Source: Heteronotia binoei (lineage: Eukaryota). From it: a DNA stretch of 64,000 nucleotides. The stretch spans positions 155,868,001 to 155,932,000 of the forward strand of contig NC_083223.1 in assembly GCF_032191835.1 (NCBI RefSeq), given 5' to 3'. Both the position numbers and the translations under genes were made by a program. Below, piece after piece: positions 1 through 64,000 of the stretch. Position 1 is the first letter of the stretch, and each line of letters begins with the position of its first letter. The notes under the pieces were generated by a model that ran no database searches, was not told where the DNA came from, and saw only the letters and a program-made list of their open reading frames with translations.

Positions 1-2075
1 CAACCATAAGTCAAAACTGCTCTCCAAAATTCTGTAGGTAGCTACATGGAAAAGTCTCTGATACTGCTATTCATGAAGATAAAAATATCCATTCAGCTGA
101 CCGGTAATCAATGCAAAAGGTCCGGGTTCAGAATCTTGATCCACAGCTGAGCTTCTCTCAAAGAACAATATCCTCTTAATGCATCATTTTAAACATAGAG
201 AAGAAAAAAATTCTCAAAGGATGGAGCGCCCAGGCCTCAAGTTATTTTTAATGACCATCCTATGTCTTTCTCAGCAGGCATGGCATTCTCAGCAGGAATC
301 AATGTCTCTGTGCTTTGAGATTTTCATATTTCATTTAGCTACATATAATGTTAACTGCAACCGTACTCCATTCACTTTAAGCAACAATCACTGCAGCAGC
401 TGCCTGAAAACATTCCACTGTAAGAAATCAGTCTCTAAGGCGCTTCATCACTTTTTGTCTTCTTGCTGCTGCAGAATGAGGGCTGCTTTTGTTGTAAACA
501 AGAGCAGTATAAAAACTGTCACCTCTACAGCTGTTTCCAAGTTGTTCAGTGAATGTATAAAGTACTTCAGGCATACTACATGTTTGTGTAACACAACAGT
601 GACTCATCCCACTGATACATCCCAGTCAAGCTAATAAACATGTAGTATGCCCAAGTCATGTAGACAGAAGACTGTGCATTCCTGAAATGCCACAAGAGCA
701 GTGCTGGAAGTATACCATTCTGAGAACAGGGACCCACTACTAGCCAAAATATGGCGATGTCAAAAGAAGTTTCAAAGCAAAAACAAGACTCTCATATGTG
801 TTTCTTCCCACAACTGTGTTAAGATTTTCCATATTCAGCCACATACATGCCCCAATATTTATATTCTGCTAATGTTCATACCTTGATATAGTGAAGTTTA
901 TGCCCTTTTAATATTAACTGTATTATAAATATGACCTCAGGCTCATTTAACCAGATATTTTAACCAGATCTATTGCAATATTAAAATTATGGTTTTAGAG
1001 ACTGGAAATTTCTATTTATTTGACTGGATAATAAAATCAGGTCTATATTTATTATAGTATCAAGTATACAGGAATTGGACATAGGTCAAACTTCCATTCC
1101 TAGGAGACATTGTCACAACAATCCATGAGTCCTAAATGTAGGTCTCTACTAAGCTAGTGTGGAGGTTCACCCCTTTTCATTTTATATTAAGTTTCAGGAA
1201 ATAGGATTTTAGCCTTTGAAATCTGAATACCTAAATTAACAATGTGCTTAGCTTAACTGTTATGCAGCATACTTTTTAAGTTTTCACCTGTTTGACATAA
1301 CCACTCTGTAATATATTTCTCTAAAATGTCATGATGAAGTTTTGTACCCATTGTTCTGCATGTTCAGTACCCTATTTGTATGTTATTCTTCTTTTCTATT
1401 TTTTCCAAACTACATAATCTAACATCGTAGATCTATGTCATGCTTCAGTTAAACAACTGGAAAACTGAGAGGGGAATCTGAGTTGTCTACAGATGCCCGG
1501 TGCACCTAGTGCCCCAGACCTCCTTGCCTAGACCCAGTGCTCTTCCTTACCTTGGGAAGTTTCTGAGTTGAGAGAAAATTGGACAAAGAGGAGAGTTACT
1601 GCAACATACTCCATAGCAGTGAGGAGGGCACCACCAGTCAGCTGGGCCTCACAGGCACAGGTGCTGCCACAGGAACCCAAAGGAGGATGCTGGTATAGAA
1701 AGATAAAAATTGTTTTCCTCCTTGCATATTGATACGCAATAAAAGAATCTCCAGATCATCTCACTTAGACCTCTGACTGTTGAGTCTCTTAAATGGGGAT
1801 GGGAGCTCAACTCTTGGCACTGACGGTGTGTGCAATCGTCTTCTGTAGGGTTCTGCTATGCAATGTCTGGTGGATCTGCTAATGGCCACACTTGTTATCT
1901 TTTTACCTGTGTGCAGTGGAAAAATATCAATAAAAAGTGTGTTTGCCCTACAAAAGTGTTTGGTCCTTTTAATATAGCAATTCAGCATTCTTCTAACATC
2001 AACAGAATGCCATAACCGTTGCTTCATATGAGAAGGATGAGAATAAACTGATGGTAAGAATATTTCCTGTGATCT

Positions 2076-2799
2076 AAGAACATAAGAACATAAGAACATA
2101 AGAGAAGCCATGTTGGATCAGGCCAACGGCCCATCAAGTCCAACACTCTGTGTCACACAGTGGCAAAAATGTTATATACACACATACACTGTGGCTAATA
2201 GCCACTGATGGACCTGTGCTCCATACACTGTGGCTAATAGCCACTGATGGACCTGTGCTCCATATTTTTATCTAAGCCCCTCTTGAAGGTGGCTATACTT
2301 GTGGCCGCCACCACCTCCTGTGGCAGTGAATTCCACATGTTAATCACCCTTTGGGTGAAGAAGTACTTCCTTTTATCCGTCTTAACCTGTCTGCTCAGCA
2401 ATTTCATCGAATGCCCACGAGTTCTTGTATTGTGAGAAAGGGAGAAAAGTACTTCTTTCTCTACTTTCTCCATTCCATGCATTATCTTGTAAACCTCTAT
2501 CATGTCACCCCGCAGTCGACGTTTCTCCAAGCTAAAGAGTCCCAAGCGTTTCAACCTTTCTTCATAGGGAAAGTGCTCCAGCCCTTTAATCATTCTAGTT
2601 GCCCTTCTCTGCACCTTCTCTAAAGCTATAATATCCTTTTTGAGGTGCGGCGACCAGAACTGCACACAGTACTCCAAATGAGACCGCACCATCGATTTAT
2701 ACAGGGGCATTATGATACTGGCTGATTTGTTTTCAATTGTTTTCAATTCCCTTCCTAATAATTCCCAGCATGGCATTGGCCTTTTTTATTGCAAACGCA
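2076..2799 (-). mobile_element. CR1 LINE, 5'-truncated (RT C-terminus plus 3' UTR)
   Basis: ORF 2234-2776 (VRSHLEYCVQFWSPHLKKD...LEKRRLRGDMIEVYK) and (ATGTTCTT)n tail at 2076-2105; inserted in the DIRS YR gene. Confidence 0.95.
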
Positions 2800-2808
2800 A
2801 TAGTCTGA

Positions 2809-3351
2809 CAATAGTCCCCAATCTTTTTGGCCCCAGGGACCAGCCGGCCCACCCACTGCGGCCCCAGGGCCGGCAGGGTGGGGGAACTGAATTTGCCCCC
2901 CACACACACCATGCAGCCTTGCCACCCTGCTCCCCCCCCCCAGCGCCTCCTCCTCCCTCCATTTTTATCATGTTAAGCTGGGGAAAGCACCTTCTGAGCA
3001 CTTTAAAAGCTCACACACACACACCCCGTGCGGTGGCGGCGGTAGCAGCAGCGAGCGACCTGCTGAACAAGTGGTGCTGCCCTTTCCTCCAGAGGCAAGG
3101 GCAGTGCCACTTGTTCAGCAGTCGATCGCTGCTGCTGCCACGGTTTCCCCCGCAGATCAGCTGATCTGCAGGGGGTGTGTGAGCTTTTAAAGAGTCCAGA
3201 AGGCACTTTCCCTGGCTTAATATTGTAAAATGGAGAGAGGAAGAGGAGCTACGGGGGGGCGGGGGGCTGCAGGGCATTGTTGGGGGGGCAGCAAGTTGCT
3301 GACAGGCCACAGACCAATACCAGTATGGGGCCCAAGGGTTGAGGACCGCTG
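2809..3351. mobile_element. Non-autonomous hAT (Charlie-like) MITE
   Basis: Termini CAATAGTCCCCAATC...GGTTGAGGACCGCTG resemble the CAGTGGTCCCCAACC type of TIR; related ends occur at 47175-47693; no clean TSD. Confidence 0.7.
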
Positions 3352-5941
3352 ATCTATGAAATGTGGAATTAACCTTTGGTTTGAAAGTTGGATTTATGGG
3401 CAGAACCACCTTTGCTTTCTGAAAAATAAAGACTACAGACTTTACTGAAAGAGGTTCCAATTTTAATACCCTCCTGTCTGATGTGATGGCAACTAGGAAA
3501 ACATTTTTCATTCTCAGGTAGATCTTAGGCTTCATAGGGTCAGGATGTTTTCTGCAGTATCAGCAAAGAAAGGCCTTCCAAGTGGTATTGTAAATCCTGG
3601 TAGAAGACTGTCTCGCAAAATCAGGATGGTATTAGTCACCTGCAACTAATATCCTAAGAGAAGAAGCTTCTCCCTTTCCACTTTCATGCGGTCAAATGGT
3701 ATAGTTTTGGCAGAGGATGACAAATCAGCCTCTGGTGTATCATATTCTGTGAACCTGGAAGAGTCTGTAGATCTTTTACTGACATCTCCTGAAAGATCTT
3801 GAACCAAAGGCATCTTGGACAATAAGGAGCTATTACTAGAACCGCTGCCTTGAGATCTCGAATTCGACTGAATACCTTAGGAAGGAGGCTGATTGGGGGG
3901 AAAGCAAACATGGGTTCCTTCTGCCAGGGGACTGTAAGGGCATCTGTGACACCACCTGAAGGAGGAATAATCTGAAGTAGAAGTGATCCATTTGGTGTTT
4001 GCTGGAAAGGCAAGGAGTTAACCATTAGTTCCTCAAGGTTATTGACGATTTGTTGGAAAATCCTCTTGCTGAGGGGTCACTTCCCCTGTTGAATGACCTG
4101 ACAACTCAGCCAAACCATCTGAATGCTGATTGTCCCTATCACAGGTTCCACCTTGATGAATATCTTGGTACACCAACAGAGGCTACATTTCACAGGTAAC
4201 GGGACACCAAGTGATAGACCTGACTTCTGTGAAATAAGAGCCTGATAGGGTCAAAGAAACATCTAGAGTTGTCTGGAATGGAATCTCCCCCATTGTATGG
4301 TGTCAACAATGGATATTAGAAGGCTCTGCAGCTTGCCCAGCTGCATAAGGGAAGACAGTTTGCTCTTGATGACTTGTGAAGCCAGGTCCTTGATCTTTCG
4401 TGCTTTGTTTTGTTTTATTTTTGAAATGACAAAAATAATCTTGATGCTGCAGAGGCTATAATTACCCCTAAGTGTTCCAGGCAACAAAATGCTGTTAGAT
4501 AACTGTTCTGTAGACTTACCAGGAAAAACAGAGACCTGTAGAAACTGGGATGAACCTGATTTCTCGCAATCTGATAATTATATTCACCAACACTTTCATG
4601 AACACCCGAGGTGCCAACATCAGGCCAGAGAGAAGTACCCTGAGTTGGAAGTGTTTCTCTTCAATGCAGAAACAAAGGAACTTCCTGTGACCCTTGAGAA
4701 AATTGGGCACTCAAGGTAAGCCTCTGTTCAGTCGGTGAAATTTAGAGGTTCCTGAGGTTGAAGGAACTCTGCAATCGATCATGGAAGTCCATATAGTCAT
4801 ATCTTGGTGTTCTTGGAATCTCTTTCAGAACAATGTGGCTTACTACCTCTAGACTTGTTGAACCAGTTGGTGAAACCACCCCTCCAAAATGGCTGCTTGT
4901 TGGGCCCCCAGGAATACTGTTTGTCTTGAAAAAATCTAGAAAAGACGTGTTGTGTGTGAAAAAGAGGAAGAGGAAAATGACTTCATATCAGATTGACATA
5001 TTGACTTAGGTAATACTTTCTTCCTGTCCGTGGTTTCTATCAGGATCTTATCTATCAGCTCCTCAAAAGGTCTCCCCCCCCCATGGACAGAATATACTGT
5101 GGCAACAGTGTTTTGAGTGGTAGTCAGCAGACCACTCCTTCAACCACACTGTGCATCTAGCAGCTGCTGCCGAGGAAAATACCAGTGTCCAGAACAGAAT
5201 CTGTAAGAAAGACACAGCTCCTCAAACTGTTTGCTCCCTCCAATAAACGCCGGTTATCATCCAGCCGGAGAGTAACGATTTCACACATCCAACTACGATG
5301 ACATGGCAGATGCCTTTGCAGCCATGGAAGAAGCTTCATGTGCTTTTCTGAGGGTGAACTTGTTAGTATTAAGTCTGCCTTTACACAGTTTGACAGCTAC
5401 AACATGACAGCAAGTGATCTAGCTGGCAGGCTAGGTCACAGTGACCTTATCTACAAGCCGGTTCTAGCCGGTAAAGGACAGGTGGAAAGTACCTGCTGAG
5501 TCAGCATGACTATGGACTGCCAGGATTGGCTGATGGAACTATATATGGACTGCACTACCAGTGCACAGGTCTCTCTTCGAGGAGTCACATGCTGGCGGAG
5601 CACTTTGATCCTAAGGTTGATGTATATTACTGCACTAGTGAACACGTTGTATATAATCTGTAAATACACTGTTTTAGCACTAGCTGCAGGTGTCTGGCTC
5701 ACTTCCTTACTGGAGCTCACTGTTGTATATATCACACCGCTCACTCTGCATACACCCGCACCAACAGGGTTATGGGCCCAGCACGCTTCCGCTGCGCGGA
5801 GGAGCAACGTGAGTGTTGAGCTGACCGAGAGTTGTGAAGGAGCCGGAGGCGAGGAACGCCGTGGAGGACGAAGACTACCAGCTATCTCAGTCCGAGAGCG
5901 AGGGGGAGGACGGCAGCCAGCTGTCTGGAGGAGTCTGCGAC

Positions 5942-8603
5942 ATGGCTCAGCAACAGCTTGCAGTGGCCGTAGAGAAGCTCAATTCAGCCAACTACGCGGT
6001 GTGGAGCCTACGAATGGAACACTATCTGAAGCGTGAGGGTAAATGGCTGTATGTGAGTAATCCCCCTGCCATGTTATCTCCTGACCAGACTGTGTTGGCC
6101 GAGAAGGCACTGGCAAATATTGTGCTAGCCGTGGGAGATGACCAATTAATATATGTGCGTGGGAAGGACACTGCCAAGGCTGCCTGGGACGCGCTCAGTG
6201 GGGTATACGTGAGTGCCACTGCAGGCTCCCTAATGGCCTTGACCAGGAAAATGTTCCGCACTCTAATGCCGGCTGGAGGATATGTGAGGCAGCACATCAA
6301 GAAGCTTACAGACTGCTTCGTAGAGCTTGAAACCCGGGGCAAAACTGTTGCTCCTGATGACAGAGTATATATCTTGTTGTCATCTTTGCCGCCGGAGTTT
6401 ACACCGCTAATTACCTCCCTGGAAACGGTTGATGTGGCTACTCTATGGAGTACGTGTGTGCCCACCTGCATGATTTCCAGGAGCGGATTGCAGCTGTGAT
6501 CCATCCAGGAGTATCGGCTGGAGAACGTGTGGCTATCGGAGCGTCTGGGAAGACGTCCAAGCAGGAGCCGGCTTGTGCTACTGGCAGACAACCAAAGGCT
6601 GAAGAGGAGCCGACAGCACTGTTGTTCAGGCGTTCCTTTGGTTGCGGCTCATCCTCGCACCTTTTACGTGTTTGCCCTGAGAAAGGGAAGCGGCGTGGAC
6701 GGAGGCAGAGAGGGCAGAGGACCACCAGCAGATGGGAGGAAGAAGCCCAGCTGGTCACTTCTTCAGGAGAAAGTGCCGGGTCTTTGTGGATATTAGACTC
6801 TGGTGCAACAAACCATCTCTGCTGCGATGAGAAGCTGCTGAGAGATGTTGACATTCCTGAACTCTCCCATGTGAGATTAGCCGACGGTTCTTCTGCGGCT
6901 GTAAAATGTGCTGGGAGTGTAACTTTTCCCGTATTGAATTGCACATTCCAGCATGTATTATGTGTCCCCTCACTAAGATCTAATTTGCTAAGCATCAGCA
7001 ATTTAATTGATGACAGCTATGAGGTGGTGTTTAAGAAATCCTGATGTAAGATCTTAGGAGGTGGGGGGAAGCTGCTTGCTACTGGCAAAAGGGATGGAAA
7101 TGTATATGTGGTCAAGAGTGATTGTGCCCAGGCTGCACAAGTGTCCAATGTGCCAGTGCATGACCAATGTATCCATCTGTTACACAAAAGACTTGGGCAT
7201 TGTGGGTTTTACGCACTGGAAAAAACCCTACGGATGGTGCCAGGTTTGAAGGTAAAGCCCTGCAAGTGTTACCTAGACTGCCAGGTCTGAAAAAGACCAA
7301 GAGCAGGGCTTGTGCTGTGGCTAGAAAGAGCACCAGGGAGAGCAAACGTGCTTTAGAGCTAATACATCTTGATGTAATTGGCCCATTTCCCAAAAGTCTG
7401 TCGGGGAGACGGTACTGCCTAGTGGCTACCAACGACTATACAAGGTATTCCTGGGTGTTTGCCATGGAGCACAAGTCCAAGGTGTACAAATTGTTTACCA
7501 AATAATAATAATAATAATAATAATTTTATTTTTATATCCCGCCCTCCCCCGCCAAAGGCGGGCTCAGCGGTTGGGCAAAAGCAGTTGAAAGGGAGTTGGA
7601 CTTGCATATCAAGTCAATTCAGAGCGACCGTGGAGGGGAATTTACTTCTAATGAGTTTAAACGTTGGCTGGAGAGCAAAGGCATTGCTCACAGGTTAGCA
7701 AACCCAGCCACACCCCAAGAAAATGGGCTAGCAGAACGGCATGGATCAATCCTACAGAATTTGATGTATTCTATGTTAGAGGATGCCAACTTACAAATTG
7801 CATATTGGGCTGAGGCCATTGGCTCTGCGGTGTACCTGTATAACAGAATTTGGAGCAAAGCTGTGTATGACATACCTTACAGAAGGTTATATGGTAGAGT
7901 GCCTGAGTTAAGATTTTTAAAAGTCTTCGGGACGCAGGCATGGGTTAATATTCCCTCGGAGAACAGGAGGGAGTGAGCTGGCCGGGCAGTACGCCTAACT
8001 TTTCTGGGCTACAAGCCAGAAACTAGGTCTTATCGCTTTTGCGATAAGAAGGCCAAGCTGACTTTCAGTCGATCAGCTAATTTTAACGAGAATCACAGCT
8101 GGCCTAAGTTGCATGGTGAAGTCGTTTTGCTGCCAAGAACTGATAACAGTGCTGGAGCCGTGCCAAGGGAGATTAAGCAGGAGCCTAAATCTCCCGGCCA
8201 AGAGTTAGCACCAAAGGAGGCTGAGGAAGGTGAGCCCAGTGCTAGTACAGAGCCTCATGTGTCAAGTCAGGAGGTGGAACCTCCAAGCCAGGAGGTGGTG
8301 TTGCCAGCCCAGGAGGTGGCAAGCAGTCAGCCTGGAGAAGACAAGCCCAGTGCAAGTGCAGGGCCTCGAGTATCTTCCAGAGCTACAAAGGGTATCCCTC
8401 CTGCTAGGTACAAAGTACCTTATGTAACACTGGTTACTGAACCAGAACCACCAGGGTTTCAAGAAATGCTAAAGAAAAAGGCTGAAGCATGGAAGGTCTG
8501 GGTTGCAGAGTGTGAGGCACGTAACAAGGAGGCTGAGGCCAAACGCCAGAGGGAATTGGCTGACCAGGACAGTGATGATGAGTGCCTGGATTGGAAATGG
8601 TAA
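5942..8603 (+). pseudogene. Copia gag-protease-integrase polyprotein, disrupted
   Basis: Gag (EKLNSANYAVWSLRMEHYL), degenerate Zn knuckle (SFGCGSSSHLLRVC), protease (WILDSGATNHLC), LLHKRLGH, integrase (LELIHLDVIGP; SDRGGEF; PQENGLAER). Frameshifts near 6440 and 7290, a stop at 7044 and an insertion at 7501-7570. Confidence 0.92.
7501..7570 (-). mobile_element. Short L2/SINE-type 3' tail inserted in the Copia integrase
   Basis: (AAT)8 followed by TTTATATCCCGCCCTCCCC...GGGCTCAG; the same tail occurs at ~41030-41097. Removing it restores KLFT-(N/K)-WAKAVERELDLHIKSIQSDRGGEF. Confidence 0.75.
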
Positions 8604-10686
8604 ACTGTAAATAACAAAGTGCAAAAGCATGATGCTGTGATACTGCTGTCCAGAAAACAATGTACAGGCATGTGAGTGAACATTGCATAACATTGTGTAT
8701 GGTGTGAAGTTGCCAAGTGTCTATGTAAACTGTGTACGTTAGACTAGGAGGTGTGTTAGTATTAAGTCTGCCTTTACACAGTTTGACAGCTACAACATGA
8801 CAGCAAGTGATCTAGCTGGCAGGCTAGGTCACAGTGACCTTATCTACAAGCCGGTTCTAGCCGGTAAAGGACAGGTGGAAAGTACCTGCTGAGTCAGCAT
8901 GACTATGGACTGCCAGGATTGGCTGATGGAACTATATATGGACTGCACTACCAGTGCACAGGTCTCTCTTCGAGGAGTCACATGCTGGCGGAGCACTTTG
9001 ATCCTAAGGTTAATGTATATTACTGCACTAGTGAACACGTTGTATATAATCTGTAAATACACTGTTTTAGCACTAGCTGCAGGTGTCTGGCTCACTTCCT
9101 TACTGGAGCTCACTATTGTATATATCACACCACTCACTCTGCATACACCCGCACCGACAGAACTTAGCTTATTCTGTCCGGATTGTCCTTGACATTACCA
9201 TGAATGTCCTCTGAAACTAATCCATAGGTTTGCATTGCTGTCAGTTTAACATCAATGAAAGGAAAATGGAGGAATTAGTTACTAAAAGATGAGAAAGCAT
9301 AAAGGGGTTTTGTTTTGTTTTTTAGCAAAACCTGTGTTTTGTTTGTCAGTCAAGGACTTTGTTCACTCTGCTCTCCACTGTCTCTCAAAAAACTCTGGAA
9401 AGGAATAAACTTTCTCAGAAGAGAACTGTCTTGGAAGAGCTCTGTCTCCCCCCCCCCCCACACACACACACCTTTTTTTAACTCTTGAGGTGGTCCTCAC
9501 AATCTCCCTCTATATCTGAATCTTCCTGGAAATCAAGAGCTGACCATGTTTTAGCCAACAGATACCAACAGATCTCAATCTTAAAGAACCTCAGGGGTAG
9601 TTCTGATACTTCAATATCAATCCCCTCCTCCTCTGACATGAAGTCTCCCTCTTCCTTGTCATTGTGCTTATCAGAAAGAGATGGCTCTCTCTCCCCCCCC
9701 CCTCTTTTTTGTGGCACCGTTTGCTTCCTGGGAACTTTAATTGGCCAGTTAGCACCTCTAAATACTGGAGATCTGCGGGGGCAGAGGGGAGGAGAGGAGG
9801 AGGAATGGGCCAAACATGTCATTTTTTACTCTCCCTGTTAATCTTTAACATCCATTACCCTTGTGGTATCCCCCAGAAAGGAAAAACATTGGAGGGAAGA
9901 GACAGTGACCTGCATCCATGTTGGTTACCTTCTTGAGCCATCTGTGGTGCAGTTCCCAGGTAACCCGAAGCCATGGACGTTCCCCCCAGCAGGGGATATT
10001 CCTCACCACTGCCCTCCCATTTGCCTGTAATAAGCTTAGTCAGAGCTGTACATGCACCGCTAGCTTAGCCTTGCTTGTCACCACTTCCAGAGCATGCTGC
10101 CTCCTCTAACTGAGAGTACAACTCCCACGGCACTGCACTGGCTTTTGGTGCCTTTTAGATTTCTGCCACCTAAGGGCTGGCTCATCAGGGAGTCCACAAC
10201 AAGCCTCTACAGGGGCTTGTTGGCTCCACACTGCTAGTCGATGTATGGAGCCTCCCACTGCCCGGCCAATAGAAAACTGTCACCGCCCTCTGTGCCATTA
10301 AGTCAGCCAGAGGACTTTGGGGCACCAAACCCCATCAATCTCTAGTGCTGCTGAGGCAAAAAGAAAATGGCTGCTGCAGGGCAGAGGAGAGTAGCCCTCA
10401 CCAGCAGGCTGTAGGAAAGATTAGAACAAGGAGGGAAAATGCAGCATAGAAATACGAAGAAAATGGCTGAAAATGAAACAAATAGACAAGAGATTAACAG
10501 AAGGAAGGTATAAAGAAACTCTCTCACTCAGATAAAAGAAAGGCAGAATAGGTATAGGCAAAGCCTAGCCACTCTCCCTACTGAGGCAGGAAAAGAACTG
10601 AAGTTGAGGATGACTCCCACCAGGAACAGGAAGTGAAGAAATTTGTTCCTGCCTTCTAAACATAGGATGGGAATCACCCAGAACAG

Positions 10687-10760
10687 GGATGGCCAATGGC
10701 TGGGGCTGATGGGAGTTGTAGGCAAAAAACATCTGGAGAGCTACCGCTGGTCACCCCTGA
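10687..10760. mobile_element. Half copy of the palindromic hAT MITE seen at 46216
   Basis: GGCCAATGGCTGGGGCTGATGGGAGTTGTAGGCAAAAAACATCTGGAGAGCTACC matches one arm of 46216-46351. Confidence 0.8.
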
Positions 10761-11310
10761 CCCAGAAGATGTCCTCTTAGAGGGAGAACTAAGAATGCAA
10801 AGGAAGGGTTTTTGCTTCACATACTAAAGAGAAAATTTATTTAACCTGTACATGAAAATTTTATTTTAATGCAAGGACGACTTTCAGCATGAAACATGAA
10901 TTCTTTAATTTTCAGAAAAAGTAATATCTGACACTGATAATAAAAAGTAAGAAAACAACAAACTAATGAATTTTGCAGGAGAAAATCAACAGTCACAGGA
11001 ATTAGTGGCAGAGGAAGGATTAAGCACTTTCCCAGTCATATATCCCTCTTATCAATTACCCACCTCCATTCACATTTATCTCAGCAAGGTCGATTTGGGT
11101 CTAGGTCTAACATTAACCCAGAACATTCAGAAGTGACATGAGTCATTTCCAGGAATTGTTGGAACACCTACTGTTTTATTACAAAGTTTCAGGCAATCTC
11201 TAAAGAAGCATGATGATACTTCTGGTCCCCTCCCTGCAGAAGTGATACCATGCTTTCACTATCACTCTGCCATGTGATTCTGGTTTTTCTGTTGGTTGCA
11301 CATGCTTTAC

Positions 11311-11346
11311 CCAGGTGACATTCCATTCTGTTCTTAGTGCAGAGCC
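11311..11346 (-). CDS. Candidate internal coding exon of the host gene (GLCTKNRMECHL)
   Basis: TTATTTGTATTTAG acceptor and G|GTAAAG donor; 36 nt, phase 1-1; splices in frame after the 17970-18087 exon. Confidence 0.45.
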
Positions 11347-11377
11347 CTAAATACAAATAAGGTGCAGAGAATATTGA

Positions 11378-12860
11378 TTTACTTTTATTTATTTATTATT
11401 TATTTTGGTAAATTTTATTCCGCCCTTTCCCAGACAGGCTCAGGACGGATTACATCCAGAGAAAGCCAGTCAAATACAATAAAACCAATAAAATACAATT
11501 AAAACAGCAACACAACACAGTACTGTATAACATCAGTGGGCAGGCTCATAGTGCAGTTGGAGTATAATCAGTGGTCCAGATATAGTAGTTCGGATGACAG
11601 ATAACTATGGGGGAGGATAGCTGATGGTATAAGCAATAAGGAAAAGGACGCCCACCTGCCTCAACCAAACGCCTGGCAGAACAGCTCTGTTTTACCGGCC
11701 CTATGGAAAGGTAACAAATCCAGTAGGGCCCCTATCTCCACAGGGAGCTGATTCCACCAGTATGGTCGAGGCAAGACAGATGTCCTTTGGGCCAGGGATG
11801 ACCAGGAGATGTTGGCTGGCAGATCGAAGCAACCTTTGGGGCTCAAATGGGGAGAGTCGGTCCCGCAGCTATGTTGGTCCCAGGCCAAATAAGGCTTTGA
11901 ATGTCAATACTAAAACCCTGAAGCGGATCCGGTACTCAACTGGTAACCAGTGCAATGTGCACAGCATCAGTCGACTGCCTGCCCGTACAAACAATCCAGT
12001 TAAGAGCCATGCTGCCAGATTTTGCACCAGTTGAAGTTTCCAGATCAGTCTCAAGGGCAAGCCTGCATATAGTGAGTTACAGTAATCCACCTGGAAGTGA
12101 CCGTTGTATGGATCACTGCAGCTAGGTCCTGGGTCATCAGATAGGGCACCAGCTGTTTGGCCTGCCAAAGATGGAAGAAGGCAGATTGTGCAACTGTTGT
12201 GACCTGGGCCTCCATGGAAAGGGAGGAATCCAGTATAACCCCCAAGCTCCTCACCTTCTGAGCTGGCACCAAAGGGGCACCATCTAGGGTGGGAAGTCAA
12301 ATGCCAATCCTAATCCCCCCCGACCCGGTACAGGACCTCCATCTTGGTTGGATTAAAAGCTTCAGCCAGCTTAACTGCAACCATCCCACCACGGCTTCTA
12401 ATGCCCTGGTCAGATGGTCTGGGGTGGCGTCTGAATGGCCATCCATCAACAGATAGAGCTGGGTGTCATCTGCATATTGGTGACAACCCACCCCAAAACC
12501 TCGGGCAATCTGGGCAAGAGGATGCATATAGATGTTAAACATCATTGGTAAGAGAACAGCTCCATGCGGCACATCACATTCAAGTGGGTGCCACAGAGAA
12601 GTCTGCTCACCAATTGCCACCCTTTGTACCCAACCATGGAGAAAAGAAGAAAGCCACTGTAAGGCTACCCCTTGAACTCCGATATTGGCAAGGTGGTGGG
12701 TCATTAGATTGTAATCAACTGTGTCGAAAGCTGCTGAGAGGTCTAATAACAATAGCAGCGCTGACCAGCCTTGATCCAGATGCCTTCTAAGGTCATCTGT
12801 GAGGGCGACCAGAGCAGTCTCCATCCCATGACCAGGAAGGAAGTTGGACTGGAAGAGATC
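11378..12860 (-). mobile_element. L2 LINE, RT half and 3' end
   Basis: ETALVALTDDL...LLLLDLSAAFDTVD...HQYADDTQLY (12297-12824), LHWLPVEYRIRFRVLVLTFKAL (11869-12300), and a (TTTA)n tail at ~11380-11410. Confidence 0.93.
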
Positions 12861-13450
12861 AAGGGTACTTCACTTACACTGAAACTTAAAACAGAATTAT
12901 ACCCTTCTAAGACCACTGACTACAGTGGACTTAAAAGGTGCCACTCTGTTGGAAGATTAGACTGTTAACCTCAATTCAAGGCAGCAGTATGTTCAGAGAG
13001 AGTCTCCCTACCACAGATTTCAGAAAATTTAAAACAAGCTTAGTTTCAAGATACACATTTTCAGGCCTTATGTTTAAAACTGTCATGCATCTTTATTTAG
13101 CCCATTTCTAAATTTGCTTGGCTTTTTAAATACCCTGATAAATTAAAACAAAAAAAGTTATGAGCTATACTAGCTTTGACATCATCCAGTGAGACAAATA
13201 GTTAAGGGTTTCTCAAGATCATTCCCAAAATAAATACACCTGTCTGCAGCAAATTTCCTCAAAGTATTCTACAGTCAATTTAGTCAGCAATAGTCTGAAC
13301 ACAATGAACTGATCTCTGCAAAAGAACCTTTCCTTCCTTTCATTCAACGAGCATCCTGTAAATAAAACCTTTCCCATTATGCAAAGGGATTGCTTTTGTT
13401 TACAGGCAGGAAACCCAAAACAAACTCTACAGTTTGGAGTAAGAAATAAC

Positions 13451-16400
13451 AGTGATTGTGGGGGTCTGCTATAGACCACCAAGTCAGTCAGAGGACTTGG
13501 ATGACATACTTCTAAAGCAGATTGCAAAGTTCTCCAAGAGAAGGGATACAGTGATCATGAGAGATTTCAATTACCTGGACATCTGTTGGAAGTCCAACTC
13601 TGCTAAAAATGAAAAGTCAAATAAATTCCTGACTTGTCTTGCTGACAACTTCCTTTTCCAGAAAGTGAAGAAGGAAACAAGGGGATCTGCTATCTTGGAT
13701 TTGATTCTCATCAAAAAGGAAGAATTGATTGAAGAAGTAGTAATAGTGGGCACCTTGGGCAGTAGTGACCATGTGATTTTGGAATTTACAGTCTTAGGGA
13801 AGGGAAAAGCTATATGTAGTCAGACTTATAGGTCGGACTTCAGAAAGGCAAACTTTGATAAACTTAGAACTATGCTGGGTAAAACCCCATGGTCAGAAAT
13901 ACTTAGGAGGAAGGGGGTTCAGGAGGGGTGGGAGTTTTTTTAAAGTGAAATACAGAAAGCGCAATCACAGAGAATTCCTATGAGAAGAAAAAATGGGAAA
14001 AGCCTAAAGAAGCCAAGGTGGCTCCATAAACAGCTCTCTAAAGACTTGAGAAATAAAAAAGACTCCTTTAGGAATTGGAAGGAGGGCCTTATAACTAAGG
14101 ATGAATATAAACAAAACACCAGTGCTTGTAGAGAAAAAGTTACAAAAGCTAAAGCTCAGTATGAGCTTAGGCTGGCCAAAGATGCTAAAAACAACAAAAA
14201 AGGGTTCTTTTCTTATGTTCAGAGTAAGAAAAAGAGCAAGGACACAATAGGCCCATTGCGAGGGCAAGAAAGTGAAATTGTAACAGGTAATGAAGAGAAG
14301 ACGAAACTGCTCAATTCCTACTTTTCCTCAGTCTTCTCTTCTGAGGCAAACAGTGCTCAACACGGCAAAAACAGAACATATAAGGAGGGTATGAAGTTCC
14401 AACCTAGGATCAGCATAGGGGTAGTGCATAAACACCTAGTTTCTTTAAATGAAACTAAGTCCTCAGGGCCAGATGAATTGCATCAAAGAGTTCTAAAAGA
14501 GCTTGTGGATGTAATTTCTGAGCCTCTGGCTATTATTTTTGAGAATTCTTGGAGTACAGGTGAGGTGCCGGAAGATTGGAGGAGGGTAAGAACATAAGAG
14601 AAGCCATGTTGGATCAGGCCAACGGCCCATCCAGTCCAACATTCTGTGTCACAAAGTGGCAAAAAATTTTATATATACACACACACTGTGGCTAATAGCC
14701 ACTGATGGACCTGTGCTCCATATTTTTATCTAAACTCCTCTTGAAGGTGGCTATACTTGTGGCCGCCATCACCTCCTGTGGCAGTGAATTCCACATGTTA
14801 ATCACCCTTTGGGTGAAGAAGTACTTCCTTTTATCCGTTTTAACCTGTCTGCTCAGCAATTTCATCGAATGCCCATGAGTTCTTGTATTGTGAGAAAGGG
14901 AGAAAAGTACTCAACTTTCTCCATCCCATGAATTATCTTGTAAACCTCTATCATGTCACCCCGCAGTCGACGTTTCTCCAAGCTAAAGAGTCCCAAGCGT
15001 TTCAACCTTTCTTCATAGGGAAAGTGCTCCAGCCCTTTAATCATTCTAGTTGCCCTTTTCTGGACTTTCTCCAATGCTATAATATCCTTTTTGAGGTGCA
15101 GCGACCAGAACTGCACACAGTACTCCAAATGAGACCGCACCATCGATTTATACAGGGGCATTATGATACTGGCTGATTTGTTTTCAATTCCATTCCTAAT
15201 AATTCCCAGCATGATGTTGGCCTTTTTTATTGCAAATGCACACTGTCTTGACATTTTCAGTGAGTTATCTACCACGATCCCAAGATCTCTCTCTTGGTCA
15301 GTCTCTGCCAGTTCACACCCCATCAACTTGTATTTGTAGCTGGGATTCTTGGCCCCAATGTGCATTACTTTGCACTTGGCCACATTGAACTGCATCTGCC
15401 ACGTTGACGCCCACTCACCCAGCCTCAACAGATCCCTTTGGAGTTCCTCACAATCCTCTCTGGTTCTCACCACCCTGAACAATTTAATGTCATCCACAAA
15501 CTTGGCCACTTCACTGCTCACTCCCAACTCTAAATCATTTATGAACAAGTTAAAGAGCATGGGACCCAGTACCGAGCCCTGTGGCACCCCACTGCTTACC
15601 GTCCTCTACTGCGAAGACTGCCCATTTATACTCACTCTCTGCTTCCTATTACTCAGCCAGTTTTTGATCCACAAGAGGACCTGTCCTTTTACTCCATGAC
15701 TCTCAATCTTTCTAAGGAGCCTTTGATGAGGAACTTTATCAAAAGCTTTCTGGAAGTCAAGGTAAACAACATCTATCGGGTCTCCTTTGTCCACATGTTT
15801 GTTCACCCCCTCAAAGAAATGTAACAGGTTAGTGAGGCAAGATCTTCCCTTGCAGAACCCATGCTGAGTCTTCCTCAATAACCCGTGTTCATCAATGTGC
15901 ATACTCATTCTGTCCTTGATAATGGTTTCTACCAACGTTCCCGGTATTGAAGTCAGACTGACTGGCCTGTAATTTCCCGGATCTCCTCTGGAACCCTTTT
16001 TAAAGATGGGGGTGACATTTGCTACCTTCCAGTCCTCAGGAACGGAGGCAGATTTCAATTAAAGATTACAGATTTTTGTTAGAAGATCCACAAGTTCAAC
16101 TTTGAGTTCTTTCAGAACTCTCGGATGTATGCCATCCGGACCCGGTGACTTATTAGTTTTTAATTGTTTTAATTAATACATTTAATAGTAAATGTTGTCC
16201 TCATCTTCAAGAAGGGGAAAAAAGACGATCCGGGTAACTACCGACCCATCAGCTTGACGTCTATACCTGGAAAAGTTTTAGAACAAATAATCAAACAGTT
16301 GGTGCTGGAACATTTAGAAAGAATGGATGTGATTACTAAGAGCCAGCATGGTTTTCTCAAGAACATGTCAGACTAATCTGATCTCTTTTTTTGAGAAAGT

Positions 16401-17602
16401 GACTACCTCAGGATATGGGGAATGCTGTAGACATCGTTTATCTTGATTTCAGGAAGGCTTTTGATGAAGTTCCACATACTATCCTTGTTGACAAGTTGGT
16501 TAATTATGGTTTGGATCCTGTTACCGTGAGGTGGATCTGTAACTGTCTGACAGATCGCACCCAAAGAGTGCTTTTGAATGGTTCCTCATCCTCTTGGAGA
16601 GGAGTGACAAGTGGAGTGCCTCAAGGATCTATCCTGGGACCTGTTTTGTTCAACATCTTTATCAATGATTTGGATGAAGGAATAGAGGGAATGCTTATTA
16701 AATTTACAGATGATACTAAATTGGGAGGGGTTGCAAACACAGAAGAAGACAGAAACAGGATACAGGATGACCATGACAGGCTGGAAAACTGGGCTAAAAT
16801 CAATAAAATGAATTTTAACAGGGATAAATGTAAAGTTCTGCATTTAGGTAGGAAAAATCCAATGCATGGTTATAGGATGGGGGAGACTCGTCTTAGCAAT
16901 AGAATGTGCGAAAAGGATCTAGGGGTCTTAGTGGATCATACGCTGAACATGAGTCAACAGTGTGATGCAGTGGCTAAAAAGGCAAATGCAATTTTGGGCT
17001 CTATCAACAGAAGTATAGTGTCTAGATCATGTGATGTGATGGTATCGCTTTACTCTGCTCTGGTAAGACCTCACCTGGAGTATTGGGTTCAGTTTTGGGC
17101 ACCACATTTTAAGAAGGATATAGACAAGCTGGAATGGGTCCAGAGGAGGGCGACGAAGATAGTGAGGGGTCTGGAGACCAAGTCCTATGAGGGAAAGTTG
17201 AAGGAGCTGGGGATGTTTAGCCTGGAGAGGAGGTGGCTGAGAGGTGATATGATCACCATCTTCAAGTACCTGAAGAGTTGTCATATAGAGGATGGTGTGG
17301 AATTGTTTTCTGTGGCCCCAGAAGGTAGGACCAGAACTAATGGGTTGAAATTAAATGAAAAGAGTTTCCGGCTCAACATTAGGAAGAACTTCCTGATCGT
17401 TAGAGCGATTCCTCAGTAGAACAGGCTTCCTCGGGAGGTGGTGGGTTCTCCTTCCTTGGAGGTTTTTAAACAGAGGCTAGATGGCCATCTGACAGCAATG
17501 AAGATCCTGTGAATTTAGGGGGAAGTGTTTGTGAGTTTCCTGCATTGTGCAGGGGGTTGGACTAGATGACCCTAGAGGTCCCTTCCAACTCTATGATTCT
17601 AT
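13451..17602 (+). mobile_element. CR1 LINE (endonuclease, linker, RT, 3' UTR) split by an antisense CR1
   Basis: EN (VGVCYRPPSQ; DFNYLDICW; GSSDH), VPEDWRR|NVVLIFKKG split at 14587/16188, RT ORF 16415-17419 (YLDFRKAFD; GVPQGSILGP; FTDDTKL), ATGATTCTAT tail. Confidence 0.94.
14588..16187 (-). mobile_element. CR1 LINE (ATGTTCTT-tail family), 5'-truncated, nested antisense in another CR1
   Basis: ORFs 15606-16058 and 14862-15587 (GNYRPVSLTS; YLDFQKAFDKVPH; PQGSVLGP); tail at 14588; near-identical to 33097-34639. Confidence 0.95.
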
Positions 17603-17969
17603 TTCACATGTGGCAACAAAAACACAGAAGTTGTTTCATGCACAACACTAGCATGATAGCAAAAGGAATAGATATTACAAGATGATGTCTTCTTTCATAC
17701 AGTATATTTGAGGTTAGAAGAATGATGGTGTGTGGAAGCAAAACCCTGAAACTGCCTCTGCACTAGGATTGTTCAATTCCCCCCTTCTCATTTTTTCAAT
17801 CTGGGTATATTGAATTGAACAAAATTTCAGGTTCCCCAAAGAATCCCAGATCCCAATACCATTGTGGTATTCAGATCCGGCATTTTTTGGAAATCCTGGC
17901 TTTTTTCCAGGTCCAATAGACCCAAGAAGAAAAAAATGGGAGGGGAGAATTTCACACCAGAAACTGTAC

Positions 17970-18087
17970 CTGCAGGGAACAGGTCACAGCTGATCGTGGG
18001 CTCATTTCTCTTGCTGCAATAGAAGCCAATGTCAAGCTGCCTCACCCAATCCTCAGCTGACTTCTCTTGCAGCTCAGTTAAACTAAG
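17970..18087 (-). CDS. Internal coding exon of an unidentified host gene (LSLTELQEKSAEDWVRQLDIGFYCSKRNEPTISCDLFPA)
   Basis: CTCCCTTTGCAG acceptor and CAG|GTACAG donor; 118 nt; only phase 0 is open; unique, non-repeat sequence. Confidence 0.65.
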
Positions 18088-18133
18088 CTGCAAAGGGAGC
18101 CAGCCCTAGCCAAGGTGGCACAAAGCTCTCAGG

Positions 18134-18416
18134 AGAGCCAGTTTGGTGTAGTGGTTAAGTGTGCGGACTCTTATCTGGAAGATCTGGGTTTGATTCCCCA
18201 CTCCTCCACTTGCACCTGCTAGCATGGCCTTGGGTCAGCCATAGCTCTGGCAGAGGTTGTCCTTGAAAGGGCAGCTGCTGTGAGAGCCTTCTCCAGCCCC
18301 ACCCACCTCACAGGGTGTCTGTTGTGGGGGAGGAAGGTAAAGGAGATTGTGAGCTGCTCTGAGACTCTTCGGAGTGGAGGGTGGGATATAAATCCAATAT
18401 CATCTTCTTCTTCTTC
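18134..18416 (+). mobile_element. tRNA-derived SINE (Squam3-type)
   Basis: AGCCAGTTTGGTGTAGTGGTTAAG head and (TTC)n tail; near-identical copies at 44333 and 63249. Confidence 0.88.
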
Positions 18417-19019
18417 AGCTCCCACTGCCCCACCTGACTCTCTGTTGGTTTAAAACGGGCTGCAGGAGAAGCCAGCCAACCCCAAGCTGAACTTGCAGGG
18501 TCTGCCTTCTGCAGCCTCTTTAAGATTTAAGGGGACTACAGAAGCCCAATCTACCAGTAATTCCTGACTATATTCAGGATTTTCTTGGATTTTTTCCCAA
18601 GCTTTCCCAAGAAAACCCAGACACATTTGGGAAGCTGAAATATATCTGGAAAAAGACACCAAACTATTGCTGAAGGGGTGGCTGTCACCAGACCTGCCTG
18701 GCAAGCCAACATCTCATTGGCCAGCATTCTCACACTGAGCCCCAATTGGTTTTCCCCAGTCTTGTGCTTCCTTCAAGGAGATGGGGGGACTGGCAAATGC
18801 TGCCGCCTGCTTCAGAAGAGGCAGCGGTCTTGCCCGCCCGCCCCTCGAATGAAACACAACACAAGTTATGGGTTAAACTGCGAATTTTATTTAAACATAA
18901 GCTGATCTGCAACACACTAAAGCATGGGTTGTATTGTGCTTGCAGAGCAAGCATCCTAATAGGGCAAACCCACCCTGGTTCAGAGCCAGGTCCAGGATCC
19001 CTCCAGACCTTACTCATCA

Positions 19020-20190
19020 CAGCCCTCTCAACAGTGTGCAGAAGGAAGGGAGTGCACATTCTGGGGAGGTCATGGCGGAGCAACAGGACCTTATCTGTGA
19101 AAAAATGTGCACAGGCCTCAAAGCCAGTCTCCAATTCCCTATCATTTGGTTTGCTCTGTGGCAAGTTTGTAAGGGTCCAAATTGTGCTAAATAATTGGGC
19201 CGGGCGAGAATTTGCAGATGCAATCTGGGTTGCAAAGTAAACCTTCTTTGCAGCCTTGACTGCCATTTCATAGGACTTCATAAACAGTCTATAAGATGTT
19301 CTTTTCGCCTCTTCATGAGCACGCCACCATCGCCTCTCTAGCCGTCTAAGCCACCGTTTCATAAGCCGCAGTTCCGGGGAATACCACAGCACAAGCCATG
19401 AGCGGCAGCAAAGAGGGCGCCAGGGAGCAATCTTGTCGATGGCTATAGAGAGTTGTTGATGCCCCATCTCCACTAGTTCATGAAGCGAGTTGCCAGGGGA
19501 CCAAGGATCCCGCAGAGCCATTTGAAGCCGCATTGGGTCCATCTGGCTTCGCAGGCGAGCTAAAATACCCTTGCCACCTAAACAGGGTTGTGGTGGCACA
19601 ACCATATGGGCTTTCAGGGTGTAGTGGTCCGACCATGGCACTGCCTCAGCGGTAATCTGGTCCACCACAGCTCCCGCCACAAAGATCAAATCCAGCATGT
19701 ACCCAACCTGATGGGAAGTAGTTGTTACATACTAGGAGAGCCCCAATGTCACCATGGATGACATCAGGTGCGTTGCTCGTACAGATTCCATGTCATTGGC
19801 ATGACGTTGAAATCGCCCAAGACCAAAAGCTGTGGGAATTCCAATGCCCAGCCTGCTATGGCCTCCATCAGGGACGGTAAGGCACTGGCTGGTGCGTTAG
19901 GTGGCCAGTACACAAGCCAAATAGCCAACCACACCCCCAGATCCAATAACAGGCCAGCACACTCTATGCCGGTGATCACTGGGGGTGGCAGCACCCAGAA
20001 AGAATAAGCCTCCTGTATGAATAGTGCCACCCCTCCCCCCCACCTGCTAGTCCATGACTGGTGAAGGACCGAGTACCCAGGTGGAGCCATTTGAGAGAGA
20101 GCTACTGTCTCTCCATCTCGCACCCAGGTCTTGGTCACGCAATAGGACTGCGGTCTTATTATTAACGGACCTGGCACTGCACAACACCAG
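19020..20190 (-). mobile_element. L2 LINE, endonuclease and linker fragment
   Basis: SRWGGGVA, LVYWPP, LVLGDFNV, LDLIF, WSDHY, WYSPELRLMKRWLRRLERRW in ORFs 19764-20177 and 18730-19698. Confidence 0.88.
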
Positions 20191-20507
20191 GGCCGGAGGT
20201 GAGTAATTTCTAAAAGGAATTATCCATTCCTTTTAAAAGGAACTATGTGCACTTTCTAATGAGCTGGTTCAGGCCATACATTGGTACTACATTAGGGAGT
20301 GTGCCTTTGCATTCTAGACACAAGTGTGCCTTCAACACCAGTGGAGGTCTGCATAGTGCCATGTTACCCAATTTCCCCATACATGCAGCAGCAAACCAGA
20401 TGATACAACATGATATGGATGCCTAGCTAATGTATGATATATAATTATACCTAGTATTATTCATATTTGCAAAAGCAGTGTCTTAGAGTCTAATCCAGTC
20501 CACTTAC

Positions 20508-20540
20508 CATAAGAACATGCAGCTCTCTGACTCTGGAACC
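20508..20540 (-). CDS. Candidate 33-nt coding exon of the host gene (GSRVRELHVLM)
   Basis: TTTGTTACATTTAG acceptor and ATG|GTAAGT donor; phase 0-0; splices in frame to the 18087 exon. Confidence 0.55.
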
Positions 20541-20634
20541 CTAAATGTAACAAAGGACTTGATACCATCCCCACACCATAAATAATATTTCTAATCTTCC
20601 AAATCATTTCACTAATTATTTGGAATGAATGAGA

Positions 20635-20671
<37 letters not shown>

Positions 20672-20681
20672 ATATAGAGAG

Positions 20682-20850
20682 AGAGTCCCCTGTGCAAGCA
20701 CCAGTCATTTCCAACTCTGAGGTGACGTTGCTTTCAGAACGTTTTCATGGCAGATTTTTTACGGGGTGGTTTGCCATTGCCTTCCCCAGTCATCTACACA
20801 TTCCCCCCAGCAAACTGGGTACTCATTTTACCGACCTCAAAAGGATGTGG
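20682..20850 (-). mobile_element. Sauria SINE 3' half flanked by (TA)n/(CA)n/(GT)n microsatellites
   Basis: Reverse complement matches the 3' part of the Sauria SINE at 61733 (GGGAAGGCAATGGCAAACCACCCCGT...GCACAGGGGAC). Confidence 0.85.
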
Positions 20851-20892
20851 CCTAATATGCAACTGAATGAATATATATATATTCTTTCTCTA

Positions 20893-20923
<31 letters not shown>

Positions 20924-22124
20924 GAAGGAAAAGAAGTTAAGGGAGGGGTGCTAAAATTAACATATTTTTGTGGCTGCAATCCTAAAAGGCACTCAAACTG
21001 GCTCAGTGTATCTCAGTATTACAACATGATGCATTTCTAACTGAATGCATTTGTGTTTATAAAGGTAATAGATTATTACTAAATTAAACACAACAAAAAT
21101 AACACTGCCAAAGGATAAAATTGAAAGTTCATGGAAAATAGTCAGAATATACAAAATAATTCCGTACATGCCCTTTCTTCAGAGAGCTGTTAAATTATTA
21201 TGCAGGGCAGAATAAAAATCTGTAGTGTGCGCAGTTGGAACTGTAAATGACCTTGATCTGGCTGTTCAAGCATTACACTGCTTTTGTTGGATACAAAGGA
21301 GGAAGAATATCTCCCCAACTGCTACAGCTTGTGATGAAAATACACAATCAGCAGCTGCTTGGCGACCACTACTTTCTCAAATCAAATGAATGCAAAAAAC
21401 TTATTCTTCCCCCCACCATCAATTCAAGATGTTATTTTTAAAAACATCTGCTATTAGAGAAGTTCCATTAATCCCTATAATATTTAGGCTGCTGGTATAC
21501 ATTCTGCATCAGCAGCAAATTTTCAAGTGCCTTGCTGTCTTAGAAATGCTTGTAAGATACATGCATATTAATGTAAGGAAATGATAACAGCACCACACAT
21601 TAACATCCCTATATCAAATAATCAGGGGCTGCCGATCCTCCTCACCATGAAGCCAGCCTTAGCTACAATATAGGATTGAGGGTGGGGGAAGCCACCAGGA
21701 CCTGACATGGAAGGCAACCCTTTTCCTGCTTCCTTACCACATTGAGGGACAGGTGAATGAGTGAACAAGAGAGAGTACAAAAGCTAAAGAGGGCAAGGAG
21801 GGGTAAACTGGCATGGCAGGGGGAGAAGCAAGGTGGGGTGGGGGGGAGGTAGAGGTAAGCCATAGGAGGTGACTGGGGAGACAGAGGCCAGAAACTGGGG
21901 GCAGAGATGGAGGGTAAGCCAAAGCTGATGATATGGATTGGAGAATATCTCAAAACCCCAGTAACTGGAATTTCTGTAAACTCAACTTAGCTATATGTAT
22001 ATGAATGAACTGATCCCAAGGCTCACCAATAAAGGCTATAACCTTGCATGCAACACACACTCAAACAGCAACCATGGCAGACAATACACAGGGGACTTCT
22101 GAGACAGTCACACTGAATGTATTA

Positions 22125-22721
22125 CCGTATTTTTCGGACCATAAGGCGCTCCGGACCATAGGACGCACCTTCCTCCTGGGGGGCGATCCGCTGCCTCCGC
22201 CTCCGATCCCGGCGCTTTCCCCGCGCCTGCCTGCCTGGCTCCAGCTTCTTCCAGCAAGCGCTGGGATCGCTCCACGCTGCCCCCACCGCAAACCCAGCGC
22301 TTCGCGAGCGCCGGCTGCAGAGAGGGCAGCGTGCTTCCTCCGTGCCTGTCTGCCTGGCTCCAGCTCTGACGCTTACAGCAAGCGCCAGGATCGCTCCCTC
22401 TGCCCTCCGATCCCAGCGCTTGCTTTAAGCATCAGAGCTGGAGCCAGGCAGACAGGCAAGGAGGAAGCACGCTGCCCCCTCCACAGCCGGCGCTCGCGAA
22501 GCACTGGGTTTGCGGTAAGGGCAGTGTGGAGCGATCCCAGCGCTTGCTGGAAGAAGCTGGAGCCAGGCAGGCAGGCGCGGGGGAAGCGCCGGGATCGGAT
22601 GCGGAGGCAACGGATCGCCCCCCTCCCCGAGGAAGGTACCTTCGCTCCATAAGACGCACACACTTTTCCCCCCACTTTTTTTTTGGGGGGGGAAGTGCGT
22701 CTTGTGGTCTGAAAAATACAG
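22125..22721. mobile_element. Tc1/mariner-superfamily (Tc2/pogo-like) fold-back MITE
   Basis: TA TSD; TIRs CCGTATTTTTCGGACCATAAG / CTTGTGGTCTGAAAAATACAG; internal inverted repeat with ~210-bp arms. Confidence 0.85.
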
Positions 22722-22959
22722 TATTTAAAACATTTTATCCGAACTTGTCACCCAGTTAGAGCCCTCAGATGTCCCTCTTGTTGGCTCTCAAAGATACACA
22801 AATATACACAAACAACAACTAAAAACAAAAAGGAAGGAGGGTCAATAAAAAAAACACTCCCCCCCCCACCAAAAAAATCCCAACTGGTGGAAGACATCAA
22901 AAAAAAAGGGACACACTATGAGATACAGTCATTCTTGGATATAATCTCTATCATTATGA

Positions 22960-25900
22960 CACGGAGGGATGAGTTGGGGGAAGTGCTGCATTGGACATCA
23001 CAGAGGGTACAGAATCAAATAAGTTAGAAAACATTAGGGAATTGAACTCCCCAACAGAAGTGATATGGGTGCAAATACTGGACCATAAGGGTTACTTAGA
23101 AGTGGGCATATACTATTGCCCACCTGATCAAATTCTTGAGGCTGATCTTGAGATGGAGAAGAAAATAAGGGAGGTTACTAAAGCAGATAATGTTATGATA
23201 CTGGGAGACTTCAACTACCCTCACATTTACTGGGTTTAAGTGTTTAAGTCATACTGTAGAAATGAGATTTCTAAACATTATAAATGACTGTGCACTGAAA
23301 AACTGATCACAGAGCCAAGAAGAGGGGCTTGGTTCTGAGCAGGACACAAGGCCTGGTGAGAGCTGCAGGTCTGTTGCACCAATTAGGAACAGTGACCACA
23401 ATGCTATTAAGTTCAGCATTCATGTCAATGGAAAGGTACCACTAAAGTCCAAAACTGCAACATTCTATTTCAAAAGAGGGTACTTACAAAAATGAGGGGA
23501 ATCGTTAAAAGGAAACTGAAAGGGAAACACCAGAGAGTCAAATCCCTACAGGATGTTTAGAAGCTATTTAAAACAATACTATCTAAAGCAGAGGTGTCAA
23601 ACTCATGAAGACCGGATCTGACATAAATGAGACCTTGTTGGGCCAGGCCATGTCGGGCCAGGCCATGTGTGTACCTATTTAAGATTAGGTAGCAGAGATA
23701 TAAACTTTATAAAGGACACAGACAAACAATTAAATACTTTTTAAAAAACTTAAAACATGCTTAAAATGTTAGCACTCACTGGTTTTAAGGTGCTTTCTTT
23801 GTATTTCTCCCATTGATCCAGGAAACTGGGCAAAGGAAGCTCTGGCTCTTTCCTTCCTTCCCCAGGGGACTGGTGAGGGAGGAGGCTCAGCCAACAGAAG
23901 GAAGAGAGGCTTGGCTCAGTACCTCTGCTGTGTAATTGAGAGACCCTGAAAAAACAAGCTCTGCCTCCCTCCCCTTCTTCCCCAAGGGAGGAGCCTCAGC
24001 CCATGGAGAAAATAGAGGTTTTGCTCTGTAGCTCCTGTGTGATTGAGCAAGCCTTGCAAAGCAAGCTGTGATGTAGAAGGTAGCGATAGAGAGGGAGAAG
24101 GAAGAGATGACAGCCAGTTGCTCAGGGGCCTGATAGGAGCCTGATTCGGTCCCTGGACCGCATGTTTGACATCCCTGATCTAAAGCCCAAATAGCATGCA
24201 TTTCTCATTTAAAGAAAGATATTTCAAAGTCTAAAATAATGCCTGCATAACTGACAACACAAGTCAAGGAAGCTATAAAAAGCAAAACGGCTTCTTTTAA
24301 AAACAGAAGGTCTGCCTCAAAGAATTGAACAGAACAGACCACAAGCTTTGGCAAAAGAAATTAAGTTAAAAACAAGGCATGCAAAAAAAGAATTTGAGGA
24401 GCAAGTTGCTTAGAACATCAATACAAAAATAAACATTGATTTAATTATATCTGGAGCAAGAAACCAGCCAGAGAAGCAGTTGGATCTTTGGACGACCAAG
24501 GAATAAAGGGATTGTTTAACAAGATGGGGAGAAGACAGCTCAATGAATTGTTGCTTCTGTGTTCACTGTGTAAAGTGTGGAACATACACCCACTCCACAA
24601 CCACTATTTTCAAAAAGGGAATCTGAAGAACTGAGTCAAATTGAGATGACATTCTACTGGGAAAATTAAAAACCAGTAAGTCTCTAGATCCTGATAGCAT
24701 ACACCCAAGAGTTCTTAGGAAAATCAAATGCAAGACTGTTGATCTACTTGACCCATATACCTAAGCTATCACTAAATTCAGCAGCTGTTCCAGTAGATCA
24801 GAGAGTAGCAAATGCTACAATGCTACACCAATTTTTAACAAAGGGCCCAGAAGGGATCCAGGAAATTACAGGCCACTTAGCCTAATGTCTATCCCAGGCA
24901 AGTCAGTAGAAATTGTAATCAAAGATAGAATTATTAGGTACATAGAGGAACAAAACCTGCTTAGGGTAAATCAGCTTGGCTTCTGCAAAAGGAAGTCCTG
25001 CCTCACCAACCTTTTCAGTTTATGGAACTCTTCACAGTTATCCTCGGTTTTCACCATTCTGAATAATTTTGTGTCATTTGCAAGCTTGTCCACTAAAGTG
25101 CTCATTCTTTGACAAAGGGAACAAGCATGTAGATAACAGCAACCTGGCAGACATTATATACAGACTTTCAAAAGGCTTTTGACAAGGTGCCTCATGAAAG
25201 ACTTCTGAGTAAACTGGGTTCTCTTATGGGTTAAAAATTGGATACATGATGGGAAGCAAAGAGCAGGAATAAACAGACAGTTCTCACAATAGAAGGAAAC
25301 AAGAAGTAGAGTCCCACAAGGATTGGTACTGGGGCTAGTACTATTTAATTTATTCATAAATTATCTGGAGGGTGAGTACTTTAGTGGACAAGCTTGCAAA
25401 TGACACAAAATTATTCAGGATGGTGAAAACCGAGGATAACTGTGAAGAGTTCCATAAACTGGGTGAATGGGTAACAATGAGGCAAATGGAGTTCAACAGG
25501 TAAGTGTAAGGTGATGCACAGTGGAACAAAAAATCCCAACTTCAAGCAAAGGCTAATGGGGTCTGAACTTGCTGAGACTCAGAGGGGAAAAGATCACAGT
25601 AGATAGTTTAGTGGAAGTGTAGAAAAAGTATAGAAGAAGGCAACCAAGATTATTGGGGGTGGCAGTGTATGGTACCTTTCCTATCAGGCAAGGCCTTTCA
25701 ATTTAGGAAAGAGATGGCTAAGGGGAGGCATGATGGAAGTTTATAAAATTATGCACAGGGTGGAGAGAGCTGACAAAGAGAACTGTCCCTCTCAAAAGGG
25801 AACCTCCACATTCAGAGGCAGCCAATCTCTGAATCCCAGAGCCAGGAGGCAACATCAGGGGAAGGCCTTGGCCTTTATGCCCGATTGCAGGACCTCCAAA

Positions 25901-25988
25901 GGAACTATGTGGTCACTGTGTGAAACAGGATGCTGGACTAGATGGGCAATGGTCTGATCCAGTGGGGCTGTTCTTATGATCTTATGGT
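22960..25988 (+). mobile_element. Old, heavily degraded CR1 LINE (EN to 3' end)
   Basis: EVGIYYCPPDQ...ILGDFNYPHIYW (22991-23239), GNYRPLSLMSIPGK, LGFCKRKSCLTNL, and 3' end ...GCTGTTCTTATGATCTTATG; many stops. Confidence 0.85.
23589..24177. mobile_element. hAT MITE (family A)
   Basis: TIR CAGAGGTGTCAAAC / GTTTGACATCCCTG with a perfect 8-bp TSD ATCTAAAG. Confidence 0.92.
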
Positions 25989-26389
25989 ATGCCAATCTCC
26001 CAGGAATTCCACTTTTGGTGCCAGGTTTGAGAAGGCACTTTCTTAGATTGCTACAAAAGTAAGCATTTTATTTTTTATAGTCCATTATGGAGGGTGTGGC
26101 AACCATGTATACCACTTGGAGCTCCTTGGAGAAAGGACAGGATAGAACATCTATTTCATCTCATATGCCAAACTTTCTCTGTTGCAGGGTTTCCCAAACT
26201 TTTTCTCCCGTGGTCTGGTTTTTACCCCATGGTCCGGGTGGAGGATGCTCAGGGAGAGATACAGAAGCTGAGTGCCAGCCAGGAGCTTTCCCCACCCCTC
26301 TCTGAGGTTTCTGAACATCAGAGAGGGATGGGGGAGGGCTTCTGGCCAGCGCACAGTCTCTGTAGTGCTCTCTGAGCATCCTCTGCCTG

Positions 26390-27766
26390 GACAGTGGAGA
26401 AACTGATAATAGACCTGGGTGCAAACAGTGGAGCTGCTACATGCAGGGAGAAGCAGTACTTCAAGTATCAACAACTTACCTCTATTGAATAGTGACAGCT
26501 CTCTTTCAAAAGTACTGGGGGGTAAACCTTCTCTTGCACACAGACAGCCCCCTAATCTCAAACAACTCCTCACCCACAACAATATAACATCTCATCTGAG
26601 CATGGACACTGGTACCAGAGCTTGCAATAAACCCAAGTGCCAACTTTGCTGCCACAAACACCCAGACAACACAATCACTGGACCTAACAGCATTAACTAC
26701 ACCATCTCAGGCTCATTCACTTGCTCATCTTCCAACATTATATATGCCATTAAATGCCAACAATGCTCTTCAGTTCTCTACATAGGGCAAACAAAACAAA
26801 CCCTCTGCCAAAGGATAAATGGACACAAATCTGACATCAGGAATTACAGAACTGAGAAACCTGTGGGGGGAACACTTTAACCTTCAAAGCATTCAATGGG
26901 TGACCTCAAAGTAGCTGTTTTACTGCAAAGGAATTTCAAGAACAGAATGGAGAGAGAAATTGCTGAATTACAAATTATTATGAAACTTGGAACAAACACC
27001 TCCCCAGGACTGAACAGGGATATTGGTTTTTTATCTTATTATAGATGCTAAACCTACTCTCAGAACTTCAAGAACAGAATGGAGAGCGGAATTGCTGAAT
27101 TACAAACTATTATGAAACTTGGAACAAACACCTCCCCATGACTGAGCAGAGATGTTGTTTTGTTTTTTTAAATCTCATTACATATGCTAAACCCACTTTC
27201 ACCAAGTATGGCGATATATCCACAGTATTCCAATGTATTTCTCTTTTAGGATAGTGTATCAGAATAATGCTTTTGTATTGACATACTCAAACAAGGGATA
27301 TTGACTGTTTATCTCATTACATATACTAAACCCATCTTCCACTATATTTTAATGTATTTTTTCTTAATGGCAAACTAGAATGATGTATATATTTATGTGA
27401 CATGTTAAAAGGTAAATTAGTTGGACAGGAAAAACTTCTGGGAAAGAAATGCCCTCTTTTTGACCCAGGTTTATTAGCAATAGAATAATTAATAGGCATT
27501 CTCACATTCTGACATGTTACTGTTTTATGGTTTCCCAGGTTAATACAACCCAGATCAAAGGTTTTCTGAATTTGTTAATTTTACTATTCTGCTATTGAAT
27601 TTTAACTTTGTACCACTTGGCATTCCAAACCCCACCAGCTACATGTGGCTCTGCTAACTGTACCTCATTACTCGTCTGAAGAAGTGTGCATATACACAAA
27701 AGCTTACATTCTGAATAAAACTAAGTTGGTCTTAAAAGTGCAATCGACTCCTATTTTGTTCTACTT
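26390..27766 (+). mobile_element. Penelope-like element, GIY-YIG endonuclease and 3' region
   Basis: NIIYAIKCQQC...LYIGQTKQTLCQRINGHKSDI (26419-26880); partial tandem repeat of the 3' segment; Penelope-type end CTGAAGAAGTGTGC...AATAAAACTAAGTTGGTCTTAAAAG. Confidence 0.88.
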
Positions 27767-27921
27767 CAAGTATGTGGTTCCAGGTTATGGAGGCGTCAAA
27801 GGTGAGCACCAATGCCTTTAAATGGACCTGGAAACTAATAAACAGCTGTTGAAGGAAGCACAAAATAAGAATCGCATGGTCCTGTTGGCTAGCCCCTGGT
27901 TGAACTGCCAGATTTTGCACC

Positions 27922-28606
27922 TAGGCTTCCCAACCCTCCCGCCCTGGTGGGGGACCCCAGGATTTCCACCCTCTTCCCCCACTCCCCCAACAAACGGAAG
28001 CGGGGGGCGGGAACGGCGCCAGGGAGCATGGCGAGCCGCCCCATCCTGGAGCGGGTGAGGCTGCCGCGCCGCACCGCTGCCGCCCCCTCCCCGCCCACCG
28101 CAGCTGCTCCTCCGAGATGGGCCCAGGCTGAGCCCATCTCAGAGGAGCAGCCAAGAGGCAGCAGCAGCGCAGGCAAAACCAGAGAAGGGAGGGCGGAGGC
28201 AGGCCAGGAGCATGGCGAGCCATGAATCCGGGCCCTTCTAGGACCCGGACTCGCGGCTCGCCACGCCCCCAGCCCGCCTCCACCCCCCCCCTCCGATTCC
28301 ACCCCAGAGGCGGAGCGGGCGAGGCCGCCGCACTGCTGCCGCCTCTTCTCCGCTCGCCATGGCTGCTCCTCCGAGATGGGCTCAGGCTGAGCCCATCTCG
28401 AAGGAGCAGCTACGGTGAGCGGAGAAAAGGCAGCAGCTGCGCGACAGCGTCGCCTGCTCCGAGACGGGGCGGCTCGCCACGCTCCCTGGCGCCATTTCCC
28501 CCCCTCCCCTAGCTCCACCCCAGTGTCTCCTGGCTCCACCCCCAAAGTCTCCTGGCTCCACCCCCAAAGTCCCCAGATATTTCTGGGATTGGACTTGGCA
28601 ACCCTA
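27922..28606. mobile_element. hAT (Blackjack-like) GC-rich MITE
   Basis: Termini TAGGCTTCCCAA / TTGGCAACCCTA and 8-bp TSD TTTGCACC (27914-27921 and 28607-28614). Confidence 0.85.
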
Positions 28607-29816
28607 TTTGCACCAGCTGCAGCTTCTGCCTTCTGAATCATCTTCAAGAACAGTCCCACCTAGAATGTGTTGCAACAATCTGCCCTTGAAGTTACTAAAG
28701 CATGGATTAGCAAAGCCAGATGGCAATATGCAAACAGAGAGCCAGGTTCCTAACTAGAGTGTTTTTCACATGGGAACAGGATTGTATTGTTTCCTGTTGC
28801 TGATGTGGCTGCAGGTATTGTATAGCACAACAGCAACATGGCCTCCATATAGCTGGTTTCCCCACAGCTTTCCTGCCCCAATCCCCTTGAAGTAGACACC
28901 CCCTTGCCTGAGCTACAAGTGCTTCTGCAATTTTTTTAAAAATCATCACAAGAATATCATTACATTGACATACAGCTGTAACAACAGGTGTCATAAGTTC
29001 TGTGAATACCCAGCTTTCCTTTACTTAAAAGGTTCCTAGCTCCTTTCCTTATGAAAATATGCCTTTTTCCTTATATAACTGAAGGAAAAGGGATAGACAC
29101 CTTTAAAAAAATTAAAGCTGAGAATTTAGAGAAACTGCTACTTGTATTGTTACGAGGATATATCAATATGAGAGGAGCAAATGGCTGTCATGGGGCCAAA
29201 GTCATGGAAGATGGTTAGTATGTGGACCAGAAAATCCAAATCTATCCTCCCACATAACAGCCAACCATGGATACCTGTTTCTCCAACAGGAAACTAAGAT
29301 CCAACAATACTCCAAAATCTTAACAGAGACTTTCAGTGAAAACTGCATACTATTAATAGCAAGAAGATAAGTTCTGTAGAAAGCAGTCGCCTTTTAGACC
29401 AGCATCATCTCTGTCTTATTGGAATTCAACTTTAGTGTGTTCTCCCTCAACTTCCACAAACCTTGTGCAATACAGTATGCCAGCTGTTAAGAGCACCACT
29501 ACAATTCTAAAAAGAGTTAGATCTTTCTAAATCCACTGAAATCAGTAGGTTAGCAGAGGCAATGTTGTTAAAGATTGTACTGGCATTCACTTCATTAGGA
29601 AAAGAGAAGAACTGAAAAGCTCTTCTAAAGTTAGAATCACAGAGAGCATGAAGAAAAACAACACTCAGATCTAAAAAAAAAAAAAAAGATCTATCCACTC
29701 TCTCACTTATGGCAGAAATGCTAAGCAGTGCAGGCATTCAATTTCCAATACAAAATGTATCATCTGCCTCAGTAGTAAATAGACACCCCAAGCATAATTA
29801 ATGGGCATGGAGATAT

Positions 29817-30909
29817 GTGAGCAGCTCTGAGGATGAAGAATTTGTTCCCACAAAGCTACATTTCCTGGGGCCTGTTTTTGACGAAGAGACACACGTTAGT
29901 ATGGACAGCGGGGAGACAACATCTGACATGCTAGCTAAAAATGGCATTTCCCAAATTTTGCAAAGCCTCCTGGAAGATTTCCCAGACACTCAGGAACTTA
30001 TTCCTTACAGCACCCAGGTTTTCCAAGAGATTCCTGATTCCCAAGAGCTGATTCCAAGCGAGAACTCTATGGCACAGGTAATTTGGGAAAAGGGGATGGG
30101 GGGGAATAGAAAAAGTTATTGGAAACAGACTTTGCATAGTGCTTTTAATTGAAAAAATCTGCGTTTAATTTTCTAGTATTCTGCCTGCATTGAGCCACAA
30201 ATTCCAGATTTAAAATTGGTTGAAGCCACAGAGGAGAATATTCCTTCAGAGGTGAAGATCTCCACACAGGTATGGACCCCAGTTGTTGAGTGTTGTGTGG
30301 TGGGTGTGGGGGCTTGTCAAGGGTTGTAAAACTAAAATAAATGCTGTCTTTTTAATAGGAACAGCAAAAAATTCCATTTGGCATGGCGCCCGAGTAATGA
30401 GTCATTGCCATGAGAAAGCATTTAAACATAGAACTTTTTGAAGATTCTGACTCTATACCACCACGAAAATGGAAATCAGCAATGTCAGCATTAGTTCATG
30501 CTGTGGTCTATTCAATAACAATGCATTGATCAATGCATTTTTATATGATTCTTGTGAAGGATGCCAGCTTCAATCTCCCAGACAGAAATCTCACGTATGT
30601 GTTTCTTGGTCTGAACAAATAGTAGACTGCAAGGTGAAATTTGTAATTGATGAAATGTCAATACATTTGATAATGCAAATTGTGACCTCAGTTGGCTATT
30701 CATTGAAATGTCTGCTCTTCACGCAAGAGAATATGGACCAAATATTTGATTTATTAAATAAAGTTGGAGACGCCTCAAATTCATGCAAAACTCTTGAAAC
30801 AATTTTGAAAAACTCTGACAGTGCAATGGTTAAATATGTTCAAGGCTATATCAAAGATTTGCATTTTCGTTCATTTTTTCTGCGCCAGAAAAAAATGGCG
30901 TTTCTGTGA
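29817..30909 (+). pseudogene. Maverick accessory gene A: 3 exons, acidic S/T-Q N-terminus plus CxxC...HxC C-terminal domain
   Basis: Exons ~29817-30077, 30177-30269 and 30359-30909 with CAG|GT donors and 99- and 89-nt introns, phase 0; CEGCQLQSPRQKSHVC motif; AATAAA at 30914; exon 3 has stops and a frameshift; no in-frame ATG. Confidence 0.7.
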
Positions 30910-31098
30910 TGTAAATAAAAGAGAGATTGCAGCTGCTTTTTACTGTCTGTTTTTGAAATAAACCTTGTAAATAGACTGCAACTCCTTTTTACACTGTCTG
31001 TAAATGAAAAAAAGCCTGCAAATAAAAAGGAACCATTTTAAAGAAATCAGTGTTGTTATTACATGCCCAGGCATGCTCCCATGAAATGAAGGGCTGCT

Positions 31099-31470
31099 GC
31101 TTGCAAGGGAGGGGGGGCTGCACTCTGATTAAATCTGGAAGCATTTTAAAATTCCTAGGATGGTTAGCCCCCATATTTACTGATTGCTGTTTAAAAAAAA
31201 AAGTTTGGGAAGGGGTGTTGCAAGGGAGAGAGGCAGGGGGTTGTATTCTGATTAAATCTGGCAGCATTTTAAAAATTCCTAGCATGGTTAACCCCCATAT
31301 TTACTGGCTGCTGTTTTTTGTTTTTTTTTTAAGTTTGGGAAGGAGGGTTTGCAAGGGAGAGAGGAAGGGGGGCTGCACTCTGATTAAATCTGGCAGCATT
31401 TTAAAAATTGCTGGGATGGTTAGCCTCCATATTTACTGGCTGCTGTTTTAAAAAAAAGTTTGAGAAGGGA
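31099..31470 (+). repeat. Three tandem ~125-bp repeats inside the Maverick
   Basis: Core CTGATTAAATCTGG(C/A)AGCATTTTAAAA...ATGGTTA.CC.CCATATTTACTG recurs at ~31120, ~31245 and ~31375. Confidence 0.9.
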
Positions 31471-31737
31471 GAGCCTAATTTTATATTTTTAAAATTGCAG
31501 CGTATTTTGAAAAACTACTTACCCTCTTTCCCATGTGCTTCTTAAAACCATGGCTGCTTCTTCTCTGAGACTGTGTGGGTGGGGAAAGGAAAGGGGAGGA
31601 TTTTGCAGTCACATGGATAGAACCTGGTTACCTTTACAATTCATAGACAATTTCTATTGGATCAGCAACTAACATGGCCGGGGGAACCAATCACAGCGCT
31701 CCTTCACATACAGTAGTGGTCAGTTGGTCTTGATTAG

Positions 31738-32781
31738 AATAGGGGGTGAATCACATCCTTTTTGGCCAGAGGAGGAGAAGGTCAGAAGACATCTTTACCT
31801 TGAGGCTGCAGGTAAGCCATATGCTACGCTTTTTTTTAAGTGATTAGAAATTAATATTGCTTGTAAATTTTATTTGTAAATCTTTTTACTGCCTGTAAAG
31901 CAGCTAGTTTATGGCCTGTTTGCCCCAAACATGCTTAATGAGAAGAAAGAGGGGATCTACTCCTGTTTTTTTTTTTTAATTTAACAGACGTTTGCAAGCT
32001 GCAAGGATATTTAGCTACCCTTTATGATGGCTCTTTTGAATGGAAGAGGTTTGCTTTCTATATTTTACAACATGCTTTTAAAAAAGAGGCAGATTTCTTT
32101 CCTTTGGCTGAAAATGAATAATTGAGAAGGGGGAGGGGGGGAGTATGGGCTGTTTCAGTTTTTCTTGATTAGATTAAGGGGCCAGTCACATCCTTTTCCA
32201 GCTCACAGAGAGGCACTAAAGGAAGACTTTTTTACCCTGAGGTGTTTGTCTTAAGCTTCAGAAAAGGGGATAATAATTTAATGTTTATTTGTGATCAGTC
32301 CTTTCAATATTTTTGTAAATCTTAGGGGTGAAAAAGAACAAATATGGCAGAAAAGTCTTCAAAAACAAAGGTATATTTTGTATTCCTCTCTGTTTTAAAA
32401 TCAGTTTGCTGTTGTTTTTATAAGAGGGGTGTGTGGTGGAGGATAATTTAAAAATGGGGCGGCTGCATTATATTTCATATTTTTGGCATTTTAATATGCA
32501 GGCCAGAAGAGGCCACACGGCTGTGAAGAATGCTGGGAAATGATAACGTTCAAAAATACCATGTGGTAAATATTTGATTTGCCTTTGTGTGTGCGGGTGG
32601 ACACTGTTTTTCTCAATGATTTAAGGGCTCTTTCCTTTTTAAAAAACCAGTTTGAAAAAGCTAATGTTTTTTTCATTAGGCCAGAATGCCCCTGACAAAG
32701 ATGATGATGGGCCTTCTAATGAAAATTTCCCTCCTCCCTTATCCCTGTTGGAAAGCAAGAGACGCCTGAAACCACTGTCTG
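31738..32781 (+). pseudogene. Maverick accessory gene B: six short predicted exons
   Basis: Exons 31738-31811, 31988-32048, 32173-32241, 32326-32370, 32502-32565 and 32680-32781, all AG/GT-bounded, with 84-176-nt introns; exons 1-4 splice into one open frame; start codon not found. Confidence 0.6.
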
Positions 32782-33096
32782 GTAAATTTTAAGTTTTGCT
32801 TCACTGTTCTGGATTTTCATTTTAAAAAGCAAGCTTAATGTGTAATTTTTATATGGTGGGGAAAAATGTTTTTCAACCCCATCCATAGAGTGGCTAATGT
32901 ATATTGAGCACAAGGAGGGTCTCCAGATATAGCACGCCCTAAAAGGTGGCGAGCTAAAAGTGGGAAATTATTTTCTTGATGGTTATACGGTGGTTGGGGG
33001 GTGGCCAACAGCCTTTGAATTTAATGGGTGCTTTTTCCATGGTTGCCCAACATGCTACACACCCAGTGATAGAAACCCGCTGACAGATCATCCTTT

Positions 33097-34639
33097 AAGA
33101 ACATAAGAACATAAGAGAAGCCATGTTAGATCAGGCCAATGGCCCATCCAGTCCAACATTCTGTGTCACACAGCGGCCAAATACACACACACACACACAC
33201 TGGCTAATAGCCACTGATGGACCTCTGCTCCATATTTTTATCTAACCCCCTCTTGAAGGTGGCCATGCTTGTGGCCGCCACCACCTCCTGTGGCAGTGAA
33301 TTCCACATGTTAATCGCCCTTTGGGTGAAGAAGTACTTCCTTTTATCCGTTTTAACCTGTCTCCTCAGCAATTTCATCGAATGCGAGTTCTCGTATTGTG
33401 AGAAAGGGAGAAAAGTACTTCTTTCTCTACTTTCTCCATCCCATGCATTATCTTGTAAACCTCTATCATGTCACCCCTCAGTCGACGTTTCTCCAAGCTA
33501 AAGAGCCCTAAGCGTTTCAACCTTTCTTCATAGGGAAGGTGTTCCAGCCCTTTAATCATTCTAGTTGCCCTTTTCTGAACTTTCTCCAATGCTATAATAT
33601 CCTTTTTGAGGTGCGGCGACCAGAACTGCACACAGTACTCCAAATGAGACCGCACCATCGATTTATACAGGGGCATTATGATACTGGCTGATTTGTTTTC
33701 AATTCCCTTCCTAATAATTCCCAGCATGGCGTTGGCCTTTTTTATTGCAAACGCACACTGCCTTGACATTTTCAGTGAATTATCTACCACGACCCCAAGA
33801 TCTCTCTCTTGGTCAGTCTCTGCCAGTTCACACCCTATCAACTTGTATTTGTAGCTGGGATTCTTGGCCCCAATGTGCATTACTTTGCACTTGGCCACAT
33901 TGAACCGCATCTGCCACGTTGACGCCCACTCACCCAGCCTCAACAGATCCCTTTGGAGTTCCTCACAATCCTCTCTGGTTCTCACCACCCTGAACAATTT
34001 AGTGTCATCCACAAATTTGGCCACTTCACTGCTCACTCCCAACTCTAAATCATTTATGAACAAGTTAAAGAGCATGGGACCCAGTACCGAGCCCTGCGGC
34101 ACCCCACTGCTTACCGTCCTCCACTGCGAAGACTGCCCATTTATACTCACTCTCTGCTTCCTATTACTCAGCCAGTTTTTGATCCACAAGAGGACCTGTC
34201 CTTTTACTCCATGACTCTCAAGGAGCCTTTGATGAGGAACTTTATCAAAAGCTTTCTGGAAGTCAAGGTAAACAACATCTATCGGGTCTCCTTTGTCCAC
34301 AAGTTTGTTTACCCCCTCAAAGAAATGTAACAGGTTAGTGAGGCAAGATCTTCCCTTACAGAACCCATGCTGAGTCTTCCTCAATAACCTGTGTTCATCA
34401 ATGTGCCTACTCATTCTGTCCTTGATAATGGTTTCTACCAACTTTCCCGGTATTGAAGTCAGACTGACTGGCCTGTAATTTCCTGGATCTCCTCTGGAAC
34501 CCTTTTTAAAGATGGGGGTGACATTTGCTACCTTCCAGTCCTCAGGAACAGAGGCAGATTTCAATGAAAGATTACAGATTTTTGTTAGAAGATCCACAAG
34601 TTCAACTTTGAGTTCTTTCAGAACTCTCGGATGTATGCC
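33097..34639 (-). mobile_element. CR1 LINE, 5'-truncated, near-intact RT ORF (33374-34597)
   Basis: 407-aa RT ORF and (ATGTTCTT)n tail; inserted in polB between TDHPF and EFADLHY. Confidence 0.96.
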
Positions 34640-35127
34640 GAGAGTTTGCTGACTTACACTACAGAAGCCTGAGGAAAGAACGTTACTTGAAAAGCCAGGG
34701 GTATGCTGTTTGGTCCATATGGGAACACGAGTGGAGGGAGATGGCGACAGCTGACAGGGAGCTTAGAGGCTTTATGAGTGAGAAGAAATTTCCATCACTG
34801 CAGCTCCCCAAAGATGCTCTCTTTGGGGGCAGAACAAATGCCATTTGCCTCTATTACAAAGCTGAAGCTGGTGAAAAAATACATTACTATGATTTCACCA
34901 GCCTGTACCCTTTTGTCAACAAGACAAAGAAATACCCAATTGGACACCCCCAAATTATTTATAAGGACTTTGCCCCAGTATCTGAATACTTTGGCCTGGT
35001 CAAACTGAAGATGGTGCCACCTCGAGGTCTCTTTTCCCCTGTATTACCCTACAAGGTGGGGGCAAACTTCTGTTCCCCCTCTGTCGCACATGTGCAGAGA
35101 CGAAGCAACAAGAGCGTTGTATGCATT

Positions 35128-36293
35128 TATAACAGCGCGCCTCACGGTCTCACTGGATCGCTTCTATATGCGGTTTATGGCTACCCCAGCCCCTCTTCCG
35201 CCTCAGTTCTTCCTTTTGAATTTTACCTCACGACTATGAAACTCAAGGGATGGGTGTAATATGGATTTCTCACTACTAGTCTCTTAGGGGTTTTTGTTTT
35301 GCTTTCAGATGGATATAAACTCAGTTTGTGGGGGACCACAACAGCTTTGATAGTTTTCCCAATATACTGGCACCAGAGAACTTTAAAAGTAAACCACAGA
35401 AATTTATTAACATACACACATCGTCTTCAACTGGGGAATGGGAAATATATACATGGGCTCTATTGTATCTCAAGCAGTTAACAGTTTCTTCGTAGTTCAG
35501 GCTTTATAATATCTAGTTCCCTTAGGTCTCTCAGGTTTCACAGATCATACAGCTTTCACTCTCCAACACTATTCTGGGTTGGCCTCTTGGGTATAATGTG
35601 CCAAGTCCCTTAAGTCAACTGGTGTCTCTTCTCCCAGCCCTTCAGACTTCTAGACCCACATCTTTTCCTCAACCACCTCTTTAGCTCTTAAGAGAAGTGT
35701 CTCTGTGTCTGTGACCTCTCAGGTCTTTTACTGTGACTCTCCTTTAGTCACACACAGCCCCTTGGCTGTCTAAATAGAGTGAACAGTGAGCTTTGCTTCT
35801 CTCAAAGACTCTCCTCAGCTGCTGTCTCAGCTCCTTCTCAGACCAACTGCTCTCTTCAGCAGTCTCCCTCAGACTCTGTCAGACACTTACTGCCCTCAGC
35901 CGTTAGCTGTCAATCACCTCTGAGAGTTCCGAGCACTCTGGCCCCCACCCTCAGATCACCTGACGCAGGCTCTATGCGTCCTTAGTCTTCTTGTTAACCC
36001 GTTCATTACCGTCACAGTGACCTTACCATCTGATTCATCTGAGATATCTGATGTGTTGTCCAGGCCAATTTCCCTGCGGGATCACACCTACCCATGCTTC
36101 CAGTCTTCCTCAAAGGGCTTCATGATGCCTGGGACCAACCCACCTCTATCCCTCTGACCTCAGAGCGTTTGAACTCCTTATATCGGATTCATGCTCTGGA
36201 CTTGAAGTTCCTCTCTTCACACCCTGCTCTGAATTCCATTATTGTACACTCTGCTACCAAGGCTAAACTTCATTACCGTTCATTACCGTCACA
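35128..36293 (-). mobile_element. Solo LTR (Gypsy-like TGTGACGG...GTTATA) with an extra DIRS ORF1-like segment
   Basis: 5-bp TSD GCATT (35123-35127 and 36294-36298) in polB; the LTR terminus CGTTCATTACCGTCACA occurs at both ~36000-36016 and ~36277-36293. Confidence 0.75.
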
Positions 36294-37288
36294 GCATTCT
36301 TCACTGAAAAGAGTGCTAGAAGGTGTGTAGTGCACAGTGGAACTGATGAAGGCCCTCGAGAAGGGGTATCAGATCATATCTATTAGGGAGGTGTGGCATT
36401 TTGAGGAAAGCTCTGAAGACCTGTTTTCTGAATACATTAAAGTGCATCTCCAACAAAAACAGGAGTCTTCTGGCTATCCTAGCTGGTGTACAGATGAGGG
36501 GGAAAGGGCCAAATGCATACAGGGCCAAATGCATTCTGAACACATAGCTGTCAATCCTGCAAAGAGGCAGATTGCAAAATTATTTTTAAATTCCTTGTGG
36601 GGTAAGTTTGGCCAGCATTCAAACTTGGTAAACACTACTATAGTGAAGGATGCTACCAAGCTTCTAGAATTTGCCTTTTCTACAGCATATGATGTGTCAG
36701 GATTTGACATAATTGACGATGAAACAGCAAGCGTGTCCTGGAAACACGCAAAAGATACAGTTACCTTAGCTGGCAACACGAATGTTCTGATGGCATGTTT
36801 TACAAAATCTTATGCACGGTTAGAATTGTATGAAATTTTAGACAGGCTGCAGGACCGTGTCATTAACCATGACAGGAATTCAGTCATTTTTGTCAGTCAG
36901 GAGGGGGATTTTATTCCGGCTCTCGAAGATTATTTAGGAGATCTCACATCTGAACTCCCACCAAATGAGCATATCACAAAGTTCACGTCAGCAGGTCCTA
37001 AAACCTATGGTTACAAATTGTCGGGTGGAAAGGCGTGTATGAAAGCCAAAGGCATCCCCCTCAATGTTTCTAATTGTGAAAAAATTAACTTTAACACCTT
37101 GAAGGACCTGGTCTTAGATTACACTGCCGAGCAGGCATCTAAAGAGATCAGAGTCCAGCAACCCTCCATCCTAAGGAAAAAGAATCAGTGGCTTATTGAG
37201 ACAGGGCCACTTAAGAAAACCCTCAAAGTCGTTTATGATAAGAGGGTCCTTGTGGACAAATACAGAACATTGCCATACGGTTTTTTAA

Positions 37289-37733
37289 ATGGATGTACGA
37301 TGGAAACATCCATTTTCTGCAGTACTGGCAGGGCCTAGCAATTGTAGCAAGAGTGTCTTTGTAAAAAGTATTTTGGACAATGCTCAACATGTGCTTTTTG
37401 TATCACCTGATAATGTCGTGTGGTTTTACAGCTGTTGGCAGAATCTGTATGACGAAATCCTCTAAATTCACATCTGTAAAGTTTGTTGAAGGGCTGCCTG
37501 AAACCCTAAATGATGATCAACTGTTCCCCGCTAATAAAGTAAGTCTGATTATAGTGGATGATTTGATGGACTCTGCTTGTCAAAACCCTGAAATTGAAAG
37601 AGCCTTTACCAAATACGTGCATCATTGGAATCTGAGCATTATATTTATTACTCAGAATATTTTCTTTCATGGAAAAAGCGCCAGAGCCATAAGTTTAAAT
37701 AAAAAATACCTGGTTCTGTTTAAAAAAAACCCG
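37289..37733 (+). pseudogene. Maverick packaging ATPase (FtsK/HerA-like), N-terminal part
   Basis: MDVRWKHPFSAVLAGPSNCSKS (Walker A), SLIIVDDLM (Walker B), SIIFITQN, YLVLFKKNP; one frameshift; truncated at ~37733. Confidence 0.93.
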
Positions 37734-38191
37734 TGAGGTCTGCTGTAAAGTTGATATTTTGGATTGCCTCATCTGGGGGTGTCCCTAAAAGGTGAGCCAA
37801 TTCTTTAGAAGCTGAAAAAGTATAAGTAGGCGGTGCTCTTAGACCGATCTTCCTATACCATGGGTCATAGTCCATGCTCAGTTCGGGGGAGGGGGGAATG
37901 TGACTGTACGGTGTTGTTCAATTTCACCACCAGGTCAGGAATGCTTTTATAATAGCCGCTACTGAATCTGTATTTCCACTGTTTCTCCTTGATAACGATT
38001 ACAATGGTGGAATCTTCGGTGAGGGTCTTCCAGCTGTGAGGATACTGTATTTCCACAAGCCCATCCTCCCAGGCCCTTGGAAGGTCCAACGACCTTGCTA
38101 GATGGGTGGTAAAGGCTGTTGTAGTGTTCTGTGGAAAAACACTTGGGCATGCGTTGCTAGGGAGGGTGATAAAAAAGCCGCTGTCAGTCAT
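37731..38191 (-). pseudogene. Maverick minor capsid (penton/PX) protein, N-terminal part
   Basis: FFITLPSNA...FPQNTTTAFT, GLVEIQYPHSW, GYYKS; continues after a frameshift to ...LAHLLG...ADLT. Confidence 0.85.
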
Positions 38192-38198
38192 TTTTTTT

Positions 38199-39407
38199 CT
38201 ATATAGGATCACAGAGTTGAGAAGCAGGAACCCAGCTGTTAAATTTATCAGGCCACCCTAACCACTTCATTAGATGTTGTTTTCTCTTTCCCCTGCCTTT
38301 GGAGGCTAAGATTTTCTCGATTCGATACACTCCGTCTGCTTTACTCTTAACTTTTTGTAGCTCTTCAGGATAGAATGAGCCTATGATGGGGTCTCCGGCA
38401 TAATCTTTGAGCAAGTACACAGGCCTCTTGCCTCTACAGCTGACCTGTTCTACTATAAATAGTTCATTTGTGAAGCTCCATTCATATCCTTTTACAAAAA
38501 CTCCTTTGCTTTTAGACACACGCACATGGTCTCCTTTTCTAATGAAAGGCTTCTCCTTTACATTTACCCCAACACAGTCTCTGTAAAGCGTTTTCCACAT
38601 CTTATGAGGGTTGGTGTGGTTTACATCCACAGGACGGGCTCTGATTGTCCTGTGAAAGCTGTGGTTGTAACTTTTAATAAGCAGCGGCAGGACGTCAATA
38701 CATCTGAAGGTGTTGTTGGCAGTAAAATACCTCCACGTTTTTGTTTTTAATGTTCAATTGAAGGGCTCCGCAATAGCTGCTTTGACTTCATTATGGGTAT
38801 AAACGTGGTGGACTCCGTGTTGCTTTAACACGCTGCTTACAGACTGGTTTAGAAACTCTTTACTTGAATCAATCTGAAGCTTGGCAGGTATTCTACCTTG
38901 TTTGAAAATTTCCTTAAGCACTTTCCCCCCTCTTGTCTTTTAAGGCCAAAGCCCAGGCATATTTAGACAATATGTCAACCACTGTTGTAGCCATCATTAT
39001 TTTTGGAAAATTTCTGCATATCAACTAAATCTGCTTGCTACTGGGCATCGGAACCAGAAACCATGGTCTTGTTTCTCTTAAAGCGGACACGGGCTTGCTT
39101 ATGCAATGTGTAAGCATCTTGCTCTGAAAGCCAGTTAGTTACATGATTTTGAATGAGAGTCCAGGCAAATAGGCATGAAAAACCTCAGCTTGAGACCCTG
39201 GAGAGCCGCTGCCAGTCTGAGTAGACAATACTGACTTTGATGGACCAAGGGTCTGATTCAGTATAAGGCAGCTTCATATGTTCATATATGTTTACACTGC
39301 TTTTTGGCTGCCTGGAAGAGAGACCTCACCCCGCCAAAGTTCCCTGCTTCTCCGGGTGTATAATACATGTGCCTTAAGGCCTCCTCTTCATCAACTGCCC
39401 CACTCAT
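38199..39407 (-). pseudogene. int: Maverick retroviral-like integrase with C-terminal chromodomain
   Basis: MYYTPGEAGNFGGV, WLSEQDAYTLHK, QADLVDM, DILSKYAW; chromodomain YRIEKILA...KWLGWPDKFNSWV; stops, frameshifts and a SINE insertion. Confidence 0.93.
39160..39285 (+). mobile_element. 5'-truncated tRNA-derived SINE (Squam2-type) in the integrase gene
   Basis: TGAGACCCTGGAGAGCCGCTGCCAGTCTGAGTAGACAATACTGAC...TATAAGGCAGCTTCATATGTTCA matches the 3' half of the copy at 42571. Confidence 0.8.
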
Positions 39408-39542
39408 CGCCCGCTTAACTCAGAAATGATCACACCAGGTTATAAAACAAATGTCTTTATTGTAACAGAACTACTTCTTCCTCTTATTATTCATTTTATT
39501 ATTCTTTTTCTTGTCGCACTGGGTAACTTTGGTACAGAAATA

Positions 39543-40215
39543 CTACACACACAAAACATTCACGTCAACAGGGTTACCGATATGAAGATTACTAAAAGCC
39601 TGGATAAAATTCTCATCAAGCTGTCAAAATAAAATAAAAAGAACAGCTCAGTGAAAAAGTCCATCACCTGCCTTCATTATACACCCATTCACAAACACTG
39701 CTTTACCTGATTACCTATGAGTTTGACACCGCATTATCTTGTTCCGTGGATTCGTCTAAAACCTCTTCATTTTCACCCCCCTCTGGAGTTTCATCATCAT
39801 CTTCAAATGGCTCAGCAGGGTCCCGGTAAATACACCACAGTGGGTTGGGCATTCCCAAGTCCATCTCATCTTCAGGGCGGCTGGAAAGCTCCGTCCACAC
39901 ATCATGCTGGCTTCCCCATGCAGGCATCATCGTGTTTTCTGTTCTGCCATTTATCTCAGGAGTTGCGGGGTGCTTGGGCATCTCCGCAGCCTCATTGGAG
40001 ACCAGGTAAGTACAGCGCATGGGGACAACTTCACTAAAGTACATAGTAGATGCAGAAGGGATGTCAAATTCCAGCTGCCTGGCAGGAGCGCCAGTGTTTT
40101 TGAGGCTAGGCCTCCCCGATGGTGGTGGTGTGGTGAATACCTGGGACCTGGCAGGAGTTTCCATGTTCTCAGCAAGAGCCTGTGCATGTGTGTTCAAGCA
40201 CAAATAGCTTCTTTC
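39543..40215 (-). pseudogene. Maverick accessory gene C: Pro-rich and acidic, at least two exons
   Basis: 501-nt exon 40215-39715 (TTATTTTAG acceptor, ends TAG|GTAATC), 94-nt intron, 78-nt last exon 39620-39543 (LDENFIQAFSNLHIGNPVDVNVLCV*), and AATAAA downstream on the minus strand. Confidence 0.65.
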
Positions 40216-40379
40216 CTAAAATAACCGGGGGGGCCTCAGCCCATTTGCTATTGGCCAGGGGTGACTGGGCGTGTTGTTAGAAGGATCACATGAACCTACT
40301 CAGGCCTTCTCAGTGGCAGCCCCCATTTTCCAGGGTGGGATGCCATAGGCGGAAGTTCAATGACACTGCACTAGGTGGC

Positions 40380-40921
40380 GCTGGAGAAGGGGGGAGGGGT
40401 GGGAGCTACACATGTGATTTCCGGCCTACTCAATTAATATGCAGGGATGTAGATGCTGATTGGCCTGGCTACGCCACGTGGTGTGAGTCAGTAAGGTCAT
40501 TTCCTGGAGGAGGTGCTTAATTAAATATGCAGGTAGCTACGTCATGGTGGGGCATAGATGGTGATTGGCGGGGCTAGGTCACGTGGGGGTGGGGCTAGAC
40601 AGGACACCTCCTGGTGAGAAGCACTTGATTAAATATGCAGGGTGTCTACATCATGCTGGCGCCCCCAAAATAGGTCACTTCCGTCCTCCATTTGACGCAG
40701 TTTCCTGTCATGTGACTCTGGGATCATGACCTGGGTGACGTCATTGGGGCCATGACCCAGATGACGCAGTTTCTGGTGACATCACCGGATGTGATGTCAC
40801 TGGCCACGCCCCTTCATTAAATATGCATGGGGTTGACACAGTTTCCGGTGATGTCACTGGAAGTGACATCACTGGCCACACCCCCTTCATTAATAATCCG
40901 TGGGGAGGCCTATTTACTACT
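40380..40921. promoter_or_regulatory. Maverick right terminal region with dense transcription-factor-site repeats
   Basis: TTA(A)ATATGCA x4, GATTGG (CCAAT) boxes, CACGTG x2, TGAGTCA, TGACGTCA, GGAAGTGAC/GTCACTTCC, and GC boxes. Confidence 0.7.
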
Positions 40922-41888
40922 TGCCTCGCAGCAGACAGGTAGCTATCTGAAAGTTAGACAAGGCCTGCATTATTTTGCTTTATGTGTTACCCTTATATGA
41001 TCAAGTATAATTTATTGTATGGGCCGATGTTGTTAGCCACCCTGAGCCTGCTTCGGCGGGGAGGGCGGGATATAAATAAAATATTATTATTATTATTTAA
41101 TCGCATAATATTGGCACAGATAAAATCATGCTTGACAAAGTAGCCAAAGCTTTACATATTTTGCCTTCTATACATAGCCAAATATTCTGTCTATCCAGCA
41201 CACCTTTACTATTTCATTATATTATTTGAGTTTGAAGTACATATTTATGTGAAATAATTGCACTACATTAGTTCTTTTAACATAATATGATGATTTAAAA
41301 TAATTAAACCAATTAATGAAACTGAATTATGTCCTTTAAAGAACTAATTAACTTAACTTTAGATCACAATACCATGTATACCAAAACTACTGCCACAGAG
41401 AAAAGAGACTTGAAAAAAGAGATTGGTGCATCCTCCTTAGTCTATAGCCCTGAAGGCAGAGAGGATTTTCTCTAAAACTAATAGGATTAATAATAATCAA
41501 TAATATAACAGTCAAGACACCAAAATACTTATTGTATGGGAAAGTGAAAAAATACCCCTCCATTAGAATCACAGTTGTTCGAAGCAGTAACTAAATCCAT
41601 ATTCTTCTAATTTTGTTTTACCATATTGATGAAATACACTGAGCTTTGAGTACAATTACCACATTTCTTCAAACAATCAAAAAATGTTATAGTATCCATT
41701 CTAAAGTGGAAAGTAGCTAGCAATAGCATTATTAGACAATTAGTGCATATGTTTACCAGAGCGTGCATATTGCAACTCTCATCTTAAAGTTTTAGTTCAA
41801 TGCAAGTTCTTCTCTCTTCGTTACATTATTTTACATCCTACCCCACTTTCACACACTTCCTTGCACCTTTCCCATATGGTAACCTAAC

Positions 41889-42100
41889 AGGGTTGCCAAG
41901 TCTGTGTTGGAAAATTCCTGGAGACTTTGGGGGTAGACCCAGGATAAGGTGGGATTTGGGGAGGGGAGAGGCCTCAGCATGGTACAATGCCATAGAATCC
42001 ACCCTTCAAAGCAGCCATTTTCTCCAAGGGAGCTGATCTCTGTCGGAGATCAGTTATAAAAGCAGGACATCTCCGGGCCCCACGTGGTGATTGCAACCTA
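41889..42100. mobile_element. hAT Blackjack-like MITE, degraded
   Basis: (C)AGGGTTGCCAA...TTGCAACCTA termini; related fragments at 56521-56600 and ~57170-57320. Confidence 0.65.
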
Positions 42101-42570
42101 TTTTAATCTCCTGTTCTGCAGAAGATATACCAGACTCTTGGGGATGATAGTTTCAAAACATTATTAAACCTGGTTCCTAGTGGAGAGCCATTTCTGCCCT
42201 GCTTCCAATACTCAGGTCAGGCATACAACATCACCCTTGCCACAGTTTTCAGGTACCAACTTCAGGGGGGGAGACTCAGAATAAGTAGTATCATTGCATT
42301 AACTCAGCTAAAGTACTATGATACCAGATCCTTGCCTCCCTCTTTAAAACTAAGCATCTTACTCAACCGAAATCATTTTTTGGACAAAAAAGGAGTCTTC
42401 CTTTATGTTTCCTGATATAACAAACACATTGAAGATAATTGTGCCAATATAAAGATAACAGCTTCTAAAATAAAGTTTTATTGACTTCGGTACTAAAGCA
42501 GTAAAAATAAACTCCTTGCATCAATATCACCTGGCCATTACAGCAGCAAAACCAGGCTTTTTATACTATG

Positions 42571-42775
42571 TGGGAGGGGCTGTGTGGAAGAGCCTCTGCT
42601 TTGCAAGCAGAAGGTCCCAGGTTCAGTCCCTGATATCTCCAGTTAAAAGGCCAGGTGGGAGATGATGTGACCTCTGCCTGAGAACTTAGAAAGCCACTGC
42701 CAGTCTGAGTAGACAGTACTGACCTTGGTGGACCAAAAGGTATAATTCCGTATAAGGTAGTTTCATGTGTGTTCA
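42571..42775 (+). mobile_element. tRNA-derived SINE (Squam2-type)
   Basis: Head ...GCAGAAGGTCCCAGGTTCAGTCCCTG (B-box-like) and a tail shared with the 39160 fragment. Confidence 0.8.
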
Positions 42776-43023
42776 ATGAATTCCTGCTGTGATGGCACAG
42801 AAATATTTCAGCAGAACTTAAAATTGCATTTTTTTCTACCTTATAAATTATCTAAACTAAAATGTAAAATCAGTTCCAGGGCTAACAAACTGGTGATAAA
42901 ATTAGCATCTGAGGAGAAAGCTGAAAGGGATTACTTAAAACTGGAGCAAATTCCTGGCCAACATAATAAAAACACTCATATATTCTTACATTTTAAAGAA
43001 CACTTAAAGCTACTCAAAAACAC

Positions 43024-43080
43024 CTCTGCCAACTTGTCTGATCTTTTCCCCCCATGCTTCATATTCAATCCTGATCCAAT
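43024..43080 (-). CDS. Candidate 57-nt host exon (open in two frames)
   Basis: GTTAGTTTCAG acceptor and GAG|GTGTTT donor; reads IGSGLNMKHGGKRSDKLAE (phase 0) or DWIRIEYEAWGEKIRQVGR (phase 1). Confidence 0.3.
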
Positions 43081-44332
43081 CTGAAACTAACAGCAGCCTC
43101 TGCAACTTCATATATTCAACTCATACTCTTTGGATATTCAATGCAATCAGTACACTCCTACTATCTATTTGAATATTTTTTAACTATGTCTGAACGTTTA
43201 CTGTTCCACTCTTTGTCTGGACTGCCTTTTCTTAATGGTGTTTGGAGAACAAAGGGAGTCTTCATAAAAGAATATAGGAATATTCTACTGCAGCAACTAA
43301 TGCCTTTTGATACAATTGTTACCAATCTACTGGGTTACTATTTGCTCTGAAGTTGCCATTGTAAGTACAAGCTACAGACAACTTTGAACCTTTCTCTGAT
43401 CACTAAAAAAAATTCCATTTCATTGTATTTGAAGAAGTGTGAGTGCACACAAAGGCTTAAACGTTTTAATAAAATTTTGTTGGTCTTTGTGGCAGGATGT
43501 GCTCACTCTGACCTGCAAGCCCCATTCTGCCCTGCCTTCCTAGGGGTTCCCAACTCCCTGGAGGGGCTTTTCCTTCTATCTAAGGTGGCCCACCACCACC
43601 TGCCCTTTTTGCAACGAATTGCCCACTGGGAGAGACAGGACTCCGAGCTTCCCTTCCAAGATCCAGAGGCCTTGCCTTTATGCCACCCGCTGCCCAGCTA
43701 CCAAGGGGACAGTTTACTGTTTTGTGTGCCCCTGGGAAATAGCCAGTTGCCAACTGCCTGCCTCTCCCCCTCTCCAGGGGCTCTCTTTTTAATATACCGT
43801 GTATGAAATAGTGAGGGACTATGTGCTACAGAGAACCACTTCCAAGAATCAAAAGCTTAATTTAGTAAAAAGAAAATCCTCGGTCCCTCTCAGCTATACA
43901 TGCCCTAACAGATGTTAAACTAGGACAGGCTCTTTAGCAAGTTACAACTCCCTTCCGAGTGCTTATTACCTTGAGGGTTGGTTCAGCTCTCTAGGCCAGC
44001 TGCATGGTTCAACGCTGAGGCCTGCTCCCAGCCTCAGGGGTCTGTTCAGTGTCCCAAGGAAAAGAGAGCCCACCTTCCTCTTTGAACAAACCTGCATCTC
44101 CTCCCCCTTGACCCCAATCAATCCAGATCAAGGCTTATTTTCTTGTTGTCCCCTGTAAGCACCTTCCTATAACATGTCTAGCAAAAAGTCCTCCAAACTT
44201 TTATGTTCCCTGCTTGCAGAAGGGGAAGGGTCAACTGCCCCATCCCATTGTCTCTAGAAGACCAATTAGTATTTCTTAAGAGATGACTCTGGAAGGCCAT
44301 GGGCTACTTTCCTCCCACGTCCCACTTGTTAA

Positions 44333-44608
44333 AGAGCCAGTTTGGTGTAGTGGTTAAGTGCATGTACTCTTATCTGGGAGAATCAGGTTTGATTTCCCAC
44401 TCCTCCACTTGAACCTGCTGGAGTGGCCTCGGGTCAGCCACAGCTTTCATAGGAGTTGTCCTTGAAAGGGCAGCTGCTGTAAGAGCTCTCTCAGCCCCAC
44501 CTACCTCACAGGGTTTCTGCTGGGGGGGAGGGAGGTAAAGGAGATTATGACCACTCTGAGATTCAGAGTGTAGGGCGGGATATAAATCCAGTATCTTCAT
44601 CTTCTTCT
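44333..44608 (+). mobile_element. Squam3-type SINE
   Basis: Same head and tail as 18134-18416, more diverged. Confidence 0.85.
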
Positions 44609-45642
44609 TAATAGCTCAGAAAAAAAACTGGTCAAACCACACAGTCAAGCCCTGCCTATTGCCAACCACCCAGGAGACAAGGCATTTCTCCACAGTCTTA
44701 AAGATTCTAATGGGCTCAAACTTTGTTCTGCTGCTTCAGGCCAACATGGCCACCCACCTGAATTTATCTTCCTTGATCATAAGACATCCTTTGCAACCTT
44801 AAGTTTCTCACATAGGACAGCCACGAAATTGCCCCCCCTCCGTGACACTGATGCAACAACAGCATGGGATAACTGCAGGAACAGTTGTGTAAATAAAACT
44901 CCACTGTTATTGTTGCTCCAAACTAAATACCAAGACATGGGAGTTAGGAATTTCACAAGTATTTCAAAGAGTACTAAGATGCATCCAAACTATTGTCTCA
45001 GTGCTGAATAGCTACCAGTTGTTGTTTTTAAATGATCTTGCTGCATAATACTAGGCAGATATGTACAACTCCTCTTGTCATGAATTAATTACCATCTTGT
45101 ACAAAATTAATTTTGTAGAAAAAGTTCGGCATGAACTCAGTTGCATTTTAGGCCACACACCTCTGATGTTGCCATTGTTTCATACAGGGCATTTTGTAGA
45201 AAAAGCCCAGTGGGCACTCATTTGCATATTAGACCACACACCCCTGACACCAAACCAACCAGAACTGTGTTCCTGTGCATGCCTGCTAAAAAAAAACGCC
45301 CTGACCATGATACTCGTATGGCCTTTAAGTTAGAATGTGAGTTATTTATTTATGTAGGGGTGCAAATTGCTCCAATTCCAGAGAAACTTGCCCAAGGCAG
45401 CTTACAAAAATAGATGTTAATAAAAAACAAGCATTAAAAACTCAGCCATAGTTTTTAAAAAAAAACAAAACAAAACCATTAAGCTCCTTTAAATGAGTAT
45501 CAGTTTTCAGGATTAAAGCACATTGTAAAATGCTATTAAAAGATCCAACCCTTAATTAAAAGCCTGGGTAAAAGAGACATTTTTGCCTGGTGCCTAAAAC
45601 ACAGTAGTTTAGGGAGCCAGGCAAGGCTCAAGAGGAAGGGCA

Positions 45643-46100
45643 TTTTATTTATTTATTTATTCTATAACTTATATCCCGCCCTTCCCACAAAGTGGCTCAG
45701 GGCGGCTCACAACAAACAATAAAACAATAAAACAGAGTTCAAAATTATTACATTTAAAAGTTAAAACATTTAAAAACCTAAAAACCTTAAAATTTTAACA
45801 TTAAATCTATACCATATGAGTCACAGAAGTCTAATAAGCTACATTTATTTCCCAGTCAGGCATAGGCTAACCGGAAGAGGGTTGTCTTACAGGCCCTGCG
45901 GAACTGAGCAAGGTCCCGCAGGGCCCTCACCTCTTCCGGCAGCTGGTTCCACCATGTAGGGGCCATTGTGGAAAAGGCCCTGTCTCTGGTTGTCTTGAGA
46001 CGGACTTCCTTAGGCCCGGGGATGGTGAGAAGGTTTTGAGTCCCAGACCTCAGTACTCTCTGGGGAACGTGTGGGGAGAGACGGTCCTTCAGGTAATGAA
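45643..46100 (-). mobile_element. L2 3' end nested in an older L2 fragment (~45340-46195)
   Basis: RVLRSG...RAFSTMAPTWWNQLPEEVR...FRRACKTTLFRLAY (45856-46137) and a (TTTA)n tail. Confidence 0.85.
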
Positions 46101-46215
46101 ATAGGTAATGAAAAAGCTGAGTATCTTGTTGCCTCACCTCACCTTTGATGGCAGGGGTACAGAGAGCAGGGCTTCAGAGGAAGATCTTAAATGGTTGTTC
46201 TGAATTCCTAGAATG

Positions 46216-46351
46216 CAGGGGTGGCCAACGGTAGCTCTCCAGATGTTTTTAGCCTACAACTCCCATCAGCCCCAGCCAGCATGGCCAATGGCTGGAGCTG
46301 ATGAGAGTTGTAGGCAAAAAATATCTGGAGAGCTACTGTTGGCAACCCCTG
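46216..46351. mobile_element. 136-bp palindromic hAT MITE
   Basis: CAGGGGTGGCCAAC...GTTGGCAACCCCTG; whole element self-complementary; TSD CTAGAATG/CTATAATG (7 of 8). Confidence 0.88.
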
Positions 46352-47174
46352 CTATAATGGAGTAATTTAAAGCACAGTATAGAGAAAAGACTGCTGAACC
46401 CTGCAAAAGCATCTCTTCATCTTCAGTTGTTCTCCCATTGGGTTACTTTTCATTGCCAGGGGAAGGGGAGTTGGGGAAGGTAAGCATGTTCAGCAAGCTC
46501 TCTCCCCTATTCTATTTATTCATATTCCTCTTGTCTGCTCAGTGGGGACACAAAGCAGGTTACAACCCTATGCTCCCCTCCTCCATTTTATCTTCATAAG
46601 TTATCTTCTGAAGTAAGTTAGACTAAGAGAAACTGACTGACCCAATGACACCCAGTGAGTTTTCATGGCAGAGTGATTATTTAAACCTGGTTTTCTCAGA
46701 TCAGATCGACTTTTAAAGGGAGTTAGATTAATGGCTGCCAGCCATAGTGAGTAGAGGAAACTACCATATAAAAAGGCAGCAAAAGTCTGAATATCAGTGC
46801 TGGGAGGCAGCTTGAAGGAAAGGGCTCAGCCTCTGTGCCCTATTTGTTTAAAGCTCCCAGATTTTCCCCAGTCAAAATACTTTAAAGGAAAGACACATCT
46901 TCACCTTTCTTTTTAATTTTAGAGGATAGCCATGTCGGTCTGCAGTAGAACAGGCACTTTTGGGATTTACATTTCATAGCACCCACAGGCCCAAAACTAA
47001 ATGACCTCTCTAAGCAGGTAGGTAACTATCCAGTCTTTGCAGTCTTTAGTATCCCATTCGAATGTTCATAATAAAGCTAAGAGAGTTCTTGTCCACTGAA
47101 GTTCCTTATCAGACATTTCAGCCTTCAACTAAACAACATTTTTCTTACACTCATTTTGTGAGCCTGAGAACATT

Positions 47175-47693
47175 CTGTATTACAGTGGCTCCCAACCTTT
47201 TTGGCACCAGGGACCGGTTTCGTGGAAGAAAGTCTTTCCACAGACCAGTGGGGGGCAATGCTGGGGATTTTGCTGCCCCAGACTGCCCCCATGCCCCATC
47301 CCTGGCACCCATGGAAGACTTTAAGGGGGGGGAGACTGGGGCTATATTAGCTGCCGCCCCACTAGGCGGCCAGGCAGTAGAAGGCCAATCTACCTCCCCC
47401 TCCCATTTAAATGAGGGGTAAGCTAAGGTTGCAGCAGCACTGCCCCTTCCACCAGCCTGGGACCTAGGCAGACAAAGGAGGCAGTGTAGCCTTGCTCAGA
47501 AGCTGCCTTTCTGTGGAACGGGCAGCGGGACTGCTCTGCCTCACTCTGAGGCTGCCTTCCTGCCTTGGGGAGTCTGACCGGTTCCCAGGCGGGCGGGGGG
47601 GGCGATGCTGCACCTCTGCCTCGCTCCACAGCCCAGTTGCTAGCAAGCCACAGACTATTATCAGTCCGCAGCCTGGTGGTTGAGGACCCCTGG
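47175..47693. mobile_element. hAT (Charlie-like) MITE
   Basis: CAGTGGCTCCCAACCTTTTTGGCACCAGGGACCGG...GGTTGAGGACCCCTG; ends shared with 2809-3351. Confidence 0.75.
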
Positions 47694-48044
47694 TATAGAA
47701 CATTCTAAACATGTTAAAGGCAACCTGGGAATTATACATGCAAGGATGCAACTTGTGTTGAAAAGATTTCAGACTGAACCATGTTCTGGATTTACAACTA
47801 ATAAGCTGACCTGTTATACTTTCTGGGGCTGTAAGATCTAAAAAGTAGGGTATAAAGACTCTTTTTTACTATCTTCTACAATAATCTAACAATGTATTCA
47901 TATGAAATCCTTGCCCACCACCAGCCACAAACTCAGGTAAACCTCACAAATAATTAAACTTTCTAGATAAGAATGTACCAAAATAATTTTGCAGTACATA
48001 GTGATAAAAAGTAGCATTTGCATACAGAATGTAATCTATTAGAC

Positions 48045-48620
48045 CAGGGGTGTCAAACTCATTTGTTATGAGGACCAGATCTGACATAAATGAGACCTTG
48101 TTGGGCCGGGCCATGTCAGGCCATGTTGGGTCAAATTTATAAAGAACACAGACAAACACAAATATATATTTTTAAAAAACTTTAAACATGCTTAAAGCAT
48201 TAGCACTCATTGGTCTTAAAGGTGCTTTCTTTGTATTTCTCCCATGGAAACCAGGAAACTGGTCAAAGGAAGCTCTGGCTCTTTCCTTCCCTCTCTAGGG
48301 GACAGGGGGGAGGAGCCTCAGTCAATAGAAGGAAGAGAGGCTTGGTTCAGTAGCTCTGCTATGCAATTGAGAGAGCCTGGCAAAGCAAGCTATTCCTCTC
48401 CCCTTCCTCCCCAAGGGAGGAGCCTCAGACAATGGAGAAAATAGTTTTGCTCTGTAGCTCCTGTGCAGCTGAGCAAGCCTTGCAAAGCAAGCTGTTATGC
48501 AGAAGGAAGCAAGAAATAGGTTATGCAAGCTGTTATGCAGAAGGAAGCACATGACAGGGGCCTGACAGGAGCCCTCCGAGGGCCTGATTCGGTCCCCAAA
48601 CTGCATGTTTGACACCCCTG
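48045..48620. mobile_element. hAT MITE (family A)
   Basis: CAGGGGTGTCAAAC TIRs, perfect TSD TATTAGAC, homologous to 23589-24177. Confidence 0.92.
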
Positions 48621-51149
48621 TATTAGACTTACTGTAGTGATGTCTACTGAAAGGGCAAGATTGGACAGTAGATTTTTCCTATGTATATTATGTCTGTCCC
48701 TAAACCTAAGTACATTTTAAATGGATACCAAATCAAACAGAAGGAGCACCATCCACCAAATGATTTCATTTTAAATTATTGACATCTCTGCCATTCAAGA
48801 ACAAAATTGACTAATATGAGAAACTCTAAGCAGCAATGACCATCTAAATCTTTTATTTTGTATACTCATTTCAAGGCAATGCTGTTCTCATTTGAAAAAT
48901 GTGAAACTGTACGACTGTTCCCTACTATTACTGCAAAAGGAACAAATCAAGGTAGGCTGAGTAAACCAATGAAAAACAAATATTTACTCCAATTAGGCTA
49001 TGTCTCTGTTGTTGAACGTAATTCAGCTTAATACTGAGACTTAGTAACCGTGTCATTAAAATCAACAAAATTTGCTTCCAAGGAAACATTTTTAGTATCT
49101 GGGCATTAGAAGCAATGGTTAATGGCAGTGACTGACATCAAAATACTCATGCTTTAGACCATCTGTAAAATGTGATCAAAATAGCATGTCAATGTAGTGT
49201 AGTGGTTAAGAGTGTTGGGCTAGTCTATGGAAGACCCCAGTCTGAAACTACACTCAAGCCACAGAAGCTTGCTGGATGACCTTAAGCCAGTCATACTCTC
49301 TCAGTCTAACCCACCTCGAAGGGTTAGAGAAGAGAATTATATAAACTGCCTTAGGTTCCCAGGAGGAAGAATGGTGGGGTATAAATAAAAATAAATAAAA
49401 GAATGCATTGTCTCTTCATCCTCTTCCTTTAGCCTCAAAACAATAAAACACTACTGAGAGAACTCTTCTCACAAGTTCATGAATGTAGGGATTATATTTA
49501 ATTGACATGAACATTACATATATTATGAACCAACTGTTTTGAAGGCCAACTGAAGTCTAAATATTCATAATGTTGAACAATGGTTTCATCAGTCCTCATA
49601 GGTGATATCAGAAATTCAGTTTAATTATCACTTATGTAATGTTTTATTCCTCCAGAGGTGCAGTGCAGAAAGCAGTGCAGAGAAGGCCTCCACATTCTAG
49701 AGAATCCAACTTGCACTGCCACTGAGACAACCTGAATCCATCCTTTTCAAATCCAAATGCAGCAGCCCTACATTTAATCCTGTTATTTCAAAAGCGTTCT
49801 TAGGGGAAATTAAAACATATATTTTTATCTTCCTAAATGTAAGTAAAGCAGAAATAAAGCAACCCAATGCAAATGGAACATGTTCAGCCACTACTCACAC
49901 TGTGTTTATATAAAAATTGAAATCAGTGTGCCAACATCACTTGCACCAGTCACCCAATACAAGGCACATCTCCCTAACACCTTTACCAGCACCAACAAAC
50001 ATGCACCAGGCAATTATGACAATATACACTTTGGTGAAGCAAAACAGTTTTACCTGTTCAAAAACAGTACAAATTTGGATTGCTCAGTACATATATTCCA
50101 TTACCATACAACCTTAGTTAATACAATACAGTATTCTTTGTTTAAAATAAGAGGTTAAAGTTTTTTCTGACCATCCAGTTACCACAAAGCTACAGGAATG
50201 CCAAGTAAGCATAAAAATAAAGAATCCTTTGGTAAATCAAATACCTACACAAATGGGCCAGAAGGGAAGAGCTTAAATTTGGTTTAGTTCAATTGACTAC
50301 GAAACAGACAAAAAGGTAACATTTTATAATAAGAAAATACATACAGTAATCTGAGTTCTGAAATGCATGGTTTTCTGAATGATACAAGAAAGCCATCTAG
50401 TGTTAACATTTAGAAGCGAGTGTTGCACCCAAGAATTAAGTAAGGACAATATAAATGAATCTCTACAATGAATACAAATAATGTTTTGCTGTACAAACAA
50501 ATATCCTGCAGTGATACAGTCAAGCACTAACAATATTCAAAATGATCCTCTATCAAGTATTAATAACACAGCTTTCAAACTCATTTTATATGTTAATAGA
50601 TGCATCTGATAATTTAACAATTTCAAAGAAGTCTTTTGTCAAAACTAGGCTGGAGCTAGCTATGCAACAAAAGTAGAAATTATTTCTAATGGAAATTGTA
50701 TAAAATATATAAGAGAAGAATAAAATAATGCTATCAAACCAATGACACCTCCCTGTGCATTCCATCTCAACTAAGGATGCGAAGACTCCAACAAAGAAAA
50801 AGTTTTAAAATGAACTGGTGGCCATTCTTTACATTATGAGAAGGGGGAAAGGATGGTGGAAGAGGAAAAGGGGGACCACCTATACACACTCAACAAAAAT
50901 GAAGCACTTTCTTTTCTTCCTAAGAAATCGTTTATTTAAAGCAGACGATAAACTCATCCCCTCATTTCTAAATGATGCATTTCAGTCTATTTTCAAATCC
51001 AAGGAAGTAGAGGGATTCTCTCATTTCCTCCATTCCTAAATCAGATTTACTTAATTTTTTAAAAATCCAGAAATTAATACACATACCAAGATTCCATCAT
51101 TCGTTCCAGAATTACAAAGAAAACTTGATAAGCTAGTTTAACACACATA

Positions 51150-52500
51150 TGCAACTCGGTTATACCAGCCGTCCGCCTAAAATTCCTCTCCTACCGGGGG
51201 GGGGGGGGGAGAGGGGGGTGTAACGAAATTAACCCTGCAGGTGTTTGGACCGGGGTGGGGGGCGCTAAGTGATGCCTCGTACTGGTAAAGCAAGCATAAA
51301 GCTTTGCAAGTCTACGCCACAGGGAGGGAGACGAATTCTTACTCCCCCCTCACACCCTTTGCCATTCCGACCCACCGAGGGAACCCATCCAACCATTCCC
51401 GAGGCAGGCAAGGCAATAACTCTTCCGGCTCCCTCCCTCCTGCAACACACACGCCGCGCGCCCCTATTCATGAACCAAAATTATCGCCTCCAACTTTCCA
51501 CCTTGACCCTCGCCTGCAAATGAATGCACTTAAGCAAGCGCCTCCGTCTGTCAAGTGGGGCTGCGTCCGCTCCAGGGCAATCCCGCCCCGAGAATTCCTT
51601 CCCACTCCTCCATCGCAAACCAAACAAATGCTCCCCCTTCCATCTCCCTCAGAAGAGCGCCCTCCTTGGCCCACAAAGAGTTGCTTGCCGAGGGCTCCCG
51701 AACCGTCCCCACTCCCTCCAACTCTCAGCCTCGCCCGGCAAGGCTTTCTCTCCGTCGCGGAGGCACAGAACCCCTTCCTTTCTCATGCCCCACCGCCCAC
51801 AAGCCGCAGCGGACAACCACATCATCCCTCACCTTCTTCACGCCCCGTCCGCCGAGCCGGGCTGCCTCCCGGGAAAGGTCCCCCCCAATGGCCCCCGCCC
51901 GCGACCTCTGCTCCCAACGGCTTTCCAGAATGACTGGCTAGCTAGTTGGTAAGTGCGCGCTCCCGCCTTCCCGAAATGAGGGACCGGGGGGGGGGGGCGC
52001 GGGCGGGCGGCGGCGGACGACGAGCGACTTGTCCGCCAGCACGCACCACCAGCTCGCCGGCTCCCCTCAGCGCAGTTGCCAGCTCAGGCACGATCTGGCT
52101 GCGTCCGCTCAGCCGCCAGATGAGCAGAAAGGGGTGGGGGGAGAGAGAAAGCGCGAGATTCCCTCCCTCAAAACAGCGCCACCCGCCTCCCACGGCTCAG
52201 AAACGCTTTCCTAGCTCCTCATTGGTTTCTGGAACCCAGCTTTGTGGGCATCCTAATGCCCCATTGGACCTGGGAAGTGCCTTTCAGAAAGGAGCGTCCC
52301 GCCTTACCATCGGCGATTCCCACCTTCGGCTTTTCCTTCCAATTGTCTCCGTTGCCTTATAGAGTCCGAAGAGAGGTGCTGCTGGTACTCTTTCTGTTTC
52401 CCAGGCGGCGCGAGCGGCTTGCCAAAGTTCTGTCTCTTGAGGCATCCTTACTGGGGAGACGGGGAGGAGGGGAGGGCCTAGCGGGAAGTCTGGACTAAGC
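51150..52500. promoter_or_regulatory. CpG-island promoter with candidate alternative first exons of the minus-strand gene
   Basis: High GC and CpG content in non-repeat sequence; minus-strand donors ATG|GTAAGG (exon ends 52308) and AAG|GTGAGG (exon ends 51833); CCAAT and GC boxes. Confidence 0.8.
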
Positions 52501-52769
52501 AACTGGCTACTGTGGGTGACAGTTGCCGGTTTTCCAGATAGTCTCTGAACCCATCGCAATCCCTAGTGACTCTGAAAGGGAGTCACGTAAACCTTTGGCC
52601 AGAATGATCTTCCACATTACAATTGCATCTGTCTGTCATCTATCACATTTTCTACATGAACAACATAGAGGGAGGCTCAAAAGTAAATACATGAGAGTTG
52701 CAGGTGAGTAGACATTCATCCACTGTGCACAAAACTTTCCCATCTCTCAAACTTTATTATTCTCCAGAG

Positions 52770-53357
52770 CAGGGGTGTAAAATGTATGGCCTGGGGGCCA
52801 AATCAGGCCTCCGGAGGGCTCCTATCAGACCCCCCCCCCCCCAAGCAACTGGATTTGGCATCCTTCTTCCTCTCGCTTGCTTCCTTCTGCATAACAGCTT
52901 GCTTTGGAGGGCTTGCTCAATTGCACTACAGAGTAAAGCTTCTGTTTTCTCCATTGGCTGAGGCTCCTCCCTTGGGAAGGAAGGGGGAGAAGGGAGACCT
53001 TGCTTTGCCAGGCAGTCTCAATCACACAGCAGAGTTACTGAGCCAAGCCTCACTTCCTTCTGTTGACTGAAGCTCCTTCCTCTCCTGGTCCCCCTGGGGA
53101 AGGAAAGAGCCAGAGCTTCCTTTGCTCAGTTCCCTGGATCACATGGGAGAGATACAAAGAGAGTACTTTTAAGACCAACGAGTGCTAATGTTTTAAGCAT
53201 GTTTTAAGTTTTTTAAAAAAAATACTTTGTGTTTGTACCCTTTATAAAGTTTATATCTCTGCTACCTGGTGTTATATTTTATGACACATGGCTGCGCCTG
53301 ACAAGGTCTCATTTATGTCAGATCCGGCTCTCATAAGAAATGAGTTCGACACCCCTG
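52770..53357. mobile_element. hAT MITE (family A), inverted relative to the other two copies
   Basis: CAGGGGTGT...GACACCCCTG; interior homologous to 23589 and 48045; flanking 8-mers do not match. Confidence 0.85.
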
Positions 53358-54525
53358 CAAGTGTCTAGAACAAAAGTGGTCCCGTTGTGGCAACATTGAA
53401 TGTGCTAGTCAATGCCCCCACCATTTTCAAGACCTGGACAACACCACAAGGTGCTGTAGTGCAGAGAGCTCTCCTTGAGCAGGTCATGTCTTGCTACTAG
53501 AACAAAAGCACACAAACTATTACAAGATCTCTGTGACATAAGGAATCAAAAGAAATGGCTGCAGATAAGCAGGAGCCTGTCAGTATGAGAACCCAACATT
53601 TCACTACTGATAAGATTTATAATATTTTCCCCATAAAGAAAAATAAATAAATGCAAGAAGCAACATCACCTTTGACATGAACTGCTTTTTTAAAATTGTA
53701 AAAACTCTTTTACTTTGATGTTGTTTATAATTCTTACATTCATCCATCTTTTCCAATGAGTACAAGCTTCCAGAATTTCAATGCTCAGAATTTTTAACCA
53801 CTGTACCATTTGACCAGTGGTAGATACACTAGAAATATTAGGAAGAAGTTTCTATATTAGAAAGAAGTTTGCCGCCTACCAAAACTACAGTACTTAGAAC
53901 AGAACAGACATTCGTTCCACCCTGCAAGTGTCTAGAACACCCCTGTTCGACACCCCTGCAAGTGTCTAGAACAAAAGTGGTCCCGTTGTGGCAACATTGA
54001 ATGTGCTAGTCAATGCCCCCACCATTTTCAAGACCTGGACAACACCACAAGGTGCTGTAGTGCAGAGAGCTCTCCTTGAGCAGGTCATGTCTTGCTACTA
54101 GAACAAAAGCACACAAACTATTACAAGATCTCTGTGACATAAGGAATCAAAAGAAATGGCTGCAGATAAGCAGGAGCCTGTCAGTATGAGAACTCAACAT
54201 TTCACTACTGATAAGATTTATAATATTTTCCCCATAAAGAAAAATAAATAAATGCAAGAAGCAACATCACCTTTGACATGAACTGCTTTTTTAAAATTGT
54301 AAAAACTCTTTTACTTTGATGTTGTTTATAATTCTTACATTCATCCATCTTTTCCAATGAGTACAAGCTTCCAGAATTTCAATGCTCAGAATTTTTAACC
54401 ACTGTACCATTTGACCGGTGGTAGATACACTAGAAATATTAGAAAGAAGTTTCTATATTAGAAAGAAGTTTGCCGCCTACCAAAACTACAGTACTTAGAA
54501 CAGAACAGACATTCGTTCCACCCTG
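53344..54525. repeat. Tandem duplication, period 601 bp
   Basis: Copies at 53344-53924 and 53945-54525 differ at about 3 positions and are separated by a 20-bp junction insert. Confidence 0.95.
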
Positions 54526-54589
54526 AAGGAACTGAGTACCTGGCATCCAGACTCAGAGTAAGGTGAAATAACGAATATCATCACATAAC

Positions 54590-57133
54590 CCAAAAGTGCA
54601 CATACCACACTGTAGTCGTCATGAGAACAGAACTTTTCTTTGCGAATGTTGATATATTCAATGGAAACTGCAGATACAGTAATGTAGTCCTGCTATTCCT
54701 TTTAAAAATTAAAGGAGTGCAATATAATATAATGGGAAAGAACAGACTGAAAGATTTTTCAGACCAAATGAAGTTTCCAGAAGAACTGCACTTTTGCCTT
54801 TTAAACAACATAATGGGAAAAAAGTTACAACATCAAACAGGTATACTCCAGAGAAAAAGAGCTAAAGCGTCAGCATGCTTTGAAAGGATTCTGAATTGAT
54901 TCCACTGGAGTGTTTCTCTTTATAGCCTTTGATTTTAGCACCCAAATGAATCAGAGTGAAATTAGTACCCAAATGAATCATGATGAAATGGAAAAAGAAC
55001 AATGAGGAGGGGCCAGCCCACCCCAACACAGTTCCTGCCTGTGAAAAGAGCCTTGATTCTTTGGAGTTCATTTAGAATTTGTCCATCCAGAAAAAATAGT
55101 TTTTCCAAGAAAAGAATTTGCAAAAGTGCCGAAGAAAGAGCAACAAAATATCACATAAATTCTCTTTGAATTCTCTTTGAATAATCATAATTATGGGATG
55201 GGGATGGGGCAGTTCTGAGCAAGAAGGGGGGGGGTGATTATGCTTTTTTATTTTCACAGTTATAAAGCAGTTTTTTTATCACATGGAAATCCAATGCATT
55301 TTTCCAAAATAAAAACCTAGAACATGGGGAAACTAAAGCCCATAGGGGTGGGTAGAATGAAGTTTGAGTCCAGTGGTACTTTTAAGATCAACAATGAGTA
55401 ATTCTGTGTATAAGCTTTCATGTGAAAAAAACAGAAAGTAACCACAACATATGCCCATGGTTAGTTTCAGACTAGGATCTGCCTGGGCTCAAATCCCTGC
55501 TCTCCTATGGAAGCTTGCTGGGAGCCTTTGAGCCAGTCACACAGTCTCAGACTAAACTACCTTAGAGGGTTGTTGTGAGGATAATATGGAGGAGAGGAGA
55601 ATGATGTAAGTCACTTTGGGTCCCTCCCCACTGGGGAGAAGGCAGAAAATAAATGAAGAAAATAAAATGCTGCTTCTCTTCTCAAAAGCTCATTTCCCAA
55701 GACTGTTTTTATTAAAAATACCCATCACTTTTTTATTACACAAATTTGCATAAACATGTGGCTTTCCCCTCAGAGCCTCAGACTCCTTCCTAGACCAGCA
55801 TGAGCATTAGCCATTTAGCAACCCCAGTTCTTGGAAACAAGCAATATATGTTGACATTTACAAGAATTCAGCTGTCTTGTAAATTTCACTTTTACTGCCA
55901 CCTTCTTATAGAAAGAATAGGCAGACACACTGAAAATAGTAAAATACCACATGTTCAGGATTGTTCCAAATACTCAACAGAGTATTAATTTTCACCTTAG
56001 TTGAAAAGTGATTTGGTTATCACAATCTACTTTAATTCCTGATTTCTGTGTTTATTAAATCCATGATGTCCCATCTAGTTACCCTGCTTTAAAATGTTCA
56101 GAATACCAATTTGCTGTGAGAGTGCAATATAATTTTTTAAAAATGAATAAAGCATAAGTATGCCCTTGTGCTGGACAATGAACAGTGGAATTCTAAGCAG
56201 GTGTACTCAGATTCAGGTCATTTCAATTGGGCTTACTCACAGGAAAGAGTTCTGAGGAGAGTTCTTTAAATAACCAAACCCAGATGAGTGCTGTCCAAAA
56301 GTATGCTTTCGTATGCTCAGGATAAGTTACACACTCATCCCCCATGCATAAGTATGTGTATTTTTGGTGCATTGTGCATATATTGCATGCATAGAAACGG
56401 TGCATAGAAACACATGCACGCCAATCCTTTCAGTTAACAAGCATGCCAATACCATGGTACAAAGAATGGCATGATTGTATTAGCAACTTTATTGCCAGAA
56501 ATTATCTGTTTGTGCCTGTGTAGGGTTGCCAAGTCTAATTCAGAAAATATCTGGGGACTTTGGGGGTGGAGCCAGGAGACTTTGGGGCGGAGCCAGACTT
56601 TCCCATTTCCAAATAAATGCATAAAAATACAGTAGTGCAGTTCGCCTGACTAGTCATCCTCATCCCCCAATAGCTGCAATTCTAGTAAATGAAAGTGTAA
56701 ACACACAAAAAGCAGCCAAAATGCACAGAATTTGCAAGCTCACATTTTTGTGATCTCCCTGGGGCTTTACTCACAGGAACTGCTGTTCTTCAGGCTTACA
56801 CAGGCAAATAAAAAGAGAGAGGTGGAGTTTTCCTCCATCTCATAAACAGGCTCCCATACAAAGACTCTGAAAACAATACAAAACAAGCACAGAGACAGAC
56901 ACACACTATTACTGCCTCCCCCACAAAGACTTCTGAAAAGTACACTCTCTCTCTTTCTCACTGGGTCTGGTTCCTCCACAACGACATCTGAAAGTTACAG
57001 GGGCTATGCTGCTCTCTCTCTCTCACACACACACTACTTGCTCTGAAACGAAAGCAAAACAAATGGAGTGACTGTGTTCCCAGAGGCTGCTGCTGACCCT
57101 TCCCCATTAAGTACTTCCTGCTCAACTTTAAAG

Positions 57134-57164
<31 letters not shown>

Positions 57165-57650
57165 TTTTAAAACCGGACTTGTTTCTAAACCTGCAGAAGA
57201 TCTAGAGGTACTGGTGGCTGTGCGGGCAGGGTTTCCCCTCACTGGCCAGCTGGCTGGGGGCGGGGGGAAGCCTGTAAAACCGGGAGGTCCCCTGTTGGGA
57301 CCTGGGGATTGGGAAGCCTATGCCTGTGCACTCCGTACATGGTTGAGCATGCATAGACACATTTTTAATGTATGGCAGAAAAGTGAGGTTCATGCTTTAA
57401 AAATAAATATAAGCATGCATATGAGCAAGAAATAGTTTTGCACACTAAAGGAACATGTGAATCCTCCCTTAGATATTGCACTCACCTTATAATGATAGTC
57501 CAGTAAAACGCACTGAAGTACATTTCCTCCTTTTGTGCAGGCATTTGTTTTGCTAGACTTCCACACAGCGCATATTAAACATTCAGGCTCTTTTGAAAAG
57601 CTTTCTCTATAATCTGTCACTGGTCTTAGAAATGGCTGACAAGTGTAATA
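54590..57650 (-). other. Cluster of exon-like segments, possibly from an upstream minus-strand transcript
   Basis: Splice-site-bounded segments near 54606-54667, 56775-56867 and 57487-57636 (e.g. TAAG|GTGAGT at 57486); no convincing continuous frame could be assembled. Confidence 0.25.
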
Positions 57651-59599
57651 TGTTGCAAACAATCACAGCTATCGTTTGCAACACTAAATCAGCCCACAAA
57701 ACCACACTAAAAACATTTTTTAAAGTATTTAGAATTCTCTGATAGCTTTGTTAACACATGTTTCTGTTGGACACCTTCAAAACTATTGTTAAGTTTTACA
57801 TAATAATACATATTGTCTTAAGAAGTAGCTCTCTCCACCACTAGGTGTCCTTGCTGCTGGGGTCGACAATACAACGTGGAAATATGGCTGATTTTTACTC
57901 TTGTCTATCACATTTCAGCATTGTTGAAATATTACTGTAATACATGGTGTTTTTTACACATATTCTTATTTGGACTAGATCTACAGTTGTGGTGTATGCT
58001 CTGCTATGACTATGAGCAGCATTTTGCCTGAAACCAGCATGTTGGATTTTATGAAAAAACAAATGCTGAGGAGGAAACCATGACAGAAATCCTACATCAG
58101 AAGCTATGAAAGCTCATGGCTGTGATTACTAAACCAATAAATATAATCTATAAACAATTTATAAACAATTCAAAAATATTGGTGTTTGTTTTCTCAATGT
58201 ATCATTACAAAAGGCAAAGTTTTACATCACAAGATACAAATTACAGAACTGCAATAACAACTGACTCAAAGGAATTGGTTCCCCACACTGCTGGGGTAAA
58301 TGAGTTCTTAAAGAGAAAACGTTCCAATGCACATAAACTTCTCAAAGTCTGTAGTAAAGAGTGTATTATCTCAAGTAGAGATGCTGTCTCTTTCTGCCAC
58401 TCCTGTAGAATATAAATGAATTTACTGGTGTCCCAAAAGTAACAATGGGTTGATAGCTGAGATCGGCCATTTCATGTATCACTTCAAGAGGTAGTGGGAC
58501 AAAATTAGCAATACGATCACCATCCATGCAAAATAAACATTTTATGTACAATGAGTCACACTTTGAACATTATTATTATTGTTATTGCAATTCTGTATTT
58601 TGTATCTTGAGATGTTAAGCTTTACCTTTTGTGATTATACATTGAGAAAAGGAACCCTCAGGAGTACTATAGGATAAAAATAAGGACCTGAAGTGGAAAG
58701 GGAAAATCCTCAAAAATGTTACCCTTCAGTTGATGGGAAGCAATCTTTAAATCCAACCCCATGACACCAAGACTGCTTCTACGACAGATTGTTCTACTAT
58801 TCCTTCAGAACACCATATGACATCACCTCCAATTATTAACTTTCAGGGTTTTCCCTGCTTTGCTCCATCCCCCTCCCCAGCAAAAAACCTGGTTTGATAT
58901 GATCTTTCTGTAAAGATTACATTCCTAGTCTATTTGCATGTCATGTGGTGGAAAAGGTGTGCATTTTTGAAAGTTTGACTAACATCAGCACCATTTTCCT
59001 TGTGTCAGCCCCCATGACTACCATATTCCCTGCTTTGCCACTGGAGGGTTTTTTCATACTTTAAAAATGGTAATTGCTACATTGTTATAGCAGTAGAGCA
59101 ATTACCATTTTTAACAAGCCTGAAAAAAACCCTCTGGTAGTGGATGGCAGCCATGGGGAACACATGCTACTCTAGATATGTTGGATACTCTGCATGCAGA
59201 GGCATTCAGTGGCAATAAGAGCTACATGAAGAATCATTGCTGTGAGGATGCATCCCAGAGCATATTTACACTCTTTTTAACAATGATTTTTAATTAATAA
59301 GACAAACTGCCTGATCCTAAATATGTTTACTCAGCCATAAGTATCAGTTTTACTGGAGTTACTTCCTCATTCCTGATTTGTAGAAAATTGTTTAAATTTT
59401 AAACAAATTTGAGGGAGGGTTCTAAACTATCCCCCCTCCCCCCCCAAAAAAGGTAAGATTTCTGCACTTGTGCTGATGAAACAAAGGAGAATTTTTGTGC
59501 TGGGGGGATGGGCAGAGGAGGAGGGAGTGAGAGCCACTGTCTGAACCAGGCAGGGAACCAGTAGACAGAGAGGGAGGAAGGGGAGCCAGAACTGCCACC

Positions 59600-60720
59600 C
59601 CTCGTTTGCCTAGTGGGCGAGCCAGCCCTTCTGGTCCAACACTCTATGTCACACAGTGGGCAAAACGCAGGTGCCATCAGGAGGTCCACCAGCAGGGCTG
59701 GAACTCCAGAAGCCCTCCCACTGTTATCCCCCAAGCACCAATAATATAAAGCAACTTTGCCCTATATATATAGTGTTCCATCTATACCTTGTGGCTAATA
59801 GCCACTCATAGTCCTCTGCTCCTTATGTTTATCCAATCCCCTCTTGAAGTTCTCTATGCTTGTAGAAGATGAAGAAGAAGATATTGGATTTATATCCCGC
59901 CCTCCACTCCGAAGAGTCTCAGAGCGGCTCACAATCTCCTTTACCTTCCTCCCCCACAACAGACACCCTGTGAGGTGTAGCTACCACCACTTCCTGAAGC
60001 AGTGAATTCCACGGATTACTTACTTACTCTTTGGGTGAAGAAATACTTCCTTATATCTGTTCTAAACATTAATTTCATTGTCCATGAGTTCTTGTATTGT
60101 GAGAAAGGAAGAAAAGTAGGGCCAACCCTAGGGCACATGGTGCCCTAGGCAGGCCTGCTGCCCCCCACCTCTCTCCTCCATGGCACCGCACCCCATCACT
60201 TGCACAGCAAGGGAGTAGAGATGGAGGCAGGGAAGGCAGCAGGAGAGCAGGGAAGGTGGCACAATAGGTGGCAGGAGCGTGAGAAAGCCAGCCCAAGAGT
60301 GGGGAAGCTGACGAGAGAGTAAGAAAGATGGAAGGCTAGCGAGAAAACTGGGTCAAGAGTGGGGAAGCCGGTGTGAGAGTGAGAAAGGTGGCAGGAGAGC
60401 AAGAAAGCCGGCCCAAGAGTGGGGAAGCCTGTGCGAGAGCAAGAAAGGGGAAGGAGAGCAAGAAAGCCAGCCCAAGAGTGGGGAAGACCTCTGGGAGTCA
60501 CCCAATTCAGTGCCCCTCACGGCCAGAGCCCTAGGCAAATGTCTATTTTGCCTAGTGGAAGGGCTGGCCCGGAAAGTACTTCTTTCTTTCTCTATCCCAT
60601 GAATAATTTTGTAAACCTCTATCATGTCACTCCTCAATCATTTCTCCAAGATAAAGAGCCCTAACCCCTTTAACCTTTCTTTATAGGGCAAGGTGTTCCA
60701 TCCTTAGACTTCATTCACAC
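59600..60720 (-). mobile_element. Old CR1 3' end interrupted by a SINE fragment and a MITE
   Basis: CR1 3' UTR motifs (GTGGCTAATAGCCAC; CAGTGAATTCCAC; GAGTTCTTGTATTGTGAGAA); Squam3-type 3' piece at ~59864-59980 with TSD TGTAG. Confidence 0.8.
60118..60570. mobile_element. PIF/Harbinger-like MITE with internal ~60-bp tandem repeats
   Basis: Termini AGGGCCAACCC / GGGCTGGCCC; unit GAAAGCC.GCCCAAGAGTGGGGAAG repeated four times (60281-60487). Confidence 0.6.
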
Positions 60721-61230
60721 TTCTTTACACTCAAGATTCCTCCTGATTCAGGATGGAGTTTTCAAGATCTATTACTCTTATTGGGGTAATGGGTAATTTA
60801 AAAACTTATTGATTTAAGGAATGTGTTTATTATAAGCAGATAAAGTCTTCTGAATTTAAAATAAGTGGTTTTAATCCAACATGTAGATTTATGAGTCTTA
60901 GAAGTCATAGAAGGTGAAAGACAACAGGATGCTGAGCCTAGGAATAGAAGGATCATATTTCAATCCAGAGGAAGGCAATAGACATCTCAACAGCTAGAAT
61001 ACATTTTCCCCCCTTTTGGAATGTATTTCAGGAACAGGGACATCGCTCTGTGATTTATGCAAGCTGAAGTTTAAGGCTACCCAAAACCGGATATTATCGA
61101 TCACCGGTACAGCTTTGCTTCTTTAAGTGGTCAAGTCTCAAGTGGCCAGAGAAGAACATTGTTGGACTGGCTTGATATTTACTTCTCAAGAGCAACCTGT
61201 TTTTGTATTGATCATTGCACTGTGTTATAT

Positions 61231-61650
61231 TCTTTAGCTTGGAGAAACGTCGACTGAGGGGTGACATGATAGAGGTTTACAAGATAATGCATGGGATGGA
61301 GAAAGTAGAGAAAGAGGTACTTTTCTCCCTTTCTCACAATACAAGAACTCATGGGCATTCAATGAAATTGCTGAGCAGACAGGTTAAAATGGATAAAAGG
61401 AAGTACTTCTTCACACAAAGGGTGATTAACATGTGGAATTCACTGCCACAGGAGGTGGTGGCAGCCACAAGCATGGCCACCTTCAAGAGGGGTTTAGATA
61501 AAAATATGGAGCAGAGGTCCATCAGTGGCTATTAGCCGCAGTGTGTGTGTGTGTGTGTATAAAAATTTTTTGGCCATTGTGTGACACAGAGTGTTGGACT
61601 GGATGGGCCATTGGCCTGATCCAACATGGCTTCTCTTCTGTTCTTATGTT
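61231..61650 (+). mobile_element. CR1 3' fragment (ATGTTCTT-tail family)
   Basis: FSLEKRRLRGDMIEVYK...ISGY plus 3' UTR. Confidence 0.93.
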
Positions 61651-61732
61651 TGTTGCATTATTTGTAAGTAGAATTTCCCTTGTTAGAGTGGGCTTTGCTA
61701 TTTTACATATTGTTCTCAATTATATATGTTAA

Positions 61733-62032
61733 GAGCCCCATGGCGCCGAGTGGTAAAGCTGCCGTACTGCAGTCAGAGCCCTCTGCTCACGACCTGATTT
61801 CAGTCCCAGCAGAAGCTGGTTCAGGTAGCCAGCTCCAGGTTGACTCAGTCTTCCATCCTTCCGAGGTCGGTAAAATGCAGTGCTTGCTGGAGGGAAAGTG
61901 TAGATGACTGGGGAAGGCAATGGCAAACCACCCAGTAAAAGTCTGCTGTGAAAACGTTGTGAAAGCAACATCACCCCAGAGTTGAAAACGACTGGTAGTT
62001 GCACAGGGGACTACCTTTACCTTTTTTTTTTT
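61733..62032 (+). mobile_element. Sauria SINE, full length
   Basis: tRNA-like head GAGTGGTAAAGCTG...GATTTCAGTCCC; BovB-like tail GGGGAAGGCAATGGCAAACCAC...ACCTTTACCTTT. Confidence 0.9.
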
Positions 62033-62440
62033 AATACTTTTAAGTGTTGTTAAGTATTTAAGTCTGCTGTTACCCTGGGGCTTTTCTTGTATTTTACAGC
62101 CATCTAGCAACAAGCACAGCATGTGTCTATCTTCAGTTCAATGTTGAGTTATCAGGTAATTAAATATTGAACATGCATGTGAGAATCAGTTTAGCATAGA
62201 TGGAACGAAGCCCTTATTCACACAGTTCATAGTCAGTTTCTGAAAGCCATTGCTACAGGATGCTGTGATACCCTCTGTTTCTGGCAAGGCATTGCTGTCC
62301 TTCAGTGGAGTCCCAAAGTGAATATTTTTCTGATGCAGGGAAACTTGTGTACTGCATAAAATTTTTAAAGGTATGGGAGCCCTGCAACAGGAAAAGATTG
62401 ACAACCATAGTCGGTTGCATAGATTTGGTTTGTATTTCTC

Positions 62441-62665
62441 TCTCTCTCTCGGCTTGGCTTCGCGAACGAAGATTTAAGAAGGGTGCAATAGTCCACGTTT
62501 GCTGCAGGCTCGCTGGTGGCTGACAAGACCAATGTGGGACAGGCAGGTCCGGCCACAGCGGCTGCAGGGAAAAGTCTGATTTAGGGTTGGTCCTGTAGCA
62601 GTGTGATTCTTCCTCAATCTCCTTTTGTCCTCAAGACCAGCTATGCGTGTGTTCTCAAAGGTTTG
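62441..62665 (-). mobile_element. Probable RTE-clade LINE 3' end
   Basis: (TC)n then GGCTTGGCTTCGCGAACGAAGATTT...GTCCACG...GGCTGACAAG, recalled as an RTE 3' terminus; no ORF support. Confidence 0.5.
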
Positions 62666-63248
62666 TATTTAAAAGGTGAACTAAACAAATGAATGGAGGG
62701 TCAATTCAGCAATATCCCTCAGAGTTGACAGAACTTTACAAGTGAAGCATCCCTATCCAGTGGCAACATATTGTTGATTGACAGATGTTGGAGGCAAGCA
62801 AGATTACTGAATTGTTATTGTCATTGATTATGAGGTTCTTTGGGGTATTCCTGGGGTATTATAAACATTTCTTCTTCAAAAACAGTAAGTGATTTATTCA
62901 GCTCTCAAAACATACACACAGAACAGTGCAACAGTATCCCCATTTAAATACACTCCTGACATTGCTTCCAGCCAATCATATTTTAATAACTATATACAAT
63001 GTTACAAATGTTACAAAAGTCAGCCAATCTGAATGTTCATTTAAGGCCCAATCAGTACAGTCTCCTTCCTGATTGAGCAAAGCTTAGTGTTCTTAGGAGC
63101 CTAGCTGAAGACTCAAACTCTGGCAAGTCAGAATTCAATATATAATACCTGGCTACTGTCAGAGTGAGAATTCTGAAGCAGATGGACCTTTAGAATGTTC
63201 CCTTATGTCTATTTTCTAGGGAAACTGTGGGAAGAAGGAGGAGGAAGT

Positions 63249-63531
63249 GAAGAAGAAGAAGAAGATATTGGATTTATATCCCGCCCTCCACTCCGAAGAG
63301 TCTCAGAGCGGCTCACAATCTCCTTTACCTTCCTCCCCCACAACAGACACCCTGTGAGGTGGGTGGGGCTGGAGAGGGCTCTCCCAGCAGCTGCCCTTTC
63401 AAGGACAACCTCTGCCAGAGCTATGGCTGACCCAAGGCCATGCTAGCAGGTGCAAGTGGAGGAGTGGGGAATCAAACCCGGTTCTCCCAGATAAGAGTCT
63501 GCACACTTAACCACTACACCAAACTGGCTCT
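63249..63531 (-). mobile_element. Squam3-type SINE, full length
   Basis: Reverse complement near-identical to 18134-18416. Confidence 0.9.
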
Positions 63532-63904
63532 ACCACTACACCAAAACTGGATTTATATCCCACCCTTCAGTTAGAGGGTGCTATCACACAAGAGATTTGG
63601 CCTGACCTAGCCACGCCTACTATTCAGATTAAATGTGCATGATCACACAAGGACATCTGCCCTCCAAACCACACCCTTTCCCACCCTGTCTCCAGATGCT
63701 TCCAACCTGGATTAAAGAGCCACCTGGATCTTCCTGGTAGTTTCCCCCTGAATCGTATTTAGGTCGCATATTTGCTGGCTGTTGCATGCCCAGGCATGAC
63801 TCATAAACAGAAGAACAGTGTGATCATGCCAAGCCATTTCTGGCATGTTCGGGGGGGGGGGGGGTTTCCCCTAACTCCGAGGAGCACTTGTGAGCTTCTC
63901 TAAA

Positions 63905-64000
63905 AAACATAAGAACATAAGAGAAGCCATGTTGGATCAGGCCAATGGCCCATCCAGTCCAACACTCTGTGTCACACAGTGGCAAAAAAACAAACAAAAA
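63905..64000 (-). mobile_element. CR1 3' end running off the window
   Basis: AACATAAGAACATAAGAGAAGCCATGTTGGATCAGGCC tail motif. Confidence 0.9.

Follow-up and report, generated by a model that had tools for sequence, protein, structure and literature searches.

Predicted splicing of terminal genes and of a polymerase leader in a reptile Maverick family with a fossil copy in Heteronotia binoei

Intact vertebrate Mavericks are described in the accessible text of Barreat and Katzourakis 2021 (PMC8097293) as intronless elements with (AGT)2//(ACT)2 ends, 6-bp target-site duplications (TSDs) and terminal inverted repeats (TIRs) of 46–1,447 bp. They have been sought and defined via intronless open reading frames (ORFs), and because they are described as intron-free, genes with introns would be missed or filed as host unknowns. 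The "Oncoid" genes of adintoviruses are described as ORFs by Starrett et al. 2021 (PMC8502044), the main text of which contains "splic" 0 times. Introns are on record for the nematode Maverick cargo genes wasp/krma, according to the accessible part of Widen et al. (bioRxiv 10.1101/2022.07.12.499685), and dinoflagellate eupolintoviruses carry introners, which are spliceosomal-type introns (PMC12166617, accessible portion). A description of spliced vertebrate Maverick genes was not found in the literature, and subscription journals, Repbase or supplements may hold one.

In adenoviruses, E1 and E4 are located at the two genome ends. The early units E1, E4 and E2B comprise spliced genes that are read inward from both terminal repeats. 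The mRNAs for pTP and polymerase start with short shared 5′ exons (PMC11304566, accessible portion), and adenovirids are thought to stem from polintons, as stated in the accessible portion of bioRxiv 10.1101/2024.03.18.585575.

The family analysed here is represented by one copy in a 64,000-nucleotide stretch of Heteronotia binoei contig NC_083223.1 (the window). It shares with the published vertebrate Mavericks, as far as the accessible text sets them out, the ends, TSD, TIR range, convergent modules and terminal accessory regions, but those are intronless, whereas genes A and C and a polB leader are predicted to be spliced here. Like wasp/krma, A and C are intron-bearing genes between TIR and core; the nematode genes were, however, read as host-derived enzymes beside an intronless core in the part of that preprint considered, whereas here no matching host family was found, the start codon lies in the TIR and the polymerase is itself predicted to be spliced. 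Whereas dinoflagellate introners are presented in the accessible portion as recent and transposon-made, intron positions and phases here are part of the gene plan and are shared by divergent families. The inward-read arrangement of adenovirus early units recurs, but here terminal protein and polymerase appear to form one polyprotein and the element integrates. The likeness to adenovirus early regions drawn by the initial annotation stands for the layout, with a predicted promoter in each TIR and a replication gene predicted to be spliced; a sequence or fold link to adenovirus E1A or E4 was not found in profile and fold searches. Its "undescribed system" is too strong a term for a feature, as yet without a description, of a family that is known.

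Bounds, decay and core genes of the window copy

The Maverick/adintovirus-like element proposed at 29765..40927 was confirmed in the sequence as to termini and TSDs. Perfectly matching TGCCTC duplications occupy 29765..29770 and 40922..40927 (the chance of a 6-bp duplication at a given junction is 1 in 4096), with AGTAGTAAATAG at 29771–29782 and its inverse at 40910–40921. The (AGT)2//(ACT)2 TIR ends are present. The right TIR (40148..40921, minus strand; ~0.8 kb) contains internal repeats of ~70–110 bp, a predicted promoter and the first six codons common to A and C, and the left TIR is mostly deleted, with a 38-bp remnant carrying the (AGT)2 end at 29771..29808 (plus strand). In 15 out of 20 fetched copies, the exact left terminus lies 498–1,086 bp ahead of a point that the window copy reaches after 38 bp of sequence, so this copy has lost the greater part of its left TIR, and with it the promoter and the gene A start codon. 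Also absent are ~3 kb of polB and 4–5 kb behind the ATPase gene, and three later insertions are present (33097–34644, 35128–36293 and 39160–39290).

Near-complete copies of the window family measure 16–19 kb, and the genome holds at least 40 copies that are ~90% alike, among which the GT-AG introns of A, B and C proved ancestral, which was the check proposed for them. For the six sister copies with both ends, the TSDs were perfect in one, had one mismatch in two and two mismatches in two, and were unmatched in one. The window copy is a dead, internally deleted fossil of a Maverick family: "precisely bounded" holds for its exact bounds and TSD but not for its content, which is reduced by deletions and split by three insertions, and its reading as a complete system is refuted by the lost left TIR, polB part and capsid/protease block.

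The gene order A(+), repeats, B(+), polB(+), ATPase(+), penton-like(−), integrase-chromo(−), C(−) was found as annotated, and the Maverick/adintovirus-type identity was borne out by polB, integrase, TIR ends, 6-bp TSD and convergent modules. The family shows two convergent core modules with accessory regions on both sides. The repeats are three direct units of ~130 bp each (31101..31470, plus strand), the number of which varies among copies.

The remainder of the protein-primed polB gene (32861..37288, plus strand) consists of pieces 32861–33096, 34645–35127 and 36294–37288, contiguous in sister copies, and matched DNA_pol_B_2 (PF03175) above cut-off, with E-values of 1.5e-12 and 3.6e-12. The junction of the ~3-kb deletion (32861..32877) marks where ~950 N-terminal polB codons were lost together with exon B4 and the acceptor that precedes the long polB exon. 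The pieces are separated by a CR1-type LINE fragment (33097..34644, minus strand; RVT_1, E 3.8e-32), absent there in sister copies, and by a later 1.17-kb insertion with LTR-like ends (35128..36293). The 5′ part of the packaging ATPase gene (37289..37726, plus strand) is frameshifted and truncated by the 4–5-kb deletion, which also took the pm/pz, protease, major capsid and pw-position genes; a Walker-A-type stretch stands at the expected place and Pox_A32 scored under cut-off (E 0.029). The rve integrase gene with a C-terminal chromodomain (38199..39407, minus strand) is broken, holds the later 131-bp insertion at 39160–39290, and was supported by Chromo (E 1.1e-07) and weakly by rve (0.0027) in the window and by rve in a sister copy (6.9e-14). 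The adenain-like protease, deleted in the window, reached an E-value of 0.0047 with Peptidase_C5 in a sister copy, which is under cut-off. Long frames stand at the places expected for major and minor capsid genes, the major capsid region being deleted in the window, and these frames had no match in Pfam, PHROGs or PDB sequences. The gene at 37730..38191 (minus strand) is likely the minor capsid (penton) gene, judging by its position and by an N-terminal motif that we take to be that of penton, with no match in the profile libraries searched. 

Predicted leader exons ahead of the polymerase gene

Upstream of polB, a predicted internal promoter and a predicted non-coding first exon occupy 31640..31811 (plus strand), within repeat D9, with a donor at 31812 whose GT is kept in 16 of 18 copies and deleted in two. 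The promoter includes words that we presume to be CCAAT- and AP-1-like, and the exon was not seen in the RNA contigs of run X1. A duplicate of this unit with a weaker donor (32242) follows at 32155..32241 (plus strand). Three leader exons remain in the window, all on the plus strand: B1 (32326..32370; ATG at 32344), with 31 coding nt in 9/18 copies and 27 in the window, in phase 1 in most copies and out of phase in the window copy; B2 (32502..32565; phase 1-1), with 63 nt in 11/18 copies and 64 in the window, where it is out of frame; and B3 (32680..32781; phase 1-1), with 102 nt in 9/18 copies. The lengths of 31, 63, 102 and 105 nt of the B exons are all phase 1-compatible, and the phase-1 frame alone is free of majority stops in B2 and B3. 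Over 3,260 columns behind the last B acceptor, majority stops number 61, 90 and 1 in the three frames, and an in-frame polB stop is common to 8/11 copies. Gene B is therefore likely the 5′ part of polB, its four phase-1 exons being predicted to be spliced to the long polB exon, and its listing as a third accessory cargo gene is contradicted by phase-1 exons that continue into the polB frame. Among the longer proteins searched, no relatives were found for the first 110 codons of that long exon.

Two younger, divergent Maverick families in the same genome repeat the spliced layout. In the third family, with 53% polB identity over the piece searched, the leader exons measure 28, 93 (99 in one copy) and 72 nt and are all in phase 1; the polB frame opens at an acceptor in 4/4 copies, E1 is matched in 3/4, and a 69%-identical copy shows the same arrangement.

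Alternatively, B may form a small spliced gene of its own, or a leader that is mostly non-coding, with polB intronless, in line with published accounts, and starting at its own Met just downstream of the acceptor. Each of the three lineages has an in-frame Met 10–19 codons behind the polB acceptor, from which polB could be made with no leader; leader peptides are unlike between lineages in tblastx, and the X1 contigs showed no B4-to-polB junction. However, B has no stop or poly(A) exon to close it by itself, the internal leader exons of all three lineages are open multiples of three in phase 1 that match the phase of the polB acceptor, and a diverged copy has a length difference of 6 nt that keeps the frame. 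This alternative is thus unlikely, and a leader spliced in frame to polB is preferred.

Genes A and C at the two termini

One and the same ATG within the TIR serves gene A at the left and gene C at the right end. Gene C, as read from exon frames and splice phases, is predicted to be a spliced terminal gene of the element with two exons. Exon 1 (39715..40164, minus strand; 450 nt) is acidic, with its ATG inside the TIR in 23/29 copies, and contains an RxLxF word, which we take to be cyclin-docking-like. The intron (39621..39714, minus strand) is GT-AG, has stops in three frames, measures 94 nt in 30/30 rows and keeps GT in 27/29 and AG in 28/29 copies. Exon 2 (39471..39620, minus strand) encodes a Cys cluster and a basic C-terminus, with a premature stop in the window and AATAAA at 39461–39456. 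In exons 1 and 2, only the splice-phase frame is free of majority stops, phase 0 in exon 2 running up to the terminal stop. A second gene C intron, suggested by the window copy, was rejected as a family feature, its acceptor AG occurring in 1/29 other copies. Exon 1 had no protein relatives among proteins of near lengths and did not align with the gene at the right end in the second family, and Pfam and PHROGs were blank for gene C and the polB N-terminus.

Gene A runs on the plus strand through exon 1 (29809..30077), which has lost its 5′ part and encodes a basic stretch and then a Ser/acidic run up to a phase-0 donor at 30078 (GT in 19/20 copies); intron 1 (30078..30176; GT-AG, with AG in 18/20 copies); exon 2 (30177..30269; phase 0-0), of 93 nt in 19/21 rows and 90 nt in two; intron 2 (30270..30358; GT-AG), of 89 nt in 20/21 rows, with in-frame stops; and exon 3 (30359..30909), which encodes a helical domain with CxxC...QxxHxC, has stops and a frameshift in the window and is followed by AATAAA at 30914. 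Intron 2 is present in all 20 genomic copies (0/20 without). The splice-phase frame is again the only one without majority stops in exons 1–3, and every intron tested in the family hit stops on read-through. The RefSeq model P0001 splices gene A at the same two junctions; it is a prediction and no independent lineage, because it likely derives from this genome or species.

Gene A has 47 relatives. The clusters looked up for 20 of them comprise reptile LOC models, unnamed entries and a gar cluster with an ERCC-6-like name and a weak match (E 1.5e-05), 18 of the 20 having reptile names or none. One turtle model continues into polB-like sequence. Residues C66, C69, Q76, H79 and C81 of the domain, the predicted fold of which has a pLDDT of 90, are kept in ≥90% of 44 rows, and 37/47 relatives have one CxxC and HxC with no second CxxC, the Oncoid metal site being a paired CxxC. 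Gene A is predicted to represent a reptile-wide, Pfam-less, putatively zinc-binding family whose members have been entered as "uncharacterized LOC" genes of the host. The profile and structure searches of spliced products that had been proposed were run and found no host gene or family to explain A: its Pfam and PHROGs profiles were blank, Foldseek of the exon 3 model against PDB and BFVD gave no match at E ≤0.001, a PDB sequence profile search with exon 3 gave a single hit at E 0.033, and the best VIA wide result for exon 3 (Cas12f; Z 6.0, rmsd 3.8, 89 aligned) was within helical-domain noise. The ESM Atlas gave no usable match for P0003 or gene C exon 1. Gene A resembles Oncoids, as presented in the accessible text on adintoviruses, in its place upstream of polB, its putatively metal-binding Cys/His cluster and its Ser/acidic CK2-like run; the Oncoid label was rejected, as LxCxE is absent from P0001 and from the upstream part of exon 1 in other copies and occurs in 3/47 relatives, and the CR1 motif in 0/47.

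The second, young family has a gene A homologue that is 27% identical (E 6e-19) and carries a phase-0 intron at most about three codons from A intron 2. A spliced gene is also read from its opposite TIR, and both start at the TIR inner edge.

A and C might instead have been taken up from the host, introns included, and travel as passengers in the manner of wasp/krma, which the accessible text of the nematode preprint (bioRxiv 10.1101/2022.07.12.499685) places adjoining the TIR; annotation of gene A relatives as host LOC genes and a Bcl-2 gene in the second family point the same way. This is improbable, as neither a Pfam family nor a named host protein explains gene A, gene A starts at an ATG within the TIR that gene C also uses, several relatives occur as multiple dispersed copies that are nearly identical within a species, and intron number differs between families at a constant position adjoining the TIR. 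It is hardly credible that the splice sites arose by chance in Maverick DNA that does not code and serve only cryptically, when host transcription runs on through dead copies: copies decay neutrally and one RNA contig joins foreign upstream sequence to gene A exon 2, but stop-free frames change exactly at splice sites with agreeing phases, an intron stands at a shared position in a family whose protein is 27% identical and whose DNA cannot be aligned, and exon 3 is a conserved protein domain starting at its acceptor. The initial annotation was sustained in treating A and C as element genes, not host or repeat insertions, and in stating that ORF-based annotation misses their spliced forms.

Proposed expression programme and transcript contigs

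The window copy probably belongs to a reptile Maverick family with spliced terminal genes A and C and a spliced polB leader. Transcription of these genes likely took place in the host nucleus, with the spliceosome of the host removing their introns, and splicing would make the elements dependent on nuclear host RNA processing. Each TIR likely has a promoter, and the ATG that both TIRs carry opens a spliced gene at either end, A at the left and C at the right; four short phase-1 leader exons are predicted to be joined to the long polymerase exon. Gene A may be a nuclear zinc-binding early regulator and gene C an acidic, cyclin-docking one, and between them they would ready the cell for replication. 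The leader, rich in Lys/Arg, may be the nuclear-import signal of a terminal-protein/vOTU/polymerase polyprotein and, its exons being symmetric, could be shortened by exon skipping. More tentatively, and with considerable doubt, reptile Mavericks might run an adenovirus-like early programme, with spliced regulators driven from the TIRs at both ends and a spliced gene for terminal protein and polymerase, an arrangement that would have passed to adenoviruses from polinton ancestors. The regulators might serve the element so well that core-less satellites, which retain just these and a Bcl-2 gene flanked by 5.5-kb TIRs, are spreading in this genome on the enzymes of a young autonomous family.

Splicing of the polymerase and terminal genes would mean that the polB N-termini in the literature lack a part, that counts of accessory genes are too low and that dozens of reptile "uncharacterized LOC" genes belong to Mavericks. 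Junction-spanning markers would tell element transcription from DNA carry-over, so that viral expression of vertebrate Mavericks could be put to the test, most suitably in the young families of this genome.

Splice-site retention was discarded as a signal of selection, with GT/AG kept in 18–20 of 20 copies, which does not exceed the background of 95–97% per base, and variants among copies gave no signal either (pN/pS 0.91 private, 0.69 shared; p 0.47). RNA evidence came from contigs, not reads, of one metatranscriptomic run (X1), with one contig per joint, which were compared with sister copy L027 and are mostly 90–95% alike to it. Among 12 listed joints, three fall on predicted introns and nine match none; bins of L027 without cover (5985–6223 and 8375–8852) are not evidence of silence. 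The proposed search for junction-spanning RNA was thus answered in part: the spliced junctions of A intron 1, B1–B2 and, decisively for the leader, B4-to-polB were not seen in X1 contigs, and those of A intron 2, B2–B3 and B3–B4 were. One contig skips 89 nt at A intron 2, another has a 108-nt GT-AG skip at B2–B3 with the donor 3 nt upstream and the frame intact, and in a third the in-between letters match the end of B3 followed directly by the start of B4. A loose contig end falls exactly at the first base of gene A exon 2, after the intron 1 acceptor, and one X1 contig retains B4–B5 intron sequence.

Termini, family and decay of the window element

The element had been delimited correctly in the initial annotation: the terminus AGTAGTAAATAG starts at 29771, its inverse ends at 40921, and the TSD TGCCTC stands on both sides. 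By its polB, integrase, TIR ends, TSD and layout, it is a Maverick. Pfam analysis of the window recovered two pieces of polB, a chromodomain and a minus-strand reverse transcriptase located within polB; the rve and Pox_A32 matches were weak. Family members in the same genome (sister copies) were retrieved by DNA searches, in which 40 of 164 candidates were scored for the gene A region (87–93% alike, apart from the window itself) and 40 of 142 for the gene C region. The comparison sets comprised 20 kb around the best 20 other gene A matches and 29 other gene C loci.

In 15 of the 20 copies, the exact left terminus was found 498–1,086 bp ahead of the base that is reached after 38 bp in the window. 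The DNA missing there is, in the sister copies, the inverse of the window right end, so the family TIRs measure ~0.7–0.9 kb and the window copy lacks most of the left one. Further losses comprise ~3 kb at 32861–32877, where sister copies carry the polB N-terminus, and 4–5 kb at 37726–37730, where they have pm/pz, protease, major capsid and pw-position frames; three insertions were gained. The window copy is thus a ruin and dead. Six copies retained both ends, with lengths of 9.5–18.9 kb, and every copy was decayed (pN/pS of private variants, 0.91).

Spliced terminal genes and the 5′ end of polB

The introns of gene A keep GT donors and AG acceptors in 18–20 of 20 copies, a retention that shows ancestry only, given a per-base background agreement of 95–97%. 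Each exon has a single frame without majority stops, which is the frame demanded by phase-0 junctions, and unspliced reading through either intron meets stops. At least 3 of the 20 copies keep exon 3 uninterrupted between its acceptor and its stop. The RefSeq model XP_060111165 (85% identical), likely derived from this genome or species, places both exon junctions at identical positions. In sister copies, exon 1 reaches upstream to an ATG within the TIR; as the latter ends about six codons past this ATG, gene C opens with identical codons at the other end.

A search with gene A exon 3 among 1.84 billion proteins retrieved 47 relatives. In the 20 clusters examined, those named were uncharacterized reptile models (from geckos, anoles, Pogona, Hemicordylus, Elgaria, Tiliqua, Phrynosoma and turtles), frequently several near-identical ones per species, besides a single, weakly scoring gar cluster whose name is ERCC-6-like. 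A single turtle model runs on into polB-like sequence. In two models, P0045 and P0015, a gene A relative is fused either to polB-like sequence or to an SRCR/CUB/ZP protein of the host; these models probably reflect chimeric annotation or exonisation of element sequence. Residues C66, C69, Q76, H79 and C81 are nearly invariant in the gene A domain, for which a compact helical fold was predicted (pLDDT 90) and no Pfam family was found. Identity with Oncoid, an adintovirus accessory ORF class marked by LxCxE and CR1 motifs, was rejected, with LxCxE in 3 and CR1 in none of the 47 relatives.

The gene C ATG is kept in 23 of 29 copies. Exon 1 spans 450 nt and is followed by an intron of 94 nt in 30/30 rows, with stops in all frames. 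Exon 2 is open in phase 0 only, and its end, directly ahead of AATAAA, combines a cluster of Cys residues with a basic tail. A second intron hinted at by the window was discarded as private to that copy (acceptor in 1 of 29). Database searches with gene C exon 1, among proteins of similar length, found no relatives.

The initial annotation had taken "gene B" for an accessory cargo gene, a reading given up here since its phase-1 exons lead in frame into polB. In most copies, the coding exons measure 31 nt from the ATG, then 63 nt and 102 nt, and finally 105 nt in DNA deleted from the window; all are phase 1. The acceptor that follows is AG in 10 of 12 rows; in the frame that it opens, 3,260 columns leading into polB contain one majority stop, against 61 and 90 for the two alternatives. 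These phases and the open frame identify B as the spliced beginning of a core gene; that polB bears a coding leader is probable. The single stop, in the Cys-rich part of polB, is common to 8 of 11 sister copies (e.g. L011:7034 and L047:6349), which suggests that polymerase-dead elements multiplied in trans. Upstream of B, two duplicated promoter-like units (window 31720–31811 and 32155–32241), each followed by a donor, are possible alternative first exons for polB; both contain CCAAT- and AP-1-like words.

RNA evidence was sought in run X1, in which 7% of the words of window 29771–32877 were found. Contigs were compared with L027, a sister copy keeping all B exons, over a stretch that excludes gene C; 128 contigs were placed, mostly 90–95% alike. 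Of the 12 joints listed, three fell on predicted introns and nine fit none. At gene A intron 2, 89 nt are skipped, with a placement 4 nt off that is explained by near-identical letters at the exon and intron ends. Between B2 and B3, 108 nt are skipped; the skip begins at a GT lying 3 bases ahead of the predicted donor and ends at the predicted AG. At the third joint, the letters in between are the end of B3 and then the start of B4. One contig keeps B4–B5 intron sequence, and no spliced gene A intron 1, B1–B2 or B4-to-polB junction was seen in the X1 contigs on L027. Another contig has a loose end exactly where gene A exon 2 begins (L027:8123), attached to foreign upstream sequence; host transcripts may thus splice into dead copies. 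The X1 RNA shows that splice sites are usable, not that whole messages are produced. Layout, phases, shared start codon and three RNA junctions are direct observations, and the gene architecture as described is very probably correct.

Two further families in the same genome

With a distant gene A relative as the query, ~60 near-identical 182-codon frames were located in the same genome. The corresponding second family is a young core-less Maverick derivative of 15.4 kb (L117+L097+L098 at G000:C11:6408030–6423426, L101, L103, L107 and L113), with perfect 6-bp TSDs in 5/5 and a terminus that gave 31 exact matches versus 0 in the control. Its ends (AGAAGA, (AGA)2//(TCT)2) are absent from the three end motifs given in the accessible part of PMC8097293, and its 5.5-kb TIRs (99.4–99.98% alike) far exceed the 1,447-bp maximum stated there. 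Besides a Bcl-2 frame (Pfam E 8.8e-22) between the terminal genes, the cargo consists only of these two: a spliced homologue of gene A and, facing it from the other TIR, a three-exon acidic, Cys-bearing gene. Both terminal genes begin at the inner TIR edge. Resemblance to the window family is restricted to gene A (27%, E 6e-19), which has a phase-0 GT–AG intron within about three codons of gene A intron 2 (donor GT in 10/10 copies). At L105 (G000:C11:9963161–9983160) and G000:C21:24561489–24564318, core-less elements stand in tandem or inverted, with gene A copies close together.

A polB search led to a third family (L124–L128; young, ~17.5 kb, TIR about 100–140 bp), with termini as in the core-less family, of which it is likely the helper, and long open polB frames. 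Its leader exons of 28, 93 and 72 nt are all phase 1; the first is matched in 3 of 4 copies, the second measures 99 nt in the most diverged copy, and in 4/4 the acceptor coincides with the beginning of the polB frame. In two copies, the last leader intron is a tract of tandem repeats ~2.9 kb long, and the right-end gene has four donor–acceptor pairs and repeated Cys modules. A single further copy, with polB 69% identical, has a first exon of 31 nt (by eye) and a phase-1 exon of 135 nt, and it shares the acceptor. Leader peptides are unlike across lineages; phase and layout are kept.

Published elements and predicted roles

The available text of PMC8097293 (Barreat and Katzourakis) describes the same ends and modules in vertebrate Mavericks and states that the genes of intact elements showed no introns, whereas the terminal genes here are split by introns, as is the 5′ end of polB. 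A TIR-encoded start common to both terminal genes likewise sets this Maverick apart. Its splicing contradicts an explicit published statement and recurs in three lineages, with some RNA support. A search largely of literature outside subscription journals found no description of splicing in vertebrate Maverick genes. In the sections accessible of each source, Oncoid ORFs upstream of polB and Bcl2 homologues are listed with splicing unmentioned (Starrett et al., PMC8502044); nematode Mavericks have intronless cores and host-derived cargo with introns (Widen et al., bioRxiv 10.1101/2022.07.12.499685); dinoflagellate polintoviruses carry introners (PMC12166617); self-splicing introns are the sole kind mentioned in PMC10748475, PMC12220804 and bioRxiv 10.64898/2026.10.13.758929; and adenovirus pTP and polymerase mRNAs have their first 5′ exons in common (PMC11304566).

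Host polymerase II would read inward from both TIRs, so that A and C would be made early, and the internal promoter-like units would drive the spliced polB message. As polinton polB is described, in the available part of bioRxiv 10.1101/2024.03.18.585575, as a terminal-protein/vOTU/polymerase polyprotein, the basic leader would remain on the terminal protein after cleavage; nuclear import would be its simplest role. Judging from its basic stretch, acidic Ser run and Cys3His site, gene A most likely encodes a nuclear regulator, and gene C likely acts on the cell cycle; these particular functions of A, C and leader are tentative. An RxLxF near the gene C start is reminiscent of a cyclin-docking motif.
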